A stretch of 64,000 bases of DNA from Vicinamibacteria bacterium (GTDB lineage: Bacteria > Acidobacteriota > Vicinamibacteria > Marinacidobacterales > Marinacidobacteraceae), in the NCBI GenBank assembly GCA_963422395.1, contig OY729431.1:416001-480000 (forward strand), written 5' to 3'. How positions within the stretch are numbered: the stretch's first letter is position 1; the number at the start of each line of letters is the position of its first letter. This document shows, one piece after another, positions 1 to 64,000 of the stretch. The translations under genes and the position numbers were made by a program. The notes beneath the pieces are model-generated. The model searched no databases, was not told the origin of the DNA, and saw nothing but the letters and a program-made list of their open reading frames with translations.

Positions 1-791
1 AGCCGCAGCGTCCCGTCGGAGAAGTCCTGTTCGTTCTGACGAGCGCCCTTTGGACGCCAGTGCTGGTAGCGGGCCTCCAGGTGCCAGTTCCCACGCTGAT
101 CCTGAACGAGTTCCAGGTGGTCCAGCTGGGGGACGGCGGTGCGAAGGGCCTGGCCGATCCGCCCCAGCCGCTGCTTCCGGGTCTTCTCCGGGGTTTCCGC
201 GATCCGCCGCAGAAAGTCGCCGCCGTAGGGACTCGAGCGACCTTCGCCCGCGAATCCGGGGTTCCGGAGAAGCTGCGGAACCAGGTGCAGATAGGTGATG
301 GAGCGTAGGAATTCGGCGATCTCGCGGAAGCCGCGGTTTTCCCCCATCTGCTCCAGATGGGTCTGGGTGAGCCGCTCGGAATCCTGCCGGTCTTCTTCGA
401 TAGGCCTCCGTAGCACCGTCTCCCCGCTCTTTTGCACCACTTCCGAAAAAAGGATCGGACGATGCTTACCGCGCGGTTCTGCCGAAAAGGCGAGCTCGTA
501 ACTCCAACGGCGCGGTTCCTGGGCCTCTCCGATCTCGATTCCGATCGTGACCTGTCCGTGGTTGTGGTTCCGGGCGGCGAGACAGCGCACCCGGGTGAGC
601 CCGCCGCGGCTCGCGACGGCATGCTGGAAACCGCCTCCGGTCGAGGCGAGCTCGCGGAGGAAACGCAAGGCGTCGAGCAGGTTCGACTTGCCGGAGGCGT
701 TCGGGCCGACCACCAGCATCCGGTCCTGAAGATCGAAGTCCGCCTTCTTGAAGTTCCGCCAGTTGTGGAGGGTGAGATGGGTGAGGCGCAC
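1..791 (-). CDS. AAA_21/AbiEii-like ABC-type ATPase (3' end beyond window), likely defence/TA-associated
   Basis: Manual translation, absent from the ORF track because no stop lies in the window: VRLTHLTLHNWRNFK...VVGPNASGKSNLLDALRFL (Walker A) ...QDFSDGTLRL (ABC signature variant) at the window edge. Confidence 0.8.
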   Translation of the reverse strand, partial: MRLTHLTLHNWRNFKKADFDLQDRMLVVGPNASGKSNLLDALRFLRELASTGGGFQHAVASRGGLTRVRCLAARNHNHGQVTIGIEIGEAQEPRRWSYELAFSAEPRGKHRPILFSEVVQKSGETVLRRPIEEDRQDSERLTQTHLEQMGENRGFREIAEFLRSITYLHLVPQLLRNPGFAGEGRSSPYGGDFLRRIAETPEKTRKQRLGRIGQALRTAVPQLDHLELVQDQRGNWHLEARYQHWRPKGARQNEQDFSDGTLR

Positions 792-939
792 CGCCACCGG
801 AGCGTACCAAACCAACAGGCGGAACGGCAGGGGCGCGGGCAGCGGGCTGCGTTGACTGCCGCCGCCCGATTCGGTACTTTCCGTCCACTTTCCCTACTAC
901 CGAGAACTCCCTGGAACTTCCGAAAGCCGAGCCGCTCCC

Positions 940-2967
940 TTGAATTCCCTGCTCTGGCTCGTCCCTGCGCTGCCCGGGCTCGGTGCGGTGCTGAACGGAC
1001 TCTTCGGGCGGCGCCTCGGCAAGCGGCTCTCCGCCGCGGTCGCCTGCGGTTCGGTGGCAGCGTCGTTCCTGATCGCGCTCGGGTTCTTCTTCTCGGTCTT
1101 CCTCGCCGAGGGCGGCGCCTCCGCGCGGATCGAACAGTCGCTCTTCTCCTGGATCCCGAGCATGGGGGTGGACTGGGCCTACCGGCTCGACTCGCTCTCG
1201 ATGGTGATGACGCTGGTGGTCACCGGGATCGGGTTGCTGATCCACATCTATTCGATCGGCTACATGAGCGCCGACGCCGGTTTCAGTCGCTTCTTCGCCT
1301 ACCTCAACCTGTTCACCTTCTTCATGCTGAATCTGGTGCTCGGGGCGAACATGCTGCTGCTGTTCATCGGCTGGGAGGGGGTAGGGCTCTGTTCCTACCT
1401 CCTGATCGGCTTCTGGTTCGAGCGGCCGGCGGCGGCGCAGGCGGGCAAGAAGGCCTTCGTGGTGAACCGGATCGGGGACGCCGGCTTCATCCTCGCGGTG
1501 ATGCTCACCTTCGTCACCTTCGGCACCCTCGACTTCTACGGGGTGATGGGGCAGATCTCGGAAGCGGGGACGAGCGGCGGGGCGCTCACCGCGATCGGCA
1601 TCCTGCTCTTCGTCGGCGCCGCCGGAAAGTCGGCGCAGATTCCGCTCTATGTGTGGCTGCCCGATGCGATGGAGGGGCCGACCCCGGTGTCCGCCCTCAT
1701 CCACGCCGCCACGATGGTGACCGCCGGGGTGTACATGGTGGCCCGCTCGGGAGTGCTCTATGCGCACGCTCCTGCGGCGATGGCGCTGGTGGCCGCCGTG
1801 GGGGCGCTGACCGCGCTCTTCGCGGCTTCCATCGCACTCTTCCAGAACGACATCAAGAAGGTCCTCGCCTACTCCACCGTCTCCCAACTCGGTTACATGT
1901 TTCTCGGTGCCGGCGTCGGGGCCTTCGGGGCGGCGATCTTCCACCTGATGACCCACGCCTTCTTCAAGGCGTGCCTGTTCCTCGGTTCGGGGAGCGTCAT
2001 CCACGCGATGGAGCACGCCGAGCACGCCTCCGGCGGGCGCCGCTCGTACACCGAAATGCAGGACATGCGGAACATGGGCGGGCTCGCCCGCCATATGCCC
2101 CGCACCGCCTGGACCTTCATGATCGCCACCGCAGCGATCGCCGGACTCCCGCCGCTCGCCGGGTTCTTCAGCAAGGACGAGATCCTCTGGAAGGCGACCG
2201 ACGGCGGCCATGTCACGATGCTCTGGGTGCTGGGCGCGGCGGCGGCGGCGTTGACCGCCTTCTACATGACTCGGCAGGTCCTCATGACCTTCTGGGGCGA
2301 CTTCCGCGGCGGTGCGGCCATGGAGCGGAAGCTCCACGAATCCTCTCCCTCGATGACCGTTCCGCTGATCGTGCTCGCCGCCGGCTCGGTGGTCGCCGGG
2401 TTCGTTGGAGTGCCGGCGGTGCTCGGCGGGGCGAACCGCATCGAACATTTCCTCGAGCCCGCGATCCTCGCCGGGGGGCACGCCGCCGCCGAGACCCACC
2501 ACGGCTCCGCGGCAGTGGAATATGCCTTCATGGCGGTCTCGGTGGCGCTCGCCGCTGCCGGGATCTGGTTCGCTTGGCGCCGCTACCGGACGAACCCCAC
2601 CCGCGACGCCGCCCTCGCCGGAAGCGGCGCCTACCGGCTGCTGCTCGACAAATACCGGGTGGACGAGCTCTACGACGCTGGAGCGGTCGGCGGAACGCTC
2701 CGGGGCGGGGAGGCGCTCTACCGCTTCGATCAGCGGGTGGTGGACGGCGCGGTGAACGGGGCCGCTTCGGCGACCCGGCTCACCGGCGACCTCTCCGACC
2801 TGAGCGACCAGAACCTGGTGGACCGGTCGGTCGACATGGTGGCCGAGATCCTGGGCGCCGCCTCCGGCCGGTTCCGCCGGCTGCAGACCGGACTCTTCCA
2901 GAACTACGCCCTGCTCATGCTGTTCGCCGTGATCCTGCTCGGCGGGGCCCTCTACCTGTGGGGCTGA
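940..2967 (+). CDS. nuoL: NADH-quinone oxidoreductase subunit L
   Basis: Motifs GWEGVGLCSYLLIGFW, GKSAQIPLYVWLPDAMEGPTPVSALIHAATMV, KKVLAYSTVSQLGYM. Confidence 0.95.
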   Translation: MNSLLWLVPALPGLGAVLNGLFGRRLGKRLSAAVACGSVAASFLIALGFFFSVFLAEGGASARIEQSLFSWIPSMGVDWAYRLDSLSMVMTLVVTGIGLLIHIYSIGYMSADAGFSRFFAYLNLFTFFMLNLVLGANMLLLFIGWEGVGLCSYLLIGFWFERPAAAQAGKKAFVVNRIGDAGFILAVMLTFVTFGTLDFYGVMGQISEAGTSGGALTAIGILLFVGAAGKSAQIPLYVWLPDAMEGPTPVSALIHAATMVTAGVYMVARSGVLYAHAPAAMALVAAVGALTALFAASIALFQNDIKKVLAYSTVSQLGYMFLGAGVGAFGAAIFHLMTHAFFKACLFLGSGSVIHAMEHAEHASGGRRSYTEMQDMRNMGGLARHMPRTAWTFMIATAAIAGLPPLAGFFSKDEILWKATDGGHVTMLWVLGAAAAALTAFYMTRQVLMTFWGDFRGGAAMERKLHESSPSMTVPLIVLAAGSVVAGFVGVPAVLGGANRIEHFLEPAILAGGHAAAETHHGSAAVEYAFMAVSVALAAAGIWFAWRRYRTNPTRDAALAGSGAYRLLLDKYRVDELYDAGAVGGTLRGGEALYRFDQRVVDGAVNGAASATRLTGDLSDLSDQNLVDRSVDMVAEILGAASGRFRRLQTGLFQNYALLMLFAVILLGGALYLWG

Positions 2968-3002
2968 CCTTCGTCGGCCCGGCCCGGAACCACCGCATCT
3001 GA

Positions 3003-4586
3003 ATGTTCGAGAACAACCCGTTCCAATTCCCGATCCTTTCGCTGGTCGTCTTCTTTCCGGCGATCGCGGCGCTCTTCATCCTCTTCTTCGTTCGCAAGAC
3101 CGACGAGAACCGCGTCCGCTGGCTGGCGAACGGCGCCGCGCTGATCGGCTTCCTGCTCTCGCTGCCGCTCTGGTTCGCCTTCGACGCTGCCGGACCGCAA
3201 TTCCAGTTCGGCGAGCGCTACGAATGGATTCCGAGCATCGGCGTCGAATACAACCTCGGCCTCGACGGGATCAGCCTGCTGCTGGTCCTGATGACGACTC
3301 TGCTCGGCTTCATCGCCATCCTCTCCTCTTGGAGATCGGTCACCGACCGGGTGAAGCAGTACTACATCTTCCTGTTGCTGCTGCAGACCGGGATGCTGGG
3401 TGTCTTCGTCGCGCTCGATTTCTTCCTGTTCTATGTGTTCTGGGAAGTGATGCTGGTCCCGATGTACTTCCTCATCGGGGTCTGGGGAGGCGCGAGAAAG
3501 CTCTACGCGGCGATCAAGTTCTTCCTCTACACCCTCGTCGGGAGCGTGCTGATGCTGCTCGGCATCCTCGCGCTCTATTTCGCCCACTACGGGGCGACCG
3601 GCGAATACACCTTCGATCTGCTCCGGCTCATGGAGACCTCGTACGCCTCCGGGCTGCAATTCTGGGTGTTCCTCGCCTTCTTCATCGGGTTCGCGATCAA
3701 GGTCCCGATGTTCCCCTTCCACACTTGGCTCCCCGACGCGCATGTGGAGGCGCCCACTGCGGGGTCGGTGATCCTGGCGGGAGTGCTCTTGAAGATGGGA
3801 ACCTACGGGTTCGTCCGCTTCTCGATTCCGCTGCTCCCCGAAGCCAGCCGGGAGGCGGTGTGGTGGGTGGCCACCCTCGCCATCATCGGGATCATCTACG
3901 GGGCGCTGGTGGCGCTGGTCCAGAAGGACTGGAAGAGCCTCGTCGCCTACAGCTCGGTGAGCCACCTCGGCTTCGTGATGCTCGGCATCTTCGCGTTGAA
4001 CAGTCTCGGGCTCGAAGGCGGCATCCTCCAGATGATCAACCACGGGCTCTCCACCGGAGGACTCTTCCTGCTGGTCGGCATCATGTACGAGCAGCGCCAC
4101 ACCCGCGAGATCGCCGCCTACGGGGGGATCGCCAAGGTGGTGCCCAAGTACGCCGCGCTCTTCCTCATCATCGCGCTCTCCTCGATGGGCCTGCCGATGC
4201 TCAACGGTTTCATCGGGGAATTCCTGATCCTGCAGGGCATCTTCCAGGTGGACTGGGTGTACGCGGCTTTCGCCGTGTCCGGGATCGTGCTCGGCGCTGC
4301 CTATCTGCTCTGGCTCTATCAGCGGCTCATGTTCGGCAAGCTGGACAAGGAGGAGAACCGCGGCCTCGCCGACCTGACGAGCCGCGAGAACGCGACCCTC
4401 GTGCCCATCGTCGCGCTCTGTATCTTCATCGGGGTCTATCCCAAGCCGTTCCTCGAGAAGTTGGCGGTGCCGGTCCGAGCCATCGTGGAGCGGGTCTATC
4501 CGGACCGTGCCGAGGCCGCCGAACTCTCGATTCCTCCGGCGGAGCCCGGCTCTTCGGGAACGGTCTCCCTCCCGAGCGACGACTGA
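3003..4586 (+). CDS. nuoM: NADH-quinone oxidoreductase subunit M
   Basis: Motifs FYVFWEVMLVPMYFLIGVWG, IKVPMFPFHTWLPDAHVEAPTAGSVILAGVLLKMGTYG. Confidence 0.95.
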   Translation: MFENNPFQFPILSLVVFFPAIAALFILFFVRKTDENRVRWLANGAALIGFLLSLPLWFAFDAAGPQFQFGERYEWIPSIGVEYNLGLDGISLLLVLMTTLLGFIAILSSWRSVTDRVKQYYIFLLLLQTGMLGVFVALDFFLFYVFWEVMLVPMYFLIGVWGGARKLYAAIKFFLYTLVGSVLMLLGILALYFAHYGATGEYTFDLLRLMETSYASGLQFWVFLAFFIGFAIKVPMFPFHTWLPDAHVEAPTAGSVILAGVLLKMGTYGFVRFSIPLLPEASREAVWWVATLAIIGIIYGALVALVQKDWKSLVAYSSVSHLGFVMLGIFALNSLGLEGGILQMINHGLSTGGLFLLVGIMYEQRHTREIAAYGGIAKVVPKYAALFLIIALSSMGLPMLNGFIGEFLILQGIFQVDWVYAAFAVSGIVLGAAYLLWLYQRLMFGKLDKEENRGLADLTSRENATLVPIVALCIFIGVYPKPFLEKLAVPVRAIVERVYPDRAEAAELSIPPAEPGSSGTVSLPSDD

Positions 4587-4617
4587 GATCTCCGACCCCC
4601 GGGCTCTCACAACGAGT

Positions 4618-4639
4618 TCCTCCCCCGGCCGGGGGAGGA
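4618..4639. other. Perfect 22-bp GC-rich palindrome between nuoM and atpZ (hairpin; possible RNA processing/stability element)
   Basis: TCCTCCCCCGGCCGGGGGAGGA is self-complementary; no U-tract follows. Confidence 0.45.
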
Positions 4640-4691
4640 GTCCGGCGGATCGTCGCGAGAAGAGAGTTGCCGGAAGGAGCGCTTCCTGACA

Positions 4692-4967
4692 GTGACGGAG
4701 CCTCCGATCGCGCCCCGCGCCCGGATGCTGACGCTTCTGAGCCTCGGTTTTTCGGTGCCGACAGCCATCCTGATGGGCGGCGCCGGGGGCTTTCTGCTCG
4801 ACCGCTGGCTCGGCACCGCGCCCTGGCTCTTCCTGGCGCTCCTGGGCTGCGGGATCGCCGCCGGCCTGCGGAATGTGATTCGAGCCGCCTCCGCGGCGGC
4901 GGGAGCGGACCCGGAGGAGCCCCCTGGATCAGGGACTTCCGAAAGCGGAGGGTCCGATCCTCGATGA
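4692..4967 (+). CDS. AtpZ/AtpI family small membrane protein
   Basis: Two TM helices with GFLLDRWLGTAPWLF motif; sits upstream of atpB. Confidence 0.85.
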   Translation: MTEPPIAPRARMLTLLSLGFSVPTAILMGGAGGFLLDRWLGTAPWLFLALLGCGIAAGLRNVIRAASAAAGADPEEPPGSGTSESGGSDPR

Positions 4968-5461
4968 GCTCTCCGAATCCGCCGCTCGCCCCGGGCCCGC
5001 CATCGGTCTCGGGCTCCGCGCCGGTCGCGCCCGAGGCGCGTCTCCTGCGCCGAGCGGTCGGGTTCGCTGCCGCCGGAAGCCTCGTCGGGCTCGCCTTCGG
5101 CCCCCGGATCGGGCTCTCGGTGCTCGGGGGAGCCGTGGTCTCGGTGCTGAACATCGTCGTCCTGCGGCGGGTGGCGGCGGGCTTCACCGCCTCCGGTTCG
5201 GCACGCTCGGCGCTGGCCCTCGCCGCGCTCACCGGAGTCCGCTATCTCTTGCTCGGCTCGGCGCTGTTTGCGATAATTGCGGTCTGGAACGCCGATGCGG
5301 TCGGCGTCGCTTTGGGGTTGGGCGCGCCGCTGCTGGCTGTCCTGCTGGAACTGGGAAGCGTGGGCTTCGGGGCCTTCCGGCCCCCGCAAGGCCATCCCTC
5401 CACCAGATCTGCCTCGACCGGGTCAGCCAACACCGGGTCGGCCAACCCCGGATCCGAATGA
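4964..5461 (+). CDS. atpI: ATP synthase subunit I-like membrane protein
   Basis: ATG at 4964 overlaps the previous stop (ATGA); about 4 TM helices with GAVVSVLN and VRYLLL; lies between atpZ and atpB. Confidence 0.75.
   Translation: MSSPNPPLAPGPPSVSGSAPVAPEARLLRRAVGFAAAGSLVGLAFGPRIGLSVLGGAVVSVLNIVVLRRVAAGFTASGSARSALALAALTGVRYLLLGSALFAIIAVWNADAVGVALGLGAPLLAVLLELGSVGFGAFRPPQGHPSTRSASTGSANTGSANPGSE
5417..5455 (+). repeat. 15-bp in-frame tandem repeat (about 2.6 copies) encoding TGSAN-TGSAN-PGS in the AtpI C-tail
   Basis: accgggtcagccaac accgggtcggccaac cccggatcc. Confidence 0.7.
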
Positions 5462-5533
5462 CGAGGCCGACGGCGGTGGGTCTCCCCGCTTCGCCTGCCT
5501 GAAACGCCTGAAGCCGTTCCCTGAAGCCCGCAC

Positions 5534-6223
5534 ATGGAAATCCACCACATCTCGGCCCTCTCGCACTGGATCGAGGCATGGTTCCATGTCCATCCGCCGG
5601 ACCACCTGGTCATGGCGGTCTTCTGCGCGTTCCTGCTCTCCGGGTTCGCGATCTTCTTCCGCCGCCGCATCTCGGTGGAGAACCCCGGACGGGTGCAGTT
5701 GGTGCTCGAAGCGTTGGTCGGCGGGCTCCTCGCCCTGCTCCGGGACAATGTCGGCGCGAAGGGGCGGCCCTTCCTCGGCCTCGTCGGCACCCTCGCGCTG
5801 TTCATCCTGGTGAGCAACCTGTTCGGGCTGGTGCCGTTCTTCTCTTCGCCCACGGTCAGCATCAACATGCCGGTGGGCTGCGCACTGGTCGCCTTCCTCT
5901 ACTACAACTTCCAGGGGATCCGGGAGCACGGCGCGAAGAAGTACTTCGCGCACTTCCTGGGACCGAGCCCGTACCTCGCGGTCGTGATGCTCCCCATCGA
6001 AATCATCAGCCATCTGAGCCGCATCCTCTCGCTGTCGGTCCGGCTCTTCGGAAACATCTTCGGCGAAGAGCTCGTGGTGGTGGTGTTCGCCTTCCTGGTG
6101 CCCTTCGTGGTGCCGGTGCCGATGATGGCCTTCGGGGTCTTCGGCAGCACGCTGCAGGCGTTCGTGTTCACCATGCTCACCGTCATCTACCTCGGCGGCG
6201 CGGTCGCCGCGGAAGAACACTGA
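5534..6223 (+). CDS. atpB: F0F1 ATP synthase subunit a
   Basis: PIEIISHLSRILSLSVRLFGNI and LQAFVFTMLTVIYL motifs. Confidence 0.95.
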   Translation: MEIHHISALSHWIEAWFHVHPPDHLVMAVFCAFLLSGFAIFFRRRISVENPGRVQLVLEALVGGLLALLRDNVGAKGRPFLGLVGTLALFILVSNLFGLVPFFSSPTVSINMPVGCALVAFLYYNFQGIREHGAKKYFAHFLGPSPYLAVVMLPIEIISHLSRILSLSVRLFGNIFGEELVVVVFAFLVPFVVPVPMMAFGVFGSTLQAFVFTMLTVIYLGGAVAAEEH

Positions 6224-6258
6224 TTCCCCAAACTCCCCCAACACCAAGGAGAAACACC

Positions 6259-6582
6259 GTGCCCAACAAGCTTCGGACGACCCTGCTGGCCGTCTTCGGC
6301 GTCCTCGCCGCCGTCCCGGCCTTCGCCCAGGGAACCTGGGATCCGGTGGTGAGCCAGTGGGCGCTGATCTCGGCCGGCGGAGCGATCGCCATCGCCGCCG
6401 CCTTCGGCGCCACCGCTCAGGGACGCGCCGTCGTCGGCGCCTGCGAGGGCCTCGCCCGGAATCCCGGTGCGGCGCCGCAGATCCGGTTCTCGCTGCTCCT
6501 CGGACTGGTGCTGATCGAGTCGCTCGTCATCTACGCTTTCGTCACCGCGCTCATCATCTTCTTCGTCCTCTGGAACGGGTAA
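6259..6582 (+). CDS. atpE: F0F1 ATP synthase subunit c with N-terminal signal-like extension
   Basis: GTG at 6259 after AAGGAG RBS; ARNP loop; LIESLVIY carries the essential Glu. Confidence 0.92.
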   Translation: MPNKLRTTLLAVFGVLAAVPAFAQGTWDPVVSQWALISAGGAIAIAAAFGATAQGRAVVGACEGLARNPGAAPQIRFSLLLGLVLIESLVIYAFVTALIIFFVLWNG

Positions 6583-6601
6583 GGGCACAGGGCCCTTCCG
6601 G

Positions 6602-7147
6602 TTGGGAGCGCACCGGGCCGCCCCGGGATACACGGTGTTCGGGCAGGAGCCGAGCTCCCGGGCCGGTCATCCGGCGGTCCCGGACAGCGAAAGAAGCGGG
6701 TCGCGGCCAGCCGCGGTCTGGGTGATCCGTGCCGACGGCGGGAAGTACACCGACCGTTTCGTCGCCGGCGGCTTTGCGGCGGTCGGAGGTGCGTTGGATA
6801 TTTCTTCCTGTGCGAGCCGCGCCGAGATCCGGCACTGCTACGAGCGGGCGTATCCGGAGGCGAGCCCCGCCCAGGTCGGTAGCGCCCTGGGCAACTTCGC
6901 CGCGTTTCTTCTCGAGATGCGCGAGGGCGATCATGTGATCACGCCGACCGCCGACCGGGGCTCGCTGCGCTATGGCTGCATCGCCGGACCTCCGGTGTTC
7001 GTCCGGGGGGATGACGGCTGTCCGCATCGGACGGAACCGCCGAGCCGTTTCGTGGGACCCGGCCCCGCTCCTCCGGTCCGCTTTCCCCGAATCGCTGCAG
7101 AACACCCTCGGCTCGACGAGAGCGGTCTTCCGCATCCAGCACCCTGA
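6602..7147 (+). pseudogene. Mrr-N-like (restriction-system-associated) domain, the frameshifted N-terminus of the downstream DUF262 protein
   Basis: VWVIRADGGKY..FVAGGFAAVG..EMREGDHVITP..RYG..DDGCPHR; the domain continues as RNRRAVSW..LQNTLGSTRAVFRI in the 6972 frame; CGGA duplication at 7028-7035. Confidence 0.65.
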
Positions 7148-8408
7148 GCCGTTCCTGGAAACGATCGGGGGAACCATCGGGGAGGTTCGATTGTCGACGG
7201 CGGAAGAAACGGCGCTTCCCGGCCGACGGCCGGCACCAGCAGCCGTCGCCGCGGCAGGCGATCCGCAAGGGCCGGAACCGGACCTCCCCGAGAAGCCCGA
7301 GGTGGGAGTGGGGGCCGCAGAGGAAGACGGCGTCGAAACCGAGCGGGGGGACGAGGGCGTGGACGAGCATCCGTTCGATCCTTCGAAGATCAGAGTCCGC
7401 ACCGTTTCCGTGGTCGTGGAGCAGTTGATCTCCCGCATCCACCACCAGGAGATCGATCTGGCCCCGGACTTCCAGCGGATGGCCGGAATCTGGACCGCGG
7501 AACAGAAGAGCCGCCTCATCGAGTCGCTGCTGCTGCGTATCCCGATCCCGGTTTTCTATGTGGCCGCCGATGCCGACGAGAACTGGGCGGTGGTCGACGG
7601 GGTCCAGCGGATTTCCACGATCTATGACTATGCGAAAGGCGAGTTCCCGTTGACCCGGCTCGAATACCGCCGGGAGCTGATCGGCAAGCACCATGAAGAG
7701 CTGCCGCGGCCGATGCAGCGCCGGATCAGCGAGACGCAGATGGTCGTGAATGTCATCGAGCCCGGCACCCCGCCGGAGGTGATGTTCAACATCTTTCGCC
7801 GGATCAACACCGGAGGGATGGCGCTCAACGGCCAGGAGATCCGACACGCGCTCCACCGCGGCCCGGTTCGGGATTACCTGAAACAGCTGGCCGTCTCCGA
7901 AGCGTTCCGAAGAGCGACGGACGGGTCGGTGAAGCCGGATCGGATGAAGGACCGGGAATGCGTCCTTCGATTCCTCGCCTTCCATCTCCAGCGGTGGGAG
8001 GACTACTCCGCTCAGTCGATCGATAGTCACCTTTCGGCGACGATGAAGGCGATCAACACCATGTCGTCCTCCAGGAGAGATGAAATCGCGGCGGACTTCG
8101 ACCGCGCCATGGAGGCTGCGTTCGGGATCTTCGGAGAACGCGCCTTCAGAAGAATGACCAGGAAGGCCATTCGCCGCCGTCCTGTCAACATGCCTCTGCT
8201 CGAGGCGTGGTCGGTGCAACTGGCGCGCTGTTCGGACGCTGCGCTGCGCCGTCTCGAGGCCCGCCGCGATGAGGTGAATGCCCGGTTCGAAGCTCTGCTG
8301 AGGCAGGATGCGGAATTCGAGAAGGCGATCTCTTCGTCCACCGGCACCCGGAAGCGGATCCGGACCCGCTTCGCCGCCATCCGCGACCTGGTGGAGGAAC
8401 TCGTCTGA
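6972..8408 (+). CDS. DUF262 (ParB/GmrS-like) protein, Menshen NsnA-like; true start uncertain
   Basis: DUF262 motifs PDFQR, SRLIESLLLRIPIP, VVDGVQR, IFRRINTGG; in-frame GTG at 7359 could serve as an internal start. Confidence 0.85.
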   Translation: MAASPDLRCSSGGMTAVRIGRNRRAVSWDPAPLLRSAFPESLQNTLGSTRAVFRIQHPEPFLETIGGTIGEVRLSTAEETALPGRRPAPAAVAAAGDPQGPEPDLPEKPEVGVGAAEEDGVETERGDEGVDEHPFDPSKIRVRTVSVVVEQLISRIHHQEIDLAPDFQRMAGIWTAEQKSRLIESLLLRIPIPVFYVAADADENWAVVDGVQRISTIYDYAKGEFPLTRLEYRRELIGKHHEELPRPMQRRISETQMVVNVIEPGTPPEVMFNIFRRINTGGMALNGQEIRHALHRGPVRDYLKQLAVSEAFRRATDGSVKPDRMKDRECVLRFLAFHLQRWEDYSAQSIDSHLSATMKAINTMSSSRRDEIAADFDRAMEAAFGIFGERAFRRMTRKAIRRRPVNMPLLEAWSVQLARCSDAALRRLEARRDEVNARFEALLRQDAEFEKAISSSTGTRKRIRTRFAAIRDLVEELV

Positions 8409-9532
8409 TGCTGCGCGGGCTCGGAATCACGAACTTCAAGTGCTTCGCGGAGCTCGACCTCCGCTGCGCGCCGCTGAACCTCCTCTGCGGTCTGAACGGG
8501 ATGGGCAAGAGCAGCGTCATCCAGGCGCTGCTGGTGTTGCGGCAGTCGTTTCAGTCGGGCCACCTCCAGAAAGGGCGGCTGGTGCTCGGCGGCGGCCTGG
8601 TGGACCTCGGGGCAGGCGCCGATGTCCTGTTCGAGGACGCCCCCGAGGAGGAGATCGGGTTCCGGCTCGGGTTCGTCGAACCCACTGTTTCCTGGCAACG
8701 ATCCTTTCGCTATTCGCGCACCGGCGATCAGCTGGCTCCCGTCGAGGCCGCCGAGGGGGCTGGCGAGGGGGTGCCGGAGGTGTTGGCGGTCTTCCCGCCG
8801 TACGGCGGGCGCCTCGCCCATGTCCCGGCGGAGCGGGTCGGGCCGCAGAAGTTCTACCCGCTGTCGAAGATCGCGGCCGAACGGGGCGAGTTCGGGGAAC
8901 GAGGCGAGCTCGCCTGGAATCTGCTCAGCGAGCGCCAGGACGAGCAGCTGCTGGTGGACGATCCGCGCCGCGGCGGCGCCCCCGGGCGACGGTTGGCGGA
9001 CATCCTGGACCACTGGCTGCAAGATGTGAGCCCCGGCGCGCATCTGGGGCTTCGCTCCCTGACCGACGCCGATGCGGTGATCGCCGGTTTCTCCTTCGAT
9101 CGTCCGGGCGATGTCCCGACGCGCCGGTTTCGCGCCACGAATGTCGGTTTCGGGCTCTCGTACGCGGTGCCGGTCGTGCTGGCTCTCCTCTCTCCCGCCG
9201 GCACGCTCTGCCTGATAGAGAATCCGGAGGCGCATCTCCATCCGCGCGGACAGACGAAGCTCGCGGAGCTCGCGGCCCGTGCGGCGCTCGCGGGCGTGCA
9301 GGTGTTCGCCGAGACCCACAGCGATCACTTTCTGGACGGAGTGCGGATCGCTGTTCGGAACGGCCTGATCACGCCTGCTGAAATCGCGGTCCACTACTTC
9401 GAGCGCGACGGTGGACGCACGATGGTCTCCTCGCCGGAAATCGATCCCGACGGACGCCTGTCCCACTGGCCGAACGGCTTCTTCGACCAGCACGAGGAAA
9501 ACCTGGCGCGATTGCTGGCGCCCCGAACCTGA
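8408..9532 (+). CDS. AAA ATPase with C-terminal DUF3696, Menshen NsnB-like
   Basis: ITNFKCF, GLNGMGKSS Walker A, NVGFGLSY, IENPEAHLHP, ETHSDH, WPNGFFDQ; start overlaps the previous stop (TGATG). Confidence 0.88.
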   Translation: MLRGLGITNFKCFAELDLRCAPLNLLCGLNGMGKSSVIQALLVLRQSFQSGHLQKGRLVLGGGLVDLGAGADVLFEDAPEEEIGFRLGFVEPTVSWQRSFRYSRTGDQLAPVEAAEGAGEGVPEVLAVFPPYGGRLAHVPAERVGPQKFYPLSKIAAERGEFGERGELAWNLLSERQDEQLLVDDPRRGGAPGRRLADILDHWLQDVSPGAHLGLRSLTDADAVIAGFSFDRPGDVPTRRFRATNVGFGLSYAVPVVLALLSPAGTLCLIENPEAHLHPRGQTKLAELAARAALAGVQVFAETHSDHFLDGVRIAVRNGLITPAEIAVHYFERDGGRTMVSSPEIDPDGRLSHWPNGFFDQHEENLARLLAPRT

Positions 9533-9548
9533 CTTCTGTGGACCTGGC

Positions 9549-10490
9549 TTGCGGGAGCTCGTCCTGAACCACGCGAGCCTGCGGGCTTGCGGGTTCCCCG
9601 AGGCGGCGGCCCTGCTGCCGGATCTGGTGGTCGGGATGGCGGAGCTCGTCCGTAATCGGGCAGCGCAGTCCGTGCTGCGGATGGTCCGCTCGGTCTCGGA
9701 GATTCGATTGCAGGGCGGAGAGTCGCTGTGGGACGCCTTTCTCGAAATGAAGCGGCAGGGGGCGCGGGATCAGTACGTCTTTCTCATGCGGCTCGGCCAG
9801 AAGGCGCCGCTGCTGAACGGTCTCGCCCCGGCAGTCACTGCTCGATTCCGGTCGTGCGAGGCAAAGAGGTTGCCGCCAGAGGACGGCGAGTCCCTTCTCC
9901 TCTGCGCGCTCACCGACTCGATTGCGGTCAGTTTGCCGTCGGAGCCCGACTGGGATCACGACCGCCTCGGGGTGCAGTTCCACGAGCTGTTGTCCGACGC
10001 GAGCATCGGCGATGCCGAGGAGGAGATCGACAATCTCGCCCGGTCTGGACATGCGAGCTGCATCGTCGAACGCTGGCGCGGGCAGTGCCGACGAAGTTGC
10101 GCAAGCCCTGCCGAGCTGTGGGGCCGCCGGGGGGAACTCTTTCCGCATCTGCTCTTCGGACCCGATGTGGAAGACCAGCTCGCCGAGCTGAACGCCGGCT
10201 GGTTACAGACCGTCCTCAACCGGCTGGGGGCACTCGACGAAGCGGCGGAGGCGTGGGCACTGTCTGACGGCGCCGCGCCGCGGTGGAGGTGCAAAGTGAC
10301 GCCCGAGAGCGACCGGGTGATGGGAAACCCGAAACTCCGGGAGGCGAGGTCCTTTCGGTCGGTCGGCGGAGAGCGGTTGCCGTTCGGTTGGCATGCGCGC
10401 TTCGGCAGCGGCGGCCGCATCCATCTGCGGTTCGACGCCGGCACGCGGGAGATCGAGATCGGCTACCTCGGACGGCATCTCCCGCTGTGA
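9549..10490 (+). CDS. Putative effector of the DUF262/DUF3696 system (NsnC-like; C-terminal RelE/colicin-D-like RNase fold inferred)
   Basis: Probable TTG start (LRELVLNHASL); C-terminal HARFGSGGRIHLRF...IGYLGRHLP; third gene of the operon. Confidence 0.65.
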   Translation: MRELVLNHASLRACGFPEAAALLPDLVVGMAELVRNRAAQSVLRMVRSVSEIRLQGGESLWDAFLEMKRQGARDQYVFLMRLGQKAPLLNGLAPAVTARFRSCEAKRLPPEDGESLLLCALTDSIAVSLPSEPDWDHDRLGVQFHELLSDASIGDAEEEIDNLARSGHASCIVERWRGQCRRSCASPAELWGRRGELFPHLLFGPDVEDQLAELNAGWLQTVLNRLGALDEAAEAWALSDGAAPRWRCKVTPESDRVMGNPKLREARSFRSVGGERLPFGWHARFGSGGRIHLRFDAGTREIEIGYLGRHLPL

Positions 10491-10620
10491 GCGCGGCGTG
10501 CGGCGTTCCGCAGAGCAGGCGGCGGGCGCACTGCTGGATTTCGGAGGAGGGTGTCCGGCGTCCGTGCCCGTCTCCCGGAGGTTCCGGGCCTGACGAAGGA
10601 CCCTGCGGAACCCCGGCGGG

Positions 10621-11799
10621 ATGCCCGAGAGAATGATCCGTCCGTTCCGGTGGGACTCCGGGAATCGGGTGCTCCATCTGCTCGACCAGCGCCGGCTGCC
10701 CCGCGAGGAGGTCTGGATCACCTGTCGGGAGGCAGCAGAGGTCGCCCGGGCGATCCGCGAGCTGGTCGTCCGCGGCGCCCCCGCCATCGGGATCGCCGCC
10801 GCCTACGCGGTGGTGCTCGGCTTCGCCCGCAGCTCCCGAAGCTCGCCCTCGGATCCAGGGCATCCCGTTGGGAAGGAGCTTCCGGCGGGCGAGCCGGCCT
10901 CGTCGGCCCGGTTCGATCGTTTCCTTCCGTTCGAGCGGTTCGAGAACCTCGCCGCTGCGCTGGAAAAGACCCGCCCCACTGCGGTCAACCTCGCCTTCGC
11001 GCTGGGCCGGATGCGCGTCCGGCTCGGCTCGCTGCGAAAGGCGCCCCCCGAAGCGGCATCCCCGGAAGGAGTCCTCCCGGAAATCGTTGCCGAACTCGAA
11101 GCGGAAGCAGACCGGATCGCCGCCGAAGACCTCGCGGCGAACCGGCGGCTCGGCGCGCTCGGCGCGGGCCTGCTCCCCGGAGGGCCGGGTCCGGCGCGCA
11201 TCCTCACCCACTGCAACGCCGGCGCGCTCGCTACCTCGGGCTACGGGACCGCGCTGGGCATCGTCCGGGCCGCCGCCGCTTTCGGCCGCCAGGTCGAGGT
11301 GTTCGCTCCCGAGACTCGGCCGTTCCTGCAAGGCGCGCGGCTCACCGCCTGGGAGCTCCTGGCCGACCGCATCCCGGTGACCCTGATGGCCGACGGTGCC
11401 GTTGGGTCCCTGTTCGCCTCGAGAAGACTCGACGCGGTGATCGTGGGCGCCGACCGGATCGCCCGAAACGGCGACACTGCGAACAAGATCGGCACCTATC
11501 CGGCGGCCGTCCTCGCCCAGGAGCACGGTGTCCCGTTCCTGGTCGCGGCGCCCTTTTCCAGCGTGGACCTCGAAACGCCGACCGGAGCGGAGATCCCCAT
11601 CGAGGAGCGGCCTGCCGAGGAGGTCACCGAGATTTCGGGGAAGCCGATCGCGCCCGCCGGCGTACCGGTCTGGAATCCCGTCTTCGACATCACCCCGGCC
11701 CGCTTCCTGACCGCCATCGTGACGGAGCGCGGCATCGCCCGCCCGCCGTTCTCCGTGTCTCTCGCATCGCTCGCCCGCCTCGCATCGCGGGACCGTTGA
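10621..11799 (+). CDS. mtnA: S-methyl-5-thioribose-1-phosphate isomerase
   Basis: LLDQRRLP, VRGAPAIG, TRPTAVNL, ILTHCNAGALAT, ETRPFLQGARLTAWEL, GADRIARNGDTANKIGTY. Confidence 0.95.
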   Translation: MPERMIRPFRWDSGNRVLHLLDQRRLPREEVWITCREAAEVARAIRELVVRGAPAIGIAAAYAVVLGFARSSRSSPSDPGHPVGKELPAGEPASSARFDRFLPFERFENLAAALEKTRPTAVNLAFALGRMRVRLGSLRKAPPEAASPEGVLPEIVAELEAEADRIAAEDLAANRRLGALGAGLLPGGPGPARILTHCNAGALATSGYGTALGIVRAAAAFGRQVEVFAPETRPFLQGARLTAWELLADRIPVTLMADGAVGSLFASRRLDAVIVGADRIARNGDTANKIGTYPAAVLAQEHGVPFLVAAPFSSVDLETPTGAEIPIEERPAEEVTEISGKPIAPAGVPVWNPVFDITPARFLTAIVTERGIARPPFSVSLASLARLASRDR

Positions 11800-11844
11800 C
11801 CGCCGCTTGGCGCCGCGCGGTCGTAATCTGCGGTCCGCCGAGGG

Positions 11845-12243
11845 CTACCGAGTCAGTTCGCAGCCCGTGTCCCGGCAGCTCAGCAGCGGTTCTCCGGCGC
11901 AGACCTCATGGGAACCGAAGCGGAGTACGGCTTCCTCGTCCTGGTGCCATCGGACCTCGAGGGAATGTCGAGTGGCTTGCGCGAAAGTTTCGATCCGCCA
12001 CCCATCGAGGCTGAGGTCGAGGACGGCTGATCGTCCCAGCGGACAGTTGCCGCCCCCCTTGCAGGTCGGGAGTGAAGGAAGCCCTTCGGTTTCCCGCCCG
12101 GCCGACACCTGGATCGGGCGCAGCGAGAGGAGATCGTCCACCTCCGGAAGAGCATGCATCTTCACGAGATCCTCGTGCGCGAGGATTTCGATCAGCGTAT
12201 AGGCCCAGAGGAAGTATTCCCCGGGGGGAAGGCCCTCTCCCAT
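11845..12243 (-). CDS. Hypothetical protein (132 aa)
   Basis: ATG at 12243 opens MGEGLPPGEYFLWAY...; fills the mtnA-SprT gap; no recognisable motif. Confidence 0.3.
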   Translation of the reverse strand: MGEGLPPGEYFLWAYTLIEILAHEDLVKMHALPEVDDLLSLRPIQVSAGRETEGLPSLPTCKGGGNCPLGRSAVLDLSLDGWRIETFAQATRHSLEVRWHQDEEAVLRFGSHEVCAGEPLLSCRDTGCELTR

Positions 12244-12273
12244 GCGAACCCCCGTCCGTAGAATCCCTCGTCC

Positions 12274-12978
12274 GTGAGGCGCTCCCGTCCGCCGGCGATC
12301 GGTCCCGACTTCCTCGGCGGCTCGTTTCCGCCCGGCAGCCGGGTGTCCTTCGCCTACGGGGGCCGGCGGATCGAGGGGACGGTAATGGCGCTTTCGCGCC
12401 GCGGCGCTTCGGTCGCCGGGGATGGCGAGCACTGGAACGTGCCCTATCCCGCGCTCCAGCGCGGCGGCGGGTCTCCGAAACCCCGCTGCACTCTGGCCGT
12501 AGCGGAAGCGCTCGGGCGCCGGCTGATCCGCCGCCACACCGGAGCCGACCTCCTGGCTCCGGGATGGAGGTTCGGTTTCGACTTCGCTCTCTCCCGCGCC
12601 GGTGTCTGCCGCTACCGGGAAAAGCGGATCGAGCTCTCGGTCAACTACTGCCTCCGCGCCGCGCCGGAAGATGTCGAGGACACGATCCTCCACGAGATCG
12701 CCCACGCCTTGGTCGGCCCGGAGCACGACCACGACGAGGTCTGGCGCGCCGCCGCCCGCCTGCTCGGGAGTACCGGCGAGCGCTGTCACCGAACGCCGCC
12801 AACACTCCCTCGATGGCTCGGCGTCTGCCCCTGCGGCCAGCGCTGGACGCGCCAGCGATTGAGCCGGAGGATCCGCAGCGGGAGGTGTGCATCCTGCGAC
12901 GGTCCGATCACCTGGAGACGCAACGACGCGTCGGCTCCCGCCCCGTGCTCGCCGAGCACGACTCCGCCCGGAACCTGA
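12274..12978 (+). CDS. SprT-like zinc metalloprotease domain protein
   Basis: RAGVC, DTILHEIAHAL (HExxH), HDEVW, C-terminal Cys pairs (CPC...CASC). Confidence 0.85.
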   Translation: MRRSRPPAIGPDFLGGSFPPGSRVSFAYGGRRIEGTVMALSRRGASVAGDGEHWNVPYPALQRGGGSPKPRCTLAVAEALGRRLIRRHTGADLLAPGWRFGFDFALSRAGVCRYREKRIELSVNYCLRAAPEDVEDTILHEIAHALVGPEHDHDEVWRAAARLLGSTGERCHRTPPTLPRWLGVCPCGQRWTRQRLSRRIRSGRCASCDGPITWRRNDASAPAPCSPSTTPPGT

Positions 12979-13012
12979 GGTTCCCGCGATCCCGGCGAGA
13001 ATCCATCCCCTC

Positions 13013-14092
13013 ATGCGGATCCTCGGAATCGAGACCTCCTGCGACGAGACTTCGGCGGCGGTCGTGGCAGACGGCCGGCGCATCCTCTCGAACGTGGTGT
13101 CCTCGCAGGGGGCGTCCCACGCGCCCTTCGGCGGAGTAGTGCCCGAGATCGCCTCGCGGCAACACCTCGTCCACCTCGGCCCCGTCGTGCGGCAGGCGCT
13201 CGCCGAAGCCGAAGCCTCCGTTTCGGACCTCGAAGCGGTCGCGGTCACGAAGGGGCCGGGCCTCATCGGCGCGCTGCTCGCGGGGGTGTCCTTCGCCAAG
13301 GCGTTCGCCTTCGTCCGCGGGTTGCCGCTCGTGGGGGTGGACCACCTCGAAGGCCACATCCGCGCCTGCTACCTGGAGAGCGGCGAGATCCCCCACCCGG
13401 CGCTCGCCCTCGTGGTTTCCGGCGGCCACACCAGCCTCTTCCTCATCGAGAGCGAAGGGGAGTACCGCCTCCTCGGCAAGACCCGCGACGACGCCGCCGG
13501 CGAGGCGTACGACAAGCTCTCCAAGCGGCTCGGCCTCGGGTATCCCGGCGGCCCGGTGCTCGACCGGCTGGCGCGGCGGGCCCAGGAACGGCGGGGGGAT
13601 CCGCGCCGCCGCCGCTTCTCGCTGCCGCACTTCTCCGACGGCGCCCGGCTCGATTTCAGCTTCTCCGGTCTCAAGACCCAGGTGCTCCGGGCGATCGAGC
13701 AACGCGGCATGGAACCGCTCCGCCCGGGTGAGGATCCCGAAACGCGCGAAGACATCGGCGACCTCGCCGCCGGCTTCCAATCCGCGGTGGTGCGTGCGCT
13801 CGCCCGCTCGGTCGAGCGCGCGCTCGAGGCGGTCGAAGCGAAGGCGGTGCTGCTCTCCGGCGGGGTCGCGGCGAACTCCGCCCTCCGCGAGCGTTTCCGT
13901 GCCCTCGGCGAAGCGCGCGGGCTGCCGGTGTTCACCCCGAGTGTCGCGCTCTCCACCGACAACGCCGCGATGATCGCTGCCGCCGGATGGCTCGCCTTCC
14001 GGCGGGGGGAAACAGCGGATGCCGAGCTGACCGCGAACACCGAACTCCGCCTCGGCGAATCCGGTTCGCGCCGCTCCTCCCGCCACCGGTGA
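13013..14092 (+). CDS. tsaD: tRNA N6-adenosine threonylcarbamoyltransferase
   Basis: MRILGIETSCDETSAA, GGVVPEIASRQH, HLEGH, VSGGHT, DDAAGEAYDK, GGVAAN, TDNAAMIA. Confidence 0.96.
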   Translation: MRILGIETSCDETSAAVVADGRRILSNVVSSQGASHAPFGGVVPEIASRQHLVHLGPVVRQALAEAEASVSDLEAVAVTKGPGLIGALLAGVSFAKAFAFVRGLPLVGVDHLEGHIRACYLESGEIPHPALALVVSGGHTSLFLIESEGEYRLLGKTRDDAAGEAYDKLSKRLGLGYPGGPVLDRLARRAQERRGDPRRRRFSLPHFSDGARLDFSFSGLKTQVLRAIEQRGMEPLRPGEDPETREDIGDLAAGFQSAVVRALARSVERALEAVEAKAVLLSGGVAANSALRERFRALGEARGLPVFTPSVALSTDNAAMIAAAGWLAFRRGETADAELTANTELRLGESGSRRSSRHR

Positions 14093-14124
14093 ACCGGAGG
14101 GGACCCGGGGAGGGGCGGGAGAAA

Positions 14125-15792
14125 GTGCAGGGGCTTGCGGCGGATCGGGTTCTCGCGGTGTACGAGGTCGAGGCCGGCCCGCGGGACCCCGAAGAGCTGG
14201 CTCGGGCGATCGCCGTCGAGCAGACGGTCGAGATCCCGGAAGCCCTCATCCCTCCCGGTCGAATTCGGGACGAGATCGTGGGCCGGGTGGAATCCATCGA
14301 GCCGGCACCGGACGGATCGGCACTCGCCGCGCCCGACCCCGCCGCCCGGGACCTCGAAAATCCGGTACGCACCCGCCTCACGATCAGCTACGCCGCCAAA
14401 CTCGCTCCAGACCTCTTCGGGCTGCTGAGCGTCGCCCTCGGGAACGCCTCGATGCTCGCCGGGGTGCGTCTCGTGGGTCTCCGGCCGCCGCGTTCACTGC
14501 TCGAAGCGCTCCCCGGGCCGAATTTCGGCGTCGAGGGCGTCCGGCGGCTGCGGGGAGTACTCGGTCGGCCGCTGCTCGCCACGGCGCTGAAGCCCCGCGG
14601 CTCGACCGTCCGCCAACTCGCGGCGCTCGCCGAAGCGTTCGCGCGGGGCGGCGGCGATCTGGTGAAGGACGACCAGAACCTGACCGACGACTTCGAGTCC
14701 TTCCGCGCGCGGGTGACCGCCGGCGCCGAGGCGGTCGAACGGGCGAACCAGGCCACTGGCGGGCGCTGCCTCTATCTGCCGCACGCCGGGGCGCCCGCGG
14801 ACCAGATCGAGCGGTATGTCGCGTTCGCCGCCGAATCCGGCCTTCCCGGAGTCCTGGTCTGCCCGATGATCGTCGGACTGGACACCGTTCGCGCTCTGGC
14901 GGCGCGCTATCCGCTGGTGTTCCTCGCCCATCCGTCGCTCACCGGCGCGTTGACCCACGGGCCGGGTCAGGGCGTCGGGCACGGGGTCCTGCTCGGAACC
15001 CTGTTTCGGCTCGCCGGCGCCGACATCTCGGTCTTCCCGAATGCCGGCGGACGCTTCGCCTACGGGGAAGCCGAGTGCGCCTCGATCACCGCCCGGCTGC
15101 GGGCGCCGCTCGGGACGCTGGCCCCGGCGTGGCCTGCGCCCGCGGGCGGGATGGGCGCCGGAGATGTGCGGCGGATGTGCGAGACCTACGGGCCGGACGC
15201 GGTGCTGCTGATCGGCGGAGCCCTGCTCGGGCACCCGGCGGGCGTCGAGGCCGGAACCCGCGAGTTGCTCGCTCGGATCCGGGAGGTGCGCCCCGAGGTC
15301 GGAATCGAACCCTCGCTGCCGAAGCGCCCGCTGCCGGTGGAACCGCGCCGGCTGGCCTTCCGGCCCGATTGGAGCTGGGAGGGCCGGAAGAGTTCTCCCT
15401 ACCAGTCCGCGCCCGGAGACGGGGCGGGCGTCGCTTTCCGGGGATCTTTCCGCGGAGTGCGACGGGTGGAGCTCGTCGGCAAGTTCGGCGAACGCACCCG
15501 CTCCGACCTGCGCTACTTCGAGGTCGAGCCCGGTGGCTACACGAGACTCGAACGCCACCTCCACACCCATGTGGTGATCGGCGCCCGCGGCGAGGGCGTC
15601 CTGTGGCTCGGCGGCCGGCGCCTGCCGCTCCGTCACCTCGATGTGGCCACCGTCGGCCCGCTCGAAGACCACCAGCTGCGGAACGAAACCGACGGGAAGT
15701 TCGGCTTCTTCTGCATCGTGGACCACGAACGGGACCGGCCGATGCCGCCGGCCGATGCCGCCGTGCCGCGGTCCTCGACGAGCCGTTCCTGA
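14125..15792 (+). CDS. RuBisCO-like protein (form IV) fused to a C-terminal MtnZ-like cupin
   Basis: IAVEQTVE, GPNFGVEGVR, ALKPRG, GGGDLVKDDQN, PAPAGGM, LLIGG; then cupin RYFEVEPGGYTRLERHLHTHVV...HQLRN...FGFFCIVDHERDRP. Confidence 0.88.
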   Translation: MQGLAADRVLAVYEVEAGPRDPEELARAIAVEQTVEIPEALIPPGRIRDEIVGRVESIEPAPDGSALAAPDPAARDLENPVRTRLTISYAAKLAPDLFGLLSVALGNASMLAGVRLVGLRPPRSLLEALPGPNFGVEGVRRLRGVLGRPLLATALKPRGSTVRQLAALAEAFARGGGDLVKDDQNLTDDFESFRARVTAGAEAVERANQATGGRCLYLPHAGAPADQIERYVAFAAESGLPGVLVCPMIVGLDTVRALAARYPLVFLAHPSLTGALTHGPGQGVGHGVLLGTLFRLAGADISVFPNAGGRFAYGEAECASITARLRAPLGTLAPAWPAPAGGMGAGDVRRMCETYGPDAVLLIGGALLGHPAGVEAGTRELLARIREVRPEVGIEPSLPKRPLPVEPRRLAFRPDWSWEGRKSSPYQSAPGDGAGVAFRGSFRGVRRVELVGKFGERTRSDLRYFEVEPGGYTRLERHLHTHVVIGARGEGVLWLGGRRLPLRHLDVATVGPLEDHQLRNETDGKFGFFCIVDHERDRPMPPADAAVPRSSTSRS

Positions 15793-15906
15793 TTCCCGGG
15801 AACCACGGGAAAGGAGCAGGAGCGGGGGCGCGGAAGAACAGACGCGGCGGGCCCGGTGCGGTTTCGCCGGTGGTATAACGGGTCGCCGAAAGCGAAGGAG
15901 AGAGCC

Positions 15907-17877
15907 ATGGCGAACCCGAACGGCGGCAGCCCCCGCGAGTTCACGCTCCGGGCTCTTCTTCTGGGCCTCTTCATGGCCGTGGTGCTGGGAGCGGCGAACG
16001 CCTATCTCGGCATCCGCGCCGGACAGACGGTCGCCGCCACCTTCCCCGCGGCGGTGGTCTCGATGGTCGTGATCCGCAGGCTGTTCCGGGGCAGCCTGCT
16101 CGAGGAGAACATCGCCCGAACGACCGCCTCGGTGGGAGAAGCGCTCGCCGCGGGGGCGATCTTCACCCTGCCGGCGTTCCTGATGGCGGGGGCCTGGGAG
16201 GAGTTCCACTACCTCGAGAGCACCCTCTTGATGCTGGTCGGCGGGCTGCTCGGCATCCTGTTCGTGGTCATCCTGCGGCGGAGCATGGTGACCGACCCCG
16301 AATTGCCCTTTCCCGAGTCGGTGGCCGCCGCCGAGATCCACCGCGCCGGAAAGGGTGCGAGCGGCGGGCGGCTCCTCTTCCAGATGATGGGGGTCGGCGC
16401 GCTGGTCGAGGTCTTCAAGAATTCGAAGGGCATCCAGCTGTTCACCGACCGGATCGCCGGCGCCTTCGGCTACGGCTCGTTCCATTCCGCGGTCAGCGTC
16501 GGCGGCCAGTCCTTCGGCGCCGCGGCGCAGCCGGGAGTGCTGCCCTTTTCGACGCCTTCGGCGTCTCCCGCCTACCTCGGAGTGGGCTACATCATCGGCT
16601 TCCGCCTCGCGGCGCTCATCTTCTCCGGCGGAGTCTTCGCCTGGTGGTTCCTGATCCCGGCGGTCCTCTTCTTCAACCCCGAGTTCGCCGACACCGGGCG
16701 GCTTGCGGCCTCCGGCGCCGACTGGACCGCGGTCAGCAGCGTGGTCTGGGCGGAGCTGGTGCGCCCGATCGCGGTGGGGGCGATGATCGTCGGAGCGGTC
16801 TGGACGCTGCTGCGGATGCGGAAGTCGCTCGGCGAGGGGCTCCGCCGCTCCTTCGGCGAGCTCCGCTCCGGCGGCTCCGCTGCCGGCCGCGCTACCGGTT
16901 CCGGAAACGACCGCGACCGCGACATCCCCTTCAGCTGGACCACCGCCGGAGTGGCCGCTCTCGTGGTTCCGACCTTCCTCCTCTACGACCACTACACCGG
17001 CCAGCCTCTCGGGGCGCTCGGTTCGGCGCTCGTCATGATCGTCGCCGGGTTCTTCTTCTCGGCGGTTGCCGGCTACCTCGTCGGAGTGATCGGCAGCTCC
17101 TCGAATCCGGTTTCCGGGCTGACGATTTCGACGCTGCTGCTCGCCGCGCTGCTGATGACCTTCCTCGGGGTCTCCGGAACCGAGGGGGTGGCGGCGGTGT
17201 TGGGGGTGGCGGCGGTGGTCTGCTGCGCCTGCGCGGTCGCCGGGGACATGCTGCAAGACCTCAAGGTCGGCCAACTCCTCGGAGGCACGCCCTTCCGCAT
17301 GGAGTGGGCGGAGATCATCGGAGTGATCTTCGCTTCGATGTTCCTGGTCCTTCCGATGATCCTCCTCCACCGGGGAGACATCGCCGCGGGCGGCATCGGG
17401 ATCGGAGGCGAAGAGCTGCCGGCGCCGCAGGCAGGGCTGATGGCGCTTTTGTCGCAGGGAATCGTGGGCGGCGACATGCGCTGGCCGCTGGTGGTCATCG
17501 GCGTCGCGCTCTGCTTCTTCCTGATCCTCATCCGGGCGCCCTCACCGATGCTGATCGCGGTGGGGATGTACCTGCCGCTGCAGACCACCTTCGCCATCTT
17601 CGTGGGCGGCTTCTTCCGCTGGTTGACCGACCGGCGGATGGCCTCGCTGCCGGCGGAGCGGCGCTCTCTGGGCGAGAGCGCCGGAACGCTGATCGCCTCG
17701 GGGCTGATCGCCGGAGAAGCGCTGATGGGAGTCGCGCTGTCGGGGATCGCGGTTTGGGAATTCCAGCTGCCGTCGCCGATGTCCTCGCCCTCGGGGGTCC
17801 CGGGCTTCCTGGTCTTCTTGGTGCTCGGCTGGTTCCTGATCCGGATCCCGCTCCGCCGCGCCCGCCGCGTGGGGTAG
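15907..17877 (+). CDS. OPT family oligopeptide transporter
   Basis: AANAYLGIRAG, LLEENIART, LPFPES, SSNPVSG, GDMLQDLKVG, LPAPQAGLM. Confidence 0.92.
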   Translation: MANPNGGSPREFTLRALLLGLFMAVVLGAANAYLGIRAGQTVAATFPAAVVSMVVIRRLFRGSLLEENIARTTASVGEALAAGAIFTLPAFLMAGAWEEFHYLESTLLMLVGGLLGILFVVILRRSMVTDPELPFPESVAAAEIHRAGKGASGGRLLFQMMGVGALVEVFKNSKGIQLFTDRIAGAFGYGSFHSAVSVGGQSFGAAAQPGVLPFSTPSASPAYLGVGYIIGFRLAALIFSGGVFAWWFLIPAVLFFNPEFADTGRLAASGADWTAVSSVVWAELVRPIAVGAMIVGAVWTLLRMRKSLGEGLRRSFGELRSGGSAAGRATGSGNDRDRDIPFSWTTAGVAALVVPTFLLYDHYTGQPLGALGSALVMIVAGFFFSAVAGYLVGVIGSSSNPVSGLTISTLLLAALLMTFLGVSGTEGVAAVLGVAAVVCCACAVAGDMLQDLKVGQLLGGTPFRMEWAEIIGVIFASMFLVLPMILLHRGDIAAGGIGIGGEELPAPQAGLMALLSQGIVGGDMRWPLVVIGVALCFFLILIRAPSPMLIAVGMYLPLQTTFAIFVGGFFRWLTDRRMASLPAERRSLGESAGTLIASGLIAGEALMGVALSGIAVWEFQLPSPMSSPSGVPGFLVFLVLGWFLIRIPLRRARRVG

Positions 17878-17893
17878 GCCAGGTAGGCGGCAG

Positions 17894-19375
17894 TTACCGC
17901 CCCTCGGGCGGCGGAAAGGCGGCGAGCGGGCTCGGATAGCGGTCGAGGAGGCCGGGCTCGGCCATCAGCGCTTCGATGGCGTCCAGGTCCATGGGGACGA
18001 ATTCCGAGAGGTTTTCGGCGCCGCCTTCGGTGATCAGGATCACATCTTCGAGACGGAGGTAGATCCGCTCTTCCGGCACCCGGAATTGGGGCTCGATGGT
18101 GAACACCATCCCCGGGGTCAGAGTTCCGTCGGCGTCCCCCACATCGTGCACCGCCATGCCGACGCCGTGGCCCAGCGAGCCCGGCCGGCCGGCGGCGCGG
18201 CGGGCATAGGAGCGGACGAACTCCTCGGCGGCGGACCGGTAGTGCGGTTTCGTGAAGGGCCAGCCGCGGACGATCTCTTCCATCCGGGCCGCCGCCTCGC
18301 CCATCACCACCGCAGTGTCGCCGGGCCGGATGGCGTCGAGGATGGCCCGATAGCAGGCCAGATAGAAGCCGTAGAGATCGCGCTGCCACTCGTTGAAGCG
18401 CCCGTTCACCGGCCACATCCGGGTGACATCGCTGGTGTAGTAGCCGACATCCGGTGCGTAGTCCATGAGGAGGAGGTCGCCGTCTTCCAGGCGGCTCGCG
18501 CCCCGGTGGTAGTGCGGATACCAGGCGTTTTCGCCGGCGGCGACGAGCGAGTAGTAGGCATCCGACTGGGCCCCGTCCCGGAAGAAGAGGAATTTCCCTA
18601 CCGCGTCGAGTTCGTGCTCGTGGATTCCGGGTCTGGTGGAGCGCATCGCTTCCATGAGCGCGAGCCCGGAGAGTCGAGTGGCCTTCGTGACGAGGGCGAT
18701 CTCGCGCGGGCTCTTGACCAGGCGGAGCCGGTCGAGCACGGGAGAGAGATCCTCGATCCGGAGCTTGGGAAAGCGGTCCCGCAGCTGCGAGGCGAAGTTC
18801 GCTTCCCTCGAGGGCCGTCCGTCCCAGGGGTCGTTCGCGATGTCCGAATTGCCGCGGGTGGCGAGATCGCGGCTCATCGCGGCGAGCTCGGCCGGGCTCA
18901 GCGGGGTGTGGAGCACGGGCGGCCGGCGGCCCCAGGCCAGCCGTGCGAGGTCGCCGCTCAGCTTCCAGGCCCCGTGCACCGCATCGACTCCAGTGCGTTC
19001 CCGCGCCAGCTCGGCGTCCTCGGCGCTCAGCAACCGCCCCTCGGAGGCCTCCCGCCGGTCGTTCCGGTGCGGCAGGTAGAGCACCGAACGCCGCGAAGTG
19101 CCGTCGAGCAGGAGATAGGCGTGCGGGGTCTCCACTCCGGTCAGGTAGTAGAACGAGTTCGTCTGCCGGAACCGCACATAGCCGAGCGGCGAAGGCGCCC
19201 CCTGGAGCACTGCGGCGGCCCCCGGCCCGATCGCCTCGAGCACCGCCTCCCGCCGGGCGGTGAACTCTTCGGCGGGAAAATCGCCGGTGAAGAGCGGCGC
19301 ATCCTGAGCTGCCGCCGCCGAAGCGGAGAGGGCCGCAAGGCTTAGCAGCCTGTGGAGAACAGGGTGGAAGGACAT
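17894..19375 (-). CDS. Xaa-Pro aminopeptidase (M24), secreted
   Basis: Signal peptide; RQTNSFYYLTG, RLVKSPREI, DVTRMWP, GHGVGMAVHDVG, FTIEP, LRLEDVILIT. Confidence 0.9.
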   Translation of the reverse strand: MSFHPVLHRLLSLAALSASAAAAQDAPLFTGDFPAEEFTARREAVLEAIGPGAAAVLQGAPSPLGYVRFRQTNSFYYLTGVETPHAYLLLDGTSRRSVLYLPHRNDRREASEGRLLSAEDAELARERTGVDAVHGAWKLSGDLARLAWGRRPPVLHTPLSPAELAAMSRDLATRGNSDIANDPWDGRPSREANFASQLRDRFPKLRIEDLSPVLDRLRLVKSPREIALVTKATRLSGLALMEAMRSTRPGIHEHELDAVGKFLFFRDGAQSDAYYSLVAAGENAWYPHYHRGASRLEDGDLLLMDYAPDVGYYTSDVTRMWPVNGRFNEWQRDLYGFYLACYRAILDAIRPGDTAVVMGEAAARMEEIVRGWPFTKPHYRSAAEEFVRSYARRAAGRPGSLGHGVGMAVHDVGDADGTLTPGMVFTIEPQFRVPEERIYLRLEDVILITEGGAENLSEFVPMDLDAIEALMAEPGLLDRYPSPLAAFPPPEGR

Positions 19376-19494
19376 GGCGCGGGGCTCCGAAGCGGACGAG
19401 GCGGGACGGCCGGCAGGAAGGGCCGGAAAGAACGGTGAGGAACCATCGTAAGCGCCGCGCTACTCTTTCGCTCGCGCCCGAATCGGGTTTTCGT

Positions 19495-20403
19495 TTGAGT
19501 TCCAGTTCACCTTCGGGGTCGCGCTCCAGCCCGCAGCCCGGAGTCCTCGCCGAAATCCCGGCCCACGCCCGGTCGCTCACTCTCCGGCGTCGGGCTTCGG
19601 GGTCGAACCCGCGCGAGTCACTCCTCCGGCTGGCCGATTCGCACCCCGGCCTCCCGCTGGTCTTCGGCCTCGGAGCCTCGCTGGTGCGCGAGCTGGGGGC
19701 CGAGGTTCCGGGTCTCGGCACGCTCGCTCCCTTCACGGGGTCCGGCTTCACCGTCCCGGCCACCCCGGCGGCGCTCTGGGTCTGGCTCCGCTCCGAAGAG
19801 CGGGGAGAGCTGGTCCATGAAAGCCGGCGCGTCGAAAAGATCCTCGCTGGCGCCTTCGAGGTGGATTCGGTGGTGGACGCCTTCCGCTACCGCAGCGGCC
19901 TCGATCTCACCGGCTATGCGGACGGAACGGAAAACCCGGTCGGTGAGGCGGCGGCCCGCGCGGCGCTGGTATCCGGGTGCGGACCGGGGCTCGACGGCTC
20001 CTCGTTCGCGGCGGTGCAGCAGTGGGTCCACGACTTCGACCGTTTCGAGTCCTTCTCCGCCGCCGCGCAGGATCAGATCATCGGTCGCCGGCGGAGCGAC
20101 GATGTGGAGCTGAAGGACGGCCCCGACGCCGCCCATGTGAAACGCACCGAGCAGGAAGCGGCCGACCCCCCCGCCTTCCTGCTTCGCCGTTCCATGCCCT
20201 GGGCGGACTCCCGGCAGAGCGGGTTGCTGTTCCTCGCCTTCGGCAAGAGTTTCGACGCCTTCGAATTCCACCTGCGCCGGATGGTCGGAGCCGCCGACGG
20301 GATCGTGGACCACCTGTTCCGCTTCACCCGGCCGGTGACCGGCTCCTATTTCTGGTGCCCGCCGATCGCGGAGGGCCGCGCCGACCTCAGCCGGCTGGGC
20401 TGA
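19495..20403 (+). CDS. Dyp-type (dye-decolorizing) peroxidase
   Basis: DLTGYADGTENP (GxxDG), QQWVHD, AHVKR, LLRRSMPW; start uncertain (19435 or 19495). Confidence 0.9.
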   Translation: MSSSSPSGSRSSPQPGVLAEIPAHARSLTLRRRASGSNPRESLLRLADSHPGLPLVFGLGASLVRELGAEVPGLGTLAPFTGSGFTVPATPAALWVWLRSEERGELVHESRRVEKILAGAFEVDSVVDAFRYRSGLDLTGYADGTENPVGEAAARAALVSGCGPGLDGSSFAAVQQWVHDFDRFESFSAAAQDQIIGRRRSDDVELKDGPDAAHVKRTEQEAADPPAFLLRRSMPWADSRQSGLLFLAFGKSFDAFEFHLRRMVGAADGIVDHLFRFTRPVTGSYFWCPPIAEGRADLSRLG

Positions 20404-20423
20404 ACGTCCTTCGAGCTGCCGCG

Positions 20424-21113
20424 GTGCACCAGGAGGCCGCGCGGCGGCTCGCCGCCGAGTTCCTCGGGACGGCGGGCCTCCTCGCCGCCATCATCGGCTC
20501 CGGCGTCATGGCGGACGCCCTGTCGGGCGGAAACGACGGGGTAGCGCTTCTCGGCTGCACCGCCGCCATCGGCGCCAGCCTGGTCGTTCTGATCTGGCTC
20601 TTCGCGCCGATCTCGGGCTGCCACATCAATCCGGCGGTCACCCTCGCCTTCCTCCTCCGCCGAGAGATTTCCCCCGGGATGGCCGGGCTCTACGGGGTCG
20701 TTCAGCTCCTGGGCGGTTTCGCCGGGGTGCTGGCGGCGCACGCGATGTTCGACCTGCCGCTGCTGCAGACCGCGACCCAGGTGCGAACCGGCGTCGGCCA
20801 GTGGTTCTCCGAAGGGGCGGCTACCTTCGGGTTGATCCTCACCATTTTCGGCTGCCTCCGGGTTCGTCCGCAGGCAGTGGCGGCGGCGGTGGGCCTCTAC
20901 ATCTTCGCCGCCTGCTGGTTCACCGCCTCGACCTCGTTCGCGAACCCGGCGGTCACCGCAGCGCGCAGCTTCACCGACACTTTCTGCGGCATCCGCCCGC
21001 TGGACGCCCCCGCCTTCGTCGTGATGCAGATCGTGGGGGCCGTCGTAGCGACGCCGTTCGCCGGCTGGCTCTTCGGGGTCCGCGAGCGTCCGGATCCCTC
21101 CACTCGCTCCTGA
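20424..21113 (+). CDS. MIP/aquaporin family channel (AqpS/arsenic-associated type)
   Basis: AEFLGT, ISGCHINPAVT and FANPAVTAARS (two NPA boxes). Confidence 0.88.
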   Translation: MHQEAARRLAAEFLGTAGLLAAIIGSGVMADALSGGNDGVALLGCTAAIGASLVVLIWLFAPISGCHINPAVTLAFLLRREISPGMAGLYGVVQLLGGFAGVLAAHAMFDLPLLQTATQVRTGVGQWFSEGAATFGLILTIFGCLRVRPQAVAAAVGLYIFAACWFTASTSFANPAVTAARSFTDTFCGIRPLDAPAFVVMQIVGAVVATPFAGWLFGVRERPDPSTRS

Positions 21114-21160
21114 ACGGCCGGCACGCCTCTCCGAGTTCGCCGCCCTCGGGCCGCTCCTCC

Positions 21161-22420
21161 GTGACCGCCCGACCTGCAGTGCCGAGTGCCGTGCCGAACG
21201 CGCTGCCGATCCGCGCCTCGGACCGCATCGCCAGCCTCGATGTGCTACGCGGTTTCGCCCTCGTGGGCATCCTGGTAATGAACATCCAGGTTTTCTCGAT
21301 GCCGGCGGCGGCCTACACCAACCCGACCGTCTGGGGCGGTCTCTCCGGAGCCGACCTCGCGGTCTGGCTGTTCGGCCAGCTGTTCGTGAACCAGAAGTTC
21401 CTGTTCCTGTTCTCCCTGCTGTTCGGCGCCGGCATCTGCCTCTTCGCCGACCGCATCGAGGCTCGCGGCGGCCGCCCGGCGCCGGTTCACTACCGGCGTA
21501 TGGCCTGGCTGCTGGTTTTCGGGCTGGCCCACGCCTATTTGCTCTGGATCGGGGACATCCTGGTCCCCTACGCCGTCTGCGGCTCGTTCCTCTGGCTGGC
21601 GCGCCGCCTCGGACCCCGGGCGCTCCTCGTTCTCGGGTTGGCCGTCTTCTCGGCGGGGAGCGGGCTGCAGCTGTTGGCGGGCGCTGTGCTCTCTTCCCCT
21701 GCTGTTCAAGGGGAAGCGAGACGGGAGATCGCGGCGGAGTGGACGCCGAGTCCCGAGGAACTCGAAGTCGAGGTCGCGGCCTACGGCAGCGGCTGGGCGG
21801 GGCAACAGCCGCTCCGGGTCGAGCAGTCGCTCGGGATGCACCTCTTCATGCTGCCGTTCTTTTCGGTGTGGTTCGTGGGTGGGGCCATGCTGTTCGGGAT
21901 GGCGCTCTACCGTCTCGGGATTCTGGGCGCGGCGCGGGAGGACGGCTTCTACCGGCGGCTCGCTGCCTGGGGCCTGCTCGTCGGGGCGCCGGTCACGGCT
22001 TTCGGTATCGGCTGGAATTGCGCCGGCGGCTGGAACTGGGAACGCTCGATGTTCTTCGGCGCCCAGTTCGACACCTGGGGAAGCCCGGCGATGGCGCTCG
22101 GCTACCTCGGCTTGGTCCTGCTCGTTGTCCGCCGGGGTCTTCTTCCCGGCCTCCTGGCGCGCCTCGCCGCTGCTGGCCGGATGGCGTTCACCAACTACCT
22201 CCTCCAGACGGTGATCTGCACCACGATCTTCTACGGCCACGGGCTCGGGCTCTTCGGCCGAGTGGACCGGGCCGGGCAGCTCGGCATCGCCGCCGCCGTC
22301 GTCCTGATCCAGCTGTGGCTTTCCCCGCTATGGCTCGGCCGCTTCGCCTACGGCCCGCTCGAATGGGCGTGGCGGGGTGCGACCTACGGCAGGGCGCCTC
22401 CACTCCGCCGGTCTGCCTGA
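21161..22420 (+). CDS. DUF418/YeiB family membrane protein
   Basis: RIASLDVLRGFALVGILVMNI, FSLLFGAG, GRMAFTNYLLQT, YGPLEWAWR. Confidence 0.9.
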   Translation: MTARPAVPSAVPNALPIRASDRIASLDVLRGFALVGILVMNIQVFSMPAAAYTNPTVWGGLSGADLAVWLFGQLFVNQKFLFLFSLLFGAGICLFADRIEARGGRPAPVHYRRMAWLLVFGLAHAYLLWIGDILVPYAVCGSFLWLARRLGPRALLVLGLAVFSAGSGLQLLAGAVLSSPAVQGEARREIAAEWTPSPEELEVEVAAYGSGWAGQQPLRVEQSLGMHLFMLPFFSVWFVGGAMLFGMALYRLGILGAAREDGFYRRLAAWGLLVGAPVTAFGIGWNCAGGWNWERSMFFGAQFDTWGSPAMALGYLGLVLLVVRRGLLPGLLARLAAAGRMAFTNYLLQTVICTTIFYGHGLGLFGRVDRAGQLGIAAAVVLIQLWLSPLWLGRFAYGPLEWAWRGATYGRAPPLRRSA

Positions 22421-22490
22421 TCCGCACCTGTCCCGCCGGCCATGTCCGTGTCCCTTCACTGAGTGGAGCCGAGATATAGACGGCTACCGG

Positions 22491-22660
22491 TTATGCCCGC
22501 AGGCCTCGCACTGCGGAACTCGTCCGCAATACGGGCGCTATGTACTCGGGTTCGATGCCGTGGCTTTCCGTGGGATAGAACATCTCGTTCCAACCCCGCC
22601 GTTCTCCGCGGCGGACCGTAAAGAACCGTTCGATGGGTGCGAGTAGGTTCAGGGTCCGTA
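22491..22660 (-). pseudogene. Internal fragment resembling a large N6-adenine DNA methyltransferase / type II RM protein
   Basis: Manual translation FFTVRRGERRGWNEMFYP..HGIEPEYIAPVLR, bounded by stops; recognised from memory of the family only. Confidence 0.4.
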
Positions 22661-22777
22661 GAAGCCGAGTTCCATCCGATATCGAGAATCCGACCGAAAA
22701 AATATCTTGATCAGACCTTCCTTAAACGAGCTAGGTACATGAAGCATTGACCTGCTTCCAAAAGAAATTCATCAACT

Positions 22778-23100
22778 TCAACCGAGCGCTTTTCCATTTG
22801 TATGCCTACTCCGAATTTCTGACTCCCCGGCCTGTTCGTACACCGCCTTCAGGTCGCGTCCCGCGCTCTTCTGCTCGACGATCAGCACGCCCGGCCAGAA
22901 CAGGTCGATGAAGCCCGAGCGGTTGTCCAGCTTCGCGACATACGCCTCGTAGCGCGCGACGCTCTGCCGCTGAACGCCGAACACCCGGAAGAAGGCGTTG
23001 TAGAAGCTCTGCGTCTCGCCCTTCTGGTAGGCCGCGTCAACGCCATTCGTGGGCGAAGCGGCGGCGCGGCGCGTACCTCATTCCTCCACGAAAAGCGCAT
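22778..23100 (-). pseudogene. N-terminal fragment of an MmeI-like (type IIL) restriction-modification enzyme, frameshifted and truncated
   Basis: MRFSW..NEVRA / AAYQKGETQSFYNAFFRVFGV..SGFIDLFWPGVLIVEQKSAGRDL..EQAGE; homology ends abruptly at an AT-richer segment. Confidence 0.8.
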
Positions 23101-23215
23101 CAGATCGCGCCGCCTGCTCTGCGCCGAGCACCGGACGATGTGTAATTGTTCGGGAATGGATGAAGGGAAGCCGCCGGATCAGTTGCTCGTACGTCCACGA
23201 TGGCGCGATAAACGA

Positions 23216-23530
23216 TCATGCGTTCAGCGCGTCCGCACGACGTTCGGCGGCGACCCTCTCGCGACGCGCCTGTGCAAGCTCGTAGCTCGCCTGCATCCGC
23301 ATCCAGTGCTCGGCGGTACCCCAGCCGATGTCTTCCAAAGACAGCGCCATGTTCGCGGACACGCCCGCCTTGCCGTTCAGCAGCCGCGACAGCGTGCCGC
23401 GCTCGCAACCGAGCCGTGCCGCCGTCTCGGTCACGTTCCAGCCCTCATCGTCCATGCTCTCGCGGATGAGTTCGCCCAGGTGCGGCGGGTCCTGCATCGG
23501 GCCGACGCGATCGTTCGCAATGTCGTTCAT
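23216..23530 (-). CDS. higA: HigA family antitoxin (HTH)
   Basis: PPHLGELIRE, TETAARLGCERGTLSRLLNGKAGVS, WMRMQASYEL. Confidence 0.9.
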   Translation of the reverse strand: MNDIANDRVGPMQDPPHLGELIRESMDDEGWNVTETAARLGCERGTLSRLLNGKAGVSANMALSLEDIGWGTAEHWMRMQASYELAQARRERVAAERRADALNA

Positions 23531-23548
23531 GGTCAGCACTCTCTCCGG

Positions 23549-23821
23549 TCAGTGGTAGTCGATCAGGCCCACGTCCACGGCCTCGCCGTCCTCGAAGCGG
23601 AACACCACGCGCCAGTTGCCCGAGACGCGGACGCTCCACTGGCCCGCACGGTTGCCCTTCAGGGGATGAAGCCGAAAGCCCGGCGCGTCGGCGCTGCCCG
23701 GATGCGTCGCCTCTTGCAGACGGAACAGGATACGCCGAAGCCGTGGCGCGAAACCGGCGGGAAGCCGCGCCGTGTCGTCACGTTCGTGCAGCGCCCGCAG
23801 TCCCTTGTGCCTGATCCTCAG
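23549..23821 (-). CDS. higB: HigB/RelE family toxin (plasmid-killer type); canonical start out of frame
   Basis: Manual translation RIRHKGLRALH...GFRLHPLKGNRAGQWSVRVSGNWRVVFRFEDGEAVDVGLIDYH*; the GTG at 23828 is out of frame by one base, leaving only an in-frame CTG at 23821. Confidence 0.8.
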   Translation of the reverse strand: MRIRHKGLRALHERDDTARLPAGFAPRLRRILFRLQEATHPGSADAPGFRLHPLKGNRAGQWSVRVSGNWRVVFRFEDGEAVDVGLIDYH

Positions 23822-23829
23822 GATTCACA

Positions 23830-23846
23830 GTAGCGCGCCACGTTAC
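23830..23846. promoter_or_regulatory. Imperfect palindrome, putative HigA operator
   Basis: GTAGCG-N5-CGTTAC immediately upstream of higB. Confidence 0.5.
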
Positions 23847-24239
23847 GCGCCGCAAGCGCCCGCCGCGCCGTCGCAGCGGGCGGCAACGCTGCGGAGCGGT
23901 AACGTGTGCACGGCTCGACCCTGCGCAGAGGGAACATGTGCGGCGGCCACTGCTCAGCGGCGGTCACGTGCGAGCCTGCACCGCCGCCGACAGTGCGGGC
24001 CGAGTAAATGATGCCGCCGGTGCGCACGCCTTCATGAATTGATCTGTTACCTCGTACTTCCTAATAGTGCCGCTTGGAAGCCGCGCGGCGGTTCGGGGAC
24101 TGTCTTCGCAGGTGCGCGGCGGGCGCTGCCGCTCAAGCGCCGCTCGGGCTAAATGCCGGTTGCACAACCGCTTTCATCGCCCGACGGTTTGAGCGGTCAG
24201 GAAGCGCGATCTGGACGCCGGTCGGCGCGTGGTTCTCAC

Positions 24240-24400
24240 ACGACACGCATCGAGGTCGATCACCGAATCCCACCGGTCGGCGCGTGGTCCCGTACGGCAG
24301 ATCGCAGAGCACGAGGTCCACGGAATTCGCCGGCAGCCGGGGCAGCACTTCGAGGCAGTCACCTTCGTAGAGCCGGTTGGCCAGTTCGTCCACTCCCCGG
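24240..24400 (-). pseudogene. N-terminal fragment of an N4/N6 (beta-class) DNA methyltransferase
   Basis: NRLYEGDCLEVLPRLPANSVDLVLCDLPYGTT, then frameshifted RWDSVIDL; rest of the gene absent. Confidence 0.78.
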
Positions 24401-24444
24401 GACTCCGGAATCTCCGCGGCGGCGATGGAGGAATGCATTTCTAT

Positions 24445-25896
24445 CTATCGCTTCTGGCCCGCCGGGTCCAAGCCCGCCCCGGCTGTGTTGGACTGCGCTT
24501 CGGGAAGCAGGTGGACGATCGAGTTCGCGTAGTAGTCCAGCAGGTGCCGCCGGGGGGCGAGTACCCGGAGGATGCCTTTCTCGGCGCTCACCATCCGGCG
24601 TTGGATCAGGAGCTGGATGCCGAGCTCGACGGCAGGCTTCCAATCCTCCCGCGGCAGTTCGGTGGCTTCGAAGCGGGTCTCGATCCTCTCGAGAATGGAG
24701 AAGGCGGCGGCCTGCGCCTCGAAAACTGGGATTCCCTCTGGTTTGCCGCCGCGGACCACCGCGGCCATGAGCGGCACCGGCAGCACCGGCATGATCGCTG
24801 CGATGCGCTCCAGGAGCGCGTCGGCGAGCCGGCGCACTTCGACGAAGCGGGTGCTGCGATCCCCGCTTCGCGGATCGAACCCGCTTTCCGCCAGCCATTC
24901 CCGGAGTGAGAGCGGAGCGCCGACGCTCAGTGTCGCGTGTCCGAAAGGTTTCCAGCGGCGGTTCAACCGCAGCCAGACCTGCCCCGCCAGAAAGCCGAGA
25001 GCCGCCCGCCAGGATCGGAACCGGGTGGGCCGCCGGCCCTGAGCTTTCAGGAGCTGCAGATTTTCGTCCTCCAGCACCCGGTCGTAGTTCACCGCGACCG
25101 GCACCAGCGCCACATCGCGTCCCGCATCGGGATCGAAGGCGCGCACTGCATAGTCGAGGAGGCCGAGGCGTGGAGCACCCAGCCGGCCGTCTTCCGAAAA
25201 GCGGCCCTCGATGAAGAAGGCCTGCGGCACTCCGGCGCGGGTGGCGCTCTTCACATGGCTCGCCAGCACCGCCCGGTAGAGCGGACTTCCCGATCCGCGC
25301 CGCACGAAGAAGCCGCCGAGGGCGCGCAGCAGCGGTTCGAGAGGCCAGTAACGCGCCCATTCGCCCACTGCGAAAGACAGGATGGCCCGGTCGGCGAGCG
25401 AGGACGCCGCGATCACATAGTCGAGGTTGCTGCGGTGATTCAGCACGAAGACCGGGGTCGAGGCCTGCGCTGCCGCGACCAGCGCCTGCTCGTCGAGATA
25501 CCGCACCTGAACCCGGAAAAGCCGGCGCAGCATCCGTTTCATCCGGCCGTGGATGACCCCGAAATAGAGCCTCGTGCTCAGTGAGGGCGCGATCTCGCGG
25601 GCGTAGCGGCGCGCTTCGAGGAGGATCTCTCCCTGTTCGCGCCCGCTCCGGGTGGCTTCTTCGAGGATCGCCTCCTGGACCGCCGGTTCCACCATCAGCA
25701 GATCGGCCGCGCTCGACGGCTTCAGGAACTGGAACGCCGAGGGTTGGATCGCGAGCCGTGCCTGCGCTTCCTGCATGGCGTGAGCGTTTCGGCGGTCACG
25801 CCGCCGCCGCCAGAGGGGGCGCAGGACCAGCCCGAAGACCGAGCCGCCGACGAGCAGGAGGAGAACTCCGAACGGGATCGAAACGGGTTCGAGCAC
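24445..25896 (-). CDS. Glycerol-3-phosphate/1-acyl-G3P acyltransferase (PlsB/PlsC-like)
   Basis: NHRSNLDY (HX4D), GGFFVRR, FFIEGRFS, VPVAVNYDRVLED. Confidence 0.85.
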   Translation of the reverse strand: MLEPVSIPFGVLLLLVGGSVFGLVLRPLWRRRRDRRNAHAMQEAQARLAIQPSAFQFLKPSSAADLLMVEPAVQEAILEEATRSGREQGEILLEARRYAREIAPSLSTRLYFGVIHGRMKRMLRRLFRVQVRYLDEQALVAAAQASTPVFVLNHRSNLDYVIAASSLADRAILSFAVGEWARYWPLEPLLRALGGFFVRRGSGSPLYRAVLASHVKSATRAGVPQAFFIEGRFSEDGRLGAPRLGLLDYAVRAFDPDAGRDVALVPVAVNYDRVLEDENLQLLKAQGRRPTRFRSWRAALGFLAGQVWLRLNRRWKPFGHATLSVGAPLSLREWLAESGFDPRSGDRSTRFVEVRRLADALLERIAAIMPVLPVPLMAAVVRGGKPEGIPVFEAQAAAFSILERIETRFEATELPREDWKPAVELGIQLLIQRRMVSAEKGILRVLAPRRHLLDYYANSIVHLLPEAQSNTAGAGLDPAGQKR

Positions 25897-25936
25897 CGGA
25901 TCGTCCTGACTCCGGAACGGCCCCTACCGGGCGCGA

Positions 25937-27706
25937 TCAGCCGTAATCGGGAACGGAGATGGATTTTTCGATCCGCGCGAGCAGCTCCGACCGCCGTTCC
26001 ACGAGCACGCCGGCGAGCCGGTCCGCCGCGACCACCTCCACCTCCCGCTCTCCCCGCATCCGCACCTCGACGCCCCCCTGTTCGAGCGAACGGCGGGAGA
26101 CCACGGCGCGTATCGGAATTCCGATGAGGTCGGCGTCGGCGAACTTGACTCCGGCCCGTTCGTTCCGGTCGTCCATCAGTACCTCGAGGCCGGCGCTGCC
26201 TAGTTCCCGGTAGATGGTTTCGGCCCGCCGTACGGCTTCGTCCTCTTCCTTCGATCTCCCGCCGAGCGGGATCAGGTGCACATCGTACGGCGCGACGCTC
26301 ATCGGCCAACGGAGCCCGCGTTCGTCCCGGTGCTCTTCGGCTACGCAGGCGAGCAGCCGGCCCGATCCGATGCCGTAGGAGCCCATCCAGAGGGGGCGCT
26401 CGGCCCCGGAATCGTCGAGATAGCGGGCACCCGCGGCGTCGCCGTAGCGGGTGCCCAGCTGGAAGATGTTGCCGACCTCGACTCCACGGGCGGTGCGGAG
26501 CGGTTCGCCGCATTCGCCGCAGGGCCGCCCGTCTTCGGCGATGGCGATGTCGGCCACCCGGTCCGGTTCGTAATCCCGCCCCGCGTTCACATTGCGGAGG
26601 TGTACGCCCTCCTCGTTGGCGCCGGCCACCAGGTTCGGCGAAACGGGAATCGCGTCATCACAGACCACCGTTCCCGAAGTCATGCCGATCGGGGAGGCGT
26701 AGCCCGGAACGGCGCCGGCGCCGCGGATCGCTTCGTCTTCCGCTAGCCGGAGCCAGGACGCCCCCACCGCGTTCGCCAGTTTCGTCTCGTTCACTTCCAT
26801 GTCCCCGCGGACGATCGCCAGGACCAGCTCTTCCCGGGCGCCGCCGTCGAGGCCGGCGGTGAGGAAAACCGCCTTGGCGGTGCGGGATGCGGGGATGTCC
26901 AGGAACGCGGCGAGTTCCCGGATGGTCCGGGTGCCAGGGGTCGGCACCGGTTCGAGCGGCTGCGGCGCCTCTCGGGCGGCGGCTTCCTTGCGAAAGCGGG
27001 CGACTTGCCGGTTGGCGGAGTAGCCGCAGGCGTCGCACAACACCAGGGTGTCCTCGCCGATCGGGGTGAGATACATGAACTCGTGCGCTCGGCTTCCGCC
27101 CATCATGCCGACATCGGAGCCGACAGCGATCGTGGGAAGCGCGCAGCGGCCGAAGATACGGAAATACGCCTCGTAGTGCGCGCGGTACTGCCGGTCGAGC
27201 CCGCGGGCGTCACGGTCGAGGGTGTAGGAGTCCTTCATCGTGAATTCCCGCACCCGGATGAGGCCAGCTCGCGGGCGTGCATCGTCCCGGAACTTCGTCT
27301 GGATGTGGTACACGAGCTGGGGCAGCTGCCGGTGCGAGCGGATCTCGGTGCGGCAGAGGTCGGCGACCACTTCCTCATGGGTCATGGCGAGGACCAGTTC
27401 GCTGTTCTTCCGGTCCTGGAAGCGCGCCATTTCCGGCCCCACGGCGTCGTAACGCCCCGAGCGCCGCCAGATCTCCGCCGGGTGGACCACCGGCATGGTC
27501 ATTTCCTGACCGCCGATGCGGTTCATCTCCTCACGGAGGATGTTCTCGATCCGGGTGATTGCCCGGTGGGCGAGCGGCAGGCAGGAGAACAGGCCCTGGC
27601 CCAATTGCCGCAGGAAGCCGGCGCGGAGCAGCAGGCGATGGCTTTCGGCTTCGATCCCTGCCGGGGCTTCGCGGAGCGTCAGGCCGAAGTGGCGGGAAAG
27701 ACGCAT
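25937..27706 (-). CDS. proS: Proline--tRNA ligase
   Basis: MRLSRHF, LAMTHEE, QTKFRDDARPRAGLIRVREFTMKDSY, GVEVGNIFQLG, MGSYGIG. Confidence 0.96.
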   Translation of the reverse strand: MRLSRHFGLTLREAPAGIEAESHRLLLRAGFLRQLGQGLFSCLPLAHRAITRIENILREEMNRIGGQEMTMPVVHPAEIWRRSGRYDAVGPEMARFQDRKNSELVLAMTHEEVVADLCRTEIRSHRQLPQLVYHIQTKFRDDARPRAGLIRVREFTMKDSYTLDRDARGLDRQYRAHYEAYFRIFGRCALPTIAVGSDVGMMGGSRAHEFMYLTPIGEDTLVLCDACGYSANRQVARFRKEAAAREAPQPLEPVPTPGTRTIRELAAFLDIPASRTAKAVFLTAGLDGGAREELVLAIVRGDMEVNETKLANAVGASWLRLAEDEAIRGAGAVPGYASPIGMTSGTVVCDDAIPVSPNLVAGANEEGVHLRNVNAGRDYEPDRVADIAIAEDGRPCGECGEPLRTARGVEVGNIFQLGTRYGDAAGARYLDDSGAERPLWMGSYGIGSGRLLACVAEEHRDERGLRWPMSVAPYDVHLIPLGGRSKEEDEAVRRAETIYRELGSAGLEVLMDDRNERAGVKFADADLIGIPIRAVVSRRSLEQGGVEVRMRGEREVEVVAADRLAGVLVERRSELLARIEKSISVPDYG

Positions 27707-27744
27707 CAGCGGAGTTGGGAGAATGTACTGGGCAACCGCATGCG

Positions 27745-29151
27745 TCAGGCGGCGGAGGTCCGCCGTTCGGCTCCATCTCGGCCGCGGGGATCCCTCGGGA
27801 CGACGGGCATCTCGATCACTTCCCGATCGTTCGTGCCCCCGCTCTCCGGGTCCAGCACCTTGAGTGCGTCGCCCAGGAGAAAGATGGAGCCGGCGACGAC
27901 GACCTCTCCGTTGCGGCCGGCGAGCCGAAAGGCTCGGGTCAGCGCCTGCGGCACTTCCGCCACGATTTCCGCCCGAGTGCCGTTTCCGGCGAAAGCCGGC
28001 TGTACGGCGTCTGCCAAGTCCCCGGCGGGGAGCGCCCGGCGGCTCGCGGCGGCGGTCAGCACCACGGAGTGGAAGTGGGGATCGAGCGGCGCCAGCATCG
28101 CGGCGGCCCGCTTGTCGCGCATCGCGCCGAAGACCAGCACCCGGCGGCGGACGGGTCCGAGAGAGGCGAGGTACTCGGCGAGCCGCTCGGCGCCGTCCGG
28201 GTTGTGGGCGGCGTCGAGGAGCAGACTCGGCCGGACGGAGCTCGCCGGCAGCCACTGCAGCCGCCCCGGCCAGCGCACCGCCGAGACTCCCTCCCGGACC
28301 CGCACCGGATCGAGCGGCCCGAGCCCGCGCCGGGCGAAGAACCGCTCGGCCCCGCGGACGGCGAGCGCGAGGTTGTCGAGTTGATGGCGCCCCGGCAGCG
28401 GCAGCCACAGGTCGTCGTAAACCCCTTCCGGGGTGCGGAGCCAACCTCGGGCGCCGCTGCGGCCGGTGTCGAAAACAGCCTCCACCTCTCGTTCGAGATC
28501 CCGGAAGCGGGCGCCGCGGGCACGGGCGCCCGCCTCGAGAACGGTCTTGACCTCCGGCTTCTGCGCTGCCGCCAGCAGCTCGCCTCCCGGGCGCGCCACC
28601 GCTCCCTTTTCGGCGGCGATCTCCCGGACCGTGCGTCCCAGATACCGCTCATGGTCCAGCGCGATCCGGGTGATGAGTCCGAGCGGGGCGTCGGTAGCGG
28701 TGGTGGCGTCCCAGCGCCCTCCCATCCCGACCTCGAAAATCGCTGCGTCCACCCGATTCCGGGCGAACGCGCAGAACGCAGCCCCGGTGATCGTCTCGAA
28801 GAACGAGGGGCGATGGTCCGGCGGCAGCGCGGCGGTCGCCTCGGCGACCGTGCTCACGAAGCCGGCGAATTCATCTGGCGCCACCCGGCGGCCATTCACC
28901 ACGATCCGCTCCTCCACCGCCACCAGATGGGGAGAGGTGAACCGGCCTACCCGCAGGCCGTGGGCCCGCAGCACCGTATCCAGGATGGCGACGGTGGATC
29001 CCTTGCCGTTGGTTCCCGCGACGACCACCGCCGGGAACCGGCGTTCGGGATGACCGAGAGTGCGGGCCAGCTGTCGGATGTTCCGGGTCCCCACCTCGAC
29101 CCGGAACTGCTCCCGGCTGCGCAGGTAGGCGAGCGCTTCCTCGTAACGCAT
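27745..29151 (-). CDS. folC: Folylpolyglutamate synthase/dihydrofolate synthase
   Basis: VAGTNGKGST, FTSPHL, EVGMGGRWDAT, WPGRLQ, LDAAHNPDG. Confidence 0.95.
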   Translation of the reverse strand: MRYEEALAYLRSREQFRVEVGTRNIRQLARTLGHPERRFPAVVVAGTNGKGSTVAILDTVLRAHGLRVGRFTSPHLVAVEERIVVNGRRVAPDEFAGFVSTVAEATAALPPDHRPSFFETITGAAFCAFARNRVDAAIFEVGMGGRWDATTATDAPLGLITRIALDHERYLGRTVREIAAEKGAVARPGGELLAAAQKPEVKTVLEAGARARGARFRDLEREVEAVFDTGRSGARGWLRTPEGVYDDLWLPLPGRHQLDNLALAVRGAERFFARRGLGPLDPVRVREGVSAVRWPGRLQWLPASSVRPSLLLDAAHNPDGAERLAEYLASLGPVRRRVLVFGAMRDKRAAAMLAPLDPHFHSVVLTAAASRRALPAGDLADAVQPAFAGNGTRAEIVAEVPQALTRAFRLAGRNGEVVVAGSIFLLGDALKVLDPESGGTNDREVIEMPVVPRDPRGRDGAERRTSAA

Positions 29152-29186
29152 CCTGCGGATCGGGGAGGCGGGGCGGATCGCGGGGC

Positions 29187-30107
29187 TTAGCAGCCGGTAC
29201 GGACCAGCACCGGCTCCCGGGCGGCGAGCGCGGGCGCCGTCTGCGTCGAAGCCGCCGTTCCCCGAGGCTCGAAGAGGAACCGCAGGAATCCGCCGAGCAC
29301 CCGGCGAAGCTCGCGGCGGTGGACGACGCGATCCAGCATCCCGTGTTGGAGCAGGAACTCGGAGCGCTGGAACCCGGGCGGCAACTCGCCGCGGATCGTC
29401 TGCCGGATCACTCGCGGCCCGGCGAACCCGATGAGTGCGCCGGGCTCGGCGAGGTTGAGGTCCCCGAGCATCGCGTAACTGGCGGTGACTCCGCCGGTGG
29501 TGGGATGAGTGAGTACCGAGAGGAAGGGGACCCGCTCCTCGTCCAGAACCGCGAGCGCGGAGGAGATCTTGGCCATCTGCATGAGCGAGAGCGCCCCTTC
29601 CTGCATCCGGGCGCCACCCGAGCAGGACACCACGATCAGCGGAATGTGCGCTTCACAGGCAGCCTCGACCGCACGGGTGATCTGCTCGCCCACCACCACG
29701 CCCATGCTCCCGCCGATGAAGCCGTACTCCATGACCGCGAGGAACACGGGCGTCCGCTCGATCCGCCCCCGGGTGACGAGGATGGCGTCATCGAGGCCGG
29801 TCGCTTCGGCGCTCCGACGCAGCCGCTCGTAGTAGTCCACGCGGTCCCGGAACCGGAGCGGATCGTTCGAGCGGAGTCCGCCCGACAGTTCCTGGTACTC
29901 CCCCTCGTCCATGAGCATCTCCACCCGGTCCCGAGCGGAGAGCCGCATGTGGAAGTCGCAACGCGGACAGACCTCGAGGTTTTCTCGGAGGGCCCGCCCG
30001 TACACGATCTCCGAACAGCCCTCGCAGCGCACGAAGAGCCCTTTGGGAACTTGCGGGCCGGCACGGTCCGCGTGAGCGTCGGGGCTGCGGAACGCGGAAT
30101 CGACCAT
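29187..30107 (-). CDS. accD: Acetyl-CoA carboxylase carboxyltransferase beta subunit
   Basis: Zn finger CEGC..CPRC, FIGGSMG, SGGARMQEG, PTTGGVTAS, GFAGPRVI. Confidence 0.96.
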   Translation of the reverse strand: MVDSAFRSPDAHADRAGPQVPKGLFVRCEGCSEIVYGRALRENLEVCPRCDFHMRLSARDRVEMLMDEGEYQELSGGLRSNDPLRFRDRVDYYERLRRSAEATGLDDAILVTRGRIERTPVFLAVMEYGFIGGSMGVVVGEQITRAVEAACEAHIPLIVVSCSGGARMQEGALSLMQMAKISSALAVLDEERVPFLSVLTHPTTGGVTASYAMLGDLNLAEPGALIGFAGPRVIRQTIRGELPPGFQRSEFLLQHGMLDRVVHRRELRRVLGGFLRFLFEPRGTAASTQTAPALAAREPVLVRTGC

Positions 30108-30122
30108 GGGAGGCACGAAATG

Positions 30123-30307
30123 CTAGCAGCCTGTGGATGAAGTGACGCGAGCGCCGAGAGTGGTGAGGCGCCCGGCTGACAAGGCGCGTGACGGAGGAAT
30201 ACCGGGAGTATTTCGAGCGAAACGCAACGATGAGCCCCGTGAAACGGGGCGGTTCAGCCGGGATGCATCGCCGCTCGAACACCGCGTGACTTCGTCCACC
30301 GGCTGCT
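30123..30307. mobile_element. Palindromic MITE-like element, copy 1
   Basis: TIRs TAGCAGCCTGTGGATGAAGT...ACTTCGTCCACCGGCTGCT; homologous in reverse orientation to the copies at 32186 and 50574. Confidence 0.8.
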
Positions 30308-30308
30308 G

Positions 30309-30375
30309 ACAGCCTGTGGATGAAGTGACGCGAGCGCCGAGAGCGGCCCAGTTCTCCCAGGGTGGCGGCCCAGCC
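30309..30375. repeat. Partial tandem copy of the MITE-like element (variant subtype)
   Basis: CAGCCTGTGGATGAAGTGACGCGAGCGCCGAGAG repeated directly after copy 1. Confidence 0.7.
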
Positions 30376-30413
30376 TGCGCCCATAATATCGGGCGGATCG
30401 GAGGTCTTGACCC

Positions 30414-32189
30414 ATGGAACCGCAGACTCTGCATCAGCTGTTCGCCGCAGCCTGCTCCCGGCACGACAGGGAGGACGCTCTCCTCTACAAGGAGGGCGGA
30501 GAGTGGAAGAAACTCTCCTCGGCTGGCTGGCTGGCCGCCGCGCAGGAGACGGCGATGGGGCTCGCCGCCCGCGGGGTGGAAAAGGGAGATCGGGTGGTGC
30601 TGCTCTCCGAGAATCGGGTGGAGTGGTTCACCGTGGAGGCCGGGCTCCAGCTCCTGGGCGCGGTGACGGTGCCGATCTACCCCACCCTGACCGCCGCGCA
30701 GACCGCTTACATCGTTCGGGATTCGGGAGCTCGGGTGGTCCTCGCCTCGACCGCAGACCAATACGCCAAGATCCGCGCGGTCCGGGACCAGCTCCCGGCG
30801 CTGGAGACGGTGTTCACCTTCGACGAAGGAGCGGGCGGCGAATCCTGGGAAACCCTCATGAGCGCCGGCAAGGCGGCAGGTGAGGCCGATCCCGGCGGGA
30901 CGGACCTGCTCGCGGCGGCGGTCTCCGGCGGCGATCTCGCCACGATCATCTACACCTCGGGAACCACCGGGAATCCCAAGGGGGTGATGCTCACCCAACA
31001 GAACCTGGTGCAAAACGCCCTCGCCGGTACCGAAGCGATCATCCTGAGCCCGGAGGATGTGGCGATGTCGGTGTTGCCGTACAGCCATGTGTTCGCCCGC
31101 ATGGTGGCGCACTATCTCTATCCCCACTGCGGGGTCAGCATCGCCATCGCCGAGAGCATGGACAAATTGGTGGAGAACATCGGCGAGATCCGCCCCACGG
31201 TCATGGCCTGCGTGCCGCGCTTCTACGAGAAGATGCGGGACCGGGTGCTCGAAGGGGTGGCCGCCGGCAGCCCGTTGAAGCAGAAGATCTTCCACTGGGC
31301 GCTCCGGACGGGCCGTGCAATGGGCCGCCATCGCCAGCAGGGGACCGAGCCGCCCGTCGGACTGAAGTTCCGCTACCGCCTGGCGACCCGGCTCGTGTTC
31401 GACAAGCTCCATAAGCGCCTCGGCGGCCGGATGCGGCTCTTCGTCTCCGGCGGCGCGGCGCTGCCGCAGGAGGTCGCGGAGTTCTTCCTGGCGGCGGGCT
31501 GGCTCATCATCGAGGGCTACGGGCTGACCGAGACCTCGCCGGTGATCACCGTGAACCGCCCCGACCGGTTCCGTTTCGGCACCGTGGGAGTCCCGGTGCG
31601 CGGCGTGGAAGTGAGGATCGCGGACGACGGCGAGATCGCCTGCCGCGGCCACAATGTGATGAAGGGTTACTTCGGCAACGCCGCCGCCACCGAAGAAGCC
31701 ATCGTGGGCGGTTGGTTCCATACCGGCGATGTGGGGGAGTTCGACGAGGACGGTTTCTTGCGGATCACCGACCGGAAGAAGGACCTGCTCGTGACCGCCG
31801 GCGGAAAGAATGTGGCGCCGCAGCCCATCGAGGCGATGTTGAAGACCAGTCCGTACATCGCCGAAATGGTGATGATCGGAGACGCCAGGCCGTACCTCGC
31901 AGCGCTGGTGGCGCCCGACTTCGACCAGCTCCGGCGCTTCTGCGAGGCCGAGGGAATCCCGGCGGACACGGACGAGGTGATGGCTGCCGACGAACGGGTG
32001 CGGGCGCACCTCGAGGCGGAGATCGCCCGGCGGAGTGAAAACCTCGCTCCTTACGAACAGATCAAGAAGATCGCAGTGATCGCGGACACCTTCTCCGTCG
32101 AGAGCGGCGAGCTGACGCCGACGCTCAAGGTGAAGCGGCGGGTGGTCTCCGAGCGCTACGCCGACCGGATCGACTCTCTGTACGGTTAG
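30414..32189 (+). CDS. fadD: Long-chain fatty acid--CoA ligase
   Basis: IIYTSGTTGNPKGVML, EGYGLTETSP, WFHTGDVG, ITDRKKDL. Confidence 0.92.
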   Translation: MEPQTLHQLFAAACSRHDREDALLYKEGGEWKKLSSAGWLAAAQETAMGLAARGVEKGDRVVLLSENRVEWFTVEAGLQLLGAVTVPIYPTLTAAQTAYIVRDSGARVVLASTADQYAKIRAVRDQLPALETVFTFDEGAGGESWETLMSAGKAAGEADPGGTDLLAAAVSGGDLATIIYTSGTTGNPKGVMLTQQNLVQNALAGTEAIILSPEDVAMSVLPYSHVFARMVAHYLYPHCGVSIAIAESMDKLVENIGEIRPTVMACVPRFYEKMRDRVLEGVAAGSPLKQKIFHWALRTGRAMGRHRQQGTEPPVGLKFRYRLATRLVFDKLHKRLGGRMRLFVSGGAALPQEVAEFFLAAGWLIIEGYGLTETSPVITVNRPDRFRFGTVGVPVRGVEVRIADDGEIACRGHNVMKGYFGNAAATEEAIVGGWFHTGDVGEFDEDGFLRITDRKKDLLVTAGGKNVAPQPIEAMLKTSPYIAEMVMIGDARPYLAALVAPDFDQLRRFCEAEGIPADTDEVMAADERVRAHLEAEIARRSENLAPYEQIKKIAVIADTFSVESGELTPTLKVKRRVVSERYADRIDSLYG

Positions 32190-32381
32190 CAGCCTGTGGA
32201 TGAAGTCACACGGCCAAAGGCCGGCGATGCCCAGTCCTCCCGGTGGGGGCCCTGGCTGAACCGCTTCGCTCTTCGTTGCAAATCAGTCGGAATACGCCCG
32301 GTATGCCTCCCGATTCGCGCCTTGTCAGCCAGGCGCCTCCCCGGTCTTGGGGCTCGCGCCACTTCATCCACAGGCTGCTAG
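32186..32381. mobile_element. Palindromic MITE-like element, copy 2 (perfect 20-bp TIRs)
   Basis: TAGCAGCCTGTGGATGAAGT ... ACTTCATCCACAGGCTGCTA; its left TAG is the fadD stop codon. Confidence 0.85.
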
Positions 32382-32430
32382 CCGATCAGCCAGGCCATCG
32401 GATTCGCGCGGTTTCGCCGAACGACGCGCG

Positions 32431-33873
32431 GTGACCGATCCGTTCGAGACCGTCATCGGGCTCGAGGTCCATGTCCAGCTCGTAACCCGCACCAAGCTGT
32501 TCTGCGGCTGTCCGAACGCTTTCGGCGCCCCTCCGAATACCCATGTCTGCCCGGTGTGCTACGGGTTGCCGGGCGCGCTCCCGGTACCGAACCGGCGCGC
32601 GCTGGAACTCGCGGTTCTGGCCGGCCTCGCGTTCGAATGCGAGATCCCCGAGGAGTCGGTCTTCGAGCGCAAGAACTACTTCTACCCCGACCTCCCGAAG
32701 GGCTACCAGATCACTCAGTTCGAGCATCCGGTAGCCCGCGCCGGAAGCCTGCGGATCTCCGGGCGGACGATCGGCATCCACCGCATCCAGCTCGAGGAGG
32801 ACGCCGGCAAATTGGTGCACGAGGGCTTCGACGGTTCGGACCGGCGGAGCGGAGTGGACTTCAACCGCGCCGGCGTTCCGTTGATCGAGATCGTGAGCGA
32901 GCCGGACATCCGTTCTCCGGCCGAAGCTTGCGACTACGCCCGGGCGCTGAAGCGCCGCGTGGCCTACTGCGGGGTATCCGGCGCCGACATGGAGAAAGGC
33001 AACCTGCGCATGGACGGGAACCTCTCGGTCCGCCGGCGGGGCGCCGCGGAGTTCGGGGTCAAGGTCGAGCTGAAGAACCTGAACTCCTTCCGGTTCCTGC
33101 GCCGCGCACTCGACTTCGAGGCGGCGCGTCAGCGCGAACTCCTCGCTGCCGGCGAGCGCGTGGTCCAGGAGACGCGGCTCTACGACGAGGGAAGCGGCGC
33201 GACGAAGCCCATGCGGAGCAAGGAGGAGGCGTCGGACTACCGCTATTTCCCGGATCCGGACCTGCCGCCGATCCGGCTGCCGCCGGGCTTCCTGGAGGAG
33301 GCCGAGTGCCGGCTGCCGGAATTCCCCGAAGCGCGGGCGGCCCGCTATCGGCGAGAGCACGGAATCGGAGCGCAGCAGGCGGAGCGGATCGCGGCGCGGC
33401 GGGATCTCGCCGACTACTACGAAGCCATCCTCGCCGGCGCTGTCGGAGCAGACCCCGGGGAAACGGCGCGGGCGGCGGCGGGCTTCCTCCTCTCGGAAGT
33501 CGTCTCCCGCGAAAAACAGGATGGACGGTTTTCGGTCCCGCCCGCGCGGCTGGGCGAGCTCGTCCGGCGGCTGGCGGCGAAGCAGCTGCCCCGGAATGCT
33601 GCCCGGGAGGTCTTCGCCGCCATGTGCTCGACCGGGCGGCCAGCCGGAGAACTGATCGGGGAGCTCGGCTTCACCGGTCTCGCCGCCGGGCCGGCGCTCG
33701 AGGAGCTGGCTTCCCGGCTGGTCGCCGATCACCCCCGGGACCGGGACGCCTACCGCAGCGGCAAGACCAGGGTGATCGGCTTCTTCGTGGGCCTCCTGAT
33801 GCGCGAGCTGCAGGGCAAGGCCGATCCCCGCGCCGCCCGCGCCGCGCTCGAACGAGCTCTCGCCGACGATTGA
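32431..33873 (+). CDS. gatB: Asp-tRNA(Asn)/Glu-tRNA(Gln) amidotransferase subunit B
   Basis: FETVIGLEVHVQL, RKNYFYPDLPKGYQITQ, DFNRAGVPLIEIVSEPD, DYRYFPDPDLP. Confidence 0.96.
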   Translation: MTDPFETVIGLEVHVQLVTRTKLFCGCPNAFGAPPNTHVCPVCYGLPGALPVPNRRALELAVLAGLAFECEIPEESVFERKNYFYPDLPKGYQITQFEHPVARAGSLRISGRTIGIHRIQLEEDAGKLVHEGFDGSDRRSGVDFNRAGVPLIEIVSEPDIRSPAEACDYARALKRRVAYCGVSGADMEKGNLRMDGNLSVRRRGAAEFGVKVELKNLNSFRFLRRALDFEAARQRELLAAGERVVQETRLYDEGSGATKPMRSKEEASDYRYFPDPDLPPIRLPPGFLEEAECRLPEFPEARAARYRREHGIGAQQAERIAARRDLADYYEAILAGAVGADPGETARAAAGFLLSEVVSREKQDGRFSVPPARLGELVRRLAAKQLPRNAAREVFAAMCSTGRPAGELIGELGFTGLAAGPALEELASRLVADHPRDRDAYRSGKTRVIGFFVGLLMRELQGKADPRAARAALERALADD

Positions 33874-34523
33874 CTCCGCGGGAACCTTCCGTCCGGGTCG
33901 CGGCTATCGCGGGTTGGACCTGCACCGGCAAGACGCGCTTCGCCCAGGCGCTGGCCGAGAGGCTTCGCCCCCGCCGGGTGGAGGTGCTCTCGCTGGACGA
34001 CTTCTATCGGGACACCTCCCATCTTTCCCGCAGGGATCGCGCCGCGGTCGACTACGACGAACCCGCGGCCTACGACCTGGCGGCCTTCCGCCGCCACCTC
34101 GACGCGCTGTGCTCCGGAGACCAGGCGCCGCGGTTCCGCTACGACTTTGCTTCGGGAGCGCGGCGGGAGGCCGGAGTTCTCGGCCCCGCCGAAGTGGTCC
34201 TCGCCGAGGGCTTCCTCACCCTCTGGGACCGCCGGTTGCGCCGCGCTGCGGACCTCCGCATCTTCCTCGAAGGGGATCCGGAGCGGCTCCTCACGCGGCG
34301 GGTCCGCCGGGACGGGGCGGAGCGCGCCTACCGGGCGGACGAAGTGCGGCGCCGCTTCGGGGAGATGGTGATCCCGGCTCAGCGGCGCTATCTCGCCGAA
34401 GCGCCCCGGATCGCCGACCTGGTGTTCCCGATGGACTGGGGCGATTCCCATGTCGCCCGCGCCGCCGGCTGTCTGGACGGGGATACTTCCCCAACCCCAG
34501 CAGGGAAAGGAACCGTGCCGTGA
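33870..34523 (+). CDS. udk: Uridine kinase family protein
   Basis: IAGWTCTGKT P-loop, LSLDDFYRD, DYDEPAAYD, AEGFL, RRVRRD; TTG overlaps the gatB stop. Confidence 0.75.
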   Translation: MTPREPSVRVAAIAGWTCTGKTRFAQALAERLRPRRVEVLSLDDFYRDTSHLSRRDRAAVDYDEPAAYDLAAFRRHLDALCSGDQAPRFRYDFASGARREAGVLGPAEVVLAEGFLTLWDRRLRRAADLRIFLEGDPERLLTRRVRRDGAERAYRADEVRRRFGEMVIPAQRRYLAEAPRIADLVFPMDWGDSHVARAAGCLDGDTSPTPAGKGTVP

Positions 34524-35359
34524 CTCCCGCTCCCATCCTCCGCATCGGGCACAGCCCCGATCCCGACGACGCTTTCATGTTCTGCGCCCTCGCTCGGGGC
34601 GCGGTCCGGGTGCGCGATTTCCAGGTGGAACATGTTCTCGAAGACATCGAGAGCCTGAACGACCGGGCGCTCGCCGGAGAGCTTCCGGTCACCGCGATCT
34701 CGGCGCACGCCTACCTGTCGGTCGCCCACCGCTACTGGATCATGGCCAGCGGCGCCAGCATGGGGGAGGGGTATGGCCCGGTGGTGGTGAGCCGGGAAGC
34801 GGGGCGGCTCGAAGACCTCCGGGGACAGCGGGTGGCGATCCCCGGCGCCCGGACGACCGCGGCGCTGCTCGCCCGCTGCTATATCGGCGGCTTCGAGCCG
34901 GTGATCGTCCCCTTCGACCAGATCTTCGAGGCGGTGGAAGCCGGCCGGGCCGCGGCGGGGATCGTCATCCACGAAGGGCAGCTCACCTGGGAACGGCAGG
35001 GGTTTCATCTGCTTTCCGATTTCGGCGTCCGTTTCGAGGAGGAGACCGGACTGCCGCTCCCGCTCGGCCTCGATGTGGTGCGGCGCGACCTCGGGCGTGA
35101 GCTGGCGGTGGAGATGAACCGCGCGATGCGGGAGAGCATCGATTGGGCCTACGCCAACGAGGAGGAAGCCCTCGACTACGCGCTCCGCTTCGGCCGCGGA
35201 CTCGACCGCGAGCTCGGCCGCCGGTTCGTGAAGATGTATGTCTCGGCGCTCACCCGCGACATGGGCGACGCCGGGGAAGCGGCGCTCCGGGCGCTCTTTT
35301 CGCTGGCGGAACGGGCGGGCGTGGTGGCCGAGGCCCCCGACTTCGAGCTGATCCGCTGA
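34520..35359 (+). CDS. mqnD: MqnA/MqnD family protein, probably 1,4-dihydroxy-6-naphthoate synthase
   Basis: GHSPDPDDAFMF, DIESLN, GASMGEGYGP, IHEGQL, LPLPLG. Confidence 0.85.
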   Translation: MTPAPILRIGHSPDPDDAFMFCALARGAVRVRDFQVEHVLEDIESLNDRALAGELPVTAISAHAYLSVAHRYWIMASGASMGEGYGPVVVSREAGRLEDLRGQRVAIPGARTTAALLARCYIGGFEPVIVPFDQIFEAVEAGRAAAGIVIHEGQLTWERQGFHLLSDFGVRFEEETGLPLPLGLDVVRRDLGRELAVEMNRAMRESIDWAYANEEEALDYALRFGRGLDRELGRRFVKMYVSALTRDMGDAGEAALRALFSLAERAGVVAEAPDFELIR

Positions 35360-35386
35360 CGCTGATCCTGGCTTGGACGCCGCCGG

Positions 35387-36763
35387 TCAGGCGCCGGCGA
35401 AGAGCAGGGGAAAGACCACGGTGACGAACGCCGCCCAGCCGGCGTGCACCGGCAAGAAGGCGGTCTGCCACCGCTCGAGCCCGGAAAACGCCACCCGCCC
35501 CCGCAGGAATCCGAACAGCAGCCACGCGGAGCCAGCGAGGTTCGCCAGCAGGATCAGGTTCTCGCCTAGGGCCGCGGCCTTGTTGGCGCTGAACCCGAAC
35601 TCCGAGATCCGGAGAGCGATCGCGCCGAGAGCGAAGCCGTCCACCACCAGCGCGCAGGTCACGAGCAGCAGCAACAGGCGGTCGAAGGCGCTGGGCGGAG
35701 CCCCCGGATCCCGCGCCGAAACGGCGTAGAGCACGAGCCCGAGCACCACCACCAGCAGCAGGTCGAAACCGATCAGCACCTCGCGGTCCGCTCCGATTCC
35801 GGTGCCCGTCCAGGCCATCGTCGCGAGGAACGCGAGCAGCACCAGAGTGAAGAGCGGGGTGAACACCCGCGTCAGCACCGGAGCCATGTTCTCGATCACG
35901 CTCTGTTTCGCCTCGACGAGCCAGGCGGCCACCACGACGGCCCCGAGAGCGCCGCAGGGAAGGATCCACTGTTGTGCCAGCTGTTCCGCGTCGATTCCGA
36001 TGCTGGCGAACATGCCCATCGTGAGTCCGGTCAGGACTCCGCCGCCGAGTGCGATCAGGACGAAATAGATGACGAGCTCGCCCGAGAAACGGACGAAGTG
36101 CATCCGCTCCTGGCGGTTCTTCCAACGTCCGCCGGAGTAGGCGATGCCGATCACCAGCCAGAGCGCGATCGGGAGGTGCATCACCGCCAGGACTTCGGTG
36201 GCGCCGCCCGGCGTGTAGGGCAGGGTGTTCACCAGGGCGGCGGCGAGGGCGAAAGCGGCGGCGAGTCCGACGCCGAGGCGGATTCCGATGCGCCGTTTCC
36301 AGACGAAGTAGCCCGCGAGGAAGGGCAGGACGAAAAGGCTGAAATTCCGGGCGTAGAAGTGTTGGGCGCCGTCGGTCGCGAGGGACAGGCCGAAGAGCTC
36401 GGGGAGCTTCACGGCGAGCGCCGCGGCAGCCGCGAGAGCCAACACGACCACCGCCTCGGTCCGATCCGCCCGCGCCCCGGTTCGGCCGGCGGTCGAAACG
36501 AGCTGCTTCCACAGCCGTCCGGAGTGTTCCCTGGCGAACTCGCGCGTCAGCGCATCGATCTCGCCGAGGCGCCGCACGGCCACCAAGAACGCCTCGTCTG
36601 CGCTGAGCCCCGCCTCCTCGAGAGCAGCGATCCGGCCCCGAAGATGATCCTCGAGCTCGTCCCCGTCGGCGGCCGCCACCCCCTGCCGGCGGAGCAGATA
36701 GCGGCGCCACTCCCGGATCTGCGCTTCCGCTCCCTCCTGCCGGCGATGTCCGTCGTTCTCCAC
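35387..36763 (-). CDS. Permease-prefix-domain membrane protein (PadR-associated)
   Basis: N-terminal DELEDHLR..AFLVAVRRLG followed by about 12 TM helices. Confidence 0.85.
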   Translation of the reverse strand: MENDGHRRQEGAEAQIREWRRYLLRRQGVAAADGDELEDHLRGRIAALEEAGLSADEAFLVAVRRLGEIDALTREFAREHSGRLWKQLVSTAGRTGARADRTEAVVVLALAAAAALAVKLPELFGLSLATDGAQHFYARNFSLFVLPFLAGYFVWKRRIGIRLGVGLAAAFALAAALVNTLPYTPGGATEVLAVMHLPIALWLVIGIAYSGGRWKNRQERMHFVRFSGELVIYFVLIALGGGVLTGLTMGMFASIGIDAEQLAQQWILPCGALGAVVVAAWLVEAKQSVIENMAPVLTRVFTPLFTLVLLAFLATMAWTGTGIGADREVLIGFDLLLVVVLGLVLYAVSARDPGAPPSAFDRLLLLLVTCALVVDGFALGAIALRISEFGFSANKAAALGENLILLANLAGSAWLLFGFLRGRVAFSGLERWQTAFLPVHAGWAAFVTVVFPLLFAGA

Positions 36764-36772
36764 GAAGACCCC

Positions 36773-37144
36773 TCAGCCCGCGGCGGGTGCTTCGGAGGTT
36801 TCGACCCAAGTGGCGCGCAGGGTGCGGTCCACCAGCTGCCACTGCCGGCGCTGCGACGCGAGGCGGCTCTCCCCGGCCTCGGTGATCCGGTAGTACTTGC
36901 GACGGCGCCCGCTTTCCGAGCGGCGCCACTCTCCCTCGATCTGCGAAAGCCGCTCCAGGCGGTGCAGTACCGGGTAGAGCATGCCTTCGCTCCATCGCAG
37001 CTGCCCGCCGGAGAGTTCGGCGACCCGTTTCAGGATCGCGTAGCCGTAGCTTTCGCCCTCGCACAGGATGGCTAGCACCAGGGGGATGGCCGAGGCGGCC
37101 ACCAGATCTTTGTCGATACCCGTCTCCGGCTGCTCGGGGAGCAT
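36773..37144 (-). CDS. PadR family transcriptional regulator
   Basis: ESYGYAI, EGMLYPVLHRLE, RRKYYRITEAG. Confidence 0.92.
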   Translation of the reverse strand: MLPEQPETGIDKDLVAASAIPLVLAILCEGESYGYAILKRVAELSGGQLRWSEGMLYPVLHRLERLSQIEGEWRRSESGRRRKYYRITEAGESRLASQRRQWQLVDRTLRATWVETSEAPAAG

Positions 37145-37150
37145 AGAACT

Positions 37151-37173
37151 ATTATACATAGTGATACTAGGTA
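37151..37173 (-). promoter_or_regulatory. -10 box (TATAAT) overlapped by a palindromic operator; probable leaderless padR transcript
   Basis: Minus-strand TATAAT lies 6 nt before ATG 37144; TACATAG-N5-CTAGGTA inverted repeat. Confidence 0.65.
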
Positions 37174-37264
37174 ACATTCGAAGCTGGGCTGTCGGCCTGT
37201 TCCCCGGCGGTAAGGCACATCTGCCGCTCGGGCGGACCTGCTTTTCGGCTCGGCAGGGAGATTC

Positions 37265-38065
37265 TCAGGATCGCGGCTCGTCCTCCGACGCGGCAGGGGG
37301 GGACCCGTGGCGGGACCAGGCGATGCGGATGCCTTCGAGGGTGAGCTTCTCGTTCACGAGATCCACCACTCCGGTCCATTCGGCCGCCTGCCGGGCGAGG
37401 CCGCCGGTGGCGATGACGGTATGGCCCCCTCCGAGCTCTTCCTGTAGCAGCCGAACCATCTCCCGCACCATGCCGGTCCACCCGTGGACGAGGCCGGACT
37501 GGAGCGCTGCGACCGTGTGGGTTCCGACCACCTGCATCGGCGGCCGGAGTTCCACCCGCGGCAGCTGGGCGGTCCGGCGCACCAGCGCTTCCGCCGAGAT
37601 GCCGAGGCCGGGCGCGATCGCTCCGCCGCGGTACTCGCCGCCTTGGGAGATGACATCGAAGGTCAGCGCCGTTCCCGCGTCGAGGACGATGGCGGCGATG
37701 CCGTAGAGATGGTGGACGGCGACGGTGTTGGCGATGCGGTCGGGCCCGGTCTCCTCGGGAGTGTCCACCAGGAGACGGACGCCGCGGGCGGTCTCGTGGT
37801 TCAGCAGGAACAGGCGGCGCCCGAAGTGGTCTTCGGCGAGAGCGCGCAGGGTCTCGGTGACCGCGGGGACGACGCTGGCTGCCGCGAGGTCGGTGACTTC
37901 CTCCCGCGAGACGCCGGCGCCAGCGAGCAGGCTCTCGAGGAGTGCTGCGGCCTCGTCGGGCAGCCGCGCGGGCTGGGTCGAGATACGCCAGTCGCGGCGC
38001 CATGCCTTGCCGTCATGGAGGCCGACGGCGGTTTTCGTGTTGCCGACATCGAAGACGAGGAGCAT
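37265..38065 (-). CDS. coaX: Type III pantothenate kinase
   Basis: MLLVFDVGNT, SVVP, GPDRIAN, VLDAGTA, GGAIAPG, IATGG. Confidence 0.93.
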   Translation of the reverse strand: MLLVFDVGNTKTAVGLHDGKAWRRDWRISTQPARLPDEAAALLESLLAGAGVSREEVTDLAAASVVPAVTETLRALAEDHFGRRLFLLNHETARGVRLLVDTPEETGPDRIANTVAVHHLYGIAAIVLDAGTALTFDVISQGGEYRGGAIAPGLGISAEALVRRTAQLPRVELRPPMQVVGTHTVAALQSGLVHGWTGMVREMVRLLQEELGGGHTVIATGGLARQAAEWTGVVDLVNEKLTLEGIRIAWSRHGSPPAASEDEPRS

Positions 38066-38079
38066 GACGATGGAAAATG

Positions 38080-39042
38080 CTACGAGAGGGCCGCCCCGCG
38101 CGCAGAACGCCGGGTGCGGGAGAGCCGGCGGGTCGCTGCGGCCCGCCAGACCCCTGCCAGAGCGCTGCCGATCAGCGAATGGAAGAGGCTGGAGATCGCG
38201 CTGGGCACCGCGACCAGGGGGTTCGCGAAGTTCTGTCCGGCCAGAACCACCCCCAGGCCGGAGTTCTGCATCCCGACTTCGATCGCCAGGGTGCGGGCCG
38301 TCTGTTCGGACCGGCGCCAGAGCCGCGCGAGGCCGTACCCGAGCCCGAACCCCGCCGCGTGCAGGCAGAACACCGACGCCAGCAGCCGGCCTCCGGACTC
38401 GAGGATGGCGAGCCGGCTCGAACCGATGATCGAAGCGACGATGAGCGTGATCAGCACTACCGAGACGAACGGGCCGCCGGGCAGCACCGCTCGGGTGAGG
38501 CGCCCCGCGTAGCGCCGCAGCAACAACCCGGCGAACACCGGGAGGATCACGACCTGCACGGTGCTCGCAAGGAGCCCGGCGGCGGGCACCTCGATGCGGC
38601 TCGCGGCGAGGGTGGCGGTCAGGAGCGGCGTCATCAGGACGGACCCGGCTGTCGAGACCGCGGTCAGGGAAACCGAGAGCGGCACATCGGCGAGCGCGAG
38701 GAACGAGATGACATTCGAGGCCACTCCTCCGGGGCAGCACGACACCAGGATCAAGCCGACCGCGAACTCCCGGGGCAGGTCCATGGCGGCCGCGATGGTC
38801 CAGCCGAGCAGGGGCATGACGAGATACTGAAGCGCCACCCCCAGCACAACGGGCGCGGGCCGCCTCAGGACCCGGCGGAAGTCACCGACCTCCAGGGTCA
38901 GCCCCATACCGAGCATGATGACCCCGAGCGAAGCGGGGATCAGCCCGCCGCGGAACCAGGTGAAGGCTTCCGGCCAGTAGAGGGCGGCGGCGCTGGCCGC
39001 GAGAACCCAGACCGGGAAGCCGAGGGTCGAGAGCCTCAGCAT
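38080..39042 (-). CDS. Bile acid:sodium symporter family transporter (PanS-like)
   Basis: LGVIMLGMGLTL, CCPGGVASN, IEVGMQNSGL; directly upstream of coaX. Confidence 0.88.
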   Translation of the reverse strand: MLRLSTLGFPVWVLAASAAALYWPEAFTWFRGGLIPASLGVIMLGMGLTLEVGDFRRVLRRPAPVVLGVALQYLVMPLLGWTIAAAMDLPREFAVGLILVSCCPGGVASNVISFLALADVPLSVSLTAVSTAGSVLMTPLLTATLAASRIEVPAAGLLASTVQVVILPVFAGLLLRRYAGRLTRAVLPGGPFVSVVLITLIVASIIGSSRLAILESGGRLLASVFCLHAAGFGLGYGLARLWRRSEQTARTLAIEVGMQNSGLGVVLAGQNFANPLVAVPSAISSLFHSLIGSALAGVWRAAATRRLSRTRRSARGAALS

Positions 39043-39231
39043 GCACCGGGTCTCCTTTCCGGCAAGACGCGTTCAGGGCCTCTTGCGGCGCAGTATAGGG
39101 ACTGGATCGAGGTCGGGAGCGGGTAGGTCGGGACCGGCGTCGGCAGTGCGGAGTGCCCCGGGGAAAATGCGCGCTCTCACCTCTGCTGATTCTCCCTGCC
39201 GTTCCTCCCCGCGCATAGACTCCCTCGCCCG

Positions 39232-40212
39232 ATGGTTCCGCTGGCCGAGATCGAGGCCGCCCGCTCCCGGATCGCGCCGTTCGCGGTCCGCACTCCGCTC
39301 GTCCGTTTCCCTCACCCGGGGCCCGACGAGATCTGGCTGAAACTCGAGAACCTCCAGCCCTTCGCCTGCTTCAAGATCCGCGCCGCGGCGGCCCTCTTCG
39401 CCACTCTCGCCGACGCGGAGCTCCGCCGGGGGGTCATGACCGCGAGCGCCGGGAACTGGGCGCAGGCGGTGGCGTTCATGGCCCGCGAGCGGGGGGTCCC
39501 CTGCACCGTGGTGGTCCCGGAGACCTCTCCGGAGAACAAGCGGCGGGCGATCGCCGCGCTCGGAGCGAAGGCGGTGGTGGCGCCGTTCGCCGCGTGGTGG
39601 CGGGCCATCGTCACCCACTCGCATCCCGGCCTCGACGCCCGTTTCGTCCATCCGGTGGAGGAAGCGCCGGTGATGGCGGGCAACGGCACCGCCGGAATCG
39701 AGATCCTCGAGGATCTGCCGGAGGTGGACGCGGTGCTGGTTCCGTTCGGCGGCGGCGGCCTCAGTTGCGGCATCTCGAGCGCGCTCCGCCAGCAGGGCTC
39801 GGCGGCCCGGGTCCATCCGGTCGAGGTCTCGACCTCGCCGAAGCTCGCGGCGGCGTTCGAGCACGGTGCGCCGCAGTGGATCGAGACCGAGCCGAGCTTC
39901 GTGGACGGCATCGGCGGCAACACGGTGCTCGAACCGATGTGGCCGCTCGCCCGCGACCTCCTCGACGAGCCGTTGTTGGCGGAGCCGGACGAGATCGCCG
40001 AAGCCGTTCGCCTGCTCGCCGGTCGCTCGCGGATCGTGGCCGAAGGGGCCGGCGCCTGTCCACTGGCGGCGGCGCTCGCCGACCGGGTGCCGCGGCTTCG
40101 GATGGAGGCGGGCCGGAAGCGGAAACTGGTGTGCGTGGTCTCCGGGGGCAATGTGGAGATGGAAGTCTTCCGACGGATCCTCGCCGGCGAGACCCCGACC
40201 TCCGCCCGCTGA
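39232..40212 (+). CDS. PLP-dependent threonine/serine dehydratase family enzyme
   Basis: RTPL, KLENLQPFACFKIR, ASAGN, PFGGGGL, SGGN. Confidence 0.88.
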   Translation: MVPLAEIEAARSRIAPFAVRTPLVRFPHPGPDEIWLKLENLQPFACFKIRAAAALFATLADAELRRGVMTASAGNWAQAVAFMARERGVPCTVVVPETSPENKRRAIAALGAKAVVAPFAAWWRAIVTHSHPGLDARFVHPVEEAPVMAGNGTAGIEILEDLPEVDAVLVPFGGGGLSCGISSALRQQGSAARVHPVEVSTSPKLAAAFEHGAPQWIETEPSFVDGIGGNTVLEPMWPLARDLLDEPLLAEPDEIAEAVRLLAGRSRIVAEGAGACPLAAALADRVPRLRMEAGRKRKLVCVVSGGNVEMEVFRRILAGETPTSAR

Positions 40213-40269
40213 CCGGTGCGCTCGCTCCGGTCGTCGGAGCCGGTACCGGGAGAGTCGGGAGGAGGGCGG

Positions 40270-42966
<2,697 letters not shown>

Positions 42967-43122
42967 TTCGGGAGCCGGAGAACCGGGAAGGATAACCGGG
43001 CGCAGGTGCAAGAACTCCTCTTCCTGGAGTCCGCGGACCGGTCCCGTAGCGATCGGCTTCCCCCATGAACCGGCTGAGAGAACTTCTTCCGGCTCGGATC
43101 GTTATGACACCAGGAGGCCTCA

Positions 43123-43890
43123 TTGAGCGAAGATCAGATACTCCTTTCCGGCGAAACACCGACCCCGCCGCCTCCCCCGCCGTCGTCGGCTCCAAAATCG
43201 GCGCCCTTCGATCTCGGCGCGCTGTTCGGATTCGCTTTCCGCGATCCGCGCTCGCTCTCCAAATTCCTGATCGGCTGCTTCGCCGTGGTTCTCATCCCGC
43301 TGTTCGGGCTCGGGCTTGTGGCTCTGCTGGGCTTCCTCGTCGGGACGGCGCGCGGCGCGCTCCGCGGGGACGAGCACCCGATGCCCGAATGGGACGATCC
43401 GGGCGGCCTGCTCCTCGATGGACTGAAGGTTCTGGGAGTGATTCTCGCCTATGCTGCGGCGGCGGCGGTGGTCGGGCTCACGCTGCTCGGCTTCACCGTA
43501 TTTTGGGTCGGTATCGGCAAGTCCATGGGCTCCGCCGCGGTCACCGTGGCCTCGGTGTTCGGAGTCCTGGTGTCGGTGATCTTCCTCATGTTGTTGGTGC
43601 TGTTTGCGAAGGCGGTGTTGCCGGCGGGCATCTTGCAGCTGGCCGCAACAGGACAGTTCGGCGCCGCTTTCCGCATCAATGAAAGCCTGGCGATGGTCCG
43701 CGCCAACTCGAGCACCTACCTCTGTCTGTTGCTGACCCTGATCCTGTTCTCAGTCCTTGCGGACGCCACCGTCCTCCTCTGCTTCGTCGGGGTGATCCCC
43801 GGCGCGTTCTGGGGGTTTGCTGCCTCCGGCGCCGCCATCGGCCACGCCGGCCGTTCGATGGGGGTGAAAGCCCGCTCTCCGGTGCTTTGA
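43123..43890 (+). CDS. DUF4013 family membrane protein
   Basis: FAFRDP..KFLIG, MPEWDDPGGLLLDGLK; multiple TM helices. Confidence 0.75.
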   Translation: MSEDQILLSGETPTPPPPPPSSAPKSAPFDLGALFGFAFRDPRSLSKFLIGCFAVVLIPLFGLGLVALLGFLVGTARGALRGDEHPMPEWDDPGGLLLDGLKVLGVILAYAAAAAVVGLTLLGFTVFWVGIGKSMGSAAVTVASVFGVLVSVIFLMLLVLFAKAVLPAGILQLAATGQFGAAFRINESLAMVRANSSTYLCLLLTLILFSVLADATVLLCFVGVIPGAFWGFAASGAAIGHAGRSMGVKARSPVL

Positions 43891-44088
43891 GTTGTCGGCG
43901 GGCTCGCCCGCGAGACGATCCGAAACGCATCAGCTGCGCGCTCGGACCCCCGCCTCGACCGCGCCGGCGGTACCGCGCGGCATCGGGGGGACTCGGGTTG
44001 CTGGACCGGCGGCGGTAGTCTCTCCCGCCGGGTCGGGGGGTCCCCTCTCGACGGCGGGGTTCCGCCGCTGACCCGAAGGAGAGATTCG

Positions 44089-44874
44089 GTGCCCGAGTTC
44101 GTGCGGAAACGGTTTCAGGGGAAGGTGGCGATCGTCACCGGAGCGTCCAGCGGGATCGGCCGCGCGACGGCCCTGCGGCTCGGTGCCGAAGGCGCCCGGG
44201 TCACCCTGGCGGCCCGGCGCGCCGCGCGGCTCGAGCTGGCGGCGCAGGAGATCGAAGCCGCCGGCGGAGCGGCGCTGCCGCTTGCCGGAGATGTGTCCGA
44301 TCCGGACTTCCGGGCCCGCCTGGTCGGCGAAACCGTCGAGCGGTTCGGCGGGATCGACCACCTGGTGAGCTCGGCGGGAGGGATCGCCTTCGGAACCGTC
44401 GAGAGCACCGGACTCGAAGACTGGCAGCGGATGTTCGCCCTGAATGTGGAGGCGGTGTTCGACCTGCTTCGCCTCTCGGCGCCGCACCTCCTCGAGCGGA
44501 AGGGCAGCGTGGTGCATGTTTCGAGCGTGAACGGAATCCGATCCTTTCCGGGGGTTCTGGCCTACAACTGCAGCAAGTCGGCGCTCGACCAGCTGACCCG
44601 CTGCGCCGCTCTGGAACTCGCTGCGAAAGGCGTCCGGATCAACTCGGTGAACCCCGGTGTGACCCGAACCGAACTCCACACCGCCGCCGGCCTCGATGCC
44701 GAACGCTACGCGAAGTTCGTGGAACACAGCCGGACGACCCACCCCGTCGGCCGCATCGGCGATCCGGAAGAGGTCGCCGACCTGGCGCTCTTCCTGCTGT
44801 CGGAAGACGCTGGCTTCGTCACCGGCGTCACCGTTCCGGTGGACGGCGGCCGCCACCTCACCTGCGCTCGGTAG
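44089..44874 (+). CDS. SDR family oxidoreductase
   Basis: TGASSGIG, YNCSK, GVRINSVNPG, VDGG. Confidence 0.92.
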   Translation: MPEFVRKRFQGKVAIVTGASSGIGRATALRLGAEGARVTLAARRAARLELAAQEIEAAGGAALPLAGDVSDPDFRARLVGETVERFGGIDHLVSSAGGIAFGTVESTGLEDWQRMFALNVEAVFDLLRLSAPHLLERKGSVVHVSSVNGIRSFPGVLAYNCSKSALDQLTRCAALELAAKGVRINSVNPGVTRTELHTAAGLDAERYAKFVEHSRTTHPVGRIGDPEEVADLALFLLSEDAGFVTGVTVPVDGGRHLTCAR

Positions 44875-44911
44875 CCGACCGGGCGGGGCCCCCCCTGGAC
44901 GGCCGATCGGG

Positions 44912-46606
44912 CTAATCGCCGAAGGCGCGGCGGATTCCGGCGACGGCGGCTTCCCGGCCTCTGGTGAAACGAAGGACTCCCTCGACGACGAGACCTATCG
45001 CCAACGCCATGATCGCTGCGCCGACGAGCAGCAACAGCCAGTTGCCGGAGCTGGCGTACTCCCGGATGTTGTAGAGCATCGCGGCGATGGTCGTGCCCAC
45101 CATGAACACCATCGGCACCAGCGCGAAGGCGAAGGGCTTCTTGCGGAAATAGAGGTAGAGCGTCACCGACAGCAGGGTGAGGCCCGCCATGATCTGGTTC
45201 GTGGTGCCGAAGAGCGACCAGAGCGCGGTGCCGGCGGGCGTCGGACCGGTAGGGCTCGGGATCTTCATCAGCGCGAAGAAGCCGATCACCGCGACGGCGA
45301 GGAGCGACGCGAGATAGCGGTTTCCGAGCGCCGGGACGCGGAGGCTCTCCGAGATCTCTTCGATGTTGTAGCGAAGGATGCGGGTTGCCGAGTCGAGGGT
45401 GGTGAGCGCGAAGGAGACCGCCACCAGTGCCATGAACGCCTTGCCCGCCTCGACCGGAATCCCCAGGGTCGTCAGGAAGTTGGCTGCGCCGGTGATGTAA
45501 GCGTCCAATTTTTCGGCGAGCCCGTTCGCGCTGTCCCAGGTCGCGAAGTGAGCGTGCCAGGCCTCACGGTTCGCGAATCCGGCGGTGGTGGCGAGCACTG
45601 CGGAGAGCCCGAGCAGGCTCTCTCCGATCATCCCGCCGTAGCCGATGAAGGGCGCGTCGCTCTCCCGGTCGAGCTGTTTGGAGGTGGTGCCCGAGGAAAC
45701 GAGCGCGTGGAAGCCGGACACCGCACCGCAGGCGATCACGATGAAGACGAACGGGTAGATCGGCGGCGCGCCCGCAGGCGCCGGGTTGTAGGCGGGGGCC
45801 GCGAACTCCGGGTTCAGGATCACGAAGGAGACGAAGATTCCGAGGAGCGCCAGATAGAGCAGGATCGAGTTGAGGAAATCGCGGGGCTGGAGCAGCAGCC
45901 AGACCGGGAGCACCGAGGCGCAGAAGGCGTACCCGAGAAGCAGAAAGCTCCACTGGGTGGTCGAGAGGTCGGGCGCCGGCAAAACGCTGCCGAGCCAGAT
46001 GCTCGCGAACAGCAGCGCTGCTCCGATCGGGATCAGGACCTTCAGGCTCACGCCCCGGCGGTAGGACAGGTAGCCGATCGCGATGGCGAGGACCATCACG
46101 GCGGTGCTCGGGGTGACGGCTTGGGGATAGAAGATCTTCGATAAGAGTTGCGCCACCACCTGGACGAAGACTCCCATCGCCAGTCCGATCAGGAAGACGA
46201 TGAGCGCGTGGAAGAGGTACTTGGCCCGGCGGCCGATGATGTCCTCGGCGATGCGCCCGATGGACTTTCCCTTCGCGCGGATACTGATGCAAAGCGCCGA
46301 GAAGTCGTGTACCGCTCCGACCAGCAGCGTACCGACGACGACCCAGATCATCGCCGGGACCCAGCCCCAGATCACTGCGATCGCCGGTCCGAGCATCGGC
46401 GCGAGCCCCGCGATCGAGGCGTAGTGGTGGCCGAAGAGCACCACCCGCCGGGTGGGGACATAGTCGCGTCCGTCGGCGAGCTGATGGGCCGGGGTGGGCC
46501 TCGAATCGTCGAGATCGAAGGCCCGCCTGCCGATCCGCCTCCCGTAGAAGCGGTATCCGACTGCGTAGAGCCCGAAACACACTAGGGTCGCCACCAAGGG
46601 GCTCAT
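44912..46606 (-). CDS. cstA: Carbon starvation protein A (peptide/pyruvate transporter)
   Basis: TPAH..DGRDYVPT, LFGHHYASIAG, IACGAVSGFH, FALTTLDSATR. Confidence 0.93.
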   Translation of the reverse strand: MSPLVATLVCFGLYAVGYRFYGRRIGRRAFDLDDSRPTPAHQLADGRDYVPTRRVVLFGHHYASIAGLAPMLGPAIAVIWGWVPAMIWVVVGTLLVGAVHDFSALCISIRAKGKSIGRIAEDIIGRRAKYLFHALIVFLIGLAMGVFVQVVAQLLSKIFYPQAVTPSTAVMVLAIAIGYLSYRRGVSLKVLIPIGAALLFASIWLGSVLPAPDLSTTQWSFLLLGYAFCASVLPVWLLLQPRDFLNSILLYLALLGIFVSFVILNPEFAAPAYNPAPAGAPPIYPFVFIVIACGAVSGFHALVSSGTTSKQLDRESDAPFIGYGGMIGESLLGLSAVLATTAGFANREAWHAHFATWDSANGLAEKLDAYITGAANFLTTLGIPVEAGKAFMALVAVSFALTTLDSATRILRYNIEEISESLRVPALGNRYLASLLAVAVIGFFALMKIPSPTGPTPAGTALWSLFGTTNQIMAGLTLLSVTLYLYFRKKPFAFALVPMVFMVGTTIAAMLYNIREYASSGNWLLLLVGAAIMALAIGLVVEGVLRFTRGREAAVAGIRRAFGD

Positions 46607-46724
46607 CAGCTTCCTTCCTTCTCGCAGCCTGCGGACGCCTGAAGATACCAGAGAGGCGCTGGAATTCGCGGATTCTGCAGGCCTCTGCTGGTAGCATCGC
46701 TGCCCTCCCCGAGGAGGATCGTCG

Positions 46725-47396
46725 ATGCGCAGCGCAAGGGTCTCCTTTCCGGCGAACCGAGGGGTCACCGAAGGCTACCTGGCGGTCCCGGACCCACCCG
46801 GTCCGGGCGTCCTCGTGATCCAGGAGTGGTGGGGCCTCGTCGGGCACATCGAAGAGGTGGCGGATCGGTTCGCGGCGGCTGGGTTCACCGCGCTGGCACC
46901 GGATCTCTTCCACGGGAAACAGACCACCTCGCCGGACGAGGCCGGCAAGCTGCTGATGGCCCTCGAAGTGGACCGCGCGGAGCAGGATCTCGGCGGCGCG
47001 GCCGATCACCTCGCATCCGTCGCTTCCGGCGGATCGGTCGGGGTGGTGGGCTTTTGCATGGGCGGCCAGCTCGCTCTCTTCGCCGCCAGCAAGTCCCCCC
47101 GGATCGGTGCCTGCGTGGACTTCTACGGGATCCATCCGCATGTCCATCCCGACTACGGCGCGATTCGCTGTCCGGTGCTGGGCCTCTTCGCCGAGAACGA
47201 CGGCTTCGTGCCGCCGGAAGCGGTCGGGAAGCTGGGGGAGTCGCTTCGCGCCGCCGGCGTGGAAGCGGAACTCCACACCTATCCGGGGACCGACCACGCC
47301 TTCTTCAACGACCGCCGCCCTGAGGTGTACGACGAAGCCGCCGCGGCCGAGGCCTGGGACCGCGTCCTCCGCTTCTTCCGGGCCAATCTGGCGTAG
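46725..47396 (+). CDS. Dienelactone hydrolase family protein
   Basis: IQEWWGL, GFCMGG, YPGTDHAFFND. Confidence 0.92.
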   Translation: MRSARVSFPANRGVTEGYLAVPDPPGPGVLVIQEWWGLVGHIEEVADRFAAAGFTALAPDLFHGKQTTSPDEAGKLLMALEVDRAEQDLGGAADHLASVASGGSVGVVGFCMGGQLALFAASKSPRIGACVDFYGIHPHVHPDYGAIRCPVLGLFAENDGFVPPEAVGKLGESLRAAGVEAELHTYPGTDHAFFNDRRPEVYDEAAAAEAWDRVLRFFRANLA

Positions 47397-47439
47397 CCGA
47401 CTTCGGCATGGTCGGGGAGGCTCGACCGGGACCTCATCA

Positions 47440-47561
47440 CTCTTCGGCGTGTTCGCGGGGCCATGCTGGCCCCGCATGAAGCGGCCGGCGATGCATCGGA
47501 GCCCCACCGGGAGAACGGGACCGCTCTCGAGGCTCGCGCCACTTTATCCACGGACTCCTAG
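47440..47561. repeat. Partial/variant copy of the MITE-like element
   Basis: GCTCGCGCCACTTTATCCACGGACTCCTAG end plus the CCCCACCGGGAGAA and CGGCGATGCATC modules shared with other copies. Confidence 0.7.
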
Positions 47562-47606
47562 CAGCTAACAGCGGCGGCGACTCGACGAGGTTCGGCGGGT
47601 TTCGTT

Positions 47607-48302
47607 TCACCGGGCACCGCGGATGCGGCGGGCGAGCGCCAGCAGCAAGCGGGTCTCGCGTTCGCTGAGGCCGGCGCGGCCGAAGAGTTCGCGCCATTCG
47701 GCGAAGCGGACCTCCGGCTTTTCCGGGGTCAGGAATCCGATGGAGAGCATCGCGTCCCGGAGTGCAGCGAGCGCCCGTTCCGTCTCGACGGAGGCGGCGC
47801 GCCGCACTTTCGGCTTCGAGGGTCCGGCGCCGGCGAGGAAGATCTCGTAGCCCGTGACCATCGCCGCCTGGGCGAGGTTCAGGGAAGGTTGGCGCGGGGA
47901 AGCGGGGATGCGGACCTGGCGCTGGCACCGGGAGCGCTCTTCGAGCGTCAGTCCGCTGGACTCGTTCCCGAAAACCACGGCCACCTCGGCTTCGGCGCCG
48001 CAGTCGGCGATCTCGCGGGCGAGTTCCCGGGGGGTCCGGTGGGGTATCCGGTCCCCGCCGCGCCCGCTCAGACCGGCGACCAGCCGGCAGTCCCCCACGG
48101 CCTCTTCGAGGCTCGCGAATTCGCCGGCGGTCTCGAGGAACTCTTCCGCCTGCCAGGCGGTCCGGAACGCCTCGACGGTGCGCCAGTCCCCCGGCTGGAC
48201 CAGCCGGAGGCCGCTGAGACCGGTGTTGGCGGCGACCCGCGCCGCGGCGCCGATGTTTTCGGGCCGCCGGGGCCGCACGAGGACCAGGTGAACGTGCGCC
48301 AT
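47607..48302 (-). CDS. trmJ: TrmJ/TrmH family SPOUT RNA methyltransferase
   Basis: PENIGAAAR, VVFGNESSGL, SLNLAQA. Confidence 0.85.
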   Translation of the reverse strand: MAHVHLVLVRPRRPENIGAAARVAANTGLSGLRLVQPGDWRTVEAFRTAWQAEEFLETAGEFASLEEAVGDCRLVAGLSGRGGDRIPHRTPRELAREIADCGAEAEVAVVFGNESSGLTLEERSRCQRQVRIPASPRQPSLNLAQAAMVTGYEIFLAGAGPSKPKVRRAASVETERALAALRDAMLSIGFLTPEKPEVRFAEWRELFGRAGLSERETRLLLALARRIRGAR

Positions 48303-48331
48303 CGCCGTCCTCGGTATCGTAGGGATCCGCG

Positions 48332-48625
48332 ATGCCTGATGAAGGTCCTTACCGCGACCTGAAGCCAGTCGGCGGCGGATCGTTCCATCTCCCCGCCCGC
48401 AAGTGGCGGGAGATCCTGTTCGTCGGGGCCATGCGCGAGGAAGGAGACGGCCTCTATGTTCGCGACCCCGCGCGCCCGCTCCCTCCCCTGCGCGAATCGG
48501 AGCTGTTCGCTCCGGAGAGGCGTTTTAGCGCCGAGATACTCCCCGACCCGCGGCCCGGAACTCCCGACCTGCGGAACCCGCGGCGCCGCGACCGGAGTCG
48601 GGTGCTCCTGACCCCCGTCCGCTGA
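48332..48625 (+). CDS. Hypothetical protein
   Basis: 97-aa ORF filling the trmJ-hisS gap; no motif recognised. Confidence 0.5.
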   Translation: MPDEGPYRDLKPVGGGSFHLPARKWREILFVGAMREEGDGLYVRDPARPLPPLRESELFAPERRFSAEILPDPRPGTPDLRNPRRRDRSRVLLTPVR

Positions 48626-48659
48626 ACTTCGGGCTGCTGCAAGCCGAGGGAGATCGAGC

Positions 48660-50072
48660 TCAACCTCCTGCGGTTGTCGCGCGCCGCGCGACCCGGGCCG
48701 CTGCCGCATCGAGCGGCAGGGTGGTCTGTTCTCCGGATTCGAGGTCGCGCACCGTGCATCGACCGGCGTCGATTTCCTGCGGTCCCAGGATCAGCGCGAA
48801 GCGGATTCCGGAGCTCGCGGCGCGGGCGAGCTGTTTGCCCAGCTTCAGCGCGTCCACCTGTACCTCGAGCCGGATTCCGGTGTTCCGCAGGGTTCGCGCG
48901 GTGCGGAGGATGTCCGCCGGATCGAGGCCGGGCAGGGGGCAGAGCATCGCCTGCGGCCCGGCGGCGCTCTCCGCGAAACCGCCTGCTTCCTCGACGAGCA
49001 GGAGGATGCGCTCCATGCCGAGCGAGAATCCCACCGCGGGGGTTTCCCGTCCGCTGAACATGCCCACCAGTCGGTCGTAGCGGCCCCCGCCGGCCAGCGA
49101 TCCAGCTCCCCCGGCCGCCACGACCTCGAAGATGGGCCCCGTGTAGTAGCTGAGGCCGCGGGCGAGACTCGGCGAAAAACGCACCGAAGCGGCGCCCTCC
49201 TCGAGCGCGCCTTCCAACATGTCGAAGAGCGTGCCGAGATCGTCGGCAGCCGCCCGCCCCGGTCCTTCGGGAAGCGCCCGCCCCAACTGCCGCAGTTTTT
49301 CCCCGGAGCTGTCGTCGTCGTCTTCCTCCGGAATCCATTCCAGCAGCTGCCCGGCGCGCTCGGCTCCGACCGCGGGGAGTCGGGCCAACTCGGCCGAGAC
49401 TCCGGCCCGGCCGAGCTGGCCGATCTTGTCGAGAACCACCAACGTCGCTGTTTCGCTGGAGGCGGGAATGCCGCTCGCTCCGATCAGGCTGCGCAGCAGC
49501 TCGCGGTGGTTCAGCAGGACCGTGAAATTTCGAAAACCGAGAGCGGACAGGGTGGAGTGGAGCACCACCAGGGCTTCCGCGTCGGCGAGGAGCGACCGGG
49601 ACCCCACGATGTCGGAGTCGCACTGGGTGAACTCCCGGAAACGCCCTCGCTGAGCGCGGTCGGCCCGCCAGACCGGCTGGATCTGGTAGCGGCGGAAGAC
49701 TGCCGGAAGGTCGGAGCGGTATTCGGCCGCCACCCGGGCGAGAGGCACCGTCAGGTCGTAGCGGAGCCCGAATTCGGCGAGATTCGCCGGCTCGACCGAG
49801 TCCCGGTCCAGCGCCCGGCGAAGCCGCTCTCCGCGATGGAGCACGCGATAGATGAGCTGGTCGCCCTCCTCGCCGTACTTGCCGAGCAGCGTCGGCAACC
49901 GTTCCATCGCCGGGGTTTCGATCGGGACGAAACCGTGTGCGGCGAAAGCGGTCTCGATGCGGCGGATCGCTTCTCGGCGCCGGAGAGCGGCGGGGGGCAG
50001 GTGGTCCCGCATCCCGCTCACCGGTTTCGTGGAAACCTGGGGCATGGCCTCCGGGAGGATACGCGAGCTCAT
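48660..50072 (-). CDS. hisS: Histidine--tRNA ligase
   Basis: GMRDHLP, LRYDLTVP, RGRFREFTQCD, LARGLSYYTG, GGGRYD. Confidence 0.96.
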   Translation of the reverse strand: MSSRILPEAMPQVSTKPVSGMRDHLPPAALRRREAIRRIETAFAAHGFVPIETPAMERLPTLLGKYGEEGDQLIYRVLHRGERLRRALDRDSVEPANLAEFGLRYDLTVPLARVAAEYRSDLPAVFRRYQIQPVWRADRAQRGRFREFTQCDSDIVGSRSLLADAEALVVLHSTLSALGFRNFTVLLNHRELLRSLIGASGIPASSETATLVVLDKIGQLGRAGVSAELARLPAVGAERAGQLLEWIPEEDDDDSSGEKLRQLGRALPEGPGRAAADDLGTLFDMLEGALEEGAASVRFSPSLARGLSYYTGPIFEVVAAGGAGSLAGGGRYDRLVGMFSGRETPAVGFSLGMERILLLVEEAGGFAESAAGPQAMLCPLPGLDPADILRTARTLRNTGIRLEVQVDALKLGKQLARAASSGIRFALILGPQEIDAGRCTVRDLESGEQTTLPLDAAAARVARRATTAGG

Positions 50073-50204
50073 CCACAGACTCCTGCCCGCGAAGACCAGC
50101 GGCGCCGCTCCTGCGCTCCGCTTCCGGACCCGCCCGATCTGGCCCGATCAGGGTCTGGCACAATCGGGCCTGGCCGGCGCCGAAAGTCGGCGGGGAGATA
50201 GCTC

Positions 50205-50549
50205 ATGCAACCGATTTCCGTTCTTCGGACCGTCCTTCTTTCCGCGTCCTCCACCCTCGTCTTCGCCGGGACGATTCCGGCGGCCGAGGAGAAGGCCTGG
50301 GCGGGACACATCACCGACGAGATGTGCGGGAGCGAACACATGATGGAGGGGATGACCCATCCCGAGTGCGCGATCTCCTGCATGGAGATGGGGGCGGCAC
50401 TCCAGCTGTATGTGGAAGCCGAGGAAGCGATCTACGCGATCGCGGATCAGAAGCAGGCGGAGCAGTTCGCGGGGATGGATGTCACAGTCGTCGGGGTGCT
50501 TTCCGAGGACGGCGAGACGGTGACCATCCACTCCATCGAATCGCGTTAG
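50205..50549 (+). CDS. Small exported Cys/Met/His-rich protein
   Basis: Signal peptide; GHITDEMCGSEH...ECAISC; RBS GGGAG. Confidence 0.75.
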   Translation: MQPISVLRTVLLSASSTLVFAGTIPAAEEKAWAGHITDEMCGSEHMMEGMTHPECAISCMEMGAALQLYVEAEEAIYAIADQKQAEQFAGMDVTVVGVLSEDGETVTIHSIESR

Positions 50550-50573
50550 CTGCGTCCTGCCCCGGAGGGGGTG

Positions 50574-50767
50574 TTAGGAGCCTGTGGACAAAGTCGCACG
50601 GCCAAAGGTCGGCGATGCCCAATTCTCCCGGTGGGGCCCGGCTGAACCACTTCGCTCGGCGTTGCGATTCCGTCGGAATACACCCGGTATGCCTCCCGAA
50701 TCGCGCCTCGTCAGCCGGGCGCCTCCCTGATCTTGGGGCTCGCGCCACTTTATCCACAGACTGCTAG
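50574..50767. mobile_element. Palindromic MITE-like element, copy 3
   Basis: TAGGAGCCTGTGGACAAAGT...ACTTTATCCACAGACTGCTAG; colinear with copy 2. Confidence 0.85.
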
Positions 50768-50930
50768 ACTGTGGGTTCAGATTCGTTGGGTGATGGCGCA
50801 GCTGCCTTGGCAGGCGGCGCGTGCCTCCTATCGAGCGATCCGCGCGGGAGCGCCGGCAGGTGCCCGGTCGTTGCGGGGGACCGCTGGGGTTCGGCCGCTT
50901 CAGGAACACTGGAGAACCGCGCTTCGTCCG

Positions 50931-51081
50931 GTGCCCGCCGGGCGGATCGCAGATGGGCGGTTCGGTCCGCGTCGTGTCTGGATCGCGCCGGAAGCGTGCA
51001 ACATCCGGGCTGGTGAGTTGCCGGCCCGTTGTTCTCGTGAGGTTCGTAACGCCCGGTTCACAGGTTCACAGGCGGCAGCAC
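50931..51081 (+). ncRNA. Candidate structured RNA upstream of rho (6S-like or rho leader)
   Basis: Ends pair (GTGCCCGCC...GGCGGCAGCAC); inner GGGCG/CGCCC and GGGCTGG/CCGGCCC stems; GGTTCACA direct repeat. Confidence 0.3.
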
Positions 51082-51115
51082 CCAACCAGGAAAAGGCTCA
51101 ACCAGGAAGTAAGGC

Positions 51116-52438
51116 ATGCCCAGCACCCGAAGAAGCCATCCGGCTCGCCGGAGAGAACATCGCTCCGGATCGTGGAGACCGGAGGAGGCGGCCCCCGAGG
51201 GAGCCCGTCCGAACCCGCAGGAGCCGACCGATGTCGATTCGTCTGCCGAGGCCAAGGCGGAAGGCAACGGGCCGGCCGCCGCGGCGGCTCGGCCGGCCGA
51301 AACCCCTCCGATCGAAGTTACCGGCCTACTCGATATGGGACCGCGCGACAGCGGCTATCTGCGGCTCCTTTCGAACAACTTCCTTCCGCGGGGTTCGGAT
51401 ATCCGGGCGCCCTTCGGACTGATCGACCGCTACCAGCTGCGGGCGGGGCACATGGTCTTCGGCCATCACGGTCCACCACGCCGCGGTCGGCGCCGGGGAG
51501 GTCCGCTCCGGGCCGAGTTGCATACGGTCCTGGAGGTCAACGGCTATCCGGTGGACGCGATGCCGCCCCGCCGCAATTACTCCGATCTGATCAGTGAGCA
51601 TCCTGCTCCCCGGGTCGAGCTCGCCCGGTCCGAACCGGCTTCCCTGTCGCTGCGGGTGGTGGACCTCATCGCGCCCATCGGGCGCGGACAACGCGGCCTC
51701 ATCGTCGCCGCTCCGAAGACCGGCAAGACCATCCTGCTCGAAGAGATCGGTGCGTCCATCTCCCGGCACTATCCTGGAATCCATCTCATCATCCTGCTCA
51801 TCGACGAGCGCCCGGAGGAAGTGACCCACATGCGGCGCGCGGTCACCGAGGCCCAGGTGGTCGCCTCCACCGCCGACAGCGGCAGCGCCGATCATGTGCG
51901 CGTCGCCCGGATCGTGTTGGAGCAGGCTCGCCGCCTCGTGGAAATGAAGGAAGATGTGGTCATCCTGCTCGATTCCATCACCCGCCTCGGGCGGGCGGCG
52001 AACCGGGAAATGCGGGGGAAGGGCCGCACGATGAGCGGCGGCATCGATTCGCGCGCGCTCGAGTTCCCGCGTCAGTTCTTCGGTGCGGCGCGGAAGATCG
52101 AGGACGGCGGCAGCCTCACGATTCTGGGCACATCGCTCGTGGATACCGGCAGCCAGATGGACGAGGTGATCTTCCAGGAGTTCAAGGGCACCGGAAACAT
52201 GGAGCTGGTGCTCGATCGGAAGCTGGCGGAATCCCGCATCTTCCCCGCCATCGACATCCACCGATCCGGGACGCGGCGCGAAGAGCTGCTGCTCTCGCCG
52301 GAGGAACTGCCGAAGACCCATCTGCTCCGACGCGCGCTGGCCGGCCTCAAGCCGATGGAGGCGATGTCCCTGCTCCTCGGCAGAATGGGCCGGACGAAGA
52401 ACAACGCCGAGATGCTCGCCCAGATCCGGGTTTCTTGA
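51116..52438 (+). CDS. rho: Transcription termination factor Rho
   Basis: APIGRGQRGLIVAAPKTGKT, LIDERPEEVT, LLDSITRL, EFKGTGNMEL. Confidence 0.95.
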   Translation: MPSTRRSHPARRREHRSGSWRPEEAAPEGARPNPQEPTDVDSSAEAKAEGNGPAAAAARPAETPPIEVTGLLDMGPRDSGYLRLLSNNFLPRGSDIRAPFGLIDRYQLRAGHMVFGHHGPPRRGRRRGGPLRAELHTVLEVNGYPVDAMPPRRNYSDLISEHPAPRVELARSEPASLSLRVVDLIAPIGRGQRGLIVAAPKTGKTILLEEIGASISRHYPGIHLIILLIDERPEEVTHMRRAVTEAQVVASTADSGSADHVRVARIVLEQARRLVEMKEDVVILLDSITRLGRAANREMRGKGRTMSGGIDSRALEFPRQFFGAARKIEDGGSLTILGTSLVDTGSQMDEVIFQEFKGTGNMELVLDRKLAESRIFPAIDIHRSGTRREELLLSPEELPKTHLLRRALAGLKPMEAMSLLLGRMGRTKNNAEMLAQIRVS

Positions 52439-52474
52439 TCCGGGTTCCCTGAGCCGCCGCCCGGACCTCCGGCC

Positions 52475-52515
52475 TTCCCTCTCCCCCGCAGCGGTTCTTT
52501 GCGGGGAAGGGGGAA
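52475..52515. terminator. GC-rich hairpin between the convergent rho and arsI-like genes
   Basis: TTCCCTCTCCCCCGCA...TGCGGGGAAGGGGGAA. Confidence 0.45.
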
Positions 52516-52572
52516 CTCTCCCTTGCGGCGCTCCCCGATGCTTCCGGCACCGGGGAAGCGCACCACCACCGG

Positions 52573-52989
52573 TCAGGAGGTTTCGCAGGCCGGGCTGTTG
52601 GAGTCGCAGCAGGTGGATTCTCCGGTCTCCAGATCCTCGATCACCCGGTACCACTCCCAACGGAGTCCCTCGGGCTCGTCCGCCCAGACCTTGTTCTGGC
52701 GAGCGTGGCAGCAGCTGACTTCGCTTTCGATCCGGTGAGGGAGGCCGGCGGCCCGAATCCGATCCAGAGCTCCAGCCACCTCCCGGTCGCTGAAGGCCTC
52801 GACACCGAGATGGTTGATCCGATCGGGCGCCCCGGGCGTCTCGAACAGGACCAACTTGAGCGGGGGCTCCGCGATCGCGAAGTTGGCGTACCCGGGCTTT
52901 CGCTTCGCCGGATCCACTCCGAACAATTTCGAGTAGAAGTCCACGGCGGCATCGAGGTCTTCGACATTGAGGGCGAGTTGCAGTCGCAT
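52573..52989 (-). CDS. ArsI/CadI family VOC metalloenzyme
   Basis: MRLQLALNV, YANFAIAEPPLKLVL, NHLGVE, SCCHARQNKVW, WEWY, C-terminal CC. Confidence 0.9.
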   Translation of the reverse strand: MRLQLALNVEDLDAAVDFYSKLFGVDPAKRKPGYANFAIAEPPLKLVLFETPGAPDRINHLGVEAFSDREVAGALDRIRAAGLPHRIESEVSCCHARQNKVWADEPEGLRWEWYRVIEDLETGESTCCDSNSPACETS

Positions 52990-53029
52990 CGGTTTTCTCC
53001 TGGAGCAGCGGCTCCGGCGATGAGGGAGG

Positions 53030-53320
53030 TCAGCACGACCCCTCGCAACAGTGTTCGGTCAAGAATCCGACGAGGGCTTCCATGGCGGCGAAGTCGGCGC
53101 TGTAGATCAGCGACCGGCCGTTCCGCCGACAGCAGACGACCCCGGCGTTCCTGAGCTCCTTCAGGTGGAACGACAGCGTGGTGCCGGGGACCTGCAGCCG
53201 CTCTCCGAGCACTCCCGCGGACAGTCCCTCGGGGCCGGCCCGGACGAGTAGTCGAAAGGCAGCGAGCCGGGTTTTCTGCGCGAGCGCGGCAAGGGCCGGA
53301 ATCGCTCTATTTATATCCAC
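53030..53320 (-). CDS. arsR: ArsR/SmtB family regulator
   Basis: LAALAQKTRLAAFRLL, TLSFHLKEL, C-terminal FLTEHCC (As(III)-binding type). Confidence 0.88.
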   Translation of the reverse strand: MDINRAIPALAALAQKTRLAAFRLLVRAGPEGLSAGVLGERLQVPGTTLSFHLKELRNAGVVCCRRNGRSLIYSADFAAMEALVGFLTEHCCEGSC

Positions 53321-53349
53321 TATTCCAGTATAATAGTAATCTAAAATAG
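53320..53349 (-). promoter_or_regulatory. ArsR operator / -10 box; probable leaderless transcript
   Basis: AT-rich imperfect inverted repeat CTATTCCAG...CTAAAATAG; minus-strand TATACT 6 nt before the GTG. Confidence 0.6.
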
Positions 53350-53434
53350 ATGCAAACTCCTTCGGAGGCGGCCGGGAACTGCCCGCAGCCTCCACGGACT
53401 GCTAGAATCGTCGGTCCCGCCGGCAGGTGGTTCC

Positions 53435-53770
53435 ATGTACGCAATCTTCGAAAGCGGCGGAAAGCAGCACCGGGCGGAGCCCGGCCAGCGGGTGGCTCTC
53501 GAGCAGCTCGCGGCCGCGGACGGCGACACCGTCTCCTTCGACAAGGTACTCATGGTGCGGGATGCGGAAAGCGGTGATTGCCAGGTGGGGGCCCCGTACC
53601 TCGAGGGAGCGACGGTTTCCGCGACCGTGCTCTCCCACTACCGGGATTCCAAGGTGCTCGTGTTCAAGCGAAAGCGGCGCAAGGGGTATCGCCGGAAGCA
53701 GGGGCACCGCCAGGCCCGCATCCAGGTGCGCGTGGAGGGGATCCACCTCCACGCGGATTCCGCGGAGTAG
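53435..53770 (+). CDS. rplU: 50S ribosomal protein L21
   Basis: [28 protein letters not shown]. Confidence 0.96.
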
Positions 53771-53792
53771 CCCGCAGCAGCCGGAGGTCGGA

Positions 53793-54047
53793 TTGGCTCA
53801 CAAGAAGGGACAGGGAAGTTCACGCAACGGACGCGATAGCCACTCGAAGCGGCTCGGCGTCAAGCGCTTCGCTGGCGAACGGGTGACCGGTGGGGCGATC
53901 CTCGTTCGCCAGCGCGGCACCCGCTTCAAGCCCGGCCCGGGGGTGGGTCGCGGCCGCGACGATACGCTGTTCGCGAAGGTTTCGGGCATCGTGCAGTTCC
54001 GGAACCGCGGCCGGCTCGGCCGCTTCCTCTCGATCGCTGCGGACTGA
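53793..54047 (+). CDS. rpmA: 50S ribosomal protein L27
   Basis: TTG start; [31 protein letters not shown]. Confidence 0.96.
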
Positions 54048-54177
54048 TCCCCTGCCTGCTGGCGGGAGGGGCCGATGCGAACCGCCGACGGTGCCCGGGG
54101 CGTCGGCCGCGCTTGGTTCGCCGGCGATGCCGATGCGGATATGCCCGCCGATGCCTCCGAGCTGGCCCCGTCTTCCC

Positions 54178-55194
54178 ATGCTGATCGATGAGGTCGTGCT
54201 CAGTCTCTCCGGCGGGCGCGGCGGCCAGGGCGCCGTGAGCTTCCGGCGCGAAAAGTTCGTTCCCCGCGGCGGACCGGACGGAGGCAACGGTGGGCGCGGC
54301 GGCCGCGTGCTGCTGGTGGCCGACCGGGGCCGCAACACGCTCGCCGCCTACCGCTACCGGCCCAGCTATCGCGCCAGTGCCGGGGGCAACGGCTCGGGGA
54401 ACAACCGGCAGGGCCGTTCCGGCGAAGATGTCGTCCTGCGGGTTCCGGCGGGCACCGCCGCCTTCGATCACGATTCGGGGATCCTGCTCGGCGACCTGGT
54501 CCGGGACGGCGACACGCTCACCGTCGCCGCCGGAGGGCGCGGCGGCCGCGGCAACGCGGTGTTCCGGACGGCCACGAACCAGGCACCCCGACGCGTCGAG
54601 CCGGGAGAGCCGGGAACCTCCCGCGCGGTCCGTCTCGAGTTGCGTCTGCTGGCCGATGTGGGCCTCGTAGGATTCCCGAATGCGGGGAAATCGTCGTTCA
54701 TCGCGCGGGTCAGCGCTGCTCGGCCGCGGATCGGGGACTACCCGTTCACTACCCTGACTCCGAATCTGGGTTTCGTGCGGGTCGCCGACGATGCGGAATT
54801 CGTCGTCGCCGATCTGCCGGGACTGATTCCCGGGGCCAGCCAGGGCGCCGGGCTCGGCACCCGCTTCCTGAAACATCTGTCGCGCACTGCGTTCCTCGCC
54901 TACTTCGTGGATGTCTCCGAATTCTCCTGCCGCGAACCCGCCGAAGATCTCGCGGTGCTTCAGGAAGAGGTGGTCCGCTACGGGGCAGGTCTGTGCGACA
55001 AGCCGGCGCTCGTGGTGGGGAACAAGACCGACATCCTGAGCGGCGAGACCCGGCTCGACTCCCTGTCCGGCGCTGCCTCGGCCAGCGGACTGCCGTTCTT
55101 CGCCATCTCCGCCGTGACCGGTGATGGATGCCGGGCGCTGACCGCCGCGCTCGGCACGCGGGTCGCCGGGGTCTGCCGCGGCCAGGAATCTTGA
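54178..55194 (+). CDS. obgE: GTPase ObgE
   Basis: FRREKFVPRGGPDGG, ADVGLVGFPNAGKS, YPFTTL, DLPG, NKTD. Confidence 0.96.
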   Translation: MLIDEVVLSLSGGRGGQGAVSFRREKFVPRGGPDGGNGGRGGRVLLVADRGRNTLAAYRYRPSYRASAGGNGSGNNRQGRSGEDVVLRVPAGTAAFDHDSGILLGDLVRDGDTLTVAAGGRGGRGNAVFRTATNQAPRRVEPGEPGTSRAVRLELRLLADVGLVGFPNAGKSSFIARVSAARPRIGDYPFTTLTPNLGFVRVADDAEFVVADLPGLIPGASQGAGLGTRFLKHLSRTAFLAYFVDVSEFSCREPAEDLAVLQEEVVRYGAGLCDKPALVVGNKTDILSGETRLDSLSGAASASGLPFFAISAVTGDGCRALTAALGTRVAGVCRGQES

Positions 55195-55862
55195 ACCGGC
55201 CCTCTGTTCGCCGCCCCGGAGTGATCGCGGTCTTCGGCGGCACCTTCGACCCGCCGCACTGGGGGCATGTGCGCGCCGCCGAAGCGGTTCGCGATCGGGT
55301 AGGAGTGGAGGAAGTGTGGCTGGTTCCGGCCGCGGTTCCGCCTCATCGCCCGGTCCCGCCGCGAGTCACCGGCCAGGAGCGGCTGGAGCTCGTCGAAGCT
55401 GCGATCCGCGGCCGGGATCGACTGGTGGCGAGCGCGATCGAACTGGAGCGCGCAGGGCCTTCGTTCACCATCGACACCCTGGATCGGATCGTCGCCGGCC
55501 GACCACCGACTGCGGATGGTCAGGCGCGGGTGTTCTTCGTGGCAGGTAGCGACGCGTTCCGCGAGATTCGCACCTGGAGCCGCTACCAAACCCTGCTCGA
55601 ACGGCACCCGGTTCTCGTCCACCACCGCCCCGGCTGCCCGCTCGAAGAGGCGCTGACCCCGCTGCCGGCACGGTTTCGGCAGCGGGTCACCGCGGACCTT
55701 GCCGCTCCGTTGATCCCCCCGCGGATCCTCACCATCGACCAGCCGTTTCCCGTTTCCGAGTCGCATCGGATCCGCGAGCGGGTTCGCGCGCGGTTGCGGG
55801 TCGCCGATCTGATGCCCCACCGGGTAATTTCACGGATCGGAGAACGGGGTTTCTATCGGTGA
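55191..55862 (+). CDS. nadD: Nicotinate-nucleotide adenylyltransferase
   Basis: FGGTFDPPHWGH, PPHR, SFTIDTL, GSDAF. Confidence 0.92.
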   Translation: MNRPSVRRPGVIAVFGGTFDPPHWGHVRAAEAVRDRVGVEEVWLVPAAVPPHRPVPPRVTGQERLELVEAAIRGRDRLVASAIELERAGPSFTIDTLDRIVAGRPPTADGQARVFFVAGSDAFREIRTWSRYQTLLERHPVLVHHRPGCPLEEALTPLPARFRQRVTADLAAPLIPPRILTIDQPFPVSESHRIRERVRARLRVADLMPHRVISRIGERGFYR

Positions 55863-56245
55863 GCGTGGGCGGCGCTCCGGGAGCGGAGGCCGAGGCGCGG
55901 GCTGCGGCCCGGATCGCGCTCGCGGAAATGGCCGAGGATGTGGTGATGCTCGATCTGCGCGGGCTTGCCGGTTTCACCGATTTCTTCGTGATCGCCACTG
56001 CGGCCAGCGAGCGTCGGCGCAAGACGGTGACCGATGCCATCGAGCGCGCGGTCTTCGAGCGCTTCGGCCGCAAACCGACCCATCTCGAGGGCTATCCGGC
56101 GGCGGGTTGGCTGCTCGCCGACTATGGGGACTTCGTAGTGCATGTCTTTTCGCCGGAGAGCCGCGAGCTCTATCAGCTCGAGCGACTCTGGGGAGACGCC
56201 GACCGCTGGTCGCCCCCAGCGAAAGAGCCAGCCGGAGCCGCGTAG
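55859..56245 (+). CDS. rsfS: Ribosome silencing factor
   Basis: DFFVIAT, WLLADYGDFVVHVF, YQLERLWGD. Confidence 0.93.
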   Translation: MSVGGAPGAEAEARAAARIALAEMAEDVVMLDLRGLAGFTDFFVIATAASERRRKTVTDAIERAVFERFGRKPTHLEGYPAAGWLLADYGDFVVHVFSPESRELYQLERLWGDADRWSPPAKEPAGAA

Positions 56246-56273
56246 AATCGGGGCTCGGCGAAGGCGGGAATCC

Positions 56274-57629
56274 ATGGGCATGCGCACTCTGCTGTTCCTC
56301 GTCGGAGCCCTGTTCGCTGCCACCTTCCTCTTGGTGGTCGTGGCTGCGAATTCGCAGTTCGTGACGGTCACGCTGCCGCTGTTCCTCCCCATTCGGGTGG
56401 AGCTTTGGAAGGTCATGCTCGGGGGTTTCGGGATCGGGGCGGCGATCGCGCTGGCTTTCGATCTCGCTGGCCGAGTGCGCCGGCTGGTCCGGGAGCGGCG
56501 GCTGCGTCGGGGCCGTCTCGACCTCGAAGAGGGAGAACGACTGTTCTTCCAGGGACTCGGCGAGATGGCTTCGGGGCTTTGGCCGGAAGCGCTCCTGAGT
56601 TTCGAGGCAGCCCAGGAATATTCCGGCCCTGACTCGAAGACGCTTCGCCGCAAGGCCGAGTGCCTCATGCGTCTCGGCCGCCCCGGAGCGGCCGCGGCGG
56701 CGCTCGAGGAGGCGGCTGCCGAGGACCGCGGCCGTCGAGAGGTGGCGTATGCGCTGGCTGAGGCTCTTTCGGCCGCGGGCGAGACGGACCGCGCCCGCAC
56801 CCTGCTGGAGACGACGATCTCCGAAGATCCCGATGCTCCGGCGACCGCGCTCGCGGCGCTCCGCGACCTCCTGGTGGCGGCGGGGGACACCCGCGCTGCT
56901 CTTTCGCTCCAGCAGCAGCTGGTGTCGGTCATCCCGCCCTCCGGCCGCGCCGCCGAGGAGCGCCGCGCGCTCGCCCTGCGGCACGCCTACGGGAGGGAGC
57001 TCCTCGAACACGGCGAGCCCGCCGAGGCGGGGAGAGTCTTCCGGGCCATTCTCGATGAAGATTCCAAAGCGGTACCTGCGTGGGTCCGGCTCGGTGATGC
57101 CTACCTGGCCGGCGGCAACGAATCGGCGGCGGTCGAGACCTGGAAGAAGGGTTTCCGGACGACCGGCGCCACCCCGCCGCTGACCGCGCTCCAGAACTAC
57201 TACCTGGACCGTACTTGTCCGGAGGATGCCATCTCGGTCTGGAAACAGGCGATCGCCGATGCCGACCCGGCCACCGAGAGTCAGTACCTGCTCGGAAAGC
57301 TGTACGACCGTCTCTACATGCTCGACGACGCCCTCAAGACCTTCGCCAATCTGCCGCGCCTGGCCACGCCTGCACTCGGCGCCCGTCTATCCCGGATTCT
57401 GGCGGGGCGCGGCGATCTCGCCGAAGCCATGATCCGCGCCCGTGAGGTCCTCGCTGCCGCCCCGGAGCTCGCCGCCGAGTATTCCTGCTCGGTGTGCGGA
57501 AAACGCCAGGAGGCCTGGAGCGACAGTTGTCGGAAGTGCGGAACGTACGGTGCCGTGGCTCTCGACCTCGAAGACTCTCGGGAAACGCCGGTCGAGGAGT
57601 CCGTGACCCCGGTTCCCGGGCAGGCCTGA
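56274..57629 (+). CDS. LapA/LapB-like TPR protein with C-terminal rubredoxin
   Basis: Two N-terminal TM helices, TPR repeats, YSCSVCG...CRKCG. Confidence 0.8.
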   Translation: MGMRTLLFLVGALFAATFLLVVVAANSQFVTVTLPLFLPIRVELWKVMLGGFGIGAAIALAFDLAGRVRRLVRERRLRRGRLDLEEGERLFFQGLGEMASGLWPEALLSFEAAQEYSGPDSKTLRRKAECLMRLGRPGAAAAALEEAAAEDRGRREVAYALAEALSAAGETDRARTLLETTISEDPDAPATALAALRDLLVAAGDTRAALSLQQQLVSVIPPSGRAAEERRALALRHAYGRELLEHGEPAEAGRVFRAILDEDSKAVPAWVRLGDAYLAGGNESAAVETWKKGFRTTGATPPLTALQNYYLDRTCPEDAISVWKQAIADADPATESQYLLGKLYDRLYMLDDALKTFANLPRLATPALGARLSRILAGRGDLAEAMIRAREVLAAAPELAAEYSCSVCGKRQEAWSDSCRKCGTYGAVALDLEDSRETPVEESVTPVPGQA

Positions 57630-57664
57630 TCCCGAGCCGGCCTGCCCGCCTGACCGGTGCGGGC

Positions 57665-58408
57665 GTGAGGGTCTGGCTGCGGCGCTCCTTCGGCCCGCTG
57701 CTGTTTCCGGTTCCGTGCTGCTTGTGTGATGGTCCGCTCGAAGACCCGCTCCTGAGCCCGGTATGCGGGGAATGCCGCCGCGGCTTCCAGATGCTTGCGG
57801 ACCCCGCGTGTCTGAAGTGCGGACTATTCTTCGCACCCGGCGTCGCTCCCGGAGTATGCGGCGAGTGCCGGCGGCGGCGGTGGCCCTTCCGGCGGGCTGT
57901 CTCCGCCGCGCGGTACGCCGTTCCCTTTCGCGACGCGATCTTGGAGTTGAAGTTCCGCCGTCGGGAGGGGATGGCGGAGCTCTTGGCGCGCCCGGCGGTG
58001 CTCGCATTTCGCCGAGCTGTCCGGAACCCGGAGATCGGGACCGAAGGTCCCCCAGCGGCTGCGGTCGTACCCGTTCCGCTTCCCTTTTGGCGGGGTCGCC
58101 GCCGAGGCTTCAATCAGGCCGAGCTGCTCGCCCGACCGGTCGCCCGAGAGCTCGGGATCCCGGTGGCCCGCAGGGTGCTCGGGCGGCACTGGCGGCCTGC
58201 TCAGACCTCGGTAGCGCCGAGTGCCCGCCGCACGAACATGCGGGGCGCCTTCCGAGTGCGCCGGCTGCCGGCAGGGCTCGTCGGCCGGCCGCTGCTGCTG
58301 CTGGACGATGTGTTCACCACCGGGAGTACGGTGTCCGCCGCCGCTCGCTGTCTCGTTCGTGCGGGCGCCGGTCCGGTGGATGTGCTGACGATCGCCCGCA
58401 CGCTCTGA
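57665..58408 (+). CDS. comF: ComF family protein (double Zn ribbon + PRTase)
   Basis: CxxC clusters, VPVPL, RGFNQA, LLDDVFTTGST. Confidence 0.9.
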   Translation: MRVWLRRSFGPLLFPVPCCLCDGPLEDPLLSPVCGECRRGFQMLADPACLKCGLFFAPGVAPGVCGECRRRRWPFRRAVSAARYAVPFRDAILELKFRRREGMAELLARPAVLAFRRAVRNPEIGTEGPPAAAVVPVPLPFWRGRRRGFNQAELLARPVARELGIPVARRVLGRHWRPAQTSVAPSARRTNMRGAFRVRRLPAGLVGRPLLLLDDVFTTGSTVSAAARCLVRAGAGPVDVLTIARTL

Positions 58409-58501
58409 ATGCGGGCTGCGCTTCGCTAGGATTCGCGGGTGAGCGGTCCGGTGCGGGGTCCGGTGAGTGGCTCGGTGGGGGTCCGGCCGAGAGCGTCCGC
58501 G

Positions 58502-59326
58502 ATGAGAACCGCGCGGCGCCGAATACGCCGCGCCGTCAGCCTCGTCTGCCTGCTCTCGATCGCTGGTGCGTCGGCGGCAGCTTGGGGACCGGAAGGCCAC
58601 CGCCGGATCGGGGAGAAGGCGATCGATTTCCTCCGGGATCCGCTCGAGGATTTTTTCGAGGACCGGGAGGAGGAATTCTACGATCTGCTCGACGATCCCG
58701 CCCGGGGCCGGAATCCGGCCCGTTTCTTCCTCGATGGCTACGATGATTTCCCGTTCTACGATGTGCCGGCCACCCGGGCACTGGCCCTCAGGCGTTTCAG
58801 CGAGGAGGAGATCGCCGAGCACGGAGATGCCCTCTGGCGGCTGCTCGAGGCCTATGACGCGCTCGTGGCGGCGTTCTCTGCGGGGGACTTCGACCTCGCA
58901 CTGGAACTGGCGAGCGATGTGGCTTGGTTGGTGGGCGAGCTCGCGGTCCCGCCGAACACTTCGTCGGGCGGCGACGGGCAGGCCACCGGGCAGGACGGGC
59001 TCGCGCGGCGCTTCGACACCCGGCTGATCGAGACCTTCGCCGACGAGCTGCGGATCCCAGGTGGGGCCGCGGTCTATCTCGACCGACCGAGAGAGTTCAT
59101 CCGCTCGCTGCCGCTGAAGGCATACATCTGGGTGGACAATATTTCCTTCGTGGATGCGATGTCGCGCCGGGGAGTCGCGGGATACGACCGGTTCTATCTC
59201 GACGGCATGTGGGGTGATCTCGGGGGGCTGGTCGGCGTGTCGATGAGCGACGCCGCCCGCGATGCGGCGAGCCTTTGGTACACCGCCTGGGTAGCGGCGG
59301 GGCGCCCCGAGGTCCCCGGCTCCTGA
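58502..59326 (+). CDS. Secreted S1/P1 nuclease / Zn-dependent phospholipase C-like protein (degenerate)
   Basis: Signal peptide followed by AWGPEGHRRI; C-terminal ASLWYTAWVAAGRP. Confidence 0.7.
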   Translation: MRTARRRIRRAVSLVCLLSIAGASAAAWGPEGHRRIGEKAIDFLRDPLEDFFEDREEEFYDLLDDPARGRNPARFFLDGYDDFPFYDVPATRALALRRFSEEEIAEHGDALWRLLEAYDALVAAFSAGDFDLALELASDVAWLVGELAVPPNTSSGGDGQATGQDGLARRFDTRLIETFADELRIPGGAAVYLDRPREFIRSLPLKAYIWVDNISFVDAMSRRGVAGYDRFYLDGMWGDLGGLVGVSMSDAARDAASLWYTAWVAAGRPEVPGS

Positions 59327-60015
59327 CTGGTGAAAGCGCCGCGCCGACGCGCTCGCCGGTCGCCTCGCCCCCCGGAGAGCCGAGCGCCGACGAACTCCGA
59401 AACGAACTGGACATCTCCACCATCCGCCGGTTGCGCGCCGGCGAACTGGATCCCAATACCGCCTGGTCCGACCTCATCGGGCGCCATCGCCGCCGTCTCT
59501 TCTCGCTCGCCTACCGATTCACTGGCCGCTACGAGGACGCCGAGGAACTCACCCAGGAGATCTTCGTGCGGGTCTTCCACCGTCTCGACCGCTTCGATCC
59601 GCGTGCCCATTTCGCCGTCTGGCTGCACTCGGTCGCGCGCAACTACTGCATCGACCGCTATCGGATGCGCGTTCGGGAACGCCAGCGGCTCCTGCCCGGA
59701 GAGGCTCGATTCGAACGAATGCTCGATGGCGCCGCCCTCGCTCCCGACCGCATCCTCGAGCGGCGTGAAGTCCGCGACGACCTCGCGGCAGCGCTCCAGT
59801 ACCTTTCGCCCAAACTTCGGGAAGTGGTGCAGCTTCGATTCTTCCAGGAGCTGCCCTACGAGGAGATCTGCGACCGCCTCGGGGTTCCTGAGGGGACCGT
59901 CAAGAGCCGCATCCACCGAGGGCGCGCCGAGTTGCGGCGCCACCTCGCGACGGTCCAACACACATCGCGGCGGAACGCGGCGCCGGCCGCTTCCGCGGCG
60001 GAGGAAAGCCCATGA
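59275..60015 (+). CDS. ECF (sigma-70 group 4) sigma factor; start uncertain
   Basis: DAEELTQEIF, WLHSVARN, YEEIC..LGVPEGTVKSRIHRGR. Confidence 0.9.
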   Translation: MVHRLGSGGAPRGPRLLTGESAAPTRSPVASPPGEPSADELRNELDISTIRRLRAGELDPNTAWSDLIGRHRRRLFSLAYRFTGRYEDAEELTQEIFVRVFHRLDRFDPRAHFAVWLHSVARNYCIDRYRMRVRERQRLLPGEARFERMLDGAALAPDRILERREVRDDLAAALQYLSPKLREVVQLRFFQELPYEEICDRLGVPEGTVKSRIHRGRAELRRHLATVQHTSRRNAAPAASAAEESP

Positions 60016-60377
60016 AGCTGAGTACCCGGAGCGAAGGCGCCGCCTTCCTGGTTCGCTTCGAGGAGCCGCGGCTCGTGTACGCGGCGCTCGATTCGTTCGT
60101 CGAACAGATCGTCCACCATCTGGAATCCCCGAATCCGCTTCTGGTTCTCGATTTCTCGGTCGTGAACTATGTGGATTCGGCGGCCATCGGCTGCCTCATG
60201 GACCTCTATCGGCGCGCCTCGGCGAACGAGGGTCGGATCGCGCTCTGCGGTGTCATGGAGCGGGTGGAGAGAATGCTGCGGATGACCGGCGCCCATGAGT
60301 TCCTCTCCATCTACCCGTCGGCGGAAGCGGCTCTCGACGCCCACCCCCGGAGCGGGCCGGCCGGGGAGAAACGATGA
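60012..60377 (+). CDS. STAS domain protein (anti-anti-sigma factor-like)
   Basis: LVLDFSVVNYVDSAAIGCL with the phosphorylatable Ser. Confidence 0.9.
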   Translation: MKLSTRSEGAAFLVRFEEPRLVYAALDSFVEQIVHHLESPNPLLVLDFSVVNYVDSAAIGCLMDLYRRASANEGRIALCGVMERVERMLRMTGAHEFLSIYPSAEAALDAHPRSGPAGEKR

Positions 60378-60652
60378 TGCGCGAGATACGGATGCAGGGC
60401 GGGCGCGGGATCCATCTCGACGGCGATCTCCTGACGATCCTGGAGGGGCTCTATCAGGAAGTTTCGGTTCGGAGCGAGTTCCGGAACACTTATGAGACGA
60501 TGATGGGCGAGATAAGCCACCTCGTGGACTCCATGAGCGAGGAGGAACGCCGGCGCTACCTGATCGAGAGCCTGTTCCTCAACATCGTGCGCTACGAGAA
60601 CGAGCGCCTCTCCGCGTTCCTCAAGCTGGTGGAGACTCCTTCGGAGGACTGA
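60374..60652 (+). CDS. Hypothetical small acidic helical protein
   Basis: Translationally coupled (ATGA) with the STAS gene; protein-like composition. Confidence 0.7.
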   Translation: MMREIRMQGGRGIHLDGDLLTILEGLYQEVSVRSEFRNTYETMMGEISHLVDSMSEEERRRYLIESLFLNIVRYENERLSAFLKLVETPSED

Positions 60653-61171
60653 TTGGCCCGCTCGCTGCTCGCACTGGCCGCATCTGCGGCGGGTTTGGAG
60701 ATCGCGCTCGTGGCCGGATTGGCGAGCGCCGCCGCCCCGCCCCCGTCCGCCTTCGGAGGGCAGCGGGGGCCGCGCCTTTCCCTCGAGCCCGAGAGTTGGG
60801 ATTTCGGCAGCGCCGGGCCGGGCGAGGTGCTGGTCCACGAATTCCTGGTGCGGAACACCGGCGACCGCGATCTCGAGATCGGACGGATCGCTTCGGCTTG
60901 CGCCTGTGCGGCGGCGATCACCGAGCGGCCAGTCGTTCCACCGGGGGAGGCGGCCACCCTCCGGGTGACTCTGGAGACGCGAAGGTACCGGGGCGTTCTC
61001 GAGCGCTGGCTCACGATCCGCTCGAACGATCCGCGGAGCGCGACGCGCCTGAAGGTGCGGGTCTATGTCGAGGCGGCTCCCCGACCGACTCGTGAAGGTT
61101 CAGCCGGGAGGAGCAAGGGCACGATCACTCCACCGGAGCGAAGAACCGGTCCCAGCGGGTTCTGGAGATGA
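60653..61171 (+). CDS. DUF1573 (Ig-like) exported protein
   Basis: Signal peptide; WDFG, F.V.NTG..DL.I, SACAC, PPGE, SNDP. Confidence 0.8.
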   Translation: MARSLLALAASAAGLEIALVAGLASAAAPPPSAFGGQRGPRLSLEPESWDFGSAGPGEVLVHEFLVRNTGDRDLEIGRIASACACAAAITERPVVPPGEAATLRVTLETRRYRGVLERWLTIRSNDPRSATRLKVRVYVEAAPRPTREGSAGRSKGTITPPERRTGPSGFWR

Positions 61172-61784
61172 ACCGCACGGGCAACAGGAGGAGGTCCACC
61201 GCCCGCCGCGAGAGGCGCGTCTCCAGATACTCCTCACGCGGCGCGCCGTACGACCAGTAGATGAACAGTCCCTTGCCCTTGACATTCCCAGTGGGAAGCG
61301 CGCCCCAGAAGCGGCTGTCGTCGCTGTTGTCGCGGTTGTCACCCATCACGAAATAATGCCCTTCGGGGACCCGGTATTCCCGGATTCCCGGCTGGCCGCC
61401 ATGCAGGAAGCGGGCGTAGTCCTCGGCGAGCGGCACTTCGTCCACCAGGACCTGCCGCCGTCCGATCTGAAGGGTTTCGCCGGGGAGTCCCACGACCCGC
61501 TTGATGAAGTCGCGTTCTGGCTCTTCGGGAAACTTGAAGACGACCACATCCCCGCGCTGCACTCCGCGCGACGGCGCTATTCCCAGAGCGCCTTCGTGGT
61601 AGAGCATCTTGTTGACCATCAGGTGGTCGCCGATCAGCAGGTTGTCCTGCATGGAACCGGTCGGGATCTTGAACGCCTGGAACACGAAAGTCCGAACGAA
61701 GAGTGCCAGGATCACCGCGGCGCAGATGGACTCGAAGTACTCGCGCGCCGTGGATCGGTGTTTTTTCTGCAGTTCTCTGGTCAT
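61125..61784 (-). CDS. lepB: Signal peptidase I
   Basis: IPTGSMQ, GDHLMVNK, FIKRVVGLPG, MGDNRDNSDDSR. Confidence 0.95.
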   Translation of the reverse strand: MTRELQKKHRSTAREYFESICAAVILALFVRTFVFQAFKIPTGSMQDNLLIGDHLMVNKMLYHEGALGIAPSRGVQRGDVVVFKFPEEPERDFIKRVVGLPGETLQIGRRQVLVDEVPLAEDYARFLHGGQPGIREYRVPEGHYFVMGDNRDNSDDSRFWGALPTGNVKGKGLFIYWSYGAPREEYLETRLSRRAVDLLLLPVRFISRTRWDRFFAPVE

Positions 61785-61791
61785 GGTTATC

Positions 61792-62739
61792 CTAGAAATC
61801 TGCGCCGACGACGACGGTCACGGTGTCGGGGTCGAATGCCACGACGGTGATCGGGGCGTCCTCGTCTCCGACGAGAACGAGGCGCGGCAGCACTTCGTGG
61901 ACTCCTTCCTCGAGTCCGAGGCAGGAAATTTCGGTGAACAGGTTTTCGGCGGTGATCGAAGTCAGCATGCTTTTCGGAATGCGGAGGGTGACGCCGATTT
62001 CCCGAACGCCGAGAGTGCAGGCTGCGTCGTCGTCCGCTTCTCCGGCGGGCCGTCGGACCGCGAGCTGCAGTTCGCGCGCCTCCCGCTCCTCGCCGATCTG
62101 GAGGCGCACATCTACGCGGCGGACGCTCGGCCGCAGCGCCGGATCGAGTTCGATCTGGAGGCGCTGCGCGTAGGGTTCGCGAAGACCCTGCGCAGAGATC
62201 GGTTCCGTGGTGATCTGCTCGACATCACGCAGCAGTGATTCTGGCCCTTCCACCGCGAGTTCGCGAGGCTCTATCGAGATGCGGTGGATCTCGAAGCCGG
62301 TCGCCGGACTGCCGAGGACGCGTGGGCTCACCCGTACATCGGCGGTGAGTGTTCGATCGAGGCGCAGTACGACCTGCGAGGGGTCCACGCGCATGACCTG
62401 GACTCCCGAAGGGGCTTCGACCGCTTCCGTGCCCAGGAACCATGTGCGCTCTCCGGGAGCTTCGTTCGCCAGGTCCAAATGGGCGTTGAGACCCTGGAGC
62501 GGTGCGTCGCGCAGGAGGCCGGAAGACCCCCGCAGCCGCACATCCACCTCCTGCACCGACTGATTCACTACTTCGAGGCCCGGCGGCACATTGCGGAGCT
62601 CCAGTGGTACTCCGACCAGGATCTCCGCCCCCTCCTGGGCGGCGACGAAGAACCAGAGACAGAAGGAGAGCCCGAGCGCCACGATCCCGCGCAGCATCTC
62701 GGCGGCGCGGAAGGGGGCTCCGGGGTTGCCCATGCTCAC
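61792..62739 (-). CDS. cdaR: CdaR/YbbR-like regulator of diadenylate cyclase
   Basis: N-terminal TM (LWFFV), YbbR-type repeats; directly downstream of cdaA. Confidence 0.82.
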   Translation of the reverse strand: MSMGNPGAPFRAAEMLRGIVALGLSFCLWFFVAAQEGAEILVGVPLELRNVPPGLEVVNQSVQEVDVRLRGSSGLLRDAPLQGLNAHLDLANEAPGERTWFLGTEAVEAPSGVQVMRVDPSQVVLRLDRTLTADVRVSPRVLGSPATGFEIHRISIEPRELAVEGPESLLRDVEQITTEPISAQGLREPYAQRLQIELDPALRPSVRRVDVRLQIGEEREARELQLAVRRPAGEADDDAACTLGVREIGVTLRIPKSMLTSITAENLFTEISCLGLEEGVHEVLPRLVLVGDEDAPITVVAFDPDTVTVVVGADF

Positions 62740-63590
62740 CAGACCGCCTTCGGCGCCGAAGCGCGCCGGGAAGCGACGCCTTTCGAACTCTCCACGAGCC
62801 GGTCGGGGCGTGATCGAGCCAGGGCGGTTTCGAGATCGGTGGGGTCCGCCGCTGGAAGAATTCGACCTGCCGACATCACACTCGCGTGTCCCGTTTCTTC
62901 GGAGACCACGACGACGGTGGCGTCCGTCTCCTCGGTGAGTCCGAGAGCGGCCCGGTGGCGCGTGCCGAAAGTGCCCTCGGTGGCCTCCTGGCGGGAGAGG
63001 GGCAACAGGCAGCGCGCAGCCACGATCCGGTCTCCGCTGACGAGTACCGCGCCGTCATGGAGCGGTGAGACGGGCTGGAAGAGGGAGACGAGCAGATCGG
63101 AACTGAGCCTGGCGTCGAGTGTGAGTCCGGTGTCGGCATAGCTCTTGAGGCCGATCTTTCCCTGCCAAACCACGATCGCCCCCACTCGCTGTCGAGAGAG
63201 AAGGGTGGTGGCTTCCACGAGAGCATCGATCGTCGCCCGCTCCGGATCCGGGTCACGGCGACGGCCGCGCAGCAGCATTCCGCCGCCGCCGATTCGAGCT
63301 AGACCGGTCCGGATCTCCGCTTGGTAGAGGACGATGATCGCGATTCCGAGGTACGGCAGGGTGTTGCGGACGATCCACTGCACCGTGCCGAGGCCCAGCT
63401 GGCTGGAGCCGCTGATCACCAGGAGCCCCCCTACGATCACGGTGCCGAAGGCCATCTGCGACGCACGCCGACCCTCGATCAGCTTGAGTAGCACATAGAA
63501 GACGCCTGCGACCAGCAGGATGTCCAAGACATCGGCGAGCGACAAGCGCGCGCCGAGAGTGTCGGTCAGTTTACGGATCGTCTCGGTCAA
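62736..63590 (-). CDS. cdaA: Diadenylate cyclase CdaA/DacA
   Basis: Three TM helices; SPLHDGA and GTRHRAA motifs; VSEETG. Confidence 0.93.
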   Translation of the reverse strand: MTETIRKLTDTLGARLSLADVLDILLVAGVFYVLLKLIEGRRASQMAFGTVIVGGLLVISGSSQLGLGTVQWIVRNTLPYLGIAIIVLYQAEIRTGLARIGGGGMLLRGRRRDPDPERATIDALVEATTLLSRQRVGAIVVWQGKIGLKSYADTGLTLDARLSSDLLVSLFQPVSPLHDGAVLVSGDRIVAARCLLPLSRQEATEGTFGTRHRAALGLTEETDATVVVVSEETGHASVMSAGRILPAADPTDLETALARSRPDRLVESSKGVASRRASAPKAVW

Positions 63591-63635
63591 CAGTTCTCTG
63601 TCGAGCGGTCCCCCATCGGGCGCTGCGGGCGGACT

Positions 63636-64000
63636 TCAGGCGGCGCCGCCGGGCTCGGGCACGAGGGGCGGGGCCAGCGGCGCGCGCTCCGGCGTCGGCT
63701 GCGGAACCGGAGCTCTCGCTTCGGGAGGCTCCACCGGGGAGGGAGCGGGGCGTGGGAGCGGTTTGCCGTCGAGCACTTGCTGGACTTCTTCCGAATGCAG
63801 CACTTCCCGCTCGATCAGGGCTTCGGCAACCGCTTCCACTCGGGAACGGTTGTCCTCCAGCAGCTTTCGGGCCCGGTGGTAGGCGGAGTCCACGATGCGG
63901 TGCACCTCGGCATCGATCTCCTTGGCGGTGCTCTCGCTGTAGTCCTTCCTGGAAGCGAAATCCCGCCCCAGGAAGATTTCGCCACCGCTCTGGTCGAAGC
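63636..64000 (-). CDS. ftsH: ATP-dependent zinc metalloprotease FtsH (C-terminal part)
   Basis: EIFLGRDFASRKDYSESTAKEIDAEVHRIV..AY..A..LL..N..VAEALIERE. Confidence 0.9.
   Translation of the reverse strand, partial: FDQSGGEIFLGRDFASRKDYSESTAKEIDAEVHRIVDSAYHRARKLLEDNRSRVEAVAEALIEREVLHSEEVQQVLDGKPLPRPAPSPVEPPEARAPVPQPTPERAPLAPPLVPEPGGAA

Follow-up and report, generated by a model that had tools for sequence, protein, structure and literature searches.

A probable Type II Menshen cassette between atpE and mtnA of a Vicinamibacteria bacterium, with a frameshifted PUA-like domain in nsnA

Between an atpE-like and an mtnA-like gene of Vicinamibacteria bacterium GCA_963422395.1 lies a tight group of genes whose first member encodes a DUF262 protein preceded by an extra domain. 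The locus raises the question of whether a Menshen defence operon has acquired a reader of modified DNA, and of whether such a hybrid operates in this genome. It was analysed within a stretch of 64,000 nt (contig OY729431.1, forward strand, 416,001-480,000), called here the window. We consider it very probable that a Type II Menshen cassette of 3.9 kb has been inserted here between the two flanking genes, and that its NsnA is a three-part sensor protein when intact and is frameshifted in this genome.

The nsnABC operon and its flanks

Genes nsnA, nsnB and nsnC occupy positions 6602-10490 of the window (ORF list, Pfam, PADLOC), in the order A-B-C and on one strand, with an ATGA overlap at 8405-8408 and a 16-nt spacer from 9532 to 9549. 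A PADLOC run over the locus matches all three proteins, each over approximately the full profile length (NsnA 5.2e-138, NsnB 5.6e-98, NsnC 1.7e-60), which bears out the Menshen (NsnABC) identity proposed in the initial annotation; the locus elements and motif strings quoted there are also found in place in the ORF list and the sequence. The three genes are not all intact: nsnA is split, nsnB and nsnC are full length.

Upstream, atpB (5534-6223; Pfam ATP-synt_A, 7.1e-50) is followed by an atpE-like gene (6330..6582, + strand). This ORF has no Pfam match at E<=0.001 and is assigned to the F0 c subunit by its place after atpB and by the homologous ORF adjoining mtnA in relatives. The downstream flank is an mtnA-like gene (10621..11799, + strand) of the IF-2B/MtnA family (PF01008, 4.6e-69). 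mtnA is present in 24 of the 25 genomes searched; of 19 loci from relatives, 6 have the atpE-like gene on the same strand and only 52-237 bp ahead of mtnA. The corresponding gap in the window measures 4038 bp.

nsnB (8408..9532, + strand), whose ATG overlaps the nsnA stop codon, codes for a 374-aa ABC-type ATPase with a DUF3696 tail, matched over its full length by PADLOC NsnB and in Pfam by AAA_21, AAA_15 (6.3e-19) and DUF3696 (1.3e-15). The motifs GLNGMGKS and LIENPE are visible in its sequence. nsnC (9549..10490, + strand) lies in an ORF spanning 9411-10490 with a likely TTG start at 9549; the genome's own call likewise gives 313 aa (P0161). Its product, the predicted effector, aligns to positions 4-304 of the 305 of the NsnC profile PDLC03879. 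NsnC is conserved in six homologous operons (52-61% identity), and a C-terminal block WHAR.G...RIHLRF...EIGY.G.HLP is invariant in all seven aligned homologues, with residues H282, R284, R290, H292, R294 and H310 identical in 7/7 sequences. In BECR RNases, a His/Arg catalytic set is carried on a fold of alpha plus four-stranded beta type. Sequence and profile searches of NsnC against Pfam and the PDB give no firm match, and a Pfam family is absent from the best 120 of its 723 homologues. A protein-atlas lead (score 0.90) points tentatively to a cluster with YoeB_toxin in 15% of its members.

A PUA-like domain at the amino terminus of NsnA

nsnA is read in two pieces. The first (6602..7147, + strand, 181 aa) is defined by its ORF, a match to the PADLOC profile PDC-S02 and alignment to intact homologues. 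Its residues ~37-143 are the initial two thirds of a PUA-like domain and residues 144-181 are an out-of-frame tail of 38 aa. The second piece (6972..8408, + strand, 478 aa), one frame over and recognised by GmrSD_N and PADLOC NsnA, carries the last third of that domain, a linker, the ParB-DUF262 region (~7419-7856) and a C-terminal helical domain. In the annotation of the genome itself this gene begins at the ATG at 7011 (465 aa, P0008). Pfam matches GmrSD_N/DUF262 at residues 150-295 of the 6972-8408 ORF (1.2e-20), the PADLOC NsnA match covers positions 21-382 of 385, and the motifs DGVQR and FRRIN are visible in the sequence. Pfam searches of the window's NsnA and of four homologues matched GmrSD_N only and found no DUF1524/HNH nuclease. 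The linker (7167..7322, + strand), acidic and Pro-rich by eye, is probably disordered, with a pLDDT of 57-62 in a homologue model, and its length varies between aligned homologues.

The extra domain upstream of DUF262 has ~155 residues. Its coding region (6710..7166, + strand), delimited by the homologue model, fold matches and alignment, runs through two reading frames owing to a duplication. An AlphaFold2 model of homologue P0010, built on an alignment of 92 sequences, reaches a pLDDT of ~97 over residues 27-180. Structure comparison of this model by VIA-align, in which every match spans model residues 24-179, gives hits to PH1033 (1wmm; Z 10.4, 118 aa, 2.8 A) and to the EVE domain of VcaM4I (6yex; Z 10.1, 124 aa, 3.3 A), followed by YTH domains (Z 7.8-9.5), THYN1 with 5mC DNA (Z 7.0) and the N-terminal domains of McrB from T. 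gammatolerans (Z 6.2) and S. marinus (Z 6.1). Foldseek also places VcaM4I first (E 5.5e-4), then YTH and EVE-type proteins, with marginal E-values (~1e-3) and TM of 0.3-0.55. As modelled, the domain has an EVE/YTH-like PUA fold, shared with readers of modified bases, and to that extent the initial proposal of a reading module is supported.

The name "Mrr-N-like" given initially is right in that the domain sits N-terminal to Mrr_cat nucleases elsewhere, but not in the sense of Pfam Mrr_N (PF14338), which is a winged helix. That candidate was rejected: there is no match at E<=1 and the model is an alpha/beta PUA-type barrel. Neither the read-through sequence nor four intact homologues match Pfam EVE, YTH, ASCH or Mrr_N at E<=1, nor does any of these figure in the 25 families found most often in the 92 N-domain members. 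Since a sequence-level Pfam match is lacking, the assignment to modified-base readers is one by fold and fusion partners. A precomputed annotation puts the domain in a separate, newer family, PF28530, an entry not contained in the Pfam library searched here.

An exhaustive phmmer search with the domain retrieves 1386 representatives at E<=0.001. Among the best 90 of these, the partner is Mrr_cat in 28, McrB-like AAA_5 in 10, GmrSD_N in five, HEPN_Swt1 in two and DUF900 in two; five have other single architectures and 38 have none. Kinase, hydrolase and sigma-70 region 4 domains also occur among the partners. In the set of 92 members Mrr_cat occurs in 44. The PUA-DUF262 fusion is natural. It is intact in six full-length metagenomic proteins of 580-661 aa (57-59% identity across the whole alignment) and in five operons of Acidobacteriota metagenome-assembled genomes, where a single ORF spans both domains and is followed by nsnB and nsnC (L011, L012, L014, L016 and L018, of 10 acidobacterial loci). 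Because the domain has a PUA-type fold match and is joined to DUF262 elsewhere, the proposal of a separate N-terminal module stands.

A rival view is that the module reads a ligand other than modified DNA bases: RNA with modifications, nucleic acid without any, or a nucleotide signal. The system would then not be modification-dependent. YTH and ASCH relatives bind RNA according to the titles of their structures, YTH domains being RNA readers, and the two HEPN partners among the best 90 point the same way. The kinase, hydrolase and sigma-70 region 4 partners and the missing sequence match to characterised EVE/YTH families also speak for the rival view in general. Against this, Mrr_cat and AAA_5 dominate the partners, and 5mC readers bound to DNA rank among the best structural matches. 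In type IV restriction, modified-DNA readers classically sit beside Mrr_cat and McrB-like partners (PMC7641849, PMC6765204, PMC7897488). We regard another ligand as unlikely and favour modified DNA.

The CGGA duplication and the two alleles

The domain is interrupted by a tandem duplication CGGA-CGGA (7028..7035, + strand; sequence, homologue alignment and read-set alleles), whose four extra bases shift the frame by +1. PDC-S02 (PDLC04806) matches the first ORF with profile positions 3-113 (1.8e-25) and the second with 114-158 (8.1e-09). Positions 113 and 114 thus sit in different frames, so that the frameshift comes directly after CPHR, as the motif string of the initial annotation had implied. 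The break lies just before the conserved RNRRxVxW strand. Strand 133-139, one further strand and two helices are thereby cut off from the first piece, and with them a Trp that at least 90% of the 92 members share.

The four bases are extra relative to all 10 aligned homologous loci. An allele without the four letters at 7028 is found in contigs of 4/4 sequencing runs from two studies, at 8.1/31.1, 15.5/49.7, 117/117 and 6.5/14.9 of the depth, and is linked to five substitutions within 60 bp. In three runs the remaining depth (~23/31, 34/50 and 8/15) covers the site without a listed indel, matching the window. This support for the duplication is not fully independent, because the platforms of the read sets are unrecorded and the best-matching sets may be the genome's own source sample. 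The lesion is recent and polymorphic: the operon shows no other damage, and the intact frame persists on a co-occurring haplotype.

Related loci vary in this region as well. One (L017) has an independent 1-nt deletion ~20 nt downstream of the duplication site, three metagenomic protein fragments (P0014, P0015 and P0021) diverge near the break, and frameshifts or erosion affect 5/10 related loci.

The view that the frameshift is an artefact of sequencing or assembly, and that the organism really makes a full-length PUA-DUF262 NsnA, could draw on these nearby deviations as marks of an error-prone stretch and on the occurrence of the shorter allele in every run. That allele is, however, a different haplotype by its five linked substitutions, the majority of site depth in 3/4 runs agrees with the window, and a clean 4-bp tandem duplication is atypical of basecalling error; an artefact is improbable. 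It is more improbable still that the PUA fragment and an internal-ATG NsnA cooperate, or that +1 ribosomal frameshifting restores the fusion: both pieces are open and undegraded and the genome's own call uses the ATG at 7011, but the barrel itself is interrupted with its conserved Trp lost from the first piece, the first ORF ends in an out-of-frame tail, the extra bases are missing from 10/10 homologous loci and from the co-occurring allele, and the homologues compared never show two genes at the break.

We retain a real duplication. As it breaks nsnA inside the PUA domain, we infer that the predicted modified-base reader of the source genome is inactivated. The working hybrid system put forward initially does not hold for this genome, where the fusion gene is broken and the hybrid is therefore a remnant at best. 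At best, an NsnA of 465-478 aa lacking a working N-domain could be made from the internal ATG, giving a Type-I-like system; at worst, the whole operon would be dead.

Proposed function and relation to known systems

The mechanism proposed builds on the Menshen model of Li et al. 2025 and on how PUA-nuclease fusions behave. Intact NsnA would carry its EVE/YTH-like PUA domain at the N-terminus, joined by a disordered acidic linker to a ParB-DUF262 NTPase with a C-terminal DNA-binding helical domain. The PUA domain would recognise a modified base in the DNA of an incoming phage, so recruiting or activating NsnA, which would stimulate the ABC ATPase NsnB. NsnB could then release the NsnC effector, probably an RNase, to arrest the infected cell or the phage.

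A wider reading is that, in nature, this Menshen lineage has repeatedly had its PUA sensor switched off, because a reader of modified bases carries a cost, such as a clash with methylation by the host itself. It is suggested by the coexistence of the duplication and an intact allele in the same communities, the independent deletion in L017 and the five frameshifted or eroded loci among 10, and we hold it to be rather unlikely. If true, the leftover 465-478-aa NsnA would still run the operon in Type-I-like fashion, so that the break would re-tune the specificity of the system and not merely kill it. The break might even be undone if one copy of the repeat were lost.

The architecture, which the initial annotation did not know as described, is not new. 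Type II Menshen, described in 2025, covers NsnA proteins with N-terminal sensor domains, PUA-like ones among them (Li et al. 2025, NAR, PMC12065111). That article counts 23% of NsnA proteins as Type II, with sensors from at least 33 domain families, including PS-PUA1 and PS-PUA2, gives a sensor-transducer-effector model for Menshen and mentions that sensor domains have sporadically been lost by pseudogenisation. The window has the extra globular domain N-terminal to ParB-DUF262 that marks this type, but frameshifted. It shares with Type II the NsnA-NsnB-NsnC operon, a PUA-type domain proposed as modified-base reader and a predicted effector NsnC, which in Type II has a variable N-terminus and a nuclease-like C-terminus, and differs in the sensor broken by the 4-bp duplication. 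The experimentally validated Type I system of Solibacillus silvestris StLB046 (cited in PMC12065111) has the same three genes in the same order. Its NsnA motifs DGxQR and FxxxN, and the EN variant of Walker B in its NsnB, are also seen in the window, but its NsnA lacks an N-terminal domain. A Type I Menshen system is also present in the source genome, ~270 kb away.

Outside Menshen, the EVE-HNH enzyme VcaM4I (6yex; PMC7897488) and PUA/PD-(D/E)XK fusions (PMC6765204) likewise join an N-terminal reader, a linker and an effector module. The VcaM4I reader shares the fold at ~10% sequence identity; such enzymes fuse the reader directly to a nuclease, whereas in the window a ParB-like NTPase would act through an ATPase on a separate effector. 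PDC-S02 (N-domain plus Mrr_cat, ~320 aa) shares its N-terminal 158 of 324 profile positions, its C-terminal Mrr_cat half being replaced by DUF262; Pfam finds no Mrr_cat in the window's operon proteins. A full-text literature search returned no functional study of PDC-S02, with few mentions per paper among the matches listed. McrB proteins with YTH/EVE-like N-domains (T. gammatolerans 6p0g, S. marinus 6n0s) have the related fold noted above, but motor and effector are those of McrBC. EVE/YTH-like fusions to PD-(D/E)XK nucleases and McrB are reported together with "rare fusions to GmrSD homologs" (PMC7641849). The type IV systems GmrSD and SspE (DUF262-DUF1524) have ParB-DUF262 in common with the window's NsnA, which differs from them in lacking DUF1524/HNH and in having its effector encoded by a separate gene.

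A Menshen operon between the atpE-like gene and mtnA

The locus at 6602-10490 (+) is an inactivated Type II Menshen (NsnABC) system in this genome. Its nsnA lies in two pieces: a first ORF holding the 5' part (6602-7147, +; an open frame of 181 aa) and a second one, one frame over, carrying the DUF262 part (6972-8408, +; 478 aa). They are followed by nsnB (8408-9532, +; an open frame of 374 aa) and nsnC, found in the frame 9411-10490 (+) with a likely TTG start at 9549 that yields 313 aa, the length also given by the genome's own call (P0161). Pfam finds GmrSD_N/DUF262 in the second ORF (1.2e-20) and AAA_21, AAA_15 and DUF3696 in nsnB. PADLOC assigns NsnA (5.2e-138), NsnB (5.6e-98) and NsnC (1.7e-60) over nearly the whole of each profile; NCBIfam gave nothing over its cut-offs on the operon's frames. 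The NsnA translation has the DGVQR and FRRIN motifs, and that of NsnB a Walker A motif (GLNGMGKS) together with the EN variant of Walker B described by Li et al. (PMC12065111). The nsnA stop codon is overlapped by the nsnB ATG, and a spacer of 16 nt separates nsnB from nsnC. The Pfam and PADLOC identities, the latter from a scan that the initial annotation had proposed, the motifs and the tight gene spacing confirm its reading of a three-gene Menshen operon. Relative to the NsnB encoded here, that of three homologous loci has an insertion of ~80 aa after about residue 100 (L010, 8019-8278; L011, 8327-8577; L014, 8228-8472).

The NsnC protein is complete; it shares 52-61% identity, and the invariant carboxyl-terminal block WHAR.G...RIHLRF...EIGY.G.HLP, with its counterparts in six homologous operons. 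Among the best 120 of its 723 homologues, no protein carries a Pfam family. The protein itself has no Pfam match at E<=10 and no meaningful match in the PDB by single-sequence or 7-sequence profile search. The protein atlas returned unnamed clusters and one weak lead, a cluster with YoeB_toxin in 15% of its members; nothing was found there for the carboxyl-terminal 86 residues. According to Li et al. (PMC12065111), NsnC proteins consist of an inactive PIN domain and, after it, a nuclease domain; the latter is often a BECR RNase bearing a His-Arg-His set. Judged from sequence, the conserved His and Arg of the present NsnC appear to fit this description of BECR-type NsnC.

The insertion site was compared with 19 mtnA loci of relatives. 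In six of them an atpE-like gene precedes mtnA by 52-237 bp in the same orientation, and in three it shares the strand but is farther off; the two genes are convergent in four, and six have no atpE-like match within the fetched stretch around mtnA. Here the distance is 4038 bp and the operon fills the whole gap. The atpE-like gene (6330-6582), which follows atpB, is an ORF resembling the F0 c subunit (RNP loop; Glu in LIESL) with no Pfam match at E<=0.001; its start is uncertain, the frame being open from 5578. The flanks of the operon have no notable direct or inverted repeats and no promoter-like sites, terminator-like sites are within chance (4 versus 2.6 expected), and composition gives neither a clear island signal nor a clear step at the operon.

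The frameshift in nsnA and its alleles

The PADLOC profile PDC-S02 matches the first frame over positions 3-113 (1.8e-25) and continues in the second over positions 114-158 (8.1e-09); a single domain, the N-domain of NsnA, is therefore spread over two frames. Neither Pfam nor NCBIfam matches the first frame. The switch occurs directly after residues CPHR, at the tandem repeat CGGA CGGA (7028-7035, +) of the window DNA. Four bases of this repeat are absent from all ten homologous loci in the alignment and are thus a 4-bp tandem duplication. After the break the first frame runs through 38 out-of-frame residues to a stop. The last ~50 of the ~155 residues of the N-domain are removed, including the strand RNRRxVxW, whose Trp is conserved in at least 90% of 92 sequences. 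The annotated 465-aa DUF262 protein (P0008) is the tail of the broken gene. For searches the break was read through by the reference step TGTC=C, a unique word (CGGA recurs 11 times in the frame); the resulting join has four wrong residues (RIGR) for the expected three (PHR) and is one residue too long.

Four public runs from two studies, all available as contigs with platforms not on record, were compared over 6500-10600. A contig without the four letters at 7028 occurs in every run, with a depth of 8.1 out of a total of 31.1 at the site in X1, 15.5 of 49.7 in X2, 117 of 117 in X4 and 6.5 of 14.9 in X5. This contig also has five substitutions in 6971-7012; translated in the first frame they yield Y124N, C126R, R135Q and D137E, and none creates a stop. 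The linked substitutions and the open frame therefore identify a sister haplotype with an intact allele. Contigs without a listed indel, window-like in this respect, account for most of the depth there in three runs. We take the duplication to be real and polymorphic; the best-matching runs may be the genome's own source sample. No RNA datasets are among the sequencing runs listed for the locus. At 7304 the X5 haplotype lacks six letters (depth 10.1 of 10.1), which makes the disordered linker polymorphic in length. Intact and frameshifted alleles side by side illustrate, on a small scale and in the field, how defence genes turn over.

A second Menshen system, intact and of Type I, lies ~270 kb away in the same genome (L046, G000:C1:686000-698000). 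It comprises a 362-aa NsnA (2e-116), NsnB (5.6e-101) and the NsnC variant PDLC03896 (4.1e-100). Its neighbours are a PDC-S20 protein, another DUF262 protein (NsnA/PD-T4-2_A-like) and a GajB-like helicase (2.6e-186), and the region looks like a defence island. With this complete system present, loss of the one in the window may be cheap.

Fold, family and occurrence of the N-domain

Searching with the read-through sequence recovered six full-length proteins (580-661 aa) that join the N-domain and DUF262 in one chain and are annotated in precomputed form as PF28530 plus PF03235. Identity is 51-60% over the N-domain and 57-59% overall. Exhaustive phmmer searching from a natural fragment, the N-domain homologue P0010, gave 1386 family representatives at E<=0.001, of which 221 reach E<=1e-10. 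Pfam partner domains were scanned in the best 90 of the 1386. Mrr_cat is present in 28 of these 90, AAA_5 (McrB-like) in 10, GmrSD_N in five, and HEPN_Swt1 and DUF900 in two each; NERD plus kinase, RhuM, sigma-70 region 4, DUF433 and DUF2442 occur once each, and 38, mostly short proteins, have no Pfam family. The initial annotation placed the domain among those found N-terminal to Mrr-family restriction proteins, rightly so given the 28 Mrr_cat partners. As Pfam Mrr_N it has no match at E<=1, and that identity is ruled out, Mrr_N being absent also from the 25 families most often found in 92 members.

The AlphaFold2 model of P0010 from its single sequence reached a pLDDT of 39.5; the model used was instead built with a 92-sequence alignment (pLDDT ~97 over residues 27-180 and 57-62 in the linker). 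Structural search against representatives led to PH1033 (Z 10.4; 118 aa aligned, rmsd 2.8 A), the EVE domain of the EVE-HNH enzyme VcaM4I (Z 10.1), YTH domains (Z 7.8-9.5), ASCH (Z 7.2), THYN1 bound to 5mC DNA (Z 7.0) and the N-terminal domains of two archaeal McrB proteins (Z 6.2 and 6.1), all spanning the N-domain. Foldseek ranks the same proteins at the top with marginal E-values (5.5e-4 and weaker). On the strength of these matches to the model, the N-domain belongs by its predicted fold to the PUA superfamily, on the EVE/YTH-like side; in sequence it forms a separate family. In P0002-P0004, L011 (~6531-6903) and L014 (~6480-6723) an extra ~60-100 aa lies between the PUA-like domain and DUF262, with a conserved stretch in it that runs from RPLPGT to YYRWKQHHD. 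This insert of some fused NsnA may be a further small domain.

Searching one genome per species with an NsnA-type N-domain alignment yielded 17 loci. Ten, in Acidobacteriota MAGs, are NsnA-type copies; the remaining seven, mostly in Chloroflexota MAGs, have the domain without DUF262. Five acidobacterial loci (L011, L012, L014, L016 and L018) are intact: a single ORF covers both domains, and nsnB and nsnC lie after it. These and the six full-length proteins bear out the expected occurrence of the fusion elsewhere, and other lineages conserve this architecture. The other five are damaged in differing ways. L017 (6352-6460) has a 1-nt deletion ~20 nt downstream of the lesion in the window and L010 a frameshift within DUF262; L009 lost the carboxyl-terminal ~250 residues of NsnA (~40% of it) as well as nsnB, L015 lost residues 235-400 in frame and has truncated nsnB and nsnC, and in L013 the N-domain alone remains. 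The metagenomic fragments P0014, P0015 and P0021 diverge directly after NRR(A/S)V. The clustered damage near the break could be a mutational or sequencing hotspot.

The fusion was found in none of the forty relatives of the window's genome searched, one of which, the unpublished G033, gave no match. Four have a homologue of the DUF262 part (50-62% identity) that matches from query residue 199 or later and thus has no N-domain, and eight have the N-domain alone (25-31% identity). The in-frame ORF upstream in one relative (G006, locus L002) is a Peptidase_S9 gene and so no sensor domain. In a maximum-likelihood tree of 19 DUF262 parts 11 of the 16 inner branches are unresolved, and a single clade of fused forms is neither shown nor refuted.

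Predicted function and relation to known Menshen systems

In the intact form the PUA domain would bind a modified base in incoming DNA and thereby position or activate the ParB-DUF262 NTPase. NsnA would stimulate the NsnB ATPase, which in turn would activate NsnC, probably an RNase. In the window's genome the base reader is presumably dead, and the operon could be dead too or Type-I-like, with NsnA made from the internal ATG at 7011 where P0008 starts. If this function of the intact form is true, the Menshen ParB/ABC-ATPase relay links a type-IV-style modified-DNA reader with an effector of the abortive-infection type. The intact form would then be a natural system well suited to probing, with defined phage DNA modifications, the sensor-transducer-effector model that Li et al. 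2025 proposed (PMC12065111). The PUA-like family is common to Mrr_cat, McrB-like and HEPN proteins. A full-text search found no functional study of the PADLOC system PDC-S02, the term appearing 1 to 4 times in each of the nine papers listed. Since the family is large and has several partner classes, the specificity of the N-domain would bear on a large number of predicted defence genes.

Li, Tan, Basu, Corbett and Zhang (NAR 2025, PMC12065111) analysed 1997 Menshen systems and call Type II those with an extra N-terminal domain on NsnA, 23% of NsnA proteins. These domains belong to at least 33 families, including Mrr_N, inactive REase, B3, frataxin-like and two PUA families, and are proposed there to sense phage DNA, modified bases included; sporadic loss of the sensor domain through pseudogenisation is also noted. 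Bell et al. 2020 (PMC7641849) report EVE/YTH-like fusions to PD-(D/E)XK nucleases and McrB and "rare fusions to GmrSD homologs". In the light of these two studies the architecture, which the initial annotation did not know as described, had been described already. The idea of a hybrid defence system keeps its substance, although the name given to the domain was imprecise and the novelty falls. Shared with Type II Menshen as defined by Li et al. are the extra N-terminal domain on NsnA and the pseudogenisation of the sensor; specific to this case are the PUA-like family of the PDC-S02 N-domain, possibly the same as PS-PUA1 or PS-PUA2, its spread in Acidobacteriota and the broken state of nsnA.
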